A stretch of 63,969 nt of DNA, counting the filler, from Licmophora abbreviata (Eukaryota): the NCBI GenBank assembly GCA_900291995.1. It is 12 parts of 12 records of this genome, joined end to end, with 100 filler letters (N's around TTAATTAATTAA, not from the genome) between each part and the next. Parts side by side here need not be neighbours in the genome. Positions count along the whole stretch, not along the records: positions 16,753 to 19,735 come from OLMU01002462.1; 11 more parts are not named here. One strand, written 5' to 3'. Shown here one piece after another: positions 1-63,969 of the stretch. The position numbers and the translations under genes are program-made. Below the pieces are notes generated by a model that saw nothing but the letters and a program-made list of their open reading frames with translations, did no database searches and had not been told where the DNA came from. How positions within the stretch are numbered: the first letter of the stretch is position 1; every line of letters starts with the position of its first letter.

Positions 1-2
1 AT

Positions 3-194
3 CGTCGTGATAGCTTTATCGCATTCTTGGAGAGTTCCAGTGCGTACTCGCGCATCACTCTGGATCAATGGACTTCATTTTTGGATTTCTGTTTGGAATG
101 TGAAGACTTGAGCAGTTACGACGAAGCCAGCTCGGCGTGGCCCGTGTTGATTGACGAGTATGTGGAGTACATGGAAGAGCAAGCGAAAAAGTGA
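3..194 (+). CDS. DCN1: DCN1-like cullin neddylation protein, 3' end only
   Basis: Frame 3 translates ...ITLDQWTSFLDFCLECEDLSSYDEASSAWPVLIDEYVEYMEEQAKK*, matching the PONY-domain end (YDE.GAWPVLID.FVE). Not in the ORF track. Confidence 0.8.
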   Translation, partial: RRDSFIAFLESSSAYSRITLDQWTSFLDFCLECEDLSSYDEASSAWPVLIDEYVEYMEEQAKK

Positions 195-259
195 AGCACA
201 TCATCGAGCGTGTATCTGATCATAAAATCGAGACAGCAATTGTCCAGTGTCTATTTAGA

Positions 260-874
260 TTAAGAAACAAGGTGGTGTTTTACAAAGTCTCGCAGTTTCT
301 GTTCACTCGATCCTCGCAATGTACCGACCGGCTGTTGTTCGCAAAAGACCATGAAGGTTGGCATCATGGCAACATCGTACTGTGCGGCAACGTCATCCAA
401 GTCATCCACATCGATTTGGACAAAGCGAACACTCTTGTTCCTGGCTGAAGTACACTCTTGCGCCAGGGCTTCGTACACGGGCGCAATCTTCTTGCAAGGA
501 ACACACCAAGTGGCAGTAAACTTGCAGACAACATAGTCGTTTGACTTCAGGAGAGCACTCCAAGCTTCGACTGACTCAACGGTCGTGACTCCATCTGCGC
601 TGGACACGGAGGAATCGCTCATGGTGGAGAGCTTGGTAGCAGCCGATGCGTCACTAGTACTACTGTTGGCTCCGTCTGTACATGCGCAACAGCCTGCTTC
701 CTTCAAAGCATTGTCATTGGAGGGTTCGTTCGTAGTCTTCAATCGCTGCGCTAGGGCATCTGGCAGCAGTCCCATCCTCGTGAGGTGCTGCGCGACCCAT
801 TTCAGAGCCAACAAGAGCAGCGGAAAGATAGCGCTGTAGGGAATGCACACGCCTCCAATACAACAGACCGACAT
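260..874 (-). CDS. Thioredoxin with N-terminal Cys-rich hydrophobic anchor
   Basis: FTATWCVPCK active site; IDVD and AMMPTF thioredoxin motifs; likely start MSVCCIGGVCIP at 874. Confidence 0.85.
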   Translation of the reverse strand: MSVCCIGGVCIPYSAIFPLLLLALKWVAQHLTRMGLLPDALAQRLKTTNEPSNDNALKEAGCCACTDGANSSTSDASAATKLSTMSDSSVSSADGVTTVESVEAWSALLKSNDYVVCKFTATWCVPCKKIAPVYEALAQECTSARNKSVRFVQIDVDDLDDVAAQYDVAMMPTFMVFCEQQPVGTLRGSSEQKLRDFVKHHLVS

Positions 875-1245
875 GATGAAAAGCGGACTCAGCGAGCGAG
901 GAACGAGAGACAAAGGGCAGAACTCAGGAGCAGCAACACCACAAAATCGAGTTTGGAAGTGCTTTGTGTCTTCCTTGTGTTTTGTATGTTTCGCCTCGTC
1001 GCGCGGTGTTCCAAAGCTCCTCCCCAGCGGCCGGATTAGCATCCGAAATCTTGAAAACAGCCTTGTCTCTTCTATAGTAACAAAAAACAAGAGATTTAAC
1101 ACGGTGTTCGCGGCATCACGAGCTTTTGATGCTACGGCTACGCAAAAGTCGGGATCCACTCACGTTTGGGACCGATACCGGTCAATGTTAGGACAATCGC
1201 GAGATACTACGCGTAAGTTTCAAACATTTGTATCTTCCGACAACC

Positions 1246-3097
1246 ATGGCGTCGTCGATGCTGTGGACGGCAGCAGCTCGTCGTAGCTCTATCGCATTGG
1301 CTACAGCCGTGACTGCTACCGCAGCCTATTCGTTTGCTTCTGATGTTCCATCAAGTCTCGGAGCCGCAGACTGCGAAGCTGTCGCACGCGCGGAACCCAC
1401 CCCCGGCGCCACGACACCACTCAGGACAAGGGTGCGTACGTATTGGATTTCAGGTGTCATGCATGCTTCTGGTCGATTGTCTATTGCGTCATGTCATATT
1501 TTATTATTCACCCTCCTTTTTCGTTCTTCCTCCACACGATACACAGATGACGTCGATTGGACGATTCTCGCTACAGTCCGAGACGTCATCAAACCCTTCA
1601 CTTCCCACCTTCTTCATTGGCCTCGTCGGCAACAAACCCTTTACCTCGCAAGACTTTGTGAAACGATGGAACGAACGAGACATGAGAAATCGCCATCCAC
1701 GATTCCATCTGCGAGTTAGCGAATCCCACCCTGGACACTTTGAGCCGACCGTCAACAGTATGAGTGACGATCGTGAAAGCACCGGTACCAGCGGGAAGAA
1801 CAACAAGAACGATAGGCTGGACATGCACGTAAAAGATACCATGTTTCCTGTGGTTCATCGCTCCGAACTCAAACATCGACTGCAGTCGTGTTTGACAGAT
1901 CCACTGCATGTCTTTACATCACTCTGGCAAGTGCAAGTCTCATCAGGTGGTACATTGGGGACAAGCGGGGCTATCTCGCAACACAAGGTTAGGGCTGCCA
2001 AACAGCAGTATCCCAACGCCGTCGAAACTGTCTTGATCTTTCGAGGACACCATGCGCTGGGAGATGGAGTCTCCTTGGGAGCGGCCTTTCTAGAACTTAC
2101 GGACGAGGCCGATGAAATGCAGCAAATGGTTGTGGATGAACTTCAGAAACGACGAGACAAGAAGCGAACGTTGACACGCTGGCAAAAGTTCTTGTTATAC
2201 TTGAAGCGTATGGCGTGGTTCATCAATGGATCCGTCATGGCCGTTTGGCATCAGCTTTACTTGCTATGCGTTACACCCCAAAGCCCATTTGATGAGATTC
2301 GCAGATTTCTACCGTCAGTAGTTCAAGACGAAGCTGACGCCAACGTTGGCGTTGCGCGACGATCGCTCTCGTGGTGTGATGCCACGACTGTCGACGAGGT
2401 CAAGCAAGTGGCACGGGCCATGGGACCAAGGGTGACGGTAAATGATGTTTGGGTCAGCTGTATTTCGCATGCAGTTGCCAAACAGATTGAGCAGCATCGC
2501 CAGCATGTGGCTGCAATACGCGGAGAGGACAAAGACGAAAGCAACATGGTTCCGACTCGCAAGCACATGAATGTCGTCATTCCAGTTCACTTGAAGGGTG
2601 GTATGCTGTTGCCAGGGGAGTCGTTGGGCAATGCGATTGGAGCGTTTACTGCACGAGTTCCTGCGGAAGGCCCGATGTCATCGCGTAAGCGTCTTGACGA
2701 AGTTCACAAGTCACTGTCTTGGGTCAAGCAAACGCCTGCACCGTTCCTCTCTTATGGAGTGGCGAAGGCAGCATCGGCGCTGCCTGTGTCCCTCACAAAG
2801 TGGCTGTTTGCCTCGGCGAATGCGAATGCCTGTGTGGCAATCACCAACGTACGTGGCTCTCCCAAGAAACTGCATATTGACGGGCGCTCGGTCGAATCAT
2901 CGGCAGCATTTCTTCCACTGCCGCCCAACATTCCCATTGGCTGTGCGGTCAGTAGTTATGCCGGCGTCATGACACTCAGTGTCACCGCCGAGCCGTGGGC
3001 TGTTCCGGATGCCGATGCGTTTCTGACATGGACATTGGAAGAGTACCAAAGACTAGCCGCGATGGTCGACGATAGCAGTTTGAAGCCGAAGTCCTAG
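1246..3097 (+). CDS. Wax ester synthase/diacylglycerol acyltransferase (WS/DGAT)
   Basis: HHALGDG catalytic motif, TVNDV, LGNAIG, TNVRG and SYAG motifs; phase-0 GT-AG intron 1432-1546 joins an N-terminal presequence exon. Confidence 0.88.
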
Positions 3098-3169
3098 AGT
3101 AGAGTAGTATTGCCGATATGGAAGTGTCTAGCTAGCTTAGAGCTTCCGCTCAAATCCTGTCGTCCACTT

Positions 3170-3597
3170 TTATAGATTACGACCCAGCGGAACTAGGTCG
3201 TCGCTGCTCTTCGCCATGACAACTGCTTCCAGTTGTGGCGACTGGTGAGTGTAAGGCAGCGGTTCAAAGATGCGTACATGCACATGGTCGTTCTCCCCTG
3301 TAGAGCTGTCGTTGGTTGTCTTTATCTTGACGTGAAACACCATGCCGGCTACTACCTGTTGAACGTAATGGGTTGCCCGAAATATGGAAAACGACGTACT
3401 GAGGTGCGCTTCGACTCGAGGTCGCACTGTGGCCGCGAGTTTCTACGACAGAACGCGCGAAAGGACCCATCCGAGAAATTTGTAAGTGTTGGAACTCACA
3501 GCGATATACCCGAACTTCAATTCACTACTCTCCTTCATACCTGAACTCTCTCATCCGCTTCTCTGACCTCGGAGTGCCCTCCTGCGAGCTGTGACAT
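3170..3597 (-). CDS. Type-1 cystatin (stefin), cysteine protease inhibitor
   Basis: Exon 1 MSQLAGGHSEVREADERVQ (3597-3541), intron 3443-3540, exon 2 with QVVAG and HVRIFEPLP. Confidence 0.88.
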
Positions 3598-4075
3598 GGT
3601 GCTAAAGAAGGACCTTTGCTATTGTGTTGCTGTTGTTGATGGCCGCATCACATCAACAATCACAACTTCGTGAAAACTTCGAAACTGCGATGATGCAGCG
3701 CGCCTTTTCTAAGCGAAGGGAGTCGAACGAATCAACCTTTTTAGCTGGGTTGGTATCGCCAAGGGCCTGATTGATGTTTATATGCTATGAATACTTATGA
3801 GTCTTGCAAGCATGTTTATCCAAATACAAGTACTCCACTTCTGAATGTTGTAATTTCTTCAAACGTATGGTGTATATATCCACATCTGAGGAATTTGGAT
3901 CAGGCTGTCCGCCTCAAAATTTGGATTCAATTTGGAACAGATTTCAGATTTCATCTCTCACAATGACAAGCGGGCCGCTGACGGGAGTCGATCGAGGTGC
4001 TCGCACTCCGCTCCGTCTTGTGTCCCCTTATTTCATGGTCCAGGATCACCAGCAGCCTCGTTGAAGGAGAGTAGC

Positions 4076-7000
4076 ATGAAACACCCGCTGTTGGAATCCA
4101 ATGCAAGTCGACTAAGTGACACAGAAGAAATGTCTACACACGCGTTGCCTGTTCAGAAATCATCAGCTCCGCCGAAGTCGCAACCCCAGCCGCAGCAGCA
4201 GCACCGACGAAGCATGTCCACTGGAAGGAGACGAAACGAACAAGACTTGGAACCGTCTCTGGGAGGAAATAAGAGGGAACCTTCGACCCTCTCGAGGGGT
4301 CGCTCCATGTCCACTCACCGCATGATGAATCAGCCTCCGATTCGACAACGAGTCGATGCTGAACCCTCCAATTCGAGACCAATCAGTACGGGACGAATTC
4401 GCCGCTCCTCATCCAATCAGTCCAGCTCATCCAGGGCATCGTCTCGGAGCTCTTCCCGAGGAGAAGGATTTGACAGAGGAGAGCATCAGTCTGTGACTCG
4501 AGCCATTCTTGATCTCAGAGAAAAACGCGAGCAAGCACAGTCGCGTCGTATGCAGCGGGAGTCTCTCAAGAAACACCCCACTCAACAGCAGCCGCCTCAG
4601 CAAGCCGCGCGACCGCAGCCCTTGTTGGACAAGAGTAGTGCTGTGGGCGACCAACAAGCGACACATCGATTGAAGCAAGTAGAGACGAAAATATCGGGTC
4701 TTATGGAAGAGCTTGACGAGCTTCGTTTCTTCAATGAGATTGCGGCAGAGTCGCCTTCTCCGACTAGCAAGGACGGTGTAATACCAACTCAGTTCCAGTT
4801 GTTGGGTCTTTCTCCATCCAACTCTCCGGATAGAAGCGAGTCGCGAAAAAGAAGGCAACATGCTCAAAGCAAGAAAACATTGTCGCCCCGTCGACTGTCG
4901 GCCATGGATCGGGTGTCACTCGAATTGGAAGCGCAACAGTTGCAGCGGCAGGTCGAAATTCTCGAGCATGAGAAAACTTCGTTAGAGGCGACAGTCGCCA
5001 TGAACAATCGAGCAATCGAATCGCACGACGAGGATACGAAGCGCATTCGACTGCTCGAAAAGGCTCTGCGCACGGTGCAAACCGAACTCGCCTCACAGCT
5101 GGAAGAACTGCAGACAGGACGGACCAAGTTGGTTCAAGAGTACGAGGAAAAGCTTAACATTGTGCAGCGAGAGTATCACTCGACGCGTGATACTGCCAAT
5201 GAGTTACTGGAAAGTCTCCAGGAAACGCAAGAAGCGCTCGAAGAGCTGCAGATACGACACGTGGCGAGCAAGGAGGAAGCGCGGCTGAGAATGGAGGAGC
5301 TGCACGCGGAACACACGGGACGCGAGGATGCATGGATAAAGGAAAAGTCGCGGCTCAACATCAAAGTAGACACCATGACGCAGTCGATGGCCGATCATGA
5401 AGCGGCAGTCGCTCGTTTGGAGACCCAGTTGGAAGAGCTCCATGAGAACCTTGAAACTACCAAGCGGACAAAGGACGAATCGTACGAGCATCGAATCGAA
5501 GTCCTGAGGCAACAGCTCTCCCTCGTTAAGGATCAGTACAACTCCCTGCGATCAGACAACGAGGAGCAGCAGCAGATTCTGGAGGAACGAGAACAATTGC
5601 TTCTTACGGCCAAGGAATCGGAGGAGTCGCAGAAAGATCTTTTGGCAGAGCTCCAATCGCAGTTTGATGGGCAGAATGCAAAACACGACGCCGAACTCCA
5701 GGAGCTCAGGGTGAGCCTGGAAGACCGCGAAAAAAGGCGATTGGACGATCTGGTTTTGTTGCAGCAAGATAACAACCAGGAATACGAACGCCGTCTCAAG
5801 GCGTTGCAGCAACAGCTTACACTTGCGACGGATCGCCATCAGTCGGAAATGGAGCAGAAGGAAAAGGCACTGCAGGAAAAACTGGAAGCAGAGGTGGAGT
5901 CCGTGAAACAGCAGCTTGCAAGTGAATACGAATTGAAAGTGAAAGCCGTCACAGACGAAATGGCATCTGTCCAGACCAAGTACGATGAGGCCAAGGAAAA
6001 GAATCTCCGGCACGAAGTACAATCCGAATCCAAGGACCGCGATGCCGCTCGAGAGTGGGAGCGCAAGGATGCGCTGAGGCAAGGCGAACTGGATCGTATG
6101 AACGATAAGCTCGACCGAACGAGCCGGTCACTGGCCGAGAAGGAGGACAAGATTCAAAGTCTGCAAGATAAGTTGTTAGAAGCCGAACAACGGCACAAGA
6201 ATGCTTCCGCAGAGGTTGAGTTGCAACATGCAGAAGAGCTGTCAGCGCGAGAAGAAATTTTGGCAAACCAGCGCAAGACGCTGAAGGCTAGCGAAAGCAA
6301 GTTAAGAACCGAACTGACTCGTAGAGAGTCAGACTTTTTGGATCTTCGAGACACTTTGGAGGCCGATAACGCGCAACTTCGAGACGAACTTAGTGAGCTG
6401 CGCAGATCTTTAGAGAGCGCCCATAAGGGATCACGGGCAGAAGATCAGCTCATGCAGCGGATAGCGGCTATGCAAGCGTCGATGGACAACTCACAGCAAG
6501 ACTTTGTCGCTGAAAAGTCCCGCCACGATAGGCTTGAGACCGAGATGCGCGTTGAGATTGCAAAGTTAGAAGGAAAACTAGCTGCAACCGAGTCAACGCT
6601 AAAGGAAAAGCGTGGCCTGATTGAAGATCTAGAGCTTCGTCTGACCAGCACCGACGAACAGACTTCCACGGACGTGTCAAAGTATCAGAATCAGATCGCA
6701 GCTCTGGGTCGCGACTTGGATGCATCACGGGCACTATTGGAAAAGGGGCAGCTTGTTGCCGAAGAGAAAGAGACTATCATTGAAGAGTTACAGAAGAGAA
6801 AGAAAGAAGACCAGATACAGCTCAGGAAGAATGTCACGCTGGAAGAAACCATTACGCGGTTAGAGATGGCTCTAGACGAAGCTGAGAAGGAAAAGTCTTC
6901 GCACGCTGCGAGTCTTTCGAAGCTCCAGGAGGATCTCATACAGGCGGAGGGAAAAGCAGCCGATACCCAGAATCGCCATATCGTCGACAAGCAGGAGGTG

Positions 7001-8103
7001 TCGACGGAGCTTACTCGACAACAAGATCAGATACAGAAAATGACACGCGAGTACGAAGATGCCATTGCTGAGCACGAGCAAAGGGTACAAAGTCATGAGT
7101 CCGACAAGATCGCATTGCAGTCTGAGGTAGACGTGTTGAGATCGAAGCTAGAGCATGCGGAGACGATGTCCAGCTCTCGAGACGCAGATTCCGACTCTCT
7201 CAAGAAGCGGATTGCTGAGCTAGAAGCCCAGGTCAAGACGCAGCAAAAGGTTGTCGACCGAGCCGAAGCCATGTCGACTGAGAATGTGAAGGAGCTACGG
7301 CGTCAGTTGGAGGAAGCGGAAGACGCGCAGGAAGATGTTGCTGAAGAACTCGATGGTGTTCTTGGTGAGAAGGCCGAAGTCATTGAGGCTCTGGAGCAAG
7401 TGATTAGCGAGGTCCAGAGTCGGGAAGAGGAAATTGACGCCTTGACGTCAATTCTTCGGAAGCGCGACGAGGAACTCGAGCACGCCAAGCTGATTGCAAC
7501 AAAAGCGATCGCGTCCGCTCAAGAAATCAAGACTCGCTACAAAGAGAAGGGCGTGAAGGAGTTGGATCTGAAGGACAGATTTCGGGATCAGCTCGACGAA
7601 CTCAACGAGTCTTTGGTGTATGTCACGGAAAAGCACGACCTGCTGAAGCAAAAGACACAGTCACTGGAGTCAGAACTTCAAAACAAGACCATGGAATGCG
7701 CCCGTCTGATAGACATCCTCAATGATACAAGATCGAATGATCAAAAACTAACATCCAGCGCAAGATATGGTTCCGTCCCAATGGAGGGCAATGGACGCGT
7801 CAACGGGGGCAACGCGAAGAAAGGACTGAAGCTGATGGAAAAGGGATTTGAATCTTTTGAAGACGAACACTCCGCATCGCAGTCGGATTCTGTGATGTTG
7901 GATACTTCCATGTCAACAGCGACGGCCGATCTGGGGGACGCCACGAAATGGTTGGCTGATTTTGACGAGGACGCCAGCAACGGCAGCTTTCAGCCGCTAG
8001 ATGACGCACAAACCGAGCCCGGTGTAAATAAGTCGCGGCGATCGATCGAACGAGACGCTCTTCGAAAGTATGTTCGGAAACGATACTTGAAGCGGGAAGT
8101 GGA
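4076..8103 (+). CDS. Large coiled-coil protein with low-complexity S/R/Q N-terminus; 3' end cut by contig end
   Basis: Open frame of more than 1300 codons, E/K/L/Q heptad-rich; first ATG 4076; no recognisable enzyme motif. Confidence 0.8.
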
Positions 8104-8203
8104 NNNNNNNNNNNNNNNNNNNNNNNNNNNNNNNNNNNNNNNNNNNNTTAATTAATTAANNNNNNNNNNNNNNNNNNNNNNNNNNNNNNNNNNNNNNNNN
8201 NNN
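8104..8203. other. Artificial contig spacer
   Basis: N44-TTAATTAATTAA-N44 (stops in six frames). Confidence 0.98.
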
Positions 8204-8292
8204 GAAGCCTAGCTATGTCACCTAGTAACTCTTGTCTACCATAGGCGTTGTTTCATGCATACTGCGAGACCCTCGAGATAATAAATACGGTA

Positions 8293-9463
8293 CTATTCGC
8301 TGATGCTCAGAAAAGGAGTCCCGGGAGGATACTGAAGCCAGTTCGTTCGAGACCATATGACTCCGGCGTTCTCGCCCTCCACAAGATGAAGCTGGAATGT
8401 ATGTCTTTGCGAATTGGAAAAGTTGGGCAGACTTAGGTGATCGACCTCGCCTGGAAAGGCCAACAAGTCGCCCGCTCTGCATTCTACGGGTACAAATCCA
8501 GCATCGAACAATCCGTCGCACGACGGTGCCCAATTGCCAGGCAAGCTGCCTTCCCATGGCACAGATGGATCTTCCAGAAGCGTTTCCATGAGCATCTTCG
8601 GAGCAGAGAGATCGCCCTCGGCTTTGTTGCTACCACAATCAATCGCCGGCTCTCCAAAGTACCGAGGATTCCGCATGAACTGTCGTCGTACACTCTCTCG
8701 ATGAGACTTCGGTCTAACCCATAGACACCCATTCTCCAACGTAGCACTATCCAACGCCAGCCACAGTCCGAGGCATGACTGCTTCGGTGTCGTGAAGAGA
8801 AACGTTGAATCTTGATGCGAATTCACCGCACCTCCGATCTTCGGCTGCTTGAAGATGTACATGCTTTGCGGTACTACCGGATCCTTCCACCCCAAGCTCA
8901 TGTACCAATCGTTTTACTTTGTCGGAAGTGGCGTAGTCCTGAAAAGCTCCTGGAATCATGTGCATGCCGTGTCCCGCCTTGTTGAGTGCCGCCAATTTGT
9001 TGCGAGCGAACTCTGGCTTCAACGCACCGCTGGTTTCATCCAAGGCACCCGGTTCCGCAAAGAAGTGCACCCGCGATGCCGACTCCAGAAAGTAATCATC
9101 GGATCCCTGTCTTGTATTGGACTTTTCGTCCGTTCGAAAGGAGATGGTCTTTTTGGAAGGTTCCCAGTCCTCCGTGAGTTCCTGCATTTGTCGCTTTAAA
9201 GCGTCGACCTCCGAGGCATCGGCAAAGTTCTCGACACGCAGAAAGCCAAATTCGTCAAAGTAGCGACAGCACTGCGAAATCTCGTTTCGCTGCGGCACAG
9301 TCCCATGAAGCCAAGAACGATGTATTTTGTCGCCATCTTTGTCCCGCTGCAACTGCAATTCTTGGTCGAGACCGGAAAGAATCATTGACGCTCGCCTTCG
9401 AATCGTCTCGAGTTCGGCTTGCGTCAGAGGGCTTGCCGAATTCAACTTCTCATGCTCAGACAT
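8293..9463 (-). CDS. PHYHD1: Phytanoyl-CoA dioxygenase family (PHYHD1-like); 1-nt frameshift at 8890-8893
   Basis: DDYFLESA, LNKAGHGMH, PQSMYIFKQP.IGG.V..HQDSTFL, ENGCLW, DHLSLPN and RHTFQLH motifs span two overlapping ORFs; removing one G restores ELGWKDP. Confidence 0.85.
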
Positions 9464-10645
9464 GGGAGTATCTTAGAGGGAGGCGACTTATGAAGGGGCT
9501 TGAGACAAGGATAAGCTTGACAGACCAAGAATGGCATCATTGTTCACGTCGCGTCGAATACACACGCGCAACAGCATCATGTGGGTAAATTTGCGCAAAA
9601 TTTTGCGTGAGTTCTCAGTTCCTAGGACAACTTGGCAGAAGTAAAAAACGAGAGCTTATCGCCATCCGACGACGAACAGATAACCATTCCGGAGTTTCAT
9701 CCCTGCCCTTCAGATATCCTGTCTGCCCAGACGATTCCCAGCACCACAGCCACCGGCGACGAATGCTGGCTAGACTATGCAGAGGCTCGCATATCTTCTC
9801 TATGGCGCGAAACGCCTTTCAAACATGAATTCGCACTCCCGGAGAAAGATACCGATTTGAAGAGCTCGAACGCTACGATTGGCTGTGATGTTCGTCGCTC
9901 TAATATCAAGGGCTATAGCGGTAGCACACTGCTCCGTCAACGCTGGCATGGAAACGAAAGAGGGAGAGAAAGATAAGCCTCGGCACTATGATAGAATGCG
10001 GTATGCTGATAAAAAGCAGTGCGATGCATTTGGGTGAGGGTACTATCAGGTCATGTAGTAGATACAACGCGGCAAGACCATTGTTTGATCGATGAAGTTG
10101 GAAATCCAAAGAAGAATCCTCTTTCTAGGGCCCTAGCTCAATTAGCTTCTATCACGCCCCATTATTGTTTTTCGTCTACTCGTGCATGCTCGTCATAGTC
10201 TTCGACCGCTCATTGCTGCCTGAGTGGACGGCCAGTTCACTGCATTCCACCATCATTCTATACACCGGCGTTCGCGTTGCGGTTCTAGCTACCAGTGCAG
10301 AGAAGAGCTTTTGACGCTCTCTTCTTCGCGTCGACTGTCACTCTTTCAAAGGCTGAGAATACCACTCCTGCTTACACTATTTCAACGAGAATAGATAACC
10401 GCATCAATCGACGGCAGCAACAAGACCACGGCAACCATCATGGTCCATACGCACTGCAGGCTGCGATGAGGCCGTTCTCCCGATTCAAACCTCGGTAAGA
10501 CCAGTCGATCAGTACACAAGTCGACTGATATCTGCTACGAGCAGCTTCCATCGCTCAGGTCCAGCGCATGGAGACGCAAGCAGTAGTAGATGATGTGCCT
10601 CGCTTTGCCTCGAACGCTTCCTCGTGACCCATTTGTAGTTTGACA

Positions 10646-10909
10646 CTACTCCTCCTCTTTCTTGGGAGGGTCAATGAACCATACATAGAATCCTGCGGCG
10701 CCCACTACCGCAGACACCGCCAAAAACTTGGCATCGGGAGCCTCGGTACCCCCGCGAGGTGGCGACAATCTGTGGAGGATTGGGTTTGTCTTTTTGAGTT
10801 CTTCCATGCCTTGCTTGTGATTCTGATTGCTACTGTCCGACAACCATCGACGAGCGTGTCGTGCGAGGATGCGATGAGGCTTCGTCAGCAGTCCAAAGGA
10901 GAGATTCAT
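10646..10909 (-). CDS. Small single-TM protein, probably mitochondrial (87 aa)
   Basis: Arg-rich presequence ending RRWLS, TM FLAVSAVVGAAGFYVWF, charged tail PPKKEEE. Confidence 0.55.
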   Translation of the reverse strand: MNLSFGLLTKPHRILARHARRWLSDSSNQNHKQGMEELKKTNPILHRLSPPRGGTEAPDAKFLAVSAVVGAAGFYVWFIDPPKKEEE

Positions 10910-11304
10910 GACGGCAAAGTGCAACCGTCGCCTTGCGATGCCTTCATCTTCCTTTTTTGTGGATTGTGGAGAATCTTTCGGATACATTTTAGTCTGACGT
11001 CATTCGCGAACCGCGATCTAACGCGCGCAAAACCTCTCGACTTTTTCTTTTTGTCTTCTCTTTTTCGATCGCTCTCTCTGCACTCTCATCGGCGCACATC
11101 ATCATGGCCTATGACGAGACGAAGGCAAGGCAAACTTATCATATCATCGGAACGGAGTCCCTTTCCTGCCTATCACCTTTTTAAAATCGAAATTGAGAGA
11201 TAGTAATTCGGCTCAGTTTGTGAATTGAATTAATTGGCTGTGTCTTGGAGAGTTTCTATTTTGGTGGAACTTGAAACCTTGAAACGTCGTAGTTTGACAC
11301 GACG

Positions 11305-12609
11305 ATGCTTCGCTACGGTTGTCGGCGCTTCTCTTCCGTGATGGGAGCCCCGTCTCGCCCATCATACTTTCATTCTGGTCGATTCAGTACGACTGCGACC
11401 GATTCATCAGAACGAGAGCGTCTCGACACGGTCAGCATTCGTCTGTATCGCATACTGCTACGACATTGCCAGAGCTTGCGTCGAATGTCGGCAGACGAGC
11501 CGCTACTGCTGCAGCCACCACTCGATCCGTCCGATTACGGCCAAGCGATATTGAAGAGAGGGGACACACGCACCTCGTCAATCTCTCGCACTCACCCAGT
11601 CACAATTCTTCGTCTGTTTCGAAACTGGAAAATTGCGACCGACAAAGAAGAAGACGTAATTCCTTGGTTCCGGTACATCGAGCGAGAGAAAGAGGAAGAT
11701 CTGCCGGAAGACGACGGCGACGACGACGCATGGGACGTTGAGGATGATTACAAGACCCCAGTTTGCGTCTGGGTGACTACTGACGATATTCGGGAATCTA
11801 TCCGTCACGCCTTTGACCACTGGTCATCAGATGTACGAGCGCGAAATGACTTGCACCGACTAGCGATTGAAGCGGTTCGCACCTTGCAGGAACAAGAAGC
11901 AATATTGCGTCGAACGAGCACTTCGGTCGACACGGACCACGGAGTGCGTGTCGTTGCCACTAGTCGGTACGCACGCGGGTCACCCCGCTATTATTGTTTT
12001 GTATGTTATTCAGGGTTCGTGTGCGTATACTCACTTGTTTTTATCGTCGAATGATTCCCTGAACTCATGCGCAGCTGCATCGGCACGGCAGCATCAGGTC
12101 ATGCAGCTTCCGACATTAAACACCGGTTTGCCTATAGGATACGAGTCGAGAATTCTGCTAGTAGTCCCATAACGGTACAGCTTCTAGGTAGAACTTGGCG
12201 TATTCAAGAAGAAAACTCGAAAGGCCAACCGGAGGGGGAAGTCATGACAGTGGATGCTCCGACGACAGGCGCTGGTACGTGTCCCAGTGATACATATTAT
12301 GCATACCGGTGGCGCCTCGACGTTTCATGTTCTCGTCTTGGCTCACTCTCAGACTTATTCTCTCATTGACGCTGTATTGACTTTCTTCATTTTGTAGTTG
12401 GCCAACTGCCGGTACTGGAGCCTGGCATGGTGTTTGAGTACATGAGCGGATGCGAGCTAGCCACAAAAACCGGAAATATGAGTGGATACCTCCACATGGC
12501 CAAGGTAGAACCTGGTTCCAAATCCGGGCGAGTGGGAGACCCCATTGATCGATCAATTCCGAAATTCGAAGTGCCGGTGCACGCCTTTCCTCTCATTGCC
12601 GATGGATAG
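11305..12609 (+). CDS. ApaG-domain protein with mitochondrial-type presequence
   Basis: Introns 11967-12074 and 12275-12397 restore FAYRIRVEN, VQLLGRTWRI and GAVGQLPVLEPGMVFEYMSGC (ApaG signature). Confidence 0.85.
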
Positions 12610-12647
12610 GAAACGTTCTCTCTCTAGTAGGTAGCTAATGCTCAGGA

Positions 12648-12747
12648 NNNNNNNNNNNNNNNNNNNNNNNNNNNNNNNNNNNNNNNNNNNNTTAATTAAT
12701 TAANNNNNNNNNNNNNNNNNNNNNNNNNNNNNNNNNNNNNNNNNNNN
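12648..12747. other. Artificial contig spacer
   Basis: N44-TTAATTAATTAA-N44. Confidence 0.98.
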
Positions 12748-13022
12748 GGTAGATTAATCTCTTCCATGTTACGCTTGATTTTACCATGTTTTGCGTCAAT
12801 ATACATGCAATGATTCATGCAGGCTAAATAATTCCATCTGTTCGATTCTCCTAACGCGATCAAATCCAAGCAAACGGGTCAAAATAGCCCTTGCTTGTTC
12901 GTATGCAGCAAGCAACACTACTCCTACAGTTTCTAGAGCGCACCGAATGCGAACGATGGGCTTGCCCCGATGCTCAAGTTGATCTCTCCTCCCGTCAGTC
13001 GAAAACCAAGCGAGATGAGTTC

Positions 13023-13746
13023 CTAGGTGGTCTTCTTGGAGAACCTGCGCTCGCCCTGTGTGTATCGACGCTGAATCTGGGCGTGGTGCTCCTGTCCCTT
13101 GGACCGCGCCGCACGAGCCGCAGCAGCAGATCCAGCTCGCATTCCCTGAAAAGCAATGGAGGAGTCATCCTTGGATGCAGTGGTTCGTCGTTCCAAGGTC
13201 TTGACAACGTCTTCGTACTTTTTGCAAGAATCAGGCAGTTTGGAAAGCGAGGTAAGCTTGGAAGCGATCCCCTGGCAGTACTCGCGCGAGACATCCTCGT
13301 CGTCTGGGGGAAGAGTAGGAGAGAAAGGAAGTGGGGTCAGTCTAGTTGACACACCATGTCAGTGGCGCGTTTCACCAATGAGAATTCAGTCGTCGTCTCC
13401 GTGTCACGATTGCCTTGACGTTTCAAAGCAGGAACAGACAGTCTCAATGTATATGTCTGGAACGTCTCAAGGAAAAAGCCTTGAGACAGGCGGTCCGCGT
13501 AGAGTCGCTGAAACACCGGGAGAAAGTACCAAGAAATACCGATTGTGACGACATGCTGTAGAGGCAGTACAAGTCGCTACTGCCGCGAAACCCCGCGAAG
13601 ATACGCGCTCGGATACCTTTCACTACGACTCGACTTGATTCGGCCATTCGTCACTCACCGTACAAATTTTCTTGCAACATATCATTCTCAGCCCTTGACG
13701 AAAGGCGGCGGGCAACGTTGACAGCGTCGGCGTGAAGCAAACCCAT
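13023..13746 (-). CDS. Small two-exon hypothetical protein (~122 aa)
   Basis: Exon 1 MGLLHADAVNVARRLSSRAENDMLQENLY, GTGAGT donor at 13658, pyrimidine-rich acceptor at 13304, in-phase exon 2 with strong C/G-ending codon bias. Confidence 0.55.
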
Positions 13747-14228
13747 CTTGAATAGTATATACGGGCTGAAACAGAAAGAGCTAGAAATGCAAAGCCCTCT
13801 GCCGACAAGAGTGTTCGAAAAGTGCTGCACTTTGGGAGGGGGTGCCAACTTTGACAGCTTGTACATTCCACGGAACTCTCCTACCGCCTTCTTCGCCCTC
13901 AAACTTCCGGAGTGATCCTGAACAGAATCATTTCGTACCTCCCATTGGCCAAGAAACTCGCACCCTCTTGAAGTATCTTCTCCGGGTGGCTTTACTCAAC
14001 GAGCTCCAAGAGCTAGAGTCGAGTCAGTCTACATTCTACCTCGCAATTCGATGATTTTGGCGCGACCGCCTGTCCGTCCGTTACAGCGCCGGTTCATCCA
14101 AGCTCGTTCGATTTTCAATTTCACCCGCGGTCGAAGTTGTAGTCGACATCATCCCACGATGAGTTTCATGCACAAAGATCGCTCCTTAACTTCGTTCGCT
14201 TTCTCTGTTTGAGACCATAACATATACC

Positions 14229-15461
14229 ATGAAGCGTGGATTCCTTGTAGACGAGAAATCGCGTCGAAAGGATGATACAGGGCTGCTGAGAGACCCTCGC
14301 AGCCGCGATGGGTGGAATTCGTGGGGAACCAATCGACTGGGCACCGCGCCGGGGTCCTGGTCGATTCCTACGTCGGTGCAAGACGGTTCCGCTGGAGACT
14401 CGTCCAGAGACAATGAGAAGGTGAATCATCTTGAGTCTGCGTCTATATCTGGACCAGCACAAAGAGCATCGGCTTCCCATGCATTGCGGCCAAGCCAATT
14501 GAGACCAGTCCACGAACAACAGGTACAAGAGGACGACCAATCGACCACCACGACAGCACCAGTCTCATCCATCGCGGACATGAACCTTTCTTCTGACCTT
14601 TCCGACCGGCCGCGCATTTTCGAAGGCATGACAGAATTCTTGCCGCACAAGACGGTCGGAGTGCCACGCGCAGCTCTGGCAGCGTGGTACGGGCAGAAAC
14701 CACGTTGTCATCAAGTTACGAAAGAAAGCTACATTTCCTGGAATGATGGGGGTATGTCCCACAATCAACGCTTTTCAAGTTTATTTGTATGTCCTCTGAC
14801 GGGTGAGATATTCGCCACTGGCGAATATGGTAGTCGAGATAAATATGAAATTCGATATCAGGACTCTGAAACTGGAAGGGATATTGTTCGGCAGCAACAG
14901 GAGGACAGCGATACTGTGCCCGACGATGCAGTCCGAGTTATATGGTACAGTAAGTAAACAGAATCACTGGAATGGAACTTTCAAAATCATTTTCTGCCTC
15001 CATGTCTTACACATGCCCACCGCACTGCTGCTCCAGAACAAAAGACGTTGGCAGAGCACGGCGCAGCTGCTCGCGCATACGACTGTTTTTCGTTTCGGCG
15101 GAACTCAACCACGAACGGTTGCCTGGGTCGATCCATGCCTTACGCCCTTGAGGATCGACCGCCACTACCACTCTTGTCCCCCGATGTCGAGGAAAGGGTT
15201 CGAAAACGAACGGAGCAGGCGCAGAGTCGTATGGAAGTCGAACAAGCTGTGGAACTAGCAATTCTACGCAAGGAAAAAGAACAGCACGAAATCGAGCAAG
15301 ACAGACAACGAGAGCGACATGAATACCGGACAGCACGAATGACATCACAGCTCAATGATGTAGCAATTTCGAAAGAAGATGTCGCCAACTCGAAGAGAAT
15401 GAGAGACTCATCCATCGGCGATGAGGGTACCGGTATTGCTGCGAACGAAGAGGATTACTGA
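14229..15461 (+). CDS. Hypothetical protein with divergent dsRNA-binding-motif-like domain
   Basis: Intron 14950-15036 gives FSSLFVCPLTGEIFATG...WYKQKTLAEHGAAARAYDCF, followed by a coiled coil. Confidence 0.7.
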
Positions 15462-15771
15462 GCGGTTCCAATGGTGTGCCTTCGTAAGTAGTACAACTAG
15501 GTAGTCTCGTGTGCTCATCGCTAGCTTATCGTACGATATGACACCTGTAGGGTACAGCTGCGACACAAGATACGAGACCGACCAACTTCTGATAGCGTGT
15601 ATGAAGCAAAACAAAGATGGACTAGATTGACGCGCCTAGTGCGTTGACACTTACGAATCCCACGGGATTGAATTTTTGAGACTAAGTTGGCGCCAAACTG
15701 ATGATGGGGGCAACAAGTATGAAGAAACCCGCCGGTGGGGATCATCTCAACCATTTATTTCACAAAAGAGC

Positions 15772-16524
15772 ATGGCCATGTGTCCCAAGATAACTGCTGC
15801 CTTCATCGCAGCGTGGTTCGGTTGGATGATGGGTGTTTCTGTGGCAACTCAGCAGTACTGTCATCTGCAGTGTCGGAACAAAAGTTCTTGCTCACGGCTG
15901 CAGATTGACGCTGCATCGCTTGGGAAGCTGGTTCAGAGCGGCGCGATGGTAGAGTTTTGCGAGGATTGCCCTTCTTCTTTCGCTGGTGTCGCTTGTGATG
16001 TGCACGTCGATGAGGCATGTGTCGATGGAATCGAAGCAGGCCAAGCGTGTGACATGTGTGCCAAAGCTTCAGAGCGATCGGCATTCGCTGGATATATGTG
16101 TAAAGATACGGCAACCGAATACTGTCGCCCTTTCGACCCTTCATCACAAGTACTAACATACTGCACAAACGGTGGAAAGTGCGTGAACAATGAGCTCATT
16201 AGCAGCAGTTTCTCAACCGGACTTACGAAAGCAAGAACCAGGTACGATGTCGACGGATCGGTTGCGTTAACGCCGAGCTCACGGCTCACTTCTGACCCCT
16301 TTCTTTGCTTTTCCTATCACAGTCACGATGGATGTCGCTGCCCGCCTGAATTCGAAGGGCCTCACTGCGAGCATCTCAAATCGTTGTCCGGATCATCTCA
16401 TGTTGCCGACAAAGCTCTTTTCATTGTGGCCATAATCTTTTTGGTTTCCATTGTCACCATCTTGTTGGCTAAGGAACGTTGTTCACGACAGCGCCTGAGA
16501 CGCACTGCGGCACTCAACAACTAA
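15772..16524 (+). CDS. EGF-like cysteine-rich type I membrane protein
   Basis: Signal peptide; CP.SFAG.AC, CTNGGKC and CRCPPEFEGPHCE EGF motifs; C-terminal TM; probable in-frame intron 16242-16322. Confidence 0.75.
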   Translation: MAMCPKITAAFIAAWFGWMMGVSVATQQYCHLQCRNKSSCSRLQIDAASLGKLVQSGAMVEFCEDCPSSFAGVACDVHVDEACVDGIEAGQACDMCAKASERSAFAGYMCKDTATEYCRPFDPSSQVLTYCTNGGKCVNNELISSSFSTGLTKARTRYDVDGSVALTPSSRLTSDPFLCFSYHSHDGCRCPPEFEGPHCEHLKSLSGSSHVADKALFIVAIIFLVSIVTILLAKERCSRQRLRRTAALNN

Positions 16525-16652
16525 GTGGCTGAACACATCAAGCCACACCAACAGGCATCTTTCGCCAGACTGTTTCGCAGGGCGACTTGCGATTGCGATA
16601 GATCGGCTCTCGAATCGTATTACCATGGTTTGTGGAATCCTCGCTGCGCTTA

Positions 16653-16752
16653 NNNNNNNNNNNNNNNNNNNNNNNNNNNNNNNNNNNNNNNNNNNNTTAA
16701 TTAATTAANNNNNNNNNNNNNNNNNNNNNNNNNNNNNNNNNNNNNNNNNNNN
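16653..16752. other. Artificial contig spacer
   Basis: N44-TTAATTAATTAA-N44. Confidence 0.98.
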
Positions 16753-16847
16753 ACACATGTACACACACAGTGATGACAATGCCACTGTGTCGCACCACAG
16801 CCGTATCGTCACCGTCATTGCCGCACGTTCCTTCTTCTATCATCACC

Positions 16848-18094
16848 ATGGACGAACCTGATGCGTCGTCAACGTCGATTTCGAGCGCAGGGTCCGACAG
16901 TAGCAGCATTCCGACGCCAGACTCGTCGTCGTCGCCCATTGCTACGACTGCTACTTCTACTAGCACCACTGCCGCACCCGCCTCGAGCGTTTCAGTCCCT
17001 CACTCCGTCGGCATGCTGCTTCCAGAAGAAAAGACCTTTACCGATCTCGAAGCGTGGCTGTCCAAACTATCACTAGGAACTCCTCTCGCCGAATCCGAAG
17101 TCAAACAGCTCTGCGACATGGCGAGGGAGGTACTGCTTCATGAGTCCAACGTACAGCCCGTCAACGCCCCCGTCACAGTCTGCGGAGACATTCACGGCCA
17201 ATGGCACGATCTCATGGAACTATTCAGAATTGGAGGAAGTGCGCCGGACACCAACTACCTCTTCATGGGCGACTATGTCGACCGTGGCTACTACAGCGTC
17301 GAGACGGTGTCCATGCTGGTCTGTTTGAAAGTACGATACCCCAACCGCGTCTATGTCTTGCGAGGAAATCATGAAAGTCGACAAATCACGCAAGTTTATG
17401 GCTTCTACGACGAATGTGTCCGAAAGTACGGAAGTGCCAATGTATGGAAGCTCTTTACGGATCTCTTCGATTACTTCCCCCTCACGGCACTCGTGGAACA
17501 CTCTGTCTTTTGCCTTCATGGAGGACTCTCGCCCTCCATTGACACTTTGGATCACGTGCGCCAGTTGGATCGTGTGCAGGAAGTGCCACATGAAGGGCCC
17601 ATGTGTGACTTGCTCTGGAGCGATCCAGATGATCGCAGTGGATGGGGCATCAGTCCGAGGTGCGTACGACGATAGTGCTGGTTGTAGTTGTATCGAAGCA
17701 ACAATTGTGGGGCATGCCTCTAGGGCTTTGCACAACCTGCTCCAATCATGACACTGCTCGCTCAATTCAACTCTTACACGATTCCATTCCATTGTATTCC
17801 GACAGAGGAGCTGGATTTACATTTGGACAAGACATTTCTCAACAATTCAACGAGCGCAATGGCCTATCTCTAGTCAGTCGAGCCCACCAGCTCGTCATGG
17901 ACGGGTACAATTGGAGTCACGAGCAAGCAGTCGTTACCATCTTTAGTGCTCCCAACTATTGCTACCGATGTGGAAATCAAGCGGCCATTATGGAAGTCGA
18001 TGAAAACCTGAACAAGACCTTTCTACAGTTTGATCCAGCCCCACGTCGAGGCGAACCCCATAACAACAGACGGACTCCAGAGTACTTCTTGTAG
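16848..18094 (+). CDS. PP2A: Serine/threonine protein phosphatase 2A catalytic subunit
   Basis: [47 protein letters not shown]-terminal TPEYFL; intron 17660-17805; start uncertain. Confidence 0.95.
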
Positions 18095-18336
18095 AGAGAG
18101 GGAAGATGCTCAGTGTATCATACAACGGGTCTTGATATTGTAGGACGACGTCAGTGTGTGTCTGCATAATTATTGTAGTCGTAGTCGGGTGCTTGTATTT
18201 ACAGTCGTAGTCCCTTTCTACATATTAGCTCGATTGCGGCGCATGTGGTTCTCGTCGTGTTGCTAGCTACCGTTGATTGTGGTTTTCCGTCTGTGAAGGC
18301 CCAAAGGGGCTCATTGTACTCTTTCTCGTTTCTCGA

Positions 18337-19362
18337 CTAGTAGAGAGCCCACATGGCACTCGCAAAAGACACAAGGACAGCGACAAGACCACCGCCGACG
18401 GTGCAATCGACTCCACTGGTACCTCCTTCACGTACAAGCCAAGGTCTCCATGTCTCGCTGTTTCTTGCCACCCAGTCCGATGCTACAGCTTCCACCGTTT
18501 CGTTACCAAAGACGACGCGCTGGAGGAGCTCAATCTGAATCTCGTTGGTCATGCGAAAGTTTTGGAGGAACTCAAAGACTGCAGGGTTCATAGCCTCAAG
18601 ACCAGAAGAAGCAAACTTTTCAGTCCTGTCTTCGGGGTAGTCGCATGCGTAAAGGCCATCCTGGTTTGTAATGGAGGCGCGGCAGGCGTCCGTGATTGGA
18701 GGCAAGTCAACCTTTCGAAGGTTGTACTCTCCAACGGCAGCTTCGGGCGTCCACCAGTACATGAGCACTGGTTCTCTGGCTGCCACAGCAGCAGCCAAAA
18801 TGTCAAGGGTCTTGGGCTCGTCACCGGCGTACACTTGAACAAATGGCAGACCGAGGTTGGAAATGATCTGGTCGTCAAGACCGGAGTATCCAGGATCGAC
18901 ACCGAGGAAGCGTCCCAAGGGTGCTGTTTCCGGTGTTGCAAAGAGCTCTGCCGTACTGTTGAGAGTATAGAACTCCCAGGAGGCCGCCTCCGGATAGTCT
19001 TCGATGACGTAGTCTGGAACAAACCAGCCAATCTGGCCAATCACACCGAGTTGACCGAGTTCGATGATCGACCCCGCACGCACAAGTCCAAGCTGAAGGT
19101 CGTTGATACCCGAGGGCCAAATCTCCAGAACAGCATCCACGTTCTGACCAGCCAGCTGCGTAAAGGTCTCGCCATTTCCCGAGATGACTTCAACGTCGAC
19201 TTCTGTGCCTTCGATCTCTTGCTCGATGACGAGCTCTGCGATCTTTACGTTCAGCGCCGACGATGTCCATTTGTTTTCGACCAAAACTACCGGATCGGCA
19301 GCCTCGCACCTTACGACGAGAGCGACAGCCAACATCGCGAGCGCAAAGATAAGTCTAGCCAT
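18337..19362 (-). CDS. Glycine betaine/choline-type substrate-binding protein (OpuAC/ProX family) with signal peptide and GPI-like tail
   Basis: NKWTSS, VDAVLEIWP, GWFVPDYV, FATPET...GRFLG.DP.Y, YWWTP, ACDYP and WV..N...W..W motifs; intronless; hydrophobic N- and extreme C-termini. Confidence 0.85.
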   Translation of the reverse strand: MARLIFALAMLAVALVVRCEAADPVVLVENKWTSSALNVKIAELVIEQEIEGTEVDVEVISGNGETFTQLAGQNVDAVLEIWPSGINDLQLGLVRAGSIIELGQLGVIGQIGWFVPDYVIEDYPEAASWEFYTLNSTAELFATPETAPLGRFLGVDPGYSGLDDQIISNLGLPFVQVYAGDEPKTLDILAAAVAAREPVLMYWWTPEAAVGEYNLRKVDLPPITDACRASITNQDGLYACDYPEDRTEKFASSGLEAMNPAVFEFLQNFRMTNEIQIELLQRVVFGNETVEAVASDWVARNSETWRPWLVREGGTSGVDCTVGGGLVAVLVSFASAMWALY

Positions 19363-19735
19363 GATTGTCATGCTGTCGAATGCTCCAAACATAGAAAGCA
19401 CACACACACACACACCCTCGTTCATAACCTTGTGTTTTCCGAGCTTGATGAACGACGAGCCGAGATGAGGCGTCAAGGCACGACGATTTGATTTGATTGA
19501 TTCAGAATGACCACTTCTCGTGACTCGTGATGACGCAAGAGTCGTGATTCGACTGTTCGCCACATCTACGGCGGTCTATAACCTAAGACTCTAGAGAAGT
19601 ACTTCCTTAGAGAATCTCAACATCTGTGAGCTGTGCGGACTATACGTTTGCGGGTACTCGTATGTATTGGTAGACCAATCGTAGTCTACGCTCCTTCAGC
19701 GATCCATTACCGCGCTGCCCTATCCAATCGATCTG

Positions 19736-19835
19736 NNNNNNNNNNNNNNNNNNNNNNNNNNNNNNNNNNNNNNNNNNNNTTAATTAATTAANNNNNNNNN
19801 NNNNNNNNNNNNNNNNNNNNNNNNNNNNNNNNNNN
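19736..19835. other. Artificial contig spacer; flanks overlap by 35 nt
   Basis: 19701-19735 is identical to 19836-19870. Confidence 0.97.
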
Positions 19836-20704
19836 GATCCATTACCGCGCTGCCCTATCCAATCGATCTGCGGCTCATACGATCCAACGACGGCGGGGCT
19901 CGTATGGCGACAGCACGTCGCTGTCAGATACAAGGATGCTGCCCGCAGAACTGAGCACTAACTGCTCTTAGAAGTAGTAGCATTAGTAGCGGAAGCATAG
20001 CTCTCTATTTCAGCTTGCTAGTTTGCTTAGAGATGCGTCGTTCGTCCCTTCTTAACCTATCTCGTAGATACAGGTAGTAACTGTCATCTAACCCGGGACT
20101 ACCCAGAAGCAACCCGCAAGAATACCATTACCCAAAATACCCACGACATCCATTGTCTCTCTAGATAGAGACAAGGCCAACAAGCACCCTGAAAAAATAT
20201 TTAGAAAGTACCATACGCATGGTCGGTGCGGTTGTACGGGTATGAACAGAAGGAGTTGGGTTCATTGCCTCCCTCCACGGAACGATGACATATGCGTCTT
20301 CCTTTTTTCGTGGGAATACATGCGCGTACACCACTTCAATGGCTTTAGTGTATTCTGCCTTCGTTGAAATGCTGACAGGCGAAGACTCGCCGTCGTCCCG
20401 CACGATGCCATGGCAACAAATTGATCGACTGGCATATCCATGACCCGATTGCACATTCATCTCCAACGACAAAGGCAAGCTTCCCAAATTCTGGCGCTTT
20501 CATGATCCCATGCGTTTAGATTAAGCACTTCCATCCGTTCAGGAGATATCCTGCTCCACTCCCAGTTGGTGGCCGTGGCAGAGTTTTGGTTCCAGCGGGT
20601 CTGGTTGCCGCTCGCTCATCGTCGACAGCAAGAATCAACCTGCGTAGAGACTCTGTCGACGTCACCGGATCGTTCCGAGGAGGAGAGCTTTGCAAGGGTT
20701 CTCC

Positions 20705-22568
20705 TCAACCATGCCCTTCAGCGTCGCAAGAAAATGGGGGTCCATGGTTGGACCAGTCAAGTTCGATGGAACCAAGAGAGCCGACGAGGCCTGTGAACAG
20801 AAAGATCAGTCCAAAAAGAACAAGCCCATACGACGACACAGTGGCACGGGTCGGACTCCAAAGAGGGGCTTGGATTACTCGACGATGGATCACTGCTGGC
20901 AGCAAGAGCGTTAGAGGCACAGATGTCAATGCTCCAATCAATGCTACGAGATCCTTGAAGAACGGAACCACGTTGGCGACCAAGTATGAGGATACCGCCA
21001 TGAGAAGCGTGAGGAGCAGCCAGCGTCGTTTCGGGTGGTGCCGTAAATCAAATACGGTAACGTGGTGAAAGAACATGCGGTCCATAGATGCGCAAATCGC
21101 CTGAGAGTTAATGGCGTATGACACTGCGACGTGTATCCAAAGCAACAAGCCTGCGATGCGTCGGTTCAGGCCTTGCGGGATATCGTCAAACAAAAAAGCC
21201 GGCGGATCTTTTGTGCAGAGCGAACCAAGAAAAATGATCAGAACGCTTCTAGCGCTTGCTACATCCAAACACATCGAATCATCACTTACCAGGTCCCGAC
21301 AATAGACAAATCCCTACGTACACCGTCCCATATAGAGTCAGTGCCGTCCCAAGAGACTTTGGCGCTTCCTCGCGACGCTTCATTTCGTGACGAATGTTCA
21401 AGAACAGCTTCTGGCTACCAACCGCGAATCCAATACTGGCAATCGATGAAAACATTCGCAAGACAGTCCTGTTTTCGGCAGGTGGCACGTATGTTCCCTC
21501 GTCGATGGGCTGGCTTTGACGTTCTTGCGCCGCCACGAGACACTGTATTACGACAATCGTCAACGTCAGCAAAGAAATGACAGTAGCGGAGCGACCGAGA
21601 TTCGCCATGGTACGCAGCTGACTAAATGCAAACATCAGGGTCGACGCCAGTATTCCTGCCGTTGGTAAGCAGATGGTTCCTTCTCCAATGACAGCCGCAA
21701 CCGCATGAGACATGACGAGAATGTAGTCGCCCAGCACAAGAAATATATTCGTATAGAAGAACGCCATGACGAAATAAGTGGCCCGTGGGTGATGAAAGAC
21801 TTCCTGCGTCATCCCGATAAAATCATACGTCGAAGAATCTGCTTCACGACGATGGTGCTGGTCTTGGCGAAGATGAGCGATTGTCGTCCCGACATCAGCT
21901 CCATGCTGGTGGTCGTGACCAGAAGCTGACTCCTGCACCGACACCGCGGTAGAAGCGATTGGTTCTATCGCCGTATCGGCTAGTTCTGCCCTGTCGGATA
22001 CATCAATGCTCGAATAAGTGCTCCTGTTCTTCTTCCGAGCAACTCGCACTAGACCATCGCCTCCACTCATGTGCTGTTCAACAGAATCCGTTGGTGAACC
22101 AGCCGCAGCATCTCCAATCACCACCACGGAGTCAGGATGATCTTTTCGTGGGTCTCGCTCCTGATCTAGTTCAACCTGCACCGCCGCATTGCTGAGAATC
22201 GTTCCTGCAAAGAGATTAATGGGTAGATTTAAAATGAGGAATCCCAATCCCACCGCACGCCCCAAAACTTTGACATCCTGTGGCAACGCTAACAGCCCAG
22301 TCCCAAGACAGTCGGCAGTGAGTAGTGCTGCCGCCTGTAGCATATTCAAATCGTTCTCGGAGGGATCAGTATACGAGGAATCGGTGTCGACCGACAATGC
22401 GTCGCTGATCGTGCCTTCATTTTCGTGATCCTGTGCAGGTAGACGATGGTGCTGAGCCGTCCGACTCACAGCGGGACTACTTGACAAGCGAATGTCAGCG
22501 GCGGAACTCTCGCTCAGCTCAACACCCGTCTGTGACGACCAGGACTCGCTCTTTCCAAACTTAGACAT
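20705..22568 (-). CDS. Amino acid/auxin permease (AAAP, Aa_trans) family transporter
   Basis: LGTGLLALP, FAVGSQKLFLNIRHEM, VPFFKDLVALIGAL..VPLTLLLPA; multiple TM segments; intron 21208-21289. Confidence 0.88.
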
Positions 22569-22947
22569 GATCTTTGTTCATGCGGGGACACAAGGAAAGA
22601 GCTACTATGCTCTGAACGATGTGTTTGCTCGCAATTCAGCAGCCGTCGCGACCCATCATGGTTATGTCGCCTCGTCGCCGCACTTTCTAGTTTGGTCCAT
22701 TTGCGAGTTCCAAGTTTCGAAAAACCTTCAATCCGAGCTCCCACTGTACAACTGTACGAAGACCTAACATACCTGTTCACAAAGACAGGCGTTGGGGCGC
22801 GCAATATTTTCAGGAGCGTGGACCCACTCTTTCGTTCGCTCCCTTGTTCCTCGCTTGTGCATGTTTCTTCGACGCCGGTTGAGTCCAGCGAAAAAGGAAC
22901 AGTCCTTGCTACCAGTGTTTGAGCGCCGTCGCAGATCAAAGATAACC

Positions 22948-24458
22948 ATGGAGGAGACCGCCGCTCCGGATGTGCTTGCCAGCTTCGCCTTGACTGGTGA
23001 GTTTTGTATATAATCAGTGATGAAGTAATTTTATGATATGTACGTATTCAGCTCTTCTAATCACTTACGAAATCTGGCATTTCGAACACCATCTTCTTCG
23101 CTCGACAGAACTCAAGGTCGGTCGACTGATTGGCAAAGGCGGCTTCAGCTTTGTCAATGATTTAGAAGGCATCGAACTTAATGAAGTCTACGACATGTCG
23201 GACGAGGATGCTAGAATTAGAAGGGACTTTGCCCGACACTCGGGTAGTCTCGACCCTGACCATCGCTATGTCGTCAAGATGCTGCGCGATGACTTGCCCG
23301 AGGACGAACACACCAAGGGTGTGGTCGACTTGGCCATTGAAGCGGAATTTCTGCAGAATCTCTCGCATCCGAACATTGTCAAGATGAGAGCGACGGCCAA
23401 TTCGGATCCTTACGAGGGAAAATTCTTTGTNNNNNNNNNNNNNNNNNNNNNNNNNNNNNNNNNNNNNNNNNNNNTTAATTAATTAANNNNNNNNNNNNNN
23501 NNNNNNNNNNNNNNNNNNNNNNNNNNNNNNGACGGCCAATTCGGATCCTTACGAGGGAAAATTCTTTGTCGTACTCGACTATCTTCGACTCACTCTGGAA
23601 CGACGGATGAATTTTTGGAGAAAGGACGTCGGGACGAACATTGGTGTCTGGATGGGACCATGCTGTGGATACTGGTGTGCAAAGAATCACGAATTGTATC
23701 GTATCTGGTTGGAACGCATGATTGTCTGTAGAGATCTCGCCAAGGCTATCAGATATCTCCACGACCAAGATATCGTCTATCGAGACTTGAAACCAGACAA
23801 TGTTGGATTCGATTCCAAAGGCGAAGTCAAGCTTTTTGACTTTGGGCTTGCGAAGCGACTCGATCCCACCGATAAGCTGGACGACGAACTCTACGATCTC
23901 ACCGGCCAAACTGGATCGTTGCGATATATGGCTCCTGTAGGTAGTCCCTGACTGGCTGCGAGTGTTCTCACTGCATTGGACCGCAAGCTAACTCTTTGTT
24001 CTGCTCGCGCTAAACGACAGGAGGTGGCTCTGGAAAAGCCCTATAACAAAAGCGTCGATTTGTATAGTTTCGGGATACTGTTTTGGCAGATTTGCTCCCT
24101 GACGACGCCTTACGCGGGCATGACGACGAAGAGTCATTGCGAGAAGGTGTTGAAGCAAGGCCATCGCCCAAAGCCGGATGCGACATGGCCCATGACATGG
24201 GTGCAGCTGATGAAAGATTGTTGGTCTACGGATATCTTTGCACGCCCTGACTTTGACCACGTGGTTCGTATTCTCGATGCTGAAGTGAATGAGATTATGA
24301 GAGAGGAAGGTGTCGTCCCGACTCGTGCGTCAGAGATTCGCGCCAAGAATCGGAAGCAAAAGAAGTTCAAAAAGGGAGAGAAACGATTGGATGTGGACAC
24401 AAGAATACACATGGACGAAGATCCGAGCATCAAGCGATTCGATGCCAATGTTGTATGA
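22948..24458 (+). CDS. Protein kinase (TKL-like) split across a contig join
   Basis: GKGGFS, VVK, YRDLKPDN, DFGLAK, GSLRYMAPE, DLYSFG, RPDF; introns 22997-23108 and 23937-24020; frame continuous after removing spacer and 39-nt overlap. Confidence 0.9.
23431..23530. other. Artificial contig spacer; flanks overlap by 39 nt
   Basis: 23392-23430 is identical to 23531-23569. Confidence 0.97.
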
Positions 24459-24720
24459 GGTGGCAGATCGGTAGAATGTTGGTCTGCTGGAATCGTAGCG
24501 TTATTGGCAGCATATCCTGGTGATGAGTATCGTACGAAGTTAAAGAAGATAGTGGATCCTAAACCATTTTCTACTGTAGTACAAGCGCCTTAGAAGTAAA
24601 GGATGTTGGTACATGCCTTTTAGAAGATTACGAGATGTATAAAGATGAATGTCGCCTTTTCGACTTTGTAAGAGATAAGAGAACATTCCAAATTCCATTT
24701 CTCCTGACAGAGATCCAAAG

Positions 24721-26039
24721 ATGACACCCACAAACAGAGCGACCATGACAAAGACACCTTCATTGTCCACGACGGTGGCGGGAATACGCCTCGACACGTG
24801 CGTCTACAATGCCTCTGGACCTCGGACAGGGTCGTCGGCGGCCCTAGTGAAAATTGCGGCTTCCGAATCCGGCGCCGTCCTCACGAAAAGTGCCACTCTT
24901 CAAAAGCAAACTGGAAATCCTCAGCCTAGGTACGATACGATGATACCAGTTCTGCGACAGGTCGATAGAGTGTCGTTGCGGTACTGTACTCTTTGTGGAT
25001 GAAGTGTCTCACTAATTTTACTGTGGTGTACGAGTAGAACTTGGCATGAGACGGACACGAATGGCGCTTCGCTCAATTCCGAGGGTCTCCCGAACGCCGG
25101 CATCGACTACTACATCGATATCAATACAGTCGAGGAGAGCCTAGAAGACACGAACAAACCGTACATGGTGAGCATCTCAGGAAAATCGCTGGACGATAAT
25201 CTAGTCATGCTGCGGAAGATTGTCGAGTTTCACAAGCAGTCTGACAAGATTGCAGCCATTGAGCTGAACTTGGCGTGCCCTAATGTTATCGGAAAGCCGA
25301 TTATTGCCTACGACTTTGACCAGATGAAGACTGTCTTGAAGGCCGTCTCCAATGTTCGTGGCATTACGAGTGTCCCACTTGGTGTCAAGATGCCTCCCTA
25401 CTTGGATGTTCCGCTCTTTCAACAGGCTGCCAGTATTCTTAACGACTACTCTCATGTCGTCAAGTACGTGGCTTGCATAAATACGATTGGCAATGCCCTG
25501 GCGGTCGATGTCACATCAGAAGGACCCGTGATCTCCGCCAATGGCGGTCTCGCGGGCCTCTCAGGACGAGCGGTCAAGTACACGGCACTGGCGAACGTCC
25601 GACAGATGCGTCTGCTGTTGAAGGATGACATTGATGTGGTGGGCGTTGGCGGTGTCGAGAGTGGAACGGACGCGTTCGAGATGATTCTTTGTGGGCCAGT
25701 GCGGTCCAAGTGGGAACCTGCCATTGGAAAGAGGGCCCCAAGTGCTTTGACCGAATCTGTGCCGAGCTGCGTGACATTATGGCAGGAAAGGGATACGCTG
25801 CTATTGACGACTTTCGTGGCAAACTCAAGCCGTGGTCGAAAGAGGGAGCTGCTGCCACTCGAGCCGCGAGAAAGAACAAACCCACGTTGTTACACAGCTC
25901 TTCGAGTATGGAACTTCTGACGAAAACAGGGATCAATCCATACACGTTTGTGTCTATTGCTGTCGCAGTGGTGGTTGTCTCGTGGGCGCTCGTCGACCAT
26001 TTCGGGCCTCCTGGTTGGGATTTGCAGGGAGACATCTAG
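24721..26039 (+). CDS. pyrD: Class 1A-type dihydroorotate dehydrogenase (Ura1/PyrDA-like) with C-terminal TM; 1-nt frameshift at 25693-25695
   Basis: NASGP, TKSAT, GNPQPR, NSEGLPN, ELNLACPNV.GKP..AYDF, GVKMPPY, INTIGN, GVGGV; intron 24930-25037; adding one G restores ILCGASAVQVGT. Confidence 0.88.
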
Positions 26040-26257
26040 CCGACCGGCGACACGCTTCATTTGGTTACGCGACAGCAGTATAAGCATGATGACGTCGCTG
26101 TTGACCTTTCACTTTGCTACTGTAGTTAGAATAAATCAGTTCGACGCAGTAAAAACATGAAGAGTGGCGCGACGTTCCGGCTCCAGCTCGTACGACGCTA
26201 CTTCGCAACCGGGCAACAAATCAGGTAAAAAGATTGTCGCTACCTGTTTTAATTAAA

Positions 26258-26909
26258 TTACACACCAAAGCTACTTCCACACCCACACGCCTCTTCCGCA
26301 TTGGGATTGAAAAACTTGAATCCTCCTCCAATGAGTTCATCCGAATAATCGAGTTCGAGTCCATACAGATAGAGCTAAGTGCAAGTGCAACACACGAGAA
26401 AGATGGAGAGCCAGTCAGTTTCCGTACAACATGAGTTCAGGCCAAAGCACGAAATCACAAGAAAGGAGAAACCTCCGCTCACTCACCATACTCTTGGCAT
26501 CGACGACACACTTGATATTGTCCTTGGTATACTCGTCGACGGCGTCGTCTTCTTCAATCTCCGCTTCCGTACTGAAATCCATGACGTAGGATAGTCCACT
26601 GCAGCCGCCATTTCGAACTCCCATTCGTAATACCATGGTTTCGTTGGGATCAGACTGCTTCGCTTGAAGTTCTCTGAGTCGTTCCATGGCCTTTGGCTGA
26701 ATTGCAATGACCACGTCGTCGTCCTCCTCCTCGCTGTCTGTAGTAGAATCTGCAGAAGAGGTGTCTGACTTTTCGCTGGTCGAAAACAAGCTAGAATGAG
26801 TCGTTCTCGACGCAACAAAGGTCCTTCGGGGCGACGTCGTGAAAGAAAGCGCAATCTGAGGTAAATTTAGAGCCCACAAGAGGCACACGAGTGAAAGAAA
26901 GGCCGTCAT
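26258..26909 (-). CDS. sufA: Plastid-targeted A-type Fe-S carrier (IscA/SufA, HesB family)
   Basis: GGCSGLSY; intron 26375-26486; last exon [38 protein letters not shown]; signal peptide with ALS/F cleavage. Confidence 0.92.
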
Positions 26910-27663
26910 GGTGGACTACAGCAACAGCGACACGAAAGAGTCGAAGGAATGGTTGTGTGCTCTGTGCGGCTGTATCATACGAGTCTTTGTGAACAAGTCG
27001 TGCTCGTGACTGGCTTATTGGATTGTCTGTTCGTCTGTCATGACGATGTTGAAGTTGCACTCTCCCTACGTGGCAGCCACGTTAGACGAGAGCCACACAA
27101 AAAATGCGGGAAGCAGCAACACGGCGAAACATCTGCCAAACTCTGTGATGCGGAGCGCGCGGGCTCGTACGCACGGCGTTTTTCTTCGCCGACAGGAAGA
27201 GCAAAGAACAAACCATAGCCATCAACACGACCACACGTGCTTGTCGTCGAACGATCGTCTTTCAGAAGACTTATTTCCTGTGTTGCTAGGCTCTTTATAT
27301 GCCTCTAGAAGTCCCCGGTGTCTGAAAGGGTGTCTATCTGCGCAGTCCGCCGAAATCAGAACCGCCAAGTTTCACAAACCCCTTTCATTTATTTCACGCA
27401 TCTTCTTGTGTCGTAAACACACTGCGCAGTTCCGTTTCCAGTTTACACTACATTCCACACTCTTGTCGAAAACAGAGTCGCCGAAGCAAAATTAAAAGAG
27501 ATCCTGACACACAATCGAATCTACAAGAGGTGCTATTCATCGACGCAGACCGACTCTCGAGAGCTGACGTACTACTTCTCTAGTCTATCACTACTTTCAT
27601 CAACCACGAAAGACCACCACCATGTTGCACAGTACTCACCAACGAACGACAAAGGACACGACC

Positions 27664-29590
27664 ATGACCATGATGGGGAGAAGCATTTTCTTGCTGCTAG
27701 TCTTGGCGTGTACCAAGAGTGCTACGTGCAAGAGCGAAGCTTTTCCCACCTCGTTCCTACCTCGGTCGCGTCAGCCACTCTTTGCTACCATTACGCGAGG
27801 AGGAGGCACGCTACCCGCCACCCTCACCAAGATGCACGGCGAAGAATTGCGTGAAAACTCGAGCTCCTGGAATTCCCAGGATCGTCCCATGAACAAGAAT
27901 GGCAAGAAGCCGCAGGACGACGACGACGATCCCGATCGAAATAGCAACAAGAAAAAGTCACTCGATCAAGCGATCCCAGCCGAGTTTGTGGCGGAAACCA
28001 ACTTGCCGACAGACATTGGAAACTTTAGAATTCGCGCCTATCGCGCAGACCAAAGCAGCAATCGCCATGTGGGAACGGAACCCTGCGTCATTTACAGTAC
28101 CGATAAGCCGCCCTTTGGATCCAATGGAGAATACGCCGAACATGTCCCGGTTCGTGTCCATGACCAGTGCTTCACCAGTGAAGTCTTTCGCAGTCAGCGG
28201 TAAGCAGGAGTACAAGCGATGTGTAAATGGAAAATGACTGTGTTGGAACTATTATGCGGGTAACTCATGGTTCTCACTCTCCCTTCGCCTTGTTCTACAG
28301 TTGCGACTGTAAGGAACAGCTAAAGATGTCGCTGGACTATATTCATAAGCACGGAGGCATCATTATCTATCTTCAACAAGAGGGACGCGGGATTGGTCTT
28401 GCCAACAAGGTTGCGGCCTACGCCTTGCAGGACATCGGAATGGATACGGTTGATGCCAATATTCACTTGGGATTCCCTGAAGACTGCCGGCAATACGGAG
28501 TTGTGCCTTCCATCCTAGAAGACATGAAGGTCAAGAGTATTCAGCTCATGACGAACAATCCCCGGAAAGTCGATCGATTGACGGCGCTAGGAATAAACGT
28601 GGAGAACACATTGCCCATGGTCGTCCGGCGGGCCAACATGTACAATCGGCGGTATTTGGAAACGAAGCAGATGCGAATGAATCATACCAACTTTGGTGCC
28701 ATGCTTTCGGCCGCGGACGTTCCAGTGGAACGCGACTATTTGATGACTCCGGGGCGATCCATTGCCGAGACGTACATTAACGCTGGAGAGGAAATGGCGG
28801 CCCATGCTGTACAGCTGTCTCTGCTAGAAGAGGCCGTTAATGGCGATCAAGCAGGGGTGGTGGCGGCCGAAGATGGGTACTGCTTTGGCCGGAAGTCAGT
28901 TGAAGATGCAATTCAAGCCGTGAAGGAGGGAAAGATGGTTGTAGTGGTGGACGACATGAATCGTGAGAACGAAGGGGATCTCATCATTGCGGCCGATGCG
29001 TGCACTCCAGAAGCCATGGCAAGCATTGTTCGATACTCAAGTGGTGTCGTTTGTGTTGCGATGGAAGGCGCGCGCATGGACGAACTCAATCTGCCATCCA
29101 TGGTGAGCAACAACGAAGACCCGAAAAACACTGCATTTAGCGTCACTGTCGATGCGACAGCAGAGAACGGTACGTTTAAAATCCTTGAATGATGTGCGTA
29201 TGAGTCGATAATCGTATCGCATAACTCACACGGGCCTCGTCTTGATCAGGAATCACAACCGGAATCAGTGCACGAGACAGATCAAAAACAATCCAGCTTC
29301 TGGCGAATAGTGAGACATCACAGAATGACTTTGTGCGACCTGGACACATCTTCCCGTTGCGTGCTCGACAGGGTGGCGTCTTGAGCCGTGATGGGCACAC
29401 AGAAGCGGCTATCGACTTGTCACGGCTGGCTGGACTCAGCCCTTGTGGCGTTCTCTGTGAGATTGTGTCAGAAGAAGAGCCTACCGAAATGGCCCGGCTC
29501 CCCGAGCTTAAGCGATTCGCAAAGAAACAAGGGCTAGTCCTCACAAGCATCGCGGATCTTATTCAATACCGACGGGATACTGGTCAATAG
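27664..29590 (+). CDS. RIBA: Plastid-targeted bifunctional GTP cyclohydrolase II / DHBP synthase (riboflavin synthesis)
   Basis: [20 protein letters not shown] and QEGRGIGL, then [29 protein letters not shown] and RDGHTEA; introns 28200-28300 and 29170-29249; SEA/FP presequence. Confidence 0.93.
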
Positions 29591-29842
29591 TACGCTACAA
29601 CTACACTACATATAAGCGAGCTCTTTTTCAGTCTTTGTTGTTGTTTAGCGAGCATGCGAAAGCATATGCGCGTTGTGATAATGTGATCCTTTCCGAAGTC
29701 GATAGCGCAGTGATTGGGCGTGGTAGAACCGTCACAGGTATCAAGGGAGGCCCACCGCTAGATGGGACGATGATGATTGCTCATGGTCGTTCACTATCAA
29801 GCGAGTGTAGCTTACTATTGTCTTAACTTTCTAAAACGATTC

Positions 29843-31669
29843 TCAGTGTGCACCGACCCTTGCCTGGGGAGGATGTGCACTCATTTCTCTCTCTTTTGAA
29901 ACCGCGCCCATGCCGCTGAGAACGGCAGCCATGTCTGCCTCGTCTGTCCCGAATCCCGCAGCCTTTCTCGAGAGGTTCACCCGACTCTCAACACTATCAT
30001 GGATTGCTTCTAAAGTCTCGACTTTCACTACTGGCTTCTTCACTGGCTGCGACACGGGTTGAGGAGCAACTTGTTTCCGTCGCATACGCATCTGCGAGCT
30101 AGTGTTTGCGTCAAGCATAAGCGACGTCCCGCCACCGCGCATAAACGAAGGCACCTGTCGTCCCGCCCCATTATTCGCTCGAGCTTGCTTCAAGAGATAG
30201 TACTCTCTCGACCTGGCATCGCTACTAAATTCTTGTTTGACTGCCTCGGCATCTGCAGATCCCGCAGCTAACGACAAGTCCTTCGCCCAGCTAGTTTGTC
30301 GAAGCGACACAGAGCGTATCTTCTCAGGATCATCCTTGCCATACGTTCGCTGCTTTCTCTGTTCGTCGAGAGTGGCACGAATCGAAGCCCTCACATTCAT
30401 CTGTCGCTGTCGGCCTTCTTCCATTGACGCAATGTGCTCAAGGCCTCTCCGTGAATGGCCGAATGTGCACCACCACTTGTCGCCATAGTCGTCGACAGAT
30501 ACTTGTTTGCCGGCTTCATGACTTCGAAGGTCAGGATCTCGGTCCGAAAGGTGATAGCTCCGTCCACGCGCCTTTGGCCTGGACGATACGGATCCGAGAG
30601 ACGGCGAGGTGGTGAGCCAGACTTCACTGCCGCCTTCGAGCATAGCCTTGGCTATGATGCGACCGGCTTTCTTGAAGCTGTCGTAGTCCGACTTCTGCCA
30701 CCATATCCATGACTTCTCCAGAAAAGTCATTTCCTTGCGAGACTTAATGGCGACCACCCGGGCCATGGGAGAGAACTTGACGTGTTTCGATGCAGTTGGG
30801 GATTGGGTGCCCCCAACACTCGGAAAAAGAGAACGTCTTGGTGTAGTATGACCGTTTCCTGTCGACGGAGATCGAGTTTCCGTCTTCGTTCGACTGAAGC
30901 TTGAGCCCCGGCGCTTTAGAATGCCCTTCAACTTTCCTCGTGTTTGGTTGCCATCAGTGATGACCCTTGTGTCCTCGACAGAGTGCCCGTTGGTCTGTGT
31001 TTGATCCTTGCCGCCGTAAGACGGAATGTCCTCCAGAAGCCCTTTCTTGGAAGGATCCGGAGCGGGAGCTGAGAGCGGGGGGTCCGTCTGTGGTAGACGA
31101 AGCCGTGCTAGCACCGCCATGCGATGCTTGTCTGTGAGCTTCTCGCCATATGCTTCACTCCCTGTGGTGGAGACCTCATCCTCGTCACCAGACAACGCTC
31201 TTTTCAGAGATCCGTTTGTTCCGACACTGCTCTCTCCATCTTTATCGAGCACATCGTTCTTGTTGGAAAACCACGGGGCGATGAGGCAGCACCAAATGTT
31301 GCCTCCACCTTCCCCCCTATGGCTCCCGAAAACAGTGGGTGCATCAGGATCGTAGTCGTAGGTTATCCCCTCGTCGTAGTAGTTTGAATATCGTTCAGCG
31401 TTAAATCCGGAGTACTGAGTGTTGTATGGAAGTGACGACCTCGCCGGCTTGTCGGGGGTCGTCTCTTCCGTATCGAGACAGAGCGACGGATCTGCTTGGG
31501 TATCTGACGATGATTCTTGCTTGTCGAGGCTGCTCAAATCTTGATCGGAATCTCCCGAAGAGATCACTTTCACTTCCGAAGATTCGCCTTCATTCCGAAT
31601 GTCCGAAATAGACGAACTCGACTTTTTCGCCAGGCTTGCTAGGTCCAGAACTGAATCCTTGGCAAACAT
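29843..31669 (-). CDS. Hypothetical protein of a diatom-type 'VxF...W...DY...RGLE' family
   Basis: 608-codon intronless ORF; KGILK, KHVKFSP, IWWQKSDY, SRRGLEH. Confidence 0.8.
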   Translation of the reverse strand: MFAKDSVLDLASLAKKSSSSISDIRNEGESSEVKVISSGDSDQDLSSLDKQESSSDTQADPSLCLDTEETTPDKPARSSLPYNTQYSGFNAERYSNYYDEGITYDYDPDAPTVFGSHRGEGGGNIWCCLIAPWFSNKNDVLDKDGESSVGTNGSLKRALSGDEDEVSTTGSEAYGEKLTDKHRMAVLARLRLPQTDPPLSAPAPDPSKKGLLEDIPSYGGKDQTQTNGHSVEDTRVITDGNQTRGKLKGILKRRGSSFSRTKTETRSPSTGNGHTTPRRSLFPSVGGTQSPTASKHVKFSPMARVVAIKSRKEMTFLEKSWIWWQKSDYDSFKKAGRIIAKAMLEGGSEVWLTTSPSLGSVSSRPKARGRSYHLSDRDPDLRSHEAGKQVSVDDYGDKWWCTFGHSRRGLEHIASMEEGRQRQMNVRASIRATLDEQRKQRTYGKDDPEKIRSVSLRQTSWAKDLSLAAGSADAEAVKQEFSSDARSREYYLLKQARANNGAGRQVPSFMRGGGTSLMLDANTSSQMRMRRKQVAPQPVSQPVKKPVVKVETLEAIHDSVESRVNLSRKAAGFGTDEADMAAVLSGMGAVSKEREMSAHPPQARVGAH

Positions 31670-32617
31670 GGTAGAGATCTACTAGTCTAACGTCGTTCGC
31701 GTGCTTCTGTCTCGGGTTTGTACTCCAGAGAGTGGTCTGATCTAAGCAGAGGTCCGAGGCCAAGGCAGACTCTAGGATGAGAAGGGTGGTGACGAACAAA
31801 TGCCAGGATATGAGTCACAGTTGCGCCAAGTCTGGGCGAAGGCTACAAGGGCACTCGCTTGCCGCCCCAAGTTTGTCAGGATTGCGGTTCACGTTGAGTG
31901 CCGATTGAATGCAGGCCGTCAGTGGCTAAGCCAAGATTCGGCACGGTGTAAAAAGACCGCCCCTCGCCACGAGATCCGATAGTCTGGCAGACCGTAATGG
32001 AGATTGAATTCTCACGTGACAACTCACTCTTCTATCGAACAACCCAAGATCACTATCTTTCCACACCACTCCTATACCTCAAAATCAGTCACAGGGATAC
32101 GTAGGGAGAGGAATCGAAGGCAGATTACCCAAGAAGAGGCAAGTGCGTGAGCTTCTTCCTTGCCATGTGATCCAGTGCCGGTCCTCGCAAATTCTGCCGC
32201 CCCCAAAACACCTGGAACTGTTGCGCGCGCAAATGTATATTCAGACCTGAAAATAGTTTAAACATAGAATTTCGCAGATTTGGGGGACACGTCACCCACG
32301 GCACTACGGAATTTAGTACCGGCTGGATGTCGCACCATTGTCCGAGTCCGAAGAACTCAGCTCGGGACCACGCATGCAAACTTTTTCAACAGTTGGAACC
32401 TTTGACGGAAGGACGAAGCCGCATTCCGCTCTCACCTCCGACCCACAACCTTATAGTATAGGAAACTTTGAGTCTACATTGTCGATTGTGGACTAGCTAC
32501 CATACAACTTATGCTATCAATCTAGCTTACAATAAGCGCAACGTAGGCGAATGTGGATCTCTGATGTTTGCTTGTATCGTGTTTGCAGAATAGTTATAGT
32601 ACTACCGGCCGATTCCT

Positions 32618-34204
32618 CTACTTTCCAGGTGCCTTACGATCGTTCGCGGTTTTCACTTGACCTCCGCCTCCAGAGCCTGAGAAAAGATCGTACATGTGTT
32701 GAATGGTTGTTTCTTCCTTGCTGCGACGCCCCTTAGGCATTGCTACAAAGAATGGTGGGTAGTTACTCGCAGGCGTTGCGTGTGTTCTTCTCGACCACGA
32801 CATCCAACTTAACCGCCTAGGGGTGGCATCGAAGGAGGGGTGTTCAAGCATGTTCTCGAGTAGTTCGGGACACAGGTTATCGATTCGAGTCAACTGACGA
32901 ACCCCAAGCATGAACGTCTTGTAGTTCTTGGCTCTAAAGAACTCTATCATCTCCTCAATGTCCATGTCAGGGGCGTGCTCAAGTCCAACGACCACAACCC
33001 TGGTGGCATCAAGCAGTGGAGCGGCGCGTTGGAGGATGTCTGTTTGCTGATCCATAGACACTCCATCAATGTGCATGTACGGGATTACTATGTTGTCATC
33101 CAGTTGGTCGTCTTGCGAGTCTGGGAAGAGAACACTCTGAAAGTCAGTAGTGTTGTTGTCGGTCAGTTGTCGGCGAGGTGCATCGGCCTCATCGTCGTCT
33201 TGGTCACCAATGAGATTCCCAGCTACATTTCCGTGAGAATCATAGAGATGAACATGTCCTCCATGCTTGCTTTGGAACCGAGTCTCTATGTCTTCGATGG
33301 TGTCGTACTCAAGAGCGTCGGATGGAGGAGCTGCGAAGACATGAAGTTGCGTCCGATGCACACCACGAGGAGGCCACTGCTTGAACGCTTCTTCCGCCAA
33401 ATGGCCTCCATCACGTGCTCCAGTAAAGATCACATGCTGTTGCAGATTTGTGTTTGAGCGGAAGGAGTCAGCGACAGACGAGATGAATCGAGAGATGACT
33501 TTCATTTGGCCCTGTGTGCGGTAAGTGTCATCGACGCTCATCGACACCGGGACCGCCAGTTTTGTTGGATCGACAAAGTCGGGGTTGTACTCATCCTGTG
33601 CTTGTTTGTCAATGAAGAGGTTCATGACACACTGTCGGCCCTGCAGTCGACGCTCCTCAAGTCTCGACCATCCACGATTGTTGCGATTCGAAAGTGGTCC
33701 GACGCCGTAGCATGTAGCGGCAGTCAGTAACACGACGGGAATGACGATCCGTATCAGATTATTCCACTTTCGCTTGGATGACGATGGGGTGTCCTCAAAT
33801 AGTATGGCCTTCTTGTGCAGCGCCGTGAGCAGTCGATAAAACTGATCTCGCAGTGAGTTCAGGACAGACGGCGTCAGACCTTGCGGTTGACTGAGTTGCG
33901 ACTGCGCCGAATGTACTCTTTGGCGCGGCCGTCGCGATGGTGACTGTCTTATTTGTGACTGTAGCAGTGGATGAACATGCATCGCCATCATGCGCACCCC
34001 ATGTCGTTCATTATCTTGCGCAAAGGATCTAGCTGCGGCATATCGAGGCTCATGTGTCGGAACCCAAATTGGTTGCGTTTCGACTGGCGGATGGAGCGAA
34101 CTTGTCACTGATCGAGACGGATCATGGACTCTGACACTTTGAGAGCCCATCGGGGGCTCCCGTCTCCTCTGCGGATCCGTCAGATGATACGGCGACCTCT
34201 TCAT
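32618..34204 (-). CDS. Type II membrane protein with degenerate FkbM-like methyltransferase fold
   Basis: TM IRIVIPVVLLTAATCYGV; FTGARDG, MHIDG, VGLEH and NYKTFMLG..QL.RID pattern. Confidence 0.65.
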   Translation of the reverse strand: MKRSPYHLTDPQRRREPPMGSQSVRVHDPSRSVTSSLHPPVETQPIWVPTHEPRYAAARSFAQDNERHGVRMMAMHVHPLLQSQIRQSPSRRPRQRVHSAQSQLSQPQGLTPSVLNSLRDQFYRLLTALHKKAILFEDTPSSSKRKWNNLIRIVIPVVLLTAATCYGVGPLSNRNNRGWSRLEERRLQGRQCVMNLFIDKQAQDEYNPDFVDPTKLAVPVSMSVDDTYRTQGQMKVISRFISSVADSFRSNTNLQQHVIFTGARDGGHLAEEAFKQWPPRGVHRTQLHVFAAPPSDALEYDTIEDIETRFQSKHGGHVHLYDSHGNVAGNLIGDQDDDEADAPRRQLTDNNTTDFQSVLFPDSQDDQLDDNIVIPYMHIDGVSMDQQTDILQRAAPLLDATRVVVVGLEHAPDMDIEEMIEFFRAKNYKTFMLGVRQLTRIDNLCPELLENMLEHPSFDATPRRLSWMSWSRRTHATPASNYPPFFVAMPKGRRSKEETTIQHMYDLFSGSGGGGQVKTANDRKAPGK

Positions 34205-35012
34205 GGTCCGATCGACGGCTTTTTCGATTTTGTGAGAGCGTAAAAAGTCGGTGACCAATCGATGTGGAGGTCATTCTGGTCATTTGGATTTATGGGCCAT
34301 CGCGACAATCAGGACCAAGAGACATCAATGACAAATTTTAGAATGTCGCAGGTGTCCCGTTTGCCTTCACATTTCCTTTCAACTCATCACATTTTGCGCT
34401 TGAGAGCTGTGACGAGAGATGTGCTTTCCGCGATCGGAATACTGAAGGCACACGGAGTTGCAGTTGCTACGCGATATTCTGACTGTAGTACTGTACTTGA
34501 GCGATGACAGTCGGAACGAGAAGAGTGTCTTGCTAGCGAGAGTGACATGATGTCGACATGTCATCATATCATGTAATCATGTCGTCAGTCGCAGATCGAA
34601 TAGATTCTGCAATCCGATGAGCTGATAGGTGACAGGCCGAGGCGAGAAAGCGACGACCCTTGTCTTCTGGTATCACTGTGAACCTATATGACGACTGGAA
34701 TGGGAACGAATCCAGTGAGAAGGGACGCAAACACATCTCTTCCCCAACCAGTAGACGCTTTCCTCTTTCGGTTCCCTCGAAGCGACGCAACCCCGCAGAG
34801 AGGCGTCATCGAACACGGAAACGGCTGCATGCCAGTGACACTGCGGATATGCCGACAGCAAGGAAAGCAGAACGAAAGCACCTTATCACCGTACTTCTGG
34901 CATACGCTCGACAGGTTCTAAAATTTTAGGTATGCTACTTTCTCAACCTTGCGAATAAGGTACCACACCACTACTTTGACGTTTTGTGGTCGTCACACCG
35001 CTCAGCCTCCAT

Positions 35013-35984
35013 CTACTCGTCTCTCGCACAGGTACACTCGTAATCTTCAAAGTACTGCTGGTAGTATCCACATACATCTTCAAGCTCGGGAGACGGGTCC
35101 ACGTTGCCACTGTACATGTACTGCAGACCCCACGCAAAACTCACAACCGTACAGACGACTCCTACCAACAAACCCACGACTTGGCAATACCGAGAGCCAT
35201 CACTGCCATGGTTTACCGAAAACAACACCATGCCTATGCACCAACCCGCCACCAGCCCACCCAAGTGGGCAGCCCAATCGACAAATGGAATGAAGCTAAA
35301 AAGCGCCACCACCACCACACTGCACAAGACACCCGCCACTTGTTCATTGCGCACTTCGTGTCCAACCCTCGCCTGTTCTGTCTGCTTGTGCTCGCACGCG
35401 CGGCAAATCCACTCGGCCATCTTGCCCCCAAACAATCCCATGACCGCACCGGAGCTGCCGACGCTAATGGAGTCGGGCATGCAAATGACGCTGAGGACGG
35501 ACGATCCGATAGCACTGACCAAGTAGATCGCGAGCCACGTGGCGGACCCCCATTCACGTTCAAAGAAGGCCCCCGTCTCGAGCTGCACAGCAATGTTACA
35601 CACAAGATGAATTACACCGGCATGGAGAAGAATGGGAGTAACAAGCCGCCACCATTCGCCGCCGTCAATAATACTGACGGCATTTTTGCCGCCCCACTCA
35701 CTGAGTGAGTCAGGATAAGGTCCGATCATTGGATTAATACTCATGGGCGCAACGCCACACTGCCACATCATAAGAGCAAGAATTATCGTCTGCGTAAGGG
35801 AGAATAGGATACTGAGATACCCCCAGCGCTGCTTGACGACGTAAATTTGGCGCTGCTCCTCGTCTTCGAGGAGAGGTTCGTCCTTTTCACGAAGGGACGA
35901 CGTTTTCGCGAGAGGATCTTCCTGATCTCCCAAATTACTATAGTCGCTCCAAGTAGGAGGATCGTTTTGTTGTTGCTTGAACAT
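35013..35984 (-). CDS. Rhomboid intramembrane serine protease
   Basis: EWWRLVTPILLHAGVIHL, SVGSSGAVMG, AHLGG. Confidence 0.93.
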   Translation of the reverse strand: MFKQQQNDPPTWSDYSNLGDQEDPLAKTSSLREKDEPLLEDEEQRQIYVVKQRWGYLSILFSLTQTIILALMMWQCGVAPMSINPMIGPYPDSLSEWGGKNAVSIIDGGEWWRLVTPILLHAGVIHLVCNIAVQLETGAFFEREWGSATWLAIYLVSAIGSSVLSVICMPDSISVGSSGAVMGLFGGKMAEWICRACEHKQTEQARVGHEVRNEQVAGVLCSVVVVALFSFIPFVDWAAHLGGLVAGWCIGMVLFSVNHGSDGSRYCQVVGLLVGVVCTVVSFAWGLQYMYSGNVDPSPELEDVCGYYQQYFEDYECTCARDE

Positions 35985-36602
35985 GACGGCTTCGGAAGGG
36001 TTGAGGACAAGTGAAGACAAAACTACAAAAACCAAATTTTCCGAATTTCGGATCGAAAACTTGGATCGATCAATCTGTGATTTCAGAGCTTCCTGGGCTT
36101 ATCGGAGGTTTCGAAACTACTCCAGAGTCCGTAGAAGAAATGAAACGAGAAGACGGCGCAGCAATCGAAGAGATGATGATGGATATGAACCAGGTATGAT
36201 AGCTCTCCAAAATTCAAATCTCGTTCTTGACGCGACGTCGACCGCGCCAGCATTGGGTGTTGATCCCGGCACAGGCACGCGCGCGAGCGAGCACAACAAC
36301 TTCGTCCGTATGCCGGATCTGTTCCCACTTTGAAAATGAGTGTAAACAAATAACTGACGACGAGATGAAGCTACTCGAGGTGTCCTTACGACTTGGTGAG
36401 CTATCGATCCATCCAAGTGCTAGCTATGATATGGTAAAGTTGAAAGAAGGTAGAACTCTCAACCGGTGCTATCTTTCGTGTTGATGAATCGTATATCTTT
36501 TGCCAGCTTGTAGAGCTACGATCGCTACAACACTATATCTATTTCCATTCTTGAAGCATCAATCACACGCTATTTCCCGATTGTCACTCTGGTACATGCA
36601 TA

Positions 36603-37670
36603 TCATAAGGCTTCTTCTCTCGTCGTATCGCCCAATACTTGCTTCATTTGCTCCTTGGCCACTTCGCCAGCAATCGCCGCAGGATCCAAAAGCCACTTGG
36701 TCTCCTTTGTTTCCCTCAACGCCTGACTTGTCTTTCGACGCGCCTCTTGCTTACTAAGAAGATAATGCTGATTCTTTTTGGGATCCATTTTGATGAACCG
36801 CCCCCCGTACGATTCAATGAATGCAACGATCGAACGAGACAAGTCGGTCTTGGCCGTCTTTGCTTCAATGTTGCGATAGCGTAACTTCATGTCGCTGACC
36901 ATTTGTCGGTACCGCTTGTTGCCAGAATGATGATTGGAATCACCGCCACGTCCACACTTGACATCCCACATGCCTGGCTTGTCAATGTAGATTCGGTCCT
37001 TTTTGGATTTGGACGGGAACTCCGGCATGGGCTGTATCGATGGGCCGTTGTTGCTATCGTTGCTGTTGGGGGTTGTATCAGTCGTAGTGGAGCTACTGAG
37101 CAAGCCGGCAGCCGCCGCCATGGCGACCGACTGCTGTAGTAGTTGACTGTCGAGACCCACATTGGAGCCGGTAGACTGCGCGAGCTGCTGCAGCCAGTCC
37201 GGTTGTGTTGTCGCGGAGGAAGTGAGCAACTGAGTGTTAAGAGTCGCAGAAGCCGGTGTATTCGGAGAAGTGGTATTGGGATTCAAGGTCGTCGGTAGTG
37301 GTCCAGCGGAGGTACTGCGCAAGAGGGACGCCGCCGCGGCAAGACTGGGCACTCCCGAGTTGGCAAAAAAGGCAGCCTGTGACTGAAGCAACGGCGGTGC
37401 CACACCGCCGAACTCGTGGGCATAGGCAGGCATCCACGAGAGCGAAGACAGAGCGCCTGTACTAGAGCTAGTAGCGGTGGGAAGCATCATGGTGGCAGTC
37501 TGCGAGGTCGTGCCGACAGTTCCGGCCGACGTGTGGCGGTTAACGATTTGAGGAGGAGCTTGAAGTATCATGGTGGAGTGTTTGGGGGCGGAAGCTGATG
37601 AAGTTTGCTCCGAAATTATTGAAGTCTTTTCTTTTTTTTCTTCTACTTCTTCGTGGGATGCCGTTGGCAT
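36603..37670 (-). CDS. DUF6824-domain protein
   Basis: DVKCGRGG.SNHHSGNKRYR...GGRFIK...ARRKTSQALRE after an S/T/Q/A-rich region. Confidence 0.85.
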   Translation of the reverse strand: MPTASHEEVEEKKEKTSIISEQTSSASAPKHSTMILQAPPQIVNRHTSAGTVGTTSQTATMMLPTATSSSTGALSSLSWMPAYAHEFGGVAPPLLQSQAAFFANSGVPSLAAAASLLRSTSAGPLPTTLNPNTTSPNTPASATLNTQLLTSSATTQPDWLQQLAQSTGSNVGLDSQLLQQSVAMAAAAGLLSSSTTTDTTPNSNDSNNGPSIQPMPEFPSKSKKDRIYIDKPGMWDVKCGRGGDSNHHSGNKRYRQMVSDMKLRYRNIEAKTAKTDLSRSIVAFIESYGGRFIKMDPKKNQHYLLSKQEARRKTSQALRETKETKWLLDPAAIAGEVAKEQMKQVLGDTTREEAL

Positions 37671-38025
37671 TCTTGAAATTGTGATGTCGATAGAGTCGAG
37701 TTCAATGCTGCAATGCATCAATCGTTCTTCTTTGATCGTGCGATGAACTTCCGCGATGCCTTTTAACTTTGAATTATGGCAGTCGTGTGTTTTGGTGCGC
37801 GGTTCATCAACGACTGAGATACATACGAAAGTGTGGCGTGTCATTCGTTCTTCATGGGCTAGTCTTGATCTGTGAAGAGCACTTCTCCACGTGTCAGCAT
37901 TTCACAGATTCATAGAAATATCAATCAAGCGCATAACCTGCTCAACGCCAATTGCCAATTCACAATTCACAATTCGAAACGCATCTGTGGCCATTGGCGA
38001 CTGTCATTTGCGCTCCCTCCCAACC

Positions 38026-38655
38026 ATGACGACTGCTTCCACTTCGTCCGCCGCCGCCGCTGCTCCCACGCACTCCAGCACGACCAACTATCTGCTGGTA
38101 CTGTCGTATCTGACGATAGGGGGCCTGTGGGCTGGATCTCAGTTCGTCTTGGTTCCGTACGTGGCGCATCTTTTGTGCTTGGTCACTGCCATCTTGTACG
38201 TTGCTTGTCATGGTTCTCTCGTCTTGCGCGAAGAAGTCGTCGACGAAAGCACCGGCAAGATCACCAAAGCCGCAGCTGGAGCTGAAACTCTCAAGAAAGA
38301 AGACGCCATGACCTTTCCGTTCGTTGGAAGTGCCTCCTTGTTTGGACTCTACCTGGCATTCAAGTTTCTGGACCGCGAACTTGTCAATCTACTCATTGGA
38401 GTCTACTTTGGAGTCATCGGAGCACTGGCAATGACAGCCACAGTCGTTGTCATTCTGCCCAAGAAATTCCAACAAACGAAACATGTACACTACGAAAAGA
38501 CGCTTCCTGTGGTGGGCGAGTTCCTCGTTGACTTTACGCTGACGGAAGCCCTAGTCTTTGCGCTGTGCTGCGTCTTTTGCTACTTTTACCTTCTCTCCAG
38601 GCACTGGGCTATGAACAATGTGCTGGGTATATGCTTTTGCGTTCAAGGAATTGAG
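38026..38655 (+). CDS. SPP: Signal peptide peptidase (HM13/SPP), 5' part
   Basis: ETL.KEDAMTFPFVGSASLFGLYLAFK and HWAMNNVLG; truncated at contig end. Confidence 0.88.
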
Positions 38656-38755
38656 NNNNNNNNNNNNNNNNNNNNNNNNNNNNNNNNNNNNNNNNNNNNT
38701 TAATTAATTAANNNNNNNNNNNNNNNNNNNNNNNNNNNNNNNNNNNNNNNNNNNN
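38656..38755. other. Artificial contig spacer
   Basis: N44-TTAATTAATTAA-N44. Confidence 0.98.
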
Positions 38756-39476
38756 GGACACCTTTCCTACGGGCGAGAAGGTGATGATGCTGGAAAGCAC
38801 CGCACGCACAGGTAAGCGGAGCATTGCCAACCAGTCCCCGGTGTGTCAGGGTGGGCAATTCTGGTTCCCCATCCTTATTGACTTCAAGGCAAATCCAGGT
38901 GAGAAGTTCGTTTTCGAGCATGAGGAGGAGGAGTTTTTCTTCTTGGACGAAATGTGGGACGCCACGCGAGTGTCGATGAAACCGATCCTGGAGAAACTTG
39001 GAATCACTTCGTGGCGCGACGTTTGGCTCGACGGTGATCCCCAGCTGCTGCACGAGCTTGTCAATGATGCCACTAAGAAGTTCTTCGAGTACGAGGAGGA
39101 CTTGCGTGCGGAGGAGTGTGAAGACGAAGTCGAGGAAAAGATGGCCAGCGCCTTCCGTTGTTTCGTAGAAGAGCTCGAGGAGGAGGATGATCTGTACACG
39201 AGTCACCTTGAGGTTGCAGAAAACGGCAAGCACTTCAAGATCTATCCTGAAAATGAGTGTCTCGCGCCCTATTTGTCTAGAGACAATTTGTCGATTTCCA
39301 AGTGGTGCAAGGCCGAGGATGTCTTTCCCCCGTCTACGTCTTTCGCCAGTGAAACACCGCTTCCTACTTGGGGAAGTGCTTCGACATCTCCGCGCTGCGA
39401 CAGCACAGATCCGACCACCAGCAATGCGGCTCCAGCCGCAAGCCCTGCTCTTGACTTGTGGGGCAACGCCATGTAG
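38756..39476 (+). CDS. Acidic hypothetical protein, probably 5'-truncated
   Basis: Open frame with coding-like codon usage from near the contig start to TAG 39476; family not recognised. Confidence 0.6.
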
Positions 39477-39803
39477 ATCTAGCTGAAAGAGAGTTTGGAG
39501 CTTTCTTTTTAGTCAAAGTAGTGGTAGTAACGATGGAATAAAGTAGAGAAAGTAGCAATGCATGAAAAATCCTCTAGGAAATACGGCGTCCCTCGTCGTA
39601 TCTTTTGATCTGTAAAGAGGAAAAGGCTTTAGTCAAGTCGAGTCAGTCAGACATAAAAAGACAATTTTGTCCGCGTCCTCATGCCTTTTCTCGCTGATCA
39701 GGATATATCATACTGTATGAAAAGCTAGCTAGCATATTGATGTACGTCTGTGTAGCTCTGAAGTTCTCTGCAGTACTAGTAGACACTGTTTACTGTTTCT
39801 ATT

Positions 39804-40240
39804 TCTTTTGTTTGGTAGAGAAGGCAAGGGCTATCATAATAGCTATACATGCAGCCAGCAGCAGGAAAATACCAGGAACTGTAGCTCATCTAGAGCTCAA
39901 AGAAGCTAAATGTTCGTAGTCACCACACGACTCTCACATCACCGTACTAGTTTATCTGCTGGCGTGATCAAAGTCTGTTTATCTTATCAGGCTGTTTTTC
40001 AGCCAGATTACCAGGTAACGATGAATCGACCGACTTCTCGTCTCGTTCTACTCTGATGCTGATGGCTGAGGATGGTTAATGTGGTCAACAAACAAAGCGC
40101 GTTGTCTGCGTTGTGATGATCATCACCACTTCCGACGATGCGCTGTGTCGATGTGTCGATCAGAAAAATTCTGATGGACTTTGGATTTTGGAAATGAATC
40201 CAAAAATAGTCGAGTGAGTCGAGTCAGTCAAATTATTTTG
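39804..40240. repeat. Diverged duplicate of both flanks of the 40472-43526 gene, fused without the gene
   Basis: 39804-39956 matches 40346-40454 (27-nt exact core); 39956-40230 matches 43511-43731. Confidence 0.85.
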
Positions 40241-40245
40241 ATAAT

Positions 40246-40345
40246 NNNNNNNNNNNNNNNNNNNNNNNNNNNNNNNNNNNNNNNNNNNNTTAATTAATTA
40301 ANNNNNNNNNNNNNNNNNNNNNNNNNNNNNNNNNNNNNNNNNNNN
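40246..40345. other. Artificial contig spacer
   Basis: N44-TTAATTAATTAA-N44. Confidence 0.98.
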
Positions 40346-40471
40346 TCTTTTGTTTGGCAGCCAGCAGCAGGATAATACCAGATAGCTCAAGAGATAGAAG
40401 AAGCTACGTGCTCATAGTAATCACACAACTCTCACATCACCGTACTAGTTTATCCATTCCTACATCATGCG

Positions 40472-43400
40472 CTACGGATATTCGTCCGCATACTTTTCGA
40501 TCGTCTCCGCGGTCATCACAAAGACTTCAGCGGTACCTGCACGCATACCACTCTTAATTTGACGTCCGACAAGCGGCGGTCCGTTCGGAAACTCTGCTTC
40601 AACACTACAAATCATTCGACACGTGTCATTGCCAGTGTTGATAAAGATAAACTGTGTCCACGCCACGAAAGTGCTTCCGTACGGCACGTCGGGATTGCGA
40701 GTTCGCTTTTTGATGCAGAAGCAATAGTCATTATACACGGTAATAGTGTTGCGTTCGAAGGCCATGTTGGCCTTGACAAAGGCAGACTTGGGCATCAGAA
40801 ATTCGGTCTCCCGTTCGGCACCAATGAAATCTTCTTCTGAAATGTCGGCAGGGAGCGTCGGCAGTCCAATGTGCTCGTCATGCTTGGACCAGGGCTCAAA
40901 TTTGATGCTGCGCGACAAAGATGGGCGATCGAAAGCGAGGGTGTTAGTGCTTGAATGATTGAACCAAAAAATGGGAGAGCCGCGAGGCATATGGCTAGTA
41001 ACCACAAACGTACTCTTCGTTCTTTGCTTCTACTCGGAAAACGGCGTCCTGGACGAACATGGATTTGGAGCTGAGCATGGCCCACCGCAAGCGTTTGAAG
41101 CCAACAGGAAGATCGACTTCAAGTCCGACATACTCTAAGTTTTCGGGAGGCTCAAACCCTGGTGGTGGTGATGGTGCCGCCCCTTTGTCGTCCTTAATGG
41201 CAGGGCCGAGCATCGGACCGAGCACAAGACCCTTGGCCGCGCGTTCTGTCTCTTCGCGCTTCTTCTTGAGCTCTCTGCTGTCTTCACGCAATTCGCGGAG
41301 CGCCGATAGCATGAACGATGCCTGCCGCCGTGCTTCCATAATCCGAATCTCCATTTCCATGCCTTTTTCTTCAATGTACGAGAAGATGTCTGCGCGAACA
41401 TTGGAGAGCAAGTATGTGAGCATCATCAGGATCAATCTAGACGACAAGACAGGCACGAGTGCGCCGTACTTACCATCAATGACAGTAGTCACAATATAGC
41501 GTCGCACCATGGAGCGGAACACAACGTGGTACAGAATGAAGCACATGGGGATCGAAATCGTCCAATGGAAATAATACAGCCGCGATAGAACCGCAGCAAC
41601 GGCTTGCTCACCTGTAATGCAAGACAACTGCTTGCAATACAAGAAGAAAGCTTTCATTTTGCCGATGTCCTTGGACTCTTCTTCGTCTTCTGATTCGGCA
41701 ATATCTTGCTGCAAATGATCCTGTTGGTTCTTTCGGTCTTTCTCCCATCGTTGCCTTCGAAGCGTTTCTGAGCGATGCGTGAATTTCATCAACTTGATAA
41801 AGTCGATCTTCTCTATGTTGACACCGAGGACGAAATATGGACCCACGCGGTACTCAATCTCCGTCTCGATGCTCACTCCACGCTTCTTAAGCCGGGGACC
41901 GACGAGTCTAGGGCAAAAAAAAGGCGGTTAGCGACATATGGATAACTCTCAAACCCAAACGAAGGTTTGACGGACACTCCTCGGTACTATAACTCACCTA
42001 TACAGATCATTCGAAAGTTGGACAGCAATACGACGCGGCGTGAAGTCGCTCGCAAGTGCCAATCCCGCCAACTTGACGAGATTGCCATGTGCAATCTTTC
42101 GGATCCGCTCAAACCTCATTCTATCATTGTCAACCTGTATCGGGCCCCCACCCATGTCTTCCCAGCGCTCTTTAGCAAGTCGCTCGAGTTCGTTTCGGAC
42201 CACCAGAATGGATTGTTTTACCATCACGTTAACGTAGAGAGTATCGATGGTGTGCACAATATCCCCTCCACCAACACCGCCACCTTTGTTTTTCCGTGTG
42301 TACTGGTCAACCGCAACTCCACCCTGAGTATCGCCTTCCTTGACGAGCTGGTAAGCATCGATAAACTTGTTTTGAATCTTGGACAACGTCCCATCCCCTT
42401 CGCGTCGATAGTATTCACGACGCGTCTTCCGCGCCTCCGCTCGTTCCGCAAGACTGTCATACCACGCCTTGTCTCGGGACAAGAGCTCCAGTTGGCGCTC
42501 GGCTTGAACTTGTTGTGGTGTCAAGAGTAGCTTCGAAGCACGCTGGACGGCGTCGACCAACGCCTCGTCCGTCAGGACAATGTACTTGCGCAAGTGGTGT
42601 GGCATCAACAAATCTTCCTCCATGGATGGTGCCTGTATACCCAACTGAAGCAAGTCGGTATCAGAGCTAATGCGACGACGCGAGCGTCGCGTGGGATCCT
42701 TGACGAGCATGTTGCTGTGCTGACGCGTCTCTTCTCCCCGGGATGCCCCCAATGGTTGCAGCACGGCTTCGGTTACGTCAGCAAAATCCACACTCTTGCT
42801 GCGTTGTCGTGGCTCATCATGTATCTCTGTCTGTTTGGGCGATGAAGGTGCGTCGACGTCGACACCGACTCTTCTTAGCATTTGACGAATGCACTTGTCT
42901 TCGTGAACTTCGGCCGCCCGTTCCGAGGAGAAGACCTTGCCACAACAACCACACATCCACGCTTCCCCCTCAGCAGTACTACTACCGGCGCTCTTTTTGT
43001 TTCGAGCAGACGATCCTCCTCCAGATTTTCGCTGGATCTTGCTCGTCGATGACTTCTTCTTTGGCCTCAAAAGTCGTTTCACGACGGTCTTTTTCGGCTT
43101 GGTTGTCTGCGATCGCGATCCACTGAGCTTTGGTTCTTCCGGGGGTATCGATGGAGCCATCGTAGTGATATCTTCAGTGACGGTCGTGAGATCAAAATCA
43201 AGCGCCGACACGAACTCGTCGTCTCCTAGGACCACCACATCTTTGGACTCTGACAAGCCTCGAACAGATCCCCGCTGCACTGCCAATTCCGTCGAGTGCA
43301 CCGACTTTTCTTCCGACTCATCTGAGGCAGCTGAAGTTTGTGGAAGAGGAGGAGACGCGAGAGACGACGAAGCAAGCTCGTTGGCGTTTGCAGAAGTGGC

Positions 43401-43526
43401 AAGCTCAAGCGCTGCTTGCTGCGCCGCGGCTCGAGCTGACTCTTTCGTCGACGGACGGTACAGCGATGACTTGAGAGACTTGCGGCGGAGACGCTTATCG
43501 AGCTTGTACGCTGCTGGCTTGATCAT
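40472..43526 (-). CDS. Four-exon protein with zinc-finger-like motif, TM hairpin and C-terminal VASt/StART-like lipid-transfer domain
   Basis: WMCGCCGKVF.....A..HE..C; introns 41908-41997, 41390-41473 and 40908-41013; TRNPDVPYGSTF VASt-type motif. Confidence 0.8.
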
Positions 43527-44019
43527 GGTCTGTAAACTCTATGAGAGTGCTTCCCAACCAAATTATCGATAATTCGAGCGTCGTCTCGTCTCGTTGACAT
43601 GAAGTGATGCTGATGGTCAACAAACAAGACGTGTTGCGGTCGACAGAATTCTGATGGATTTTGGATTTTGGGCGCTACTCTCTCTTGTCACCCGGACGTG
43701 TATGGTAGAGTTGAGTCGAATCAGTCAGTCAATAGCGTCTGTGTCAGGAAGGAATCGGAATCTCACTTTCTGAAAGGCAGCTGTCGTGTGGGAATCGGTG
43801 ACACGAGGAAGGGTTCGCGTTGGATCTTTCGACACGCGAACTCAAACACAACTGCAACCACAATCAACTTGGTGAGTGTCTCAGCCGATCTGTCGCCCAT
43901 GGCGACTGCATCTTTGCTCCCCTGCCTTCGATCGACAGTCTGAGAAGTGCGAAGGGGTAGCGACAGTATCGTGGAGCTTCTGTTGTGCCAGTAAGCGTGT
44001 ATCGAACAATCGTTCATGA

Positions 44020-44768
<749 letters not shown>

Positions 44769-44868
44769 NNNNNNNNNNNNNNNNNNNNNNNNNNNNNNNN
44801 NNNNNNNNNNNNTTAATTAATTAANNNNNNNNNNNNNNNNNNNNNNNNNNNNNNNNNNNNNNNNNNNN
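44769..44868. other. Artificial contig spacer
   Basis: N44-TTAATTAATTAA-N44. Confidence 0.98.
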
Positions 44869-45342
44869 CGATCGTTATGGTAGTACGTAGTCGATTGTGC
44901 TTGCTCAATCGGCGCCCCCAACCCGATACGTTTTCCCCCACTGCATAGGGTTACGGGATGATACTTTTTTGCAGCGCGCGCGCGTCACAGGGAAAAGATA
45001 CGCTCTCGCACCAAGGATATTCAATATGCGAACTCATCGCGACGCTATCTCGTTCGCGTCGAATTGAATAAGTTGACACGCACTTTCATCCAAACTCGTC
45101 GTTGTGTAGAGCAGCATCATTTACGTGCACCACAGTGCGAGACAACAGCTTTCTCGACCCACGAGAGCAACGAAAGGTACGTGTTCGACCAAAGGTAGAG
45201 AACCGTGCGGTGGACGAGAGCGCGGCATCGGAGAGTACCTGTGCGCCGCAGAGAATCAAAAGTCAGTACCGTTTATCGCTAACGAATCTTTCTGTGGCTG
45301 GGTTTTTGCCATTCGTCTTTGTACTGACAGAAACGCTAGACA

Positions 45343-45894
45343 ATGACGGACGAACCTGCTGCCAAGAAAGCCAAGATCGATGACTGGGCTGGTCACACCC
45401 TCAACATTTCCCATGCTGTCATGAAAGAGGACGAAGGACGTCACTTTGCCGAAATGGCGGACGATCCGATTTCTACTCTCGAGGGCATTGGTCCCCACTC
45501 TTCTGCTGTACTTGACGCCTTGAAAATCACGACTATCCGAGACTTGGCTACCTACAAGTACTTTCTTCTTGCCCGCGCCATGGCGACTCTCGCCGAGACG
45601 GAAGAGGCTGGCAAGCGTCCCGAGGGAAGTGTCATGAACGTCGACAAGGGCGTCGACAAGGACTATGAGGCCAAGTCTCTCAAGGAAATTGTGGATGCTC
45701 CCATTCATGTCATCGAGGGACTCACCGAGAACTCGCAGGACCTTCTCAAGCAACTCGGCGTCAAGTCCATTGGTGACCTAGGCAGTCTCAAGTATTGCAG
45801 GTGGGCGGAAGCCATTTGCGAGCTAGGCAAATACGAACACACTAGTACTGCGGCCGAGCGTCATGCCGAGAGGGAGGCCAAGAAGTTGGAGTAA
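45343..45894 (+). CDS. Conserved hypothetical protein with two tandem HhH-like domains
   Basis: Internal duplication PISTLEGIG...ITTIRDLATYKY / PIHVIEGLT...VKSIGDLGSLKY; strong codon bias. Confidence 0.85.
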   Translation: MTDEPAAKKAKIDDWAGHTLNISHAVMKEDEGRHFAEMADDPISTLEGIGPHSSAVLDALKITTIRDLATYKYFLLARAMATLAETEEAGKRPEGSVMNVDKGVDKDYEAKSLKEIVDAPIHVIEGLTENSQDLLKQLGVKSIGDLGSLKYCRWAEAICELGKYEHTSTAAERHAEREAKKLE

Positions 45895-46416
45895 ATGTTG
45901 TTGGTTCTTTCTGTTTGTTGCCTTCAGGGACAAGTGAAGTGCGTCCATTAGGGAGAGTGCAATGGGAATGGTCAACCGGGGAATACCGCGTCATCGGGGG
46001 CCTTTAGAGTTAACGGAGCTAGTAGCCATGATACGTCAAGACGTGTGATCAAAATCTTATGCTCACGTGTCCTTTGTGCTCCATCAGCTAGTCTACTGGG
46101 TGTATTGTACCAGTACCTATAGGCTATGTGAGGCTGAGTTCACGTTCAATGATTGGTCGCTGGTCGCCCACATCAGTACTCCTTTGCATGCGCAACAGGT
46201 CGCGCTATCCCCTTGCCGATGTCGTGTTGCTTGGGGTCAGAATCCTAGTGCCAAAGAGAATATAGTAGCCCGAAGGAAGGGACGACAAAGGGCTAACCTC
46301 CCGAGAGAATTTACATAGCAAAGGCGGCGTCGAATGAAGATATGACGTCATACGTGTGGGTGCAGAAATCAGCGACAGCGCGACATAACAACCCCATCAG
46401 GCTGTGCGTTTCGACC

Positions 46417-47696
46417 ATGGCTCGTTCGTTTCATGGACGGCAGCCTTGTGCCGTCATTCTTGCTTGGGTCTTAATTCTCCATATACCCACACCAGCGTTT
46501 GGATGTAAATCGTCTTGTCGATATCCCAGAAGAAGAACTAGTGTGTTGGCGTTTGCCGGAGGCGGATTTGGAAGTGGCAGCAGCAAATCGGCCAAGTCTA
46601 ACAAATCGAAACGTCGAAGGCGGAGTGGATTAGCGACCGAAGTACCGGTGCAAGCCCCTCCGACAGAGGAAGCGCATGAGTCGAGCCCTCTGCAAAGTAG
46701 CACGGAGACACCGGTACTGGATAAATGGGGATTGCCGATACCGACAGAAGACGACCTATATCCCCCGCTTCCTGAGGGCACTTTGCTAGTTCCGATACGT
46801 CCGGATGAGTCCATCACGCTGATAGATATCGAATCAGCCTTGCGAGATCATATACCACTTGACCTAAGTCGCTTTGATGAAACTGGAGTAGAAAAGTTGC
46901 CCAGGGGTAGACCAGCCATGACGATCAATCTACTACATCGTGATCCACCAGGTGCGAACATGAAGCGTCACATGTCCCCAGGACTCGTCGTACTTTGGCT
47001 TCTATTGAATATTGGGTGCCTCGGATCCGTCACCTGACCGCTTTGGTTTGCTCTTTCTCTTCACTTATTGCAGTTCTTTCTATTGACAACTTTTTTTCTG
47101 ATGACGAGTGCGAGGACGCCAAGGGAGCTTCGTCGAGGGCCTTGGAGGTTGGCTCCAAGACATTCTCGCCACTCGCCACATCCAGACGTACTTCCACCAG
47201 TTGGTTTTGCTTTTACAAAGATATGGCGCCTCTACTTGCGAAAGCACATTTCATGTTGGGAATTCCCATTTCTCAAATGGAAGAACCGCAGGTCGTACGA
47301 TACCGGAAAGGTGAGGAGTTCACGTGGCACTACGACGAAGTACCCCCAACCCAGCTCGATAATGGAGGCCAACGTGTTGCAACGCTTTTGGTCTACTTGA
47401 ATTCTGTGGAAACTGGTGGAGGGACCATATTTCGCGAGTTGAAGGATGGAACTGGCAATATGCTCACCATGAAACCGAAAAAAGGATCGGCGCTGTTGTT
47501 CTTTCCAGCATTCTCTCGGGATGGCCATCCCGACGATCGAACGCTTCACAAGGGAGAACCTGCAGAAGACGAAAAGTGGATTACGCAAATGTGGATTCAC
47601 GAAAGGCCTTATAGCGCCGTCGTGCCTCCAGGAAATTCTCACGAGGCAGCACAGAGTGCGGTAGATGCCGTCAGTGCCAAGTTAGGGTACGCGTGA
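46417..47696 (+). CDS. Prolyl-4-hydroxylase-like 2OG-Fe(II) oxygenase
   Basis: EEPQVVRY, WHYD, GGQRVATLLVYLN, GGGTIF, RTLH, KW; intron 46952-47073; hydrophobic N-terminus. Confidence 0.88.
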
Positions 47697-47729
47697 CGAG
47701 AAGTGTTCAATATTATAAAGATAGCAGGT

Positions 47730-49196
47730 TCAGCCAGAGTCCTGCGAGTACCTTTGTCTGTATCCGGGAAAGAGTTCTTCCATTTCGTCGTCGTCAATAA
47801 GATTGTAAAAGTCTTGCAGGTTTTGACTGAGCTCTCGTAGGAACTCGTCGTCGCGAAAGTCAATTGGAACGTGAATTGTCACTGCGTTATTGGCTCCATA
47901 CCCAAAACGAAATCCAGTCTCTTGAAACTGTCGCTTTCGTTTGTAGAGCGAAGACGACGACGTGCTAAAGTCACGTTCGGCCGTCAACACAATAGTGAGC
48001 TGCTCCCACATGCGTCCCATATCTTCCAGCTCGAGTTCTTCAAAGTTGTCGTCCAATAACATGGAGAGCCGCCGTATCGTCACCATCTGATCGACGACAC
48101 TCAAGTTGGCATCCGCGTCGACTCGTACGCGGCTCACAATATCGCTAATGAACTGTTGACGTCGTACCGCATTACTTCCCACCAATCCCTCGGTAGCAAT
48201 GTCGGCGTGCATATCCCGCACGGCCTTGTCGTAAATTTGGCGGTAGCGTTTCCAGTTGACGCTTCGCACAAACCTGTCTCGCGACGACTCATAGCGTGTC
48301 TTGGGACGAAGCGGCGTGTCGAATCTCCGCGCACCGACAGGCCGAGGATGGCCCTGTTCCACGTCGTCCTCGTCATGTTCCGAGTCGGGTTCGCCCCAGC
48401 CAAACTCTTGCGCCCAAGCGTCCTCCAACCACTCTTCATCTCGTTCTTCTCCATCTTCGCCCAACGTACTCCATTTCGGTACCGGCAGTCCGGCAACCTT
48501 CAGTAGTCTGGCCAGCTCGTGCCGCACTAGGTCCTCCAATCGCCGAGCCGCCTGACGTTTCTCTTCTCCCACCGATTGCGCAATCCTCTGTCGCAACTCC
48601 AGCGGAGGCGTCTTGAGCTCCAATTGTCGTCTGGAATAGGTAACATGAATCTCTCTTTTGACTCTCTGTTCGAGTGGAATGATAAATTCAATTGACAATG
48701 ATCCACCTCTAGCACCGTCGTCGCCTGGCCACTCGACCATAAGTCGGCGGCCTCCACTCTGGAGCGTATGTTTCGGCATTAGACTTGCCTCGGCGGCACT
48801 GACGAAACCATTAATGTTCTTGAGAGCCTGTAGATTAACTTGCTTTGCTGTATCGGACGTCTGCACATCTGGATGACACTTTAGATAGAAGGGTTTCATC
48901 ATGCTCTTGAGGGAAGCGTTATCGCCGCTGGATGCTGCTGTTGGGGCTGAAGCAGTAGAGAGATATCGACGGCCCACAACGGCGAGCACGAACTCTGTTT
49001 GGAAACAACGCACTGACGATGGTCCTTCGCGAACAATTCTTCTCCTTTCTATCGCTGGTGCAAGGAGCGACGAGAGGAAGGGACGCTTATTCCCGGCTGC
49101 GACTGTCTGTCCCAATGAATGAGACAGTCCTCGCGCCGACACCCGCCTTCTCGTGCCGCTGCTGATGTGTACCAGCACCATGAACGAGCGATTCAT
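47730..49196 (-). CDS. Mitochondrial DUF4460/TCAIM-like protein with J-like HPD motif
   Basis: Arg-rich presequence (RRYLST); LKSMMKPFYLKCHPDV...VNLQALKNIN. Confidence 0.75.
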   Translation of the reverse strand: MNRSFMVLVHISSGTRRRVSARGLSHSLGQTVAAGNKRPFLSSLLAPAIERRRIVREGPSSVRCFQTEFVLAVVGRRYLSTASAPTAASSGDNASLKSMMKPFYLKCHPDVQTSDTAKQVNLQALKNINGFVSAAEASLMPKHTLQSGGRRLMVEWPGDDGARGGSLSIEFIIPLEQRVKREIHVTYSRRQLELKTPPLELRQRIAQSVGEEKRQAARRLEDLVRHELARLLKVAGLPVPKWSTLGEDGEERDEEWLEDAWAQEFGWGEPDSEHDEDDVEQGHPRPVGARRFDTPLRPKTRYESSRDRFVRSVNWKRYRQIYDKAVRDMHADIATEGLVGSNAVRRQQFISDIVSRVRVDADANLSVVDQMVTIRRLSMLLDDNFEELELEDMGRMWEQLTIVLTAERDFSTSSSSLYKRKRQFQETGFRFGYGANNAVTIHVPIDFRDDEFLRELSQNLQDFYNLIDDDEMEELFPGYRQRYSQDSG

Positions 49197-49448
49197 TTCA
49201 GCTCTCAAAACTAGGAAAGGAAATAAGCGAGACTAGGACAAACACTCAATGTGGGCGGGGCAAAGGGGTCGCGATCATCACGCAGCAGTCAGCATCTCAT
49301 GATGTTTGTGGATTCCTACTCGTACTTTGCTGTGCTCATCCTCATCCTCATCGGCGTCGTCTCGTCGTCGTCATCATCGCGTCGTCACGCGAGCCGCGCG
49401 ACAAGCAACGCTCGTTCCATGAAACCTCTCGACTTCGTTTCACCTAAA

Positions 49449-49548
49449 NNNNNNNNNNNNNNNNNNNNNNNNNNNNNNNNNNNNNNNNNNNNTTAATTAA
49501 TTAANNNNNNNNNNNNNNNNNNNNNNNNNNNNNNNNNNNNNNNNNNNN
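49449..49548. other. Artificial contig spacer
   Basis: N44-TTAATTAATTAA-N44. Confidence 0.98.
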
Positions 49549-49843
49549 TAGTCGGCTCGTCACGCAGCTCCGAACACGGAGCCGTGTTTGAAAGAAATAA
49601 TAGCCCTCAATTTCCACCATTAGTCTCGAAGGTTTGCCTCGCGGTGCCGATCGATGTACCAAGGTTTGGTTCCGTTGCACGTATTCGTGCGACCACAGAA
49701 GCTGCCAAGAGCATCCCGAAGCATCACACATCGCATTATTTGGGGTTTCTGCTTGAGATAGAACGTCGTAATATGCACCGAACGAGGATATAGGTACCAT
49801 GTCCATTTTTCCGACACAGCACCATCCATATGAGTACAGGAGG

Positions 49844-50698
49844 TCAGCCCCACATGGTCACGCCCTCCGGCGTCTCGCCCGAGTACAATCCGCGAACGGC
49901 ATCTCTGTTGCTCTCGCTCCTCCCTCCTTCCCGAACATCTTCCATGGAGATTCCTGGTCTCCCCGCAGCCAATGCATCTGCATTCCCCAGCGCATATGCA
50001 AACTTCTTAGATGGCAGCGTCAGTCGCTCGGAGTTGGCACGGACAGTCTCAGACTGATCTCGCTGTCCAGTCTTTTTGTAATTCTGTTGAACCGCCAGCA
50101 CTTGTTCTATGACCCGTCTCCTCTGCTTATCACGTTCCTTGCAAATCCCTGGAACACTCAGAACTTCCAATCCTCGCCGACTATGCGCCGCAGATACCCA
50201 CATGTTTAGAAGCTTCAATTCGGATCGATTTGGCTCTCTTGATGATATATACTTTCCATAGACTTGTTGCATGACGCGTGTATATGTAGTCCGACTCGAT
50301 TGTCCTGTACCAACGCAATGGCCTTCTCGTATGGATCCAGCGATTGCCTTGGCTGTCGACTTGATGGCAGCGTATTCTTCCGGTTGGAACCAAGTGTCGC
50401 TTCGTTCCTGTAGTGATAGGTCGGATAGCGATGGAAGTTGACACACAACTGATGATTGAATAGAGCATCTATTGTCAGATATTGAATCAGGGCGAAATCG
50501 AACCCGTCGTCGACGTTTCTGGAGCCCCAGGGTTTCCTCTGATCCGGTCAACTCTTGAGAAGCGTGATGGCTAGTTGTTCTTTCGTGAAGTTGAAAGCCC
50601 TCTGTCGACGAGGAAAAGAGTTCCATTGATGGCTCCTCTTGTACAGGCGGCAATAAACTCGTGTTGCCACGCGACGAACGTGTATAGATGGCGTTCAT
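49844..50698 (-). CDS. Hypothetical protein, second member of the 'VxF...W...EY...RGLE' family
   Basis: RRVRF, ERSDTWFQPEEY, SRRGLEV, FAYALGNADA parallel the motifs of 29843-31669. Confidence 0.75.
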   Translation of the reverse strand: MNAIYTRSSRGNTSLLPPVQEEPSMELFSSSTEGFQLHERTTSHHASQELTGSEETLGLQKRRRRVRFRPDSISDNRCSIQSSVVCQLPSLSDLSLQERSDTWFQPEEYAAIKSTAKAIAGSIREGHCVGTGQSSRTTYTRVMQQVYGKYISSREPNRSELKLLNMWVSAAHSRRGLEVLSVPGICKERDKQRRRVIEQVLAVQQNYKKTGQRDQSETVRANSERLTLPSKKFAYALGNADALAAGRPGISMEDVREGGRSESNRDAVRGLYSGETPEGVTMWG

Positions 50699-51122
50699 GG
50701 AAGTATGGTACTTCCGTCGTGGCTTTCTCTCTCCAACAAAGGATCGCAAGGCAATGTGGTTGTTGTTGTTGTTGTTGTTGCTTTCACGTTTGTGTGCATG
50801 AAAGAGAGATGAGTTTGGGATCAAAAAGCTTTGGAAAGACCGGGACATTAATACTCAAAATGTCAGGACATTAACCTGGATGCAGGAGAGTACCGTCATG
50901 TATAGACATTCGAGGGAAAGTATGCCAGAAAGGGATAAATGGCTTATGTTTGATATTATGACTCAGACACTTTTCTCCGAGCGTAGAGTCGAGCGAGTCG
51001 AGTCTTTGAGATCCAAGAGCTCTCATCGCCATGGCATTGTGATTACGCCGGCAGCGATGTTTCCATTGACCGCCCTCGTATCGGTATCGACGTAGCGCTC
51101 GTGTCTCGTTCAAAGCGGAAGC

Positions 51123-52947
51123 ATGGTTCATGTCCCCAAGAAGTACCGCAAGCTGTTTCAGGACTCCATAGTCGTGACGATCCCGCTCGATGTGACGGCC
51201 GACTTGGGCGTTGCCATCCAGCACACGCGCCAGAAGCGAATTCGTGCGTTGCAAGAACACTTTCCGTCCTTGAAACCAGCAGATCAAGTCGGCACAATCA
51301 AGTCTCCCGATGAAACGGTGGCTTCAAAGATGGACTTGTCAGATACCAATAACAATGGCAGCGACGAGGAAGACGACGAAAAGGCTCGAGCTAGGAGCAA
51401 CGCAAAATCGCGACCGGGGATGCTGCAGCCAGGACAGTACGGGTCCGTTGTGGATTATCTGGAGGCCAAGTATGTGCGTGGTGTCATGCTTCAGGATGAC
51501 AGCGAAGAGGACGAAGACGAAGAGGACGACAGGGGATCAGTCTACGACTCGGAGAATAGCTTTGTCGACGATTCCTTGCTCAGGCGTGATCTTGCTCATC
51601 AAGTGCTCTCGCAGTCGACGCATACCAAGCTGGAACTGCAAAACAATGACGACGACTTCTTCGTCAACGTAGGAAATTTGGAAGTGGAAGGCAATGACTT
51701 GATGGAATATGACCCGCTACTTGACGAACAAAAGACCAAGAAGGCGACAAAACGGAAGCGACCCACGTCAACCGACAGCAAGGCGGCACCGAAGAAGCCA
51801 AAGGCGGGTCAAAAGGAGGGCACTAAAAGCACGTCTCTAAAGAAGCCGGACGCCCCGGGTAGTGATGATGCAGAACCAGCGGTCGATCTATCAGAGCTTC
51901 AGAAGAGTGCTGCCGAACGGAAAGCCGAAAAGGACAAGCTATACAAAACGATTGTGGACCAAATCAAAAAGATGACGAATGACGAGCTTCCTCGAAAAAA
52001 GAGAATGGTTAAAATCTCGATTGTTATCCCGGAGGGCAAATCCTCTGGCGACAAAATCACCTTCACGTACGTCAACTTTCAAGGAATGCTACCTGTGCCA
52101 TCTTTCGTGTGCTCTGAGATCTGTCAAGGCGACTCACTACAACACGCATTCTCCTCGTTCTTTCTTTAGCAATCCCAACGACCCCGGACAGAAACTTTGC
52201 GTCACAGCTCCAAAGAACAAAACTTCTGGAGACAAGTTCTTTGTCAGTGTTCCTATGCCGCCCCCCTCTGACGTGACGGACAATAAGTTTCCGCGCGAGT
52301 TCCAACATCTTATTGTCGACTACGCGACGACATACGATGCGTGGTGCGATTCGGAAGGTACGAGTCTGACGGCATGTATTCTCTGTGATAGCGTTCTTGT
52401 GGACCGGAGTCTGATGACTTTATTTTACCATCATTGTTGATCATTCGCAGCGAAGTACCACCAAGCCGACCCGGATCGCAAAGGCAAGTACAAGATCAAA
52501 CAAACCAAGACGGCCAAGTTCGATGGGCTTGTCAACGAATTTCCGAACGAAGATCTGGTCGCACCAGTTGACACTGAAATGCTTCGACTTGTCCTTCGAC
52601 GCGTCCGTCAGAATATTTCGAAACGCAAGAAAGTATCCGGAGCAGCGAAGGACGACACGGAAGCGGCTTCCTCTACTGCTGCTGCGGCAAAGGATCCAGG
52701 AGATGCCAAGCCTCGCGCGAAGAAACTGAAGATAGGGGCGAGGCCCATAACAAAGTCCAAGTTGAAGAAACCGAGCAGCCCCAAGGCAAGACCGCATGTA
52801 AAGAGTCCAGCCAAGCCAAAGCCATCCGTCGCGAAGCCGAAGCTCGATAGTGTACATAGGGCCGCAGAGACAATTCCTATTCGTGTACCAGGGAAAGGCG
52901 CAGTGTTTTCGCAATTCGAGATGGGCAGTGTCGAGGAATTCGGATAG
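51123..52947 (+). CDS. HPC2/ubinuclein (HUN domain) HIRA-complex subunit
   Basis: VVDYLEAKY, YDSENSFVDDS, FFVNVGNLE; introns 52067-52169 and 52358-52450; K-rich tail. Confidence 0.8.
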
Positions 52948-52992
52948 AGAATCTGTATTAGAGAAGCTAACCTAGTAGGTATCTACTTAGGA

Positions 52993-54213
52993 CTAGTCTA
53001 TCGAAAAAATCTGAATCCATCCTTTGTCGCTACCACAAACAAGCCGTTGTTGTTGCTGCTGCTGCTGAGTAGAGGCAGTCGTATGGATAGTCCAAATTGT
53101 TTGATCGCAATGGAACGTATGTACAGGCGCGTCACAGTGACCAACGTCCCACACGTGAAGCTTGCGATCGGCGCCACACGTGACGAAGCGACGACTGTCG
53201 TCGAAAGTGGCAGCCCCGAGAATCCAGGTCGCATGCGCCTGTACGACATGATGGACCAGTGTCGGTACTTTACGATTAACGTCCCATACACAAAGCATAC
53301 CATGATCGCACCCTGTAATGAGCAGTTGTGCGTCCGGCGTGAACGCGACCGCGCGAACAGGACGAGAGTGGTGCAGCAACCGATGCGTCCCCTGCTTCGT
53401 AGAGGGAATAATATCGACGACGCCGTCCTTGCGACCGACCACAATGCAGTTCTTCAAGGGATGCCATGCAAGGCTGAGTACGATAGCACCCCCTCCCCGC
53501 CTGTCGAGTATTGTTCCGGCTGGTGAGGGCTCCTTTGGTTTGCCCATGGTAGTACTTGTAGTAGGTGTCGAGATTCCCAAAGCCACCATGGCGACGGATC
53601 CATCCAAACATGCAACTGCCGCAATCACATCCCCATGTCCCAGAATCGAGGGAGGGCACAATGAAAGTATCGTTCCCGTCGCCGATTCGACTTGGAATTC
53701 TTGTGAGGCAACCATCTTTCGGGTCGTCGATTGCGTTGTGGAGTCGTCCCCCTGGCCGACATGAGGCAATACTTTATTGAGTGCCTCCTGCGTACTTGTC
53801 CATATTCTGACTCGCCCAACCATATCAAGCGATGCGATTATATAATCTCCAGTAGTGTCATCCTCTCCGACATAGTTTCGTGTCACTGACACCTGACTGC
53901 ACCCCAGCGCCGCATTCCGTGGAGACAACGAGACAGGAATAGGAGGGTAAACTTGTTTGGTTCCGACTAGCGCGTGAGTCAGCGTCAATGTCAAGGCAGA
54001 AGCGTCTAACGTGTTATCTTCGGAGATTGCCTTTTCTTGCAAGTGATAACCTTTGACGATTCCATCTGCACTGGCTGCCCAAAGCAAGGTCGAAGTCTGT
54101 TGCGGTCGTTCTAGTGTTGAGCCTGACGCCAGAAGAGTGCTGCTTTGAACCTGCCAAATTGGAATTTCTTCGTCGCTTACGTGCTGTCGGTGAAGACTGC
54201 GATAGCCGCTCAT
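52993..54213 (-). CDS. WD40-repeat protein (WDR61/Ski8-like)
   Basis: VLSLAWHP, HSRPVRAVAFTPD, LCVWD, HATWI, ADRKLHVWD. Confidence 0.85.
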   Translation of the reverse strand: MSGYRSLHRQHVSDEEIPIWQVQSSTLLASGSTLERPQQTSTLLWAASADGIVKGYHLQEKAISEDNTLDASALTLTLTHALVGTKQVYPPIPVSLSPRNAALGCSQVSVTRNYVGEDDTTGDYIIASLDMVGRVRIWTSTQEALNKVLPHVGQGDDSTTQSTTRKMVASQEFQVESATGTILSLCPPSILGHGDVIAAVACLDGSVAMVALGISTPTTSTTMGKPKEPSPAGTILDRRGGGAIVLSLAWHPLKNCIVVGRKDGVVDIIPSTKQGTHRLLHHSRPVRAVAFTPDAQLLITGCDHGMLCVWDVNRKVPTLVHHVVQAHATWILGAATFDDSRRFVTCGADRKLHVWDVGHCDAPVHTFHCDQTIWTIHTTASTQQQQQQQRLVCGSDKGWIQIFSID

Positions 54214-55679
54214 GCTACTCTAGGAGGGCGATCTCTGCTTTAGATCTGTGTCGATGAAACGGCCGCAATGGAGCATGAGATCCTTTACTCAGACTTGTGC
54301 TCGTCGATCGTCGAGAAGTTGAAATGATCGGTGGCGGCGTGTGGTGTGTGATGACTGACGCGATACTTATCGACGACGAAAGCTTGCGAGCCAATCTTGA
54401 GTCGAGCGAGTCAATAGTTTGGCGCGAAATGGAGACCAAAAATCTCGCACAACACCACGCATCTTCCCGCCAAAAAATGACAGCACGTAGAAACATACTG
54501 CGAGCCTACTGCGGCCGAGTTACACCGCGATCTCATCCGAAGAATCTCTCACTTTTTTGCTTTCGTGATCAGCTTGATCTTCTTGCCATATCCTTCTTCT
54601 TCTCCTCCTTCTTCACCGCTCTTCCTTCCTCAACCATGAATCCACCGAACCAGCCGAACGAGAAGTTTATCTGTGTCAGGGATGTTGATTCCCTCTTAAA
54701 CCCATCTTCGTTCCCATGATGCTTCCCTTGATGCCGTCCACGCCGTCCTTGTCGAAGACGTTGCGACGATCCAGCGGGAGATCGATATTCGTTGAGTTTG
54801 TGCGTGCATGTGATCACGAGGCTGCTAAAATGCTTACTTCTCTATTCTCCTCCTCTTCCTCTACTGTTCCCGCCATCCAACGAGTCAACGACGAAACGGC
54901 GCAGCTCAAGAAGGAAGCGGGGCTGGCCGAGCATTCTGCTTCGATCGAGGGGACCCAGCCCAGGAGAAGTGACTCATGACAGCAGTGAGCACCAGCAGCT
55001 CTGCGCGAGGGCATTTTCTACTGAAGGATGCAAACTACTTCTACTCTATATACAACAGTGACAAGGACAAGGGGGATACGAGCGAGTATGAGGTACGAAT
55101 ATATATACAAGTATACAATAACCTTCTATAGCATTGGTGGAAGATAGTCATCTGTTGCCGTCATACGAGTAGATCAAAGTTTCAGGAGCGACCTCTAGCT
55201 ATCGTCAATCGTCGTCAACATGTCGATTCGTTACATTGGTCACCGCCCACTCATGGAAAGTGACACAACGTGAGCGGCGAGTACCTCCCAGTATAGCGTC
55301 TCTGTAGACTCATCAACCTTCCGACATCGTGGTCGCTGCCCCACTTCGGTTCTGTACGTGGGAGCAACAAACGCCGTGTCGTCATGGCCAACCAAAACCA
55401 ATAATGCACGCGCCACTAAAACAGAATCGATACGGGATATCCATGAGGACTCCTTCGATAAAAACTACTGCGAAAGAGTAACTTCAACGAACGTCTCAAC
55501 TTGACCAGAGGAAATGTCCACGAGAATGCATCGTAGGCTTCATCGAAAAGATCAATTGGCGTTGGTAATTTTGAGTTATCCGCATAGTCTCCTATTGCTA
55601 CTATCGTATCACTGCATCATTGGGAACCTGTTGTACCAGAATGATGCATTGGTTTGTACACTTCTTCTTCTTCTTCTCG

Positions 55680-56964
55680 TCAATGGTGTCGAGGATGTTG
55701 TCGGTTGCTCTCATGCTCGTAGCTGAGCCACAGTATGCCAAACACGGTGATAATAGCGGAGAGGAACCAGTTCACAATCGTCCTTCGTCCTTGGATCTCA
55801 CCATGGTACAGAATGCCCCAGAGGCCACTCACTAGAATCTGGAACTCTACACAACTGTTGCCGACCGCCTGGCCGAGAACACGAACCGCAAGAATGCTTC
55901 CAAACATGCCGATACTAAACAGTATGCCCGCGAGGAGACCAGGAATGAACGATTCTCGAACATGCCACCGCGGCAGTGCCTGGAGCGCCTTGGATACTTC
56001 CCATTCCTTCTGGTCGAGTTGATAGACAAAGAGCGCGAGCCACATGGCAGCATTGACAAGCACCGATCCGGAAGCAAACGAAACAAGAAAGCCAGCGCCA
56101 CTGTAGCCTGCTTCAGATGCATAATGCATCGGAATGAGACACGTCCCGCCCCATAGTCCATTTACGACAGCGCCGAGGAGCCCGAACTGGCGGAGCGTGA
56201 TCGACACACGACCTCCACAATAGACGACACGATCCTTCGCGAGTGGATCTTTCGCTGCCGAGTAGCGACTCTCATCGTCTGTGTCCGAGGATGAAGAAGT
56301 ATCCGCGGGTTCATTGTTTCCTAATTCAATTTCGGACAATCGCTTCCTCAGATTCGTTCGTCGCCCGCGTGAGGACAGAGGCACGAGCTCCTTCTCTCCA
56401 GCCCCAAGGGCAACGCCTTGTTCCTTCTTGGAGCTACTGCCTGCCGACACAACCATGCCGACCAGTCCAACAACAAGAAGCAAGAAAGCACCGACTGTTC
56501 CCGAAAAGCTCTTAACAGCTTCCTGAAAGATAAGGCATCCCCAAAAGAAGTTGCACAAGACGCAGAGAGAAGCCCACGTCCCAATGGCACTGGCCATGCC
56601 CGCATACTTGATTGCCGACACGCCCAAGGTACCGCCTGGAACCCAAAAGATTGCTGCCGCGATGCCCCATGCTGTAAACTTGATTTCTTCTCCGAAAAAT
56701 ATGGCCAGCCAACAAGTTAGGAAAAACACAATCGTCTTGTAGGACTGTGTAGAGTAGAAAGGACCAGGCGTGAGTGATTGTGTCCCGGATCGACAAGGCC
56801 AGACCTTCTTCGGAGAAGCAACGTACCTGTATGACCAGAGCATCCAGCTCCAAGTGTCTGACGGCCTTCACCGGCAGTCCGTAGGAGCCATAGGCTACAG
56901 CGCCGACGAGCGCAGCAGTCCAGCCACAGAGCTCCGTGCAGCCGTCGAGAATTGAGACTGGCAT
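55680..56964 (-). CDS. TMEM144-like drug/metabolite transporter superfamily protein
   Basis: AYGSYGLPVK; intron 56745-56826; QSYKT, WG...FQE, LGQAVG, SGLWGILYHGEI; about 10 TMs. Confidence 0.85.
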
Positions 56965-57700
56965 CACTACTTTTATGAGTAAATTGAATTTTGCATGTGA
57001 CGCGACTGTCGAATCTTCCCGCCTCCTCTGCGATCTGAGCTAGTGAACACCTTATCAAGTATCGACGAAATAACACCCATCCAGTAGCCAGAGGGTGAAA
57101 CAAGAGAGCGAAAAGAAAGGTTTCGGTATAATCCTGCTTGCAGCCAGTGTGAGATGACGACGACGACGAGAAAGGCTCTTCGCCGAGATGCTATAAGTAC
57201 AAAAATAGGATCACATAATAATTTATGGTAAATACGTCAAATAAGTCCTTTGAATACATATGGAATCTTCGTCTTCTTTTGTCGTTTTGCTCGCACGCGA
57301 TTTCAATGATGACCACCGCGCCGGCCAGCGTCGCGCGCAAGCCGAGCTTACGCGGAGTTGAGGTAAGAGAGTGTGGTGCGTTGTCGAGATATTGGGATTG
57401 ATTCATTGACGACGAGCGGCATGCCTGCCAATACCGGTACTTCTATCATAGGAAGGTCACAGTACATCCTTGACTGCAGCCAGTATGAACTCATCCCCGT
57501 GTTTCCTATAATGGGTACCTGCGCAAGGAGACATGGTAAATCGACGCACGCAGGTTCACATGCTAATAAAGTACTGCTCTCACAATACGTAGAGTTCACA
57601 GCAATTCAAAGCTCGATGGTAGTAACGTCATATATAATGTTATCAAGGGGGTCCTACATTGAACTAGAGCGATCTTTGGCCTAATGGAGTGCATCCTTTC

Positions 57701-59679
57701 CTACTTCTGCTTCAACATCTCGTTCACAACCTGGGTCACGGTGATTTCGTCCATGCTACCGACCCCAATGTTGGCTGCCTCGAGGCGCTCGAGTATCTCG
57801 ACGCTCTGGCGGTCTTCGTAAAAGCCAAGCTCGCGAAGCTGAGTCAGCTGAGGGGCCCAGCGCTCCAACACAATATCGGCAATCGGCGCGTCCGAGGAGA
57901 TCGACGGAACAGACGTGGGTACGCTCGACGACGCGGACAGAACCGAAGCTTCGAGGTTGCCAACTACGTGAACCTCCTCGGAAGTATTGAGATCGCTCTG
58001 GTACAGGGCAGATCCAATCGCTTCTAGAGCGCCAGCAATCATTTCGTCGCGGGCTTCTTCGCCGACAACGCTCCAATCGTCCTCGCTCTGGACCGACTTT
58101 TTGTCTTCGTCTTCCTCGACAGTGGAGACCGCGGTTGCCTCGACGATGGTTGCACCAACAACGTCGGCGGTGATGGCACTTCCGCACGATGGGACACTGT
58201 CATCGCTCTCAACGACAATCTCACGTTCGGCCTCTTCGGAATCGCTTCCAACGACAATCTCACGTTCGGCCTTTTCCGAGGCGTCATCAGCCTTGGACTC
58301 GCGGTCGAGCTCGTCCATCATGGCGTCAATGGCTTCTGCGCACTGATCGAGAGTAGCACCAAGAACTTGGGCGACATCGCCATTTCCAGCGGCATCCGAA
58401 GAGAAAGAATCTTCCTTGGTCGTCGCAGTTTCAGTGGGTGGAACATCCTCCGCCTTCGGTTCTTCGGCAGCAGCCAGAGGCTTGGAGTCTTCCATCGGGG
58501 ACGTCGGCTCGGGCACTTCGACGGGCTTGGCCTCCTCTTCCGTACCGACAACCTTCTCCTTTTGCAAGACGGCCATGTCCTGAAGGCTACGACGGAGAGC
58601 TTCCTTGAGGGCCATTTCGTCGCGCTTGCCCGGATTCACGGCGTGGCGTCCGCGAGGGCCGGGCATGTGACGTCCGCGAGGGCCATTGGGAGCACGACCG
58701 TGACGGGGGCGGGGACCTGCGAACCTACCACGCCCGTAGATGGCGCGCTTATGGTTCCAGCGATTCTGGAACGGCATATCGCGGTCTGAAAGCGAAAACA
58801 TCACAGAGCGTCGTATATTTTAAAGATAGTTAGAATCGCGTTCGTGGCCATATTAGCATACAACGAACAGGCATACACGCGTCGGATACTTACCAAGCTT
58901 GGCTTCTTCGAACTGAATGTAGTCTCCCTTGTAGTTGTCACGGCATTTTGCACAGAGATCGTAGTCCGGGAGATTCTTGGCATGGAAACGGGTGCCAACA
59001 ATGGGAGTGCAAAGGCACCCATCACATGTGTGACGACCGTGAATGAAGGGACGCTCATCCACTTCATTCTCGTCCTTGGGAGCCTCCTCTGTTGGCTTGT
59101 CCTCCTTTTCTTCTCCAGTCAAATCAATGGCTCTCTCAGGGGTGCTGCCTGGCATGGGGGTATCGTCCTCCTCCTCGCCATCGTTGTCTCCATTGGGAGC
59201 GACGGCGGCTGGGGCGACGACTGAGGGACAGGCCAACACACGCGACGAAGCGACCGGTCCGGCGGGATTAATCTGAGCCTGAATGGCAACCACGGCGGCA
59301 GCCAAAACGGAAGCAAACGCCTCAAGGGCACTCTGTAGCTGCGCGTGTGCTTTGCGCTGGGGAGACGTCGCGGGCGGCGACGAGCGGCGAATCGGAGACG
59401 ACCCACGACTCGGCGTGCGCGGGGGCGTCGTGAAGCTATTGGTATGCCTCTTTCGCTTCACGTCCGTTGTAATACGAAGAACTTTCTCATTGACGGCGGA
59501 AAACTGATCAATGGCGTCAACAAGCTCAGCGGTAGAAGCGATGGTTACACAATCGTTATCGACATCGTAGTACGTGAAGACCGTCTTGTAGTCCTCCGGG
59601 TTTAGAGGAGCCGAAGGAAACGTGTATTGGATCGCGATCTCCACTAGGCAATCATACGACACGGCATCGTTAACAGCGA
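57701..59679 (-). CDS. NBR1: NBR1/p62-like selective autophagy receptor (PB1-ZZ-UIM-LIR-UBA), 5'-truncated
   Basis: PB1 acidic YYDVDNDCVTIAS; ZZ HTCDGC...RF....DYDLC..C; LIR EDDWSVV; UBA QLRELGF; intron 58786-58893. Confidence 0.85.
58202..58279. repeat. In-frame 39-bp tandem duplication
   Basis: 58202-58240 and 58241-58279 encode SEKAEREIVVGSD / SEEAEREIVVESD. Confidence 0.9.
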
Positions 59680-59779
59680 NNNNNNNNNNNNNNNNNNNNN
59701 NNNNNNNNNNNNNNNNNNNNNNNTTAATTAATTAANNNNNNNNNNNNNNNNNNNNNNNNNNNNNNNNNNNNNNNNNNNN
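59680..59779. other. Artificial contig spacer
   Basis: N44-TTAATTAATTAA-N44. Confidence 0.98.
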
Positions 59780-60835
59780 AGAGAACTAAGTCGAACGTCC
59801 CCTTCCGCTCATGCGCTGTTGAATGCTAGGGCTAGAAGGGACGAGTCGAATCGTTCACTGACTACGGACGATATAGAGCGTTTCACAAGAACTGAGCAAA
59901 GACAAGAGAGTGATCCAAGAAGAGTGTCCTCACTGGGAGTGGTGGGATCAAGTCATTCGCTGAATCATCGATCGATACTGAAAGAAGGAAAATATGGGAG
60001 CTCACGAGACCTGTCATCGAGCCTTATCTCGCGAGCCAGTCAACCGAGTTTGAGCGTGTCGTTCTCGTGCGTGACTGTTATACCATCCGAGGATCTTCCT
60101 GTACAAAATCGACGCCCCGGGAGGCGTAGTCCGTCAATACCTAGGGGAAGGACTAGTCCGTCAATGGTAAGACAAGGGCGACGAAGTCCCTCCATGACAA
60201 TGCAAGGGCGACGGTTGCAAGGGCGGGCAAGTCCATCGGCGAACGCTCTAGTCCAGCGCCAAGAAAGGCTAGCGAAGTCGTACGATAAGGGACCACTCGA
60301 AGCACAACATCAAGGCATGGACCGACGAGCCCACCCCACCAGTCGACAAGTTACCCGGGAAGCGCCACAGAGCGGTGGTCGCACGCCTCAACGGGACTCG
60401 TACAGCCTACAAGAACTCCAACGGATTGGCGACAGCCAGAGAGGAATACACTCGGATCCCAGGTACACACGGGTTCAATCTTCACGCGATGTCATGAGAG
60501 GTCACCCCGATCTCCGGTTGGCTCACGAACAGTCTAGTCGATCGCTACCGAGCGAGCGACCTGACAAGACTGGTCGTCGTCAGCCCTTCGACGATCCCAC
60601 AAGGCGCCAGCAAGACCGCAAGGGCCCCTCTCCTCCCCAAGGCTACAATCCCAGCGCAGGCGCTCCCTTTTACTCGCAGAATGACATGGCAGCTTCTTCG
60701 AAGAAGTTGGGGGGCCTCAAGAAGTTACTCGGGGGCGGCCGAAAGAAGCAGACAGACACATTGCCCGCTCTGGATCATGTACAAATTCGGCTAGCAACAG
60801 CGAACGCAGCGTTTGCTGCAATGGACAAGCGATAA
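59780..60835 (+). CDS. R/S/Q-rich disordered hypothetical protein, probably 5'-truncated
   Basis: Open frame of more than 330 codons; repeated GRxSPS motifs; RSILK...LSVSF. Confidence 0.65.
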   Translation, partial: RELSRTSPSAHALLNARARRDESNRSLTTDDIERFTRTEQRQESDPRRVSSLGVVGSSHSLNHRSILKEGKYGSSRDLSSSLISRASQPSLSVSFSCVTVIPSEDLPVQNRRPGRRSPSIPRGRTSPSMVRQGRRSPSMTMQGRRLQGRASPSANALVQRQERLAKSYDKGPLEAQHQGMDRRAHPTSRQVTREAPQSGGRTPQRDSYSLQELQRIGDSQRGIHSDPRYTRVQSSRDVMRGHPDLRLAHEQSSRSLPSERPDKTGRRQPFDDPTRRQQDRKGPSPPQGYNPSAGAPFYSQNDMAASSKKLGGLKKLLGGGRKKQTDTLPALDHVQIRLATANAAFAAMDKR

Positions 60836-61310
60836 AACTGATGAGCGCATCACACTCTATCCACCGACCGAATGTCGGATACGGATTTATTTTTATTAAT
60901 TCATACGTTTGATATTATAGCACTGAGTTTCATACGAAGTTATAGCAAGAGAGAGAAAAATCAAAACAAAAAGAACAGATGGCTGTTCCGGACTGGAACG
61001 GGGAGCTTAAAGGGCTAGTTTTTGTTTGCTGTGAGCCATCTGAAAGAGGAAAGCGTTGGAACTTCATAATCTCTGCCCATTTGATTCGTGTATGGAAGAG
61101 AATGATGAATGGTGAGGCCATTCGCCCCAGTCCTGCCTGCGAGTCGTGCTATATCACATCATCCATCGATTTCCGGCGAGATCGAATGAACTTCGCATAC
61201 GACCTCCGGGTCGTTTTCTAGAGGGTCCCCGGGCGCGCGCCATATTTTTTGGCCTCAACACAGTTGATGACGACGCGTGCGAGGCCGGAAAATCAGATGA
61301 TGAGCACACT

Positions 61311-62288
61311 ATGCTCTGGCGTGTCACAAAAGCAGACGTCAATCATGATACGATGAGTGACACAGCATCGCACTCGCGCAAGAAGACACGCAGCATCTTT
61401 CAGAAGCTGCCGTCGCAGCGTCGGAAACGTCGGCGAGAACGAAGTCGGGAAAAGCAAAAGCTAGAAGAGTCTGTATACGCGGCGGCACCCGAAGAAGCTC
61501 AAGATCGGACATCGGCGACGAGCGACAAAGAGGAATGTGCGCTTGACGAGAAAACCCATCAAAGGCAAGATCGAAAAGCTGGAGAGGATGATACGGTTGA
61601 TGTAGAGTCGCTGGAAGAGGATCGCACAGAGTGCGTGCGTATGCATGTCGGCGAAGTTGACTTGAGTTCGACGACTCACGACGGGGTGCAGATTGAGGAG
61701 AGGAACGACCGACAAATGGAGTACCAGACTAAGAAACAGGATTCCCTAGGCACGAGAAAGAAAGAGATCCAGGTCAGAGATAACGACTGCGACTTGGTTC
61801 AAAGACTGCAACACGAACTGAAGGAAACCAGGAGCCAACTTGCCGACACAAGCGGCAGACTTGACGACGCCCTTGAAGAGTATGCAAAGATCAAACGCAA
61901 GTACTCGCATCTGAAGAAAGAGTACTTTCGATGGTTTCGCACTATTAAGAATGAGTGGCTTCCGCAGAAACGTTCAGAGCCGGACGACCACGCCGAAATG
62001 CCACGAATCTCAGACCTAAGCCCCGACGTGAACAGTGACAGTGCGCCCGTGTCGAGTCAGGCAACCGCAGACCGTGAAAATGGACGCGAGCGACGACTTC
62101 CTCTTGAAACGAACTCGTCCAAGCCACCGCGCGACGAGGCGTCGAGCTGCACTGTCACACCTTCTCCGTGGATGCGAGAACAGAAGCCAGTGTCGACAAC
62201 TCCCCGATCGGCATCATCAGAAATAAAACCCAAACGTCTGTTGCACCGCGCTAATACGGAAAAGGAAAATTGCGCAAATGATGTCTAT
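61311..62288 (+). CDS. Charged coiled-coil hypothetical protein, 3'-truncated
   Basis: Open frame to contig end; NLS-like RRKRRR; heptad segment; KEN motif; start uncertain. Confidence 0.6.
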
Positions 62289-62388
62289 NNNNNNNNNNNN
62301 NNNNNNNNNNNNNNNNNNNNNNNNNNNNNNNNTTAATTAATTAANNNNNNNNNNNNNNNNNNNNNNNNNNNNNNNNNNNNNNNNNNNN
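62289..62388. other. Artificial contig spacer
   Basis: N44-TTAATTAATTAA-N44. Confidence 0.98.
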
Positions 62389-62615
62389 AGTTCCTTCCGC
62401 GCCATTGCAAGAACAAGTACCTTCCGCAATTCCGTTGTTGTGTCGAACCATTTTTATACCTGTACGTCGTATTCGTAAACTCCACGTGGAGTGCATCCCA
62501 GCGCGCAGTTCTTCGGCTTCTTTTCTCCGATTGGATTGATTCGGCACAGATCTTCTGTTCGGGTTTTGTCTTTATGACGGCATCGCCATCACACCATCAC
62601 CATCACTCTACTACG

Positions 62616-63530
62616 ATGATCCTCTCCCTTTCCTCCGTCGTTACACTTTTGGCGCTCCTCTGGGAAGGATCAAGTGCCTTGTCGGTTCACGTACCGGCAT
62701 TTCGAGCTCAAAAGTCCTCCAGACTAGCCGCTTCTGCCGTTCCAAATCAAGATGTCGATACTCCTCCCGATCTCGACAGCGAAAAGAAACCGAGCAGCAG
62801 CAGCAAGATCCCATCGTCGCCAGCGGCAGTCTTTGGATCACCCCTCGATGAAGATACCAAGAAGCGAAACAAGAAAATGATTGGGGCGGCAAAGTCCGTC
62901 TTGTTCGATGTCCTTTTTGCTGGCGAGACTGTCGATCGGGCCTACGCTCGATTCCACTGCTTGGAAACTGTGGCTCGAGTACCTTACTTTTCCTATCTCA
63001 GCGTTCTTCATCTCTACGAGACGCTTGGGTGGTGGCGTCGAGCGGACTATATTAAACTTCACTTTGCAGAGTCCTGGAACGAGCTTCACCATCTTTTGAT
63101 CTTTGAAGAACTTGGCGGCAACGACCGATGGGCGGATCGCTTCATTGCACAGCATGCGGCATTCTTCTACTACTGGATCGTGGTCACGGCTTACATGATC
63201 AACCCCTCCTTTGCATACAATCTCAATCAAGCCGTGGAAGAACATGCTTATGAAACGTACAGTACCTTTATTGATGAAAACAAGGATTTTCTAGAGACAT
63301 TGCCGGCTCCACACGTCGCCAAGGAATACTATCGCGATGGAGACTTGTACATGTTTGACGAAATGCACGCCTCGGCAGCTTCCACATCCTCAGTGCGTAG
63401 ACCCAAGTGTGATACTCTCTACGACGCCTTTTGCAATGTGCGAGACGACGAATGGGAACACGTTAAGACGATGGCATTTTTGCAAGAAGTCGACGCTGAC
63501 CTGGTCGGTGCCAACACGCGGTCGCGATGA
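62616..63530 (+). CDS. PTOX: Plastid terminal oxidase (alternative oxidase family)
   Basis: LETVARVPYF, NELHH, EEHAYETY and DDEWEH di-iron ligands; signal plus transit peptide. Confidence 0.93.
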   Translation: MILSLSSVVTLLALLWEGSSALSVHVPAFRAQKSSRLAASAVPNQDVDTPPDLDSEKKPSSSSKIPSSPAAVFGSPLDEDTKKRNKKMIGAAKSVLFDVLFAGETVDRAYARFHCLETVARVPYFSYLSVLHLYETLGWWRRADYIKLHFAESWNELHHLLIFEELGGNDRWADRFIAQHAAFFYYWIVVTAYMINPSFAYNLNQAVEEHAYETYSTFIDENKDFLETLPAPHVAKEYYRDGDLYMFDEMHASAASTSSVRRPKCDTLYDAFCNVRDDEWEHVKTMAFLQEVDADLVGANTRSR

Positions 63531-63969
63531 TAATGATGATGAAAGATTGTTTGCGACGAGCTCTATAGGTTCCAGTCGAACTAATAGTATAAGTGCACAA
63601 CCATTGCAAAAATCACCAACTAAGCTATGGTATACTACATGGCTAGAAGATGTCATAGTATGCACACGTTTCGAAGAGACTTTGATCAACAACCAAGGTT
63701 CCATTCGATATGCAAAACGAGCGATCGACTCGTCACGGGAACCCTTTCTTACTATCGGAAAAGAATCCGTTCAAAAGCTTGGTAGTTTCCTTGCACTTTT
63801 TCTTGCACATGTAGGCTTGATAAGACATCGTTCCGACCGAGATAGACCCGCCCACAGCAATGATTGGAATAAGCAAAGGCTGCACCGACGCCAAGGAGAC
63901 GATCTAAGCCGGAGTAAACTAGAAATTACGATGGGAAAGACGCGTGCTAACGTGAGAAAGTGTTGCTCG

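What the first reader, a model, noticed from the sequence alone, without database searches (positions are those of the whole stretch)
18337..19362. Bacterial betaine-type ABC binding protein converted into a GPI-like eukaryotic surface protein
Seen: an intronless ~340-aa ORF with signal peptide MARLIFALAMLAVALVVRCEA, a complete OpuAC/ProX-type domain rich in Trp/Tyr, and a tail GGTSG-VDCT-VGGGLVAVLVSFASAMWALY* with no cytosolic residues. It shares a contig with an intron-containing PP2A gene, so simple bacterial contamination is unlikely. Knowledge: OpuAC/ProX proteins bind quaternary amines and related osmolytes for prokaryotic ABC importers; diatoms have precedents of borrowed binding proteins (FBP1, CBA1). 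Inference: a horizontally acquired (by recollection actinobacterial-like) surface receptor for glycine betaine, choline, proline betaine or DMSP working without ABC permease/ATPase.
Basis: partly seen in the sequence, partly recalled or inferred. Interest (0 to 1): 0.8.

Follow-up and report, generated by a model that had tools for sequence, protein, structure and literature searches.

The report
Diatom surface protein borrowed from bacteria
A diatom-like alga carries a bacterial osmolyte-binding protein, taken from actinobacteria, that has lost its bacterial lipid anchor and gained a eukaryotic export signal and a GPI-type tail, so it probably captures or senses betaine-like compounds at the cell surface.

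Summary
Window 18337-19362 (minus strand) is an uninterrupted 341-aa ORF: ER-type signal peptide, complete OpuAC/ProX-type binding domain (Pfam E 5.6e-30; AF2 pLDDT 92; best folds TmoX, DmpX, OpuAC, ChoX, ProX), then a short polar spacer and a 16-22-residue uncharged hydrophobic end.

The window is 12 contigs glued by linkers. The gene's contig is only 2,983 bp, but it also holds a PP2A gene with a GT-AG intron.

The protein belongs to a small clade (100/99 support): the query plus seven proteins that all carry the same kind of tail, one of them 99% identical to an MMETSP eukaryote transcript. This clade sits among Acidimicrobiia lipoprotein SBPs (43-53% identity).
- Those bacterial genes mostly lie beside ABC ATPase/permease genes.
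- None of 156 bacterial-type loci has the tail.
- The ORF's GC3 matches its eukaryotic neighbours, not the bacterial homologues.

Best reading: an HGT-derived binding protein for a quaternary-ammonium/sulfonium solute whose membrane anchor moved from the N to the C terminus. The aromatic cage is intact. The Glu used by TmoX and DmpX is Ile, so the ligand is open.

GPI attachment, the ligand, expression of this gene and absence of ABC partners remain untested. New variant of a known kind; moderate interest.

The parts
18337..19362 (-). Whole coding sequence of the OpuAC-type protein (341 aa plus stop codon at 18337-18339), no intron
   Evidence: it is the only copy in the window by tblastn
19300..19362 (-). 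Signal peptide, residues 1-21 (MARLIFALAMLAVALVVRCEA). Cleavage after Ala21 is inferred from the -3/-1 rule. There is no lipobox.
   Evidence: Sequence. A lipobox-like motif occurs in 116 of 119 close bacterial hits and in 0 of 7 clade proteins. No signal-peptide predictor was run.
18436..19293 (-). OpuAC/ProX-type two-lobe binding domain, residues 24-309, with cage residues W32, W82, Y159, W204 (plus W113, Y202) and conserved C227/C240
   Evidence: Pfam; PDB sequence matches 4xz6 and 7yle; AF2 model pLDDT 92.4; Foldseek; column conservation
18388..18435 (-). Short polar, small-residue spacer, residues 310-325 (VREGGTSGVDCTVGGG), with a candidate GPI omega site at G313/G314
   Evidence: My own rule-based check; pLDDT 58-72 over this stretch
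18340..18387 (-). Hydrophobic C-terminal end, residues 326-341 (LVAVLVSFASAMWALY). No residue follows it. It is either a GPI attachment signal or a C-terminal membrane anchor.
   Evidence: predicted helix at 324-340
19363..19425 (-). In-frame upstream extension from an alternative ATG at 19423-19425, crossing a (GT)n run. Probably 5' UTR.
   Evidence: clade relatives start at the signal peptide
16773..18094 (+). PP2A catalytic-subunit gene on the same contig: exon 1 16773-17659, GT..AG intron 17660-17805, exon 2 17806-18094. It shows the contig is eukaryotic.
16653..16752 (.). Artificial linker (44 N + TTAATTAATTAA + 44 N) marking the left end of the gene's contig
19736..19835 (.). Artificial linker marking the right end of the gene's contig. 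The 35 bases on each side are identical and occur nowhere else in the window, so the next contig is probably the true neighbour.
20708..22577 (-). Neighbouring Aa_trans (amino-acid/auxin permease family) gene in two reading-frame pieces, upstream on the same strand on the overlapping next contig. A candidate partner only.
   Evidence: PF01490, E 4.6e-17 and 2.7e-16. The link to the OpuAC protein is speculation.

Best explanation
This is a nuclear gene of a diatom-like stramenopile. It descends from an Acidimicrobiia-type (Actinomycetota) ABC-importer substrate-binding lipoprotein that was acquired by horizontal transfer and then adapted to the eukaryotic secretory pathway.

The bacterial N-terminal lipobox anchor has been replaced by a cleavable ER signal peptide. 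A new C-terminal module was added: a polar spacer followed by an uncharged hydrophobic end with nothing after it. That module most likely directs GPI anchoring, or failing that acts as a C-terminal membrane anchor.

The mature protein would therefore sit on the outer face of the plasma membrane as a two-lobe 'Venus flytrap'. Its intact aromatic cage (W32, W82, Y159, W204) would close on the trimethylammonium or dimethylsulfonium head of a small osmolyte. Candidates are glycine betaine, choline, proline betaine or a DMSP-like compound.

With no ABC translocator beside it, it would either hand the ligand to a secondary carrier or be endocytosed (scavenging), or report the ligand to a membrane receptor (sensing).

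Shown: the ORF, the domain and fold, cage conservation, the tail architecture across the clade, the placement among Acidimicrobiia-type SBPs, and the eukaryotic context.

Inferred: the secretory route, GPI attachment, the ligand class, independence from an ABC transporter, and the uptake-versus-sensing role.
For: Domain and fold:
- Pfam OpuAC, E 5.6e-30.
- AF2 mean pLDDT 92.4, pTM 0.86.
- Best Foldseek matches are TmoX 4xz6 (TMt 0.86) and DmpX 7yle (0.80), then OpuAC, ChoX and ProX.

Cage:
- Using the alignments and the pockets described in PMC10030565 (passages) and PMC8918994 (passages), the query has W32, W82, Y159 and W204 at the four cage positions.
- In the five full-length single-domain clade proteins these positions read W/W/W/F/F, all W, Y/W/W/Y/Y and all W.

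Eukaryotic context:
- The gene shares a 2,983-bp contig with a PP2A gene split by a GT-AG intron.
- The best named PP2A hits are diatoms: Epithemia 89%, a Leptocylindrus-labelled entry 86%. Triparma follows at 82%.
- The 42 window ORFs scanned are eukaryote-type genes.
- GC3 is 0.584. That lies inside the range of 15 other window coding pieces (0.485-0.603) and below all 80 Acidimicrobiia-type homologues (0.594-0.958, mean 0.798).

Clade:
- In a careful ML tree of 59 rows, the query and 8 tail-bearing rows (7 proteins) form one clade at 100/99. That clade sits inside a 36-row set (98/95) with Acidimicrobiia-type SBPs. A quick tree of 115 rows agrees.
- P0437, an MMETSP transcript, is a complete 357-aa member with the same signal peptide and tail. 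It is 47% identical to the query.

Anchor swap:
- A lipobox-like motif is present in 116 of 119 close bacterial hits and in 0 of 7 clade proteins.
- Uncharged hydrophobic C-ends were found in 7 of 270 first-round hits, all of them clade members including the query, plus P0281.
- No such tail occurs in any of 156 bacterial-type loci (80 genome, 76 metagenome).
- All 8 tails have a polar spacer, small-residue triplets 7-13 residues before the hydrophobic core, and no residue after it.

Bacterial relatives are transporter parts:
- ABC_tran lies next to the SBP gene in 8 of 12 Acidimicrobiia loci sampled. Six of those also have a double BPD_transp_1 permease.
- None of the 42 window ORFs scanned is an ABC part.
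Against: - There is no RNA or protein evidence for this particular gene. No RNA run was listed.
- Linkage to PP2A rests on a single 2,983-bp assembled contig. Metagenome contigs from three runs hold near-identical pieces of both genes, but none bridges them.
- Codon-usage (RSCU) correlation does not discriminate: r is 0.37 with window genes and 0.43 with the bacterial homologues.
- GPI attachment rests on my own crude rule, not on a trained predictor. The spacer between the fold and the candidate omega site is only about 4-5 residues, shorter than in the other clade members.
- The Glu that hydrogen-bonds the ligand in TmoX (Glu131) and acts through water in DmpX (Glu113) is Ile111 here. DmpX Thr64/Ala153 correspond to Asn63/Ser160. 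The ligand therefore cannot be read off the nearest solved relatives.
- The whole genome is not held, so ABC partners elsewhere are not excluded.
- No clade member was found in a named diatom genome.
Confidence: 0.72

Rival explanations
1. The protein is a type I membrane protein held by a C-terminal transmembrane helix (residues ~320-341) with no cytosolic tail, not a GPI-anchored protein. Everything else (HGT origin, surface binding protein) is as in the best explanation.
For: The 22 uncharged terminal residues are long enough to span a bilayer and are predicted helical. The spacer before the hydrophobic stretch is very short in the query. No GPI predictor or GPI-pathway search could be run.
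Against: None of the 8 clade tails has a single residue, let alone a basic one, after the hydrophobic stretch. All have small-residue triplets at omega-like distance. By general knowledge of the positive-inside rule, stop-transfer anchors normally end with cytosolic basic residues. Tail sequences are not conserved although the architecture is, which is typical of a cleaved signal.
Confidence: 0.2
2. The protein is chiefly a sensor or co-receptor. Loaded with ligand, it signals through a membrane receptor (chemosensing of betaine/DMSP-type infochemicals) rather than feeding uptake.
For: In other eukaryotes OpuAC domains form the outer part of signalling proteins. Fusion partners there include 7tm_3 GPCRs, guanylate/adenylate cyclases, cyclic-nucleotide phosphodiesterases, protein kinases and Ephrin_rec_like/TRP proteins. 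Named hosts are Hondaea, Pyxidicula, Amoeba, Willaertia, Naegleria, Mastigella, Pelomyxa, Platysulcus and Prymnesium. OpuAC on 7tm_3 receptors is in print (PMC3251606 and PMC3971589, passages).
Against: Those receptor fusions form a separate clade (99/97). A tree forcing all 17 eukaryote-like rows together is rejected (delta lnL 63.7, p-AU 0.01; I named the group after seeing the tree). The query has no signalling domain, and no partner is known.
Confidence: 0.3
3. Bacterial contamination or a chimeric contig: the ORF is a gene of an Acidimicrobiia-like bacterium wrongly joined to diatom DNA.
For: The contig is only 2,983 bp. The best database hits are bacterial at about 50% identity. No independent contig bridges the two genes. 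RSCU is uninformative.
Against: - No bacterial sequence is closer than 53% identity.
- GC3 is below that of all 80 bacterial homologues and inside the host range.
- A lipobox is absent, whereas 116 of 119 bacterial hits have one.
- The tail is absent from all 156 bacterial-type loci.
- The gene falls in a well-supported clade whose members share these eukaryote-type features, and one member matches an MMETSP transcript at 99%.
- In runs X2 and X3, near-identical pieces of both genes occur together at similarly low depth.
Confidence: 0.04
4. The ORF is only the first exon of a larger receptor, or a decaying unexpressed relic of a transfer.
For: No transcript evidence exists for this gene. Related domains do occur fused to receptors.
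Against: - A stop codon follows the hydrophobic end directly, with no GT at that boundary.
- Only 242 bases separate it from the converging PP2A gene, and the antisense ORF over PP2A has no Pfam match.
- Seven other clade members end the same way, including a transcript-derived complete ORF.
- The ORF is intact, with cage and structural residues conserved.
Confidence: 0.04

Closest known systems
Acidimicrobiia (Actinomycetota) glycine-betaine-type ABC substrate-binding lipoproteins (uncharacterised MAG proteins, e.g. Ilumatobacteraceae, Aldehydirespiratoraceae)
   Same: 43-53% identity over residues ~25-309. Same motifs around the cage (GxIGWFVP, DPxYS, YWWTP), including Ile at position 111 and Tyr at 159. 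The query's clade nests among them.
   Different: They carry an N-terminal lipobox (116 of 119) and end right after the domain (0 of 156 loci with a tail). They are GC3-rich (mean 0.80). They mostly sit beside ABC ATPase and permease genes (8 of 12 sampled). The query has none of these features.
TmoX of Ruegeria pomeroyi (PDB 4XZ6), TMAO-binding SBP
   Same: Best solved relative by sequence (E 2.4e-24) and by fold (TMt 0.86). The four cage positions are aromatic in both.
   Different: TmoX Glu131, which hydrogen-bonds the TMAO oxygen (PMC8918994, passages), is Ile111 in the query. Trp177 is Tyr159 and Phe106 is Ile86 (my reading of the alignment). Identity is about 25%. TmoX is a periplasmic part of an ABC importer.
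DmpX of Roseovarius nubinhibens (PDB 7YLE), DMSP-binding SBP
   Same: Second-best solved relative (E 3e-16; TMt 0.80). DmpX Trp35, Trp84, Tyr200 and Trp202 align with the query's W32, W82, Y202 and W204.
   Different: DmpX Glu113, Thr64, Trp152 and Ala153 (PMC10030565, passages) correspond to Ile111, Asn63, Tyr159 and Ser160 in the query. DMSP binding in the DmpX manner is therefore not supported.
Eukaryotic receptors with an OpuAC ectodomain (7tm_3 'glutamate-type' GPCRs of fungi and protists; cyclase, phosphodiesterase and kinase fusions)
   Same: A bacterial OpuAC domain placed on the outside of a eukaryotic cell behind a signal peptide (PMC3251606 and PMC3971589, passages).
   Different: They form a separate clade and, by the AU test, a separate lineage. 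They carry transmembrane and signalling domains. The query is a stand-alone domain with a GPI-like end.
Diatom FBP1, a surface siderophore-binding protein with structural homology to bacterial FhuD/DesE; also CBA1 (recalled)
   Same: This is what the query most plausibly works like: a bacterial-type binding protein used at a diatom surface without its ABC translocator. Possible HGT origin is discussed in PMC6876252 (passages).
   Different: A different SBP family and a different ligand. FBP1 is paired with the reductase FRE2 and is functionally tested. Nothing is tested for the query. The CBA1 comparison is from my recollection only.

Membership tests
OpuAC/ProX-type substrate-binding domain (Pfam PF04069) | Match to the family profile above the curated cut-off over the full domain | tested here: met
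   105.2 bits against a cut-off of 21.2; profile positions 2-256 of 257
OpuAC/ProX-type substrate-binding domain (Pfam PF04069) | Two-lobe periplasmic-binding-protein fold like solved members | tested here: met
   AF2 pLDDT 92.4. Foldseek probability 1.00 to TmoX, DmpX, OpuAC, ChoX and ProX, with TMt 0.69-0.87 among the top ten.
OpuAC/ProX-type substrate-binding domain (Pfam PF04069) | Aromatic cage for an onium head group | tested here: met
   W32, W82, Y159 and W204 align with the cage residues of TmoX and DmpX and are conserved in the clade. The geometry in the model was not measured.
OpuAC/ProX-type substrate-binding domain (Pfam PF04069) | Binding of betaine, choline or a related ligand | not testable with these tools
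   Needs ITC or thermal shift on purified protein.
Binding-protein-dependent ABC importer (OpuA/ProU type) as a system | Cognate permease (BPD_transp_1) and ATPase (ABC_tran) genes | tested here: not met
   None among the 42 window ORFs scanned. The immediate neighbours are PP2A and Aa_trans. A genome-wide search was impossible because no genome is held. Bacterial relatives have these genes in 8 of 12 loci sampled.
GPI-anchored protein | N-terminal ER signal peptide | tested here: inconclusive
   The sequence fits the n/h/c pattern with Ala at -1 and Cys at -3 and has no lipobox. No predictor was run.
GPI-anchored protein | C-terminal signal: small omega/omega+2 residues, polar spacer, hydrophobic end with nothing after it | tested here: inconclusive
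   Met by my own rule in all 8 clade tails. NetGPI, PredGPI and big-PI were not available.
GPI-anchored protein | Anchor shown chemically (PI-PLC release, C-terminal processing), and a GPI transamidase present in the organism | not testable with these tools
   No genome is held, and this needs bench work.
TmoX (TMAO-specific SBP) | Glu that hydrogen-bonds the TMAO oxygen (Glu131 in 4XZ6) | tested here: not met
   Ile111 at that position (alignment; PMC8918994)
DmpX (DMSP-specific SBP) | Key residues Thr64, Glu113, Trp152, Ala153, Tyr200 together with the Trp cage | tested here: not met
   The query has Asn63, Ile111, Tyr159, Ser160 and Tyr202. Only the cage and Tyr200 are kept.
Eukaryotic OpuAC-receptor fusions | Signalling or 7TM domain after the OpuAC domain; same lineage | tested here: not met
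   A stop codon follows directly after the tail. Separate clade, p-AU 0.01.
Horizontally acquired bacterial gene resident in a eukaryote | Nested among bacterial sequences, host-like composition, physical link to an intron-bearing host gene, relatives in other eukaryotes | tested here: met
   Caveat: the physical link is one 2,983-bp contig that metagenome contigs did not independently bridge.

The most novel reading that the evidence does not exclude
The protein is one half of a eukaryotic binding-protein-dependent uptake system that does not use an ABC transporter. In this reading the GPI-anchored OpuAC protein captures nanomolar betaine-, choline- or DMSP-like solutes at the diatom surface. 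It then hands them to a secondary carrier, with the Aa_trans-family permease encoded just upstream on the same strand (20708-22577) as the candidate. This would be a eukaryotic analogue of bacterial TRAP/TTT systems, built from a horizontally acquired actinobacterial part. The evidence does not exclude this. It rests only on gene adjacency across a 35-base contig overlap and on the absence of ABC parts in the window.
Probability: 0.1. Interest if true: 0.85.

Novelty: new variant of a known kind. Interest (0 to 1): 0.55.

Why it matters
Betaine, choline, TMAO and DMSP are major currencies of carbon, nitrogen and sulfur in seawater. How eukaryotic phytoplankton capture or sense them at low concentration is poorly known.

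A stand-alone, surface-anchored OpuAC protein in a diatom-like alga, with relatives in other marine eukaryotes, would give a concrete and testable molecular handle. It can be expressed, its ligand found, and the gene knocked out. It would join FBP1-type proteins as a case where an alga keeps only the binding half of a bacterial importer.

It is also a tidy example of how a transferred gene is refitted. The membrane anchor moved from an N-terminal bacterial lipobox to a C-terminal eukaryotic signal.

I found no description of such a family in three full-text searches. Those searches cover only the open-access library held here.

Tried and rejected
- **Whole-genome search for ProV/ProW:** not possible, because no genome is held for this window.
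- **Expression:** no RNA holder was listed for the contig.
- **Read linkage:** contigs of four marine or macroalgal metagenome runs were laid on the contig. They hold near-identical short pieces of PP2A, of the intergenic spacer up to 18325, and of the OpuAC ORF (18744-18904, 19157-19448). No piece spans both genes, so linkage is neither confirmed nor contradicted.
- **Codon-usage (RSCU) correlation:** uninformative for a gene this short.
- **N-glycosylation sequon density:** 2.8-13.2 per 1000 aa in six clade proteins against a mean of 2.7 (maximum 8.9) in 119 bacterial hits. The ranges overlap too much to use.
- **Protein atlas:** returned only bacterial OpuAC clusters at scores of 0.85-0.86, leads only.
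- **Metagenome and genome locus scans:** they returned only bacterial-type loci and no new tail-bearing member. The two peptide patterns used would have missed, for example, P0281. My first regex pass over these loci was too strict (21 of 156 recognised), and I replaced it with an HMM pass.
- **First tree:** my every-fourth sampling left out P0071. The tree was redone with it.
- **Earlier findings of this scan:** none by place, sequence or words.
- **Papers that turned out irrelevant:** PMC13149256 (betT expansion only), PMC6156597 (GPI only in a reference) and PMC12972064 (bacterial ProX). PMC3387780 gives GPI predictions for dinoflagellate alkaline phosphatases, not for diatoms.
- **Plastid targeting:** considered and set aside. 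The residue after the predicted cleavage site is Ala, not the aromatic or Leu residue of the diatom ASAFAP-type motif. That motif is recalled, not tested.
- **Complex prediction with the Aa_trans neighbour:** not attempted. Adjacency alone is not reason enough, and the neighbour's protein would need joined exons.
Full report
**What is in the sequence**

On the minus strand, 18337-19362 is an uninterrupted ORF of 341 codons plus a stop. It has three parts.
- It begins with MARLIFALAMLAVALVVRCEA: a short basic start, a 14-residue hydrophobic core, and Cys/Ala at -3/-1.
- It continues with a full OpuAC/ProX-type domain. Pfam PF04069 matches at E 5.6e-30, residues 24-299 against profile positions 2-256 of 257.
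- It ends, right after the invariant W..W motif of the family, with VREGGTSGVDCTVGGG followed by LVAVLVSFASAMWALY and the stop codon.

An in-frame ATG 63 bases upstream would add 21 residues across a (GT)n run. The closest eukaryote-like relatives start directly with the signal peptide, so I take 19362 as the start. Only one copy lies in the window. The long antisense ORFs over this gene and over PP2A have no Pfam match.

**The window is not one contig**

It contains eleven identical 100-bp linkers (44 N, TTAATTAATTAA, 44 N) that join twelve contigs of 1.5-15 kb. The gene's contig is 16753-19735, 2,983 bp.

That contig also carries a PP2A catalytic-subunit gene. Exon 1 (16773-17659) ends in ...GWGISPR. 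A 146-bp GT..AG intron (17660-17805) follows, and exon 2 (17806-18094) resumes with GAGFTFGQD. The two genes converge, with 242 bases between their stops.

The 35 bases at the right end of this contig are repeated at the start of the next contig and occur nowhere else in the window. The next junction overlaps by 39 bases. So 16753-38655 is probably one stretch of genome.

All Pfam matches among the 42 window ORFs I scanned are ordinary eukaryote-type families: thioredoxin, WS/DGAT, PhyH, Aa_trans, DHODH, rhomboid, DUF6824, WD40 and others. None is an ABC ATPase or permease.

PP2A exon 1 is most similar, among named entries, to diatoms. Epithemia is at 89% and a Leptocylindrus-labelled entry at 86%, with an unnamed MMETSP transcript at 90%. 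Triparma and Heterosigma follow at 82% and Ectocarpus at 79%. From this I call the organism diatom-like. This is a rough inference from a single conserved protein.

**Fold and binding site**

With a 70-sequence alignment, AlphaFold2 gives mean pLDDT 92.4 and pTM 0.86. Only the last ~30 residues are low (58-72), with a predicted helix at 324-340.

Foldseek ranks these solved structures highest:
- TmoX with TMAO (4xz6, TMt 0.86)
- DmpX with DMSP (7yle, TMt 0.80)
- then lactococcal OpuAC, ChoX, ProX and the OpuA transporter.

Sequence search of the PDB gives the same two leaders (E 2.4e-24 and 3e-16).

I took the pocket residues from two papers, reading passages only. PMC8918994 describes TmoX and PMC10030565 describes DmpX. 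I mapped them through the alignments:

| Query | TmoX (4XZ6) | DmpX (7YLE) | Role in the solved protein |
|---|---|---|---|
| W32 | Trp55 | Trp35 | cage |
| W82 | Trp102 | Trp84 | cage |
| Y159 | Trp177 | Trp152 | cage |
| W204 | Trp222 | Trp202 | cage |
| Y202 | Phe220 | Tyr200 | flanks the cage |
| Ile111 | Glu131 | Glu113 | bonds the ligand's polar end |
| Asn63 / Ser160 | – | Thr64 / Ala153 | carboxylate contacts |

Across five full-length single-domain clade proteins the cage stays aromatic (W/W/W/F/F; all W; Y/W/W/Y/Y; all W). C227 and C240 are nearly invariant family-wide.

The residue that bonds the ligand's polar end, however, is Ile111 here. The Acidimicrobiia relatives also have Ile or Val at that position.

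So the head-group cage says 'quaternary ammonium or tertiary sulfonium'. Which compound it binds cannot be read from the solved relatives.

**Relatives**

The best database hits are bacterial SBPs at 45-53% identity. Many are named Acidimicrobiia. A scan of one genome per prokaryote species kept its 80 best loci. Nearly all are Acidimicrobiia MAGs (Acidimicrobiales, Ilumatobacteraceae, Aldehydirespiratoraceae, Acidimicrobiaceae). A few are labelled only Actinomycetota or 'bacterium', and two are from one MAG labelled Acidobacteriota. Identity is 43-52%.

In 12 of these loci I scanned 39 flanking ORFs, a subset of the 204 listed. An ABC_tran gene lies beside the SBP gene in 8 loci, and 6 of those also have a ~650-aa double BPD_transp_1 permease. 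In the other 4 I found none among the ORFs I chose, which is not proof of absence.

The exhaustive representative search (1,122 proteins at E ≤ 0.001, best 150 listed) added sequences that look eukaryotic. They are of two kinds.

*Stand-alone proteins like the query:*
- P0071
- P0128
- P0135
- the two-domain P0122
- the fragments P0179 and P0204
- P0281, found later by a profile search.

*Long fusion proteins, in which an OpuAC domain is followed by:*
- 7tm_3
- Guanylate_cyc
- PDEase_I
- a protein kinase
- Ephrin_rec_like/TRP modules.

Where the fusion proteins carry names, they come from Hondaea, Pyxidicula, Amoeba, Willaertia, Naegleria, Mastigella, Pelomyxa, Platysulcus and a Prymnesium MAG. 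OpuAC on 7tm_3 receptors has been published (PMC3251606 and PMC3971589, passages).

**Phylogeny**

I built a careful ML tree of 59 domain rows (LG+G4; rows chosen by me from the hits; two rows are half-length fragments).
- The query and all eight tail-bearing rows form one clade with 100/99 support.
- That clade sits inside a 36-row set (98/95) otherwise made of Acidimicrobiia-type SBPs. The exact sister group is unresolved.
- The receptor fusions form a separate clade (99/97) among other bacterial SBPs.

A quick tree of 115 rows gave the same picture. Forcing all 17 eukaryote-like rows into one clade costs 63.7 log-likelihood units (p-AU 0.01). I named that group after seeing the tree, which weakens the test.

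Branch lengths within the tail clade are long, with paths of about 1.2-2 changes per site. The clade is therefore old and diverse, not a recent contaminant.

**The anchor swap**

| Feature | Close bacterial hits / loci | Tail-clade proteins |
|---|---|---|
| Lipobox-like motif in first 45 residues (permissive regex) | 116 of 119; the other three look N-terminally truncated or mis-started | 0 of 7 |
| Uncharged hydrophobic C-terminus | 0 of 156 loci (80 genome, 76 metagenome), which end within about 20 residues of the domain | 7 of 270 first-round hits, all clade members counting the query, plus P0281 |

All eight tails share one architecture, but not their sequence:
- an acidic or Ser/Gly/Asn-rich spacer;
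- small-residue triplets 7-13 residues before the hydrophobic core;
- 12-27 uncharged residues (no Asp, Glu, Lys, Arg or His) running to the stop, holding a 15-22-residue hydrophobic core, with nothing after it.

That is the pattern of a GPI attachment signal. It was judged by my own rule and not by a trained predictor. A C-terminal transmembrane anchor without a cytosolic tail is the alternative.

**Is it really eukaryotic?**

Points in favour:
- It shares a contig with an intron-bearing PP2A gene.
- GC3 is 0.584. That lies within the 0.485-0.603 range of 15 other coding pieces in the window. It is below every one of the 80 bacterial homologues (0.594-0.958, mean 0.798).
- It has a non-lipoprotein signal peptide and the tail.
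- It belongs to a clade that shares these features.
- P0281's 90%-identity cluster contains P0437, an MMETSP transcript encoding a complete 357-aa protein with the same signal peptide and tail. P0437 is 47% identical to the query. My recollection that MMETSP libraries come from cultured, poly(A)-selected marine eukaryotes is not taken from a call.

Points against, or neutral:
- The RSCU correlation does not discriminate.
- No RNA run was listed for this contig.
- Metagenome contigs do not bridge the two genes. In runs X2 and X3, pieces of both genes occur at ≥99% identity and similarly low depth.
- No clade member comes from a named diatom genome.

**How it most likely works**

Shown: a complete, well-folded OpuAC domain with an intact cage, a secretory-type N-terminus, and a membrane-anchoring-type C-terminus.

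Inferred: the protein enters the ER, loses its signal peptide, is GPI-anchored or stays anchored by its last helix, and faces the sea at the plasma membrane. There it closes on a betaine-like solute.

By established knowledge, binding-protein-dependent ABC importers are prokaryotic, and none lies in the window. The loaded protein must therefore act in some other way. It could pass the ligand to a secondary carrier or be endocytosed. The diatom FBP1, a FhuD/DesE-like siderophore-binding protein that works with the reductase FRE2, is the closest working precedent (PMC6876252, passages). Alternatively it could signal through a partner.

I put roughly even odds on scavenging versus sensing. The adjacent Aa_trans permease gene (20708-22577, same strand, on the overlapping contig) is a tempting partner, but adjacency is all there is.

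**Novelty**

Co-option of bacterial binding proteins by eukaryotes is known. Examples are class C GPCR flytraps, the OpuAC-7tm_3 receptors and FBP1.

What I did not find in print is a stand-alone OpuAC family in marine eukaryotes with a GPI-type end, derived from Acidimicrobiia-like lipoproteins. The searches were 'OpuAC + diatom', 'glycine betaine + substrate-binding protein + diatom + horizontal gene transfer' and 'OpuAC + eukaryot'. They cover the open-access library only, and I opened no supplements.

I rate this a new variant of a known kind, with moderate interest.

Noticed in passing
window 8104-8203, 12648-12747, 16653-16752, 19736-19835, 23431-23530, 38656-38755, 40246-40345, 44769-44868, 49449-49548, 59680-59779, 62289-62388: Eleven identical 100-bp linkers (44 N + TTAATTAATTAA + 44 N) show that the window is a pseudomolecule of 12 contigs of 1.5-15 kb. 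Gene neighbourhood across a linker is therefore not evidence. The exceptions are junctions 3/4 and 4/5, where the contig ends overlap by 35 and 39 bases.
   Followed up: yes
window 20708-22577 (-): An Aa_trans (PF01490) permease gene in two reading-frame pieces, with a ~240-residue N-terminal extension that has no Pfam match. It lies just upstream of the OpuAC gene on the same strand and is a possible carrier partner. By recollection, plant ProT betaine/proline carriers belong to this family.
   Followed up: partly
proteins P0132, P0213, P0226, P0233 (7tm_3); P0170, P0184, P0207, P0219, P0222, P0232, P0264 (Guanylate_cyc); P0158, P0161, P0268 (PDEase_I); P0251 (kinase); P0178, P0236, P0266 (Ephrin_rec_like/TRP): A second, separate eukaryotic OpuAC clade in which the domain is the ectodomain of several kinds of signalling protein. 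Named hosts include amoebozoans, heteroloboseans, a labyrinthulomycete, Platysulcus and a Prymnesium MAG. Only the GPCR fusions were found in the papers read. The cyclase, phosphodiesterase and kinase fusions may be undescribed.
   Followed up: partly
protein P0122 (701 aa, unnamed Logan contig of 3,384 bp): A tail-clade member with two tandem OpuAC domains, then a long acidic linker and the hydrophobic end. Both domains group with the query in the tree.
   Followed up: partly
loci L006, L007, L013, L016 (about 2700-4300, + strand): In four of the twelve Acidimicrobiia loci sampled, a pectinacetylesterase-family (PAE, PF03283) gene lies just upstream of the SBP-ATPase-permease operon. This is an unexplained conserved neighbour.
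   Followed up: no
window 19398-19416 (-), approximate coordinates: A (GT)n microsatellite of about 9 units in the likely 5' UTR of the OpuAC gene, between the upstream in-frame ATG and the preferred start.
   Followed up: no
window 3890-8100 (+): A 1,403-residue open frame with a strong AT and GC skew in its region (AT skew 0.26-0.27 over 4001-8000) and no Pfam match at E ≤ 1e-5.
   Followed up: no
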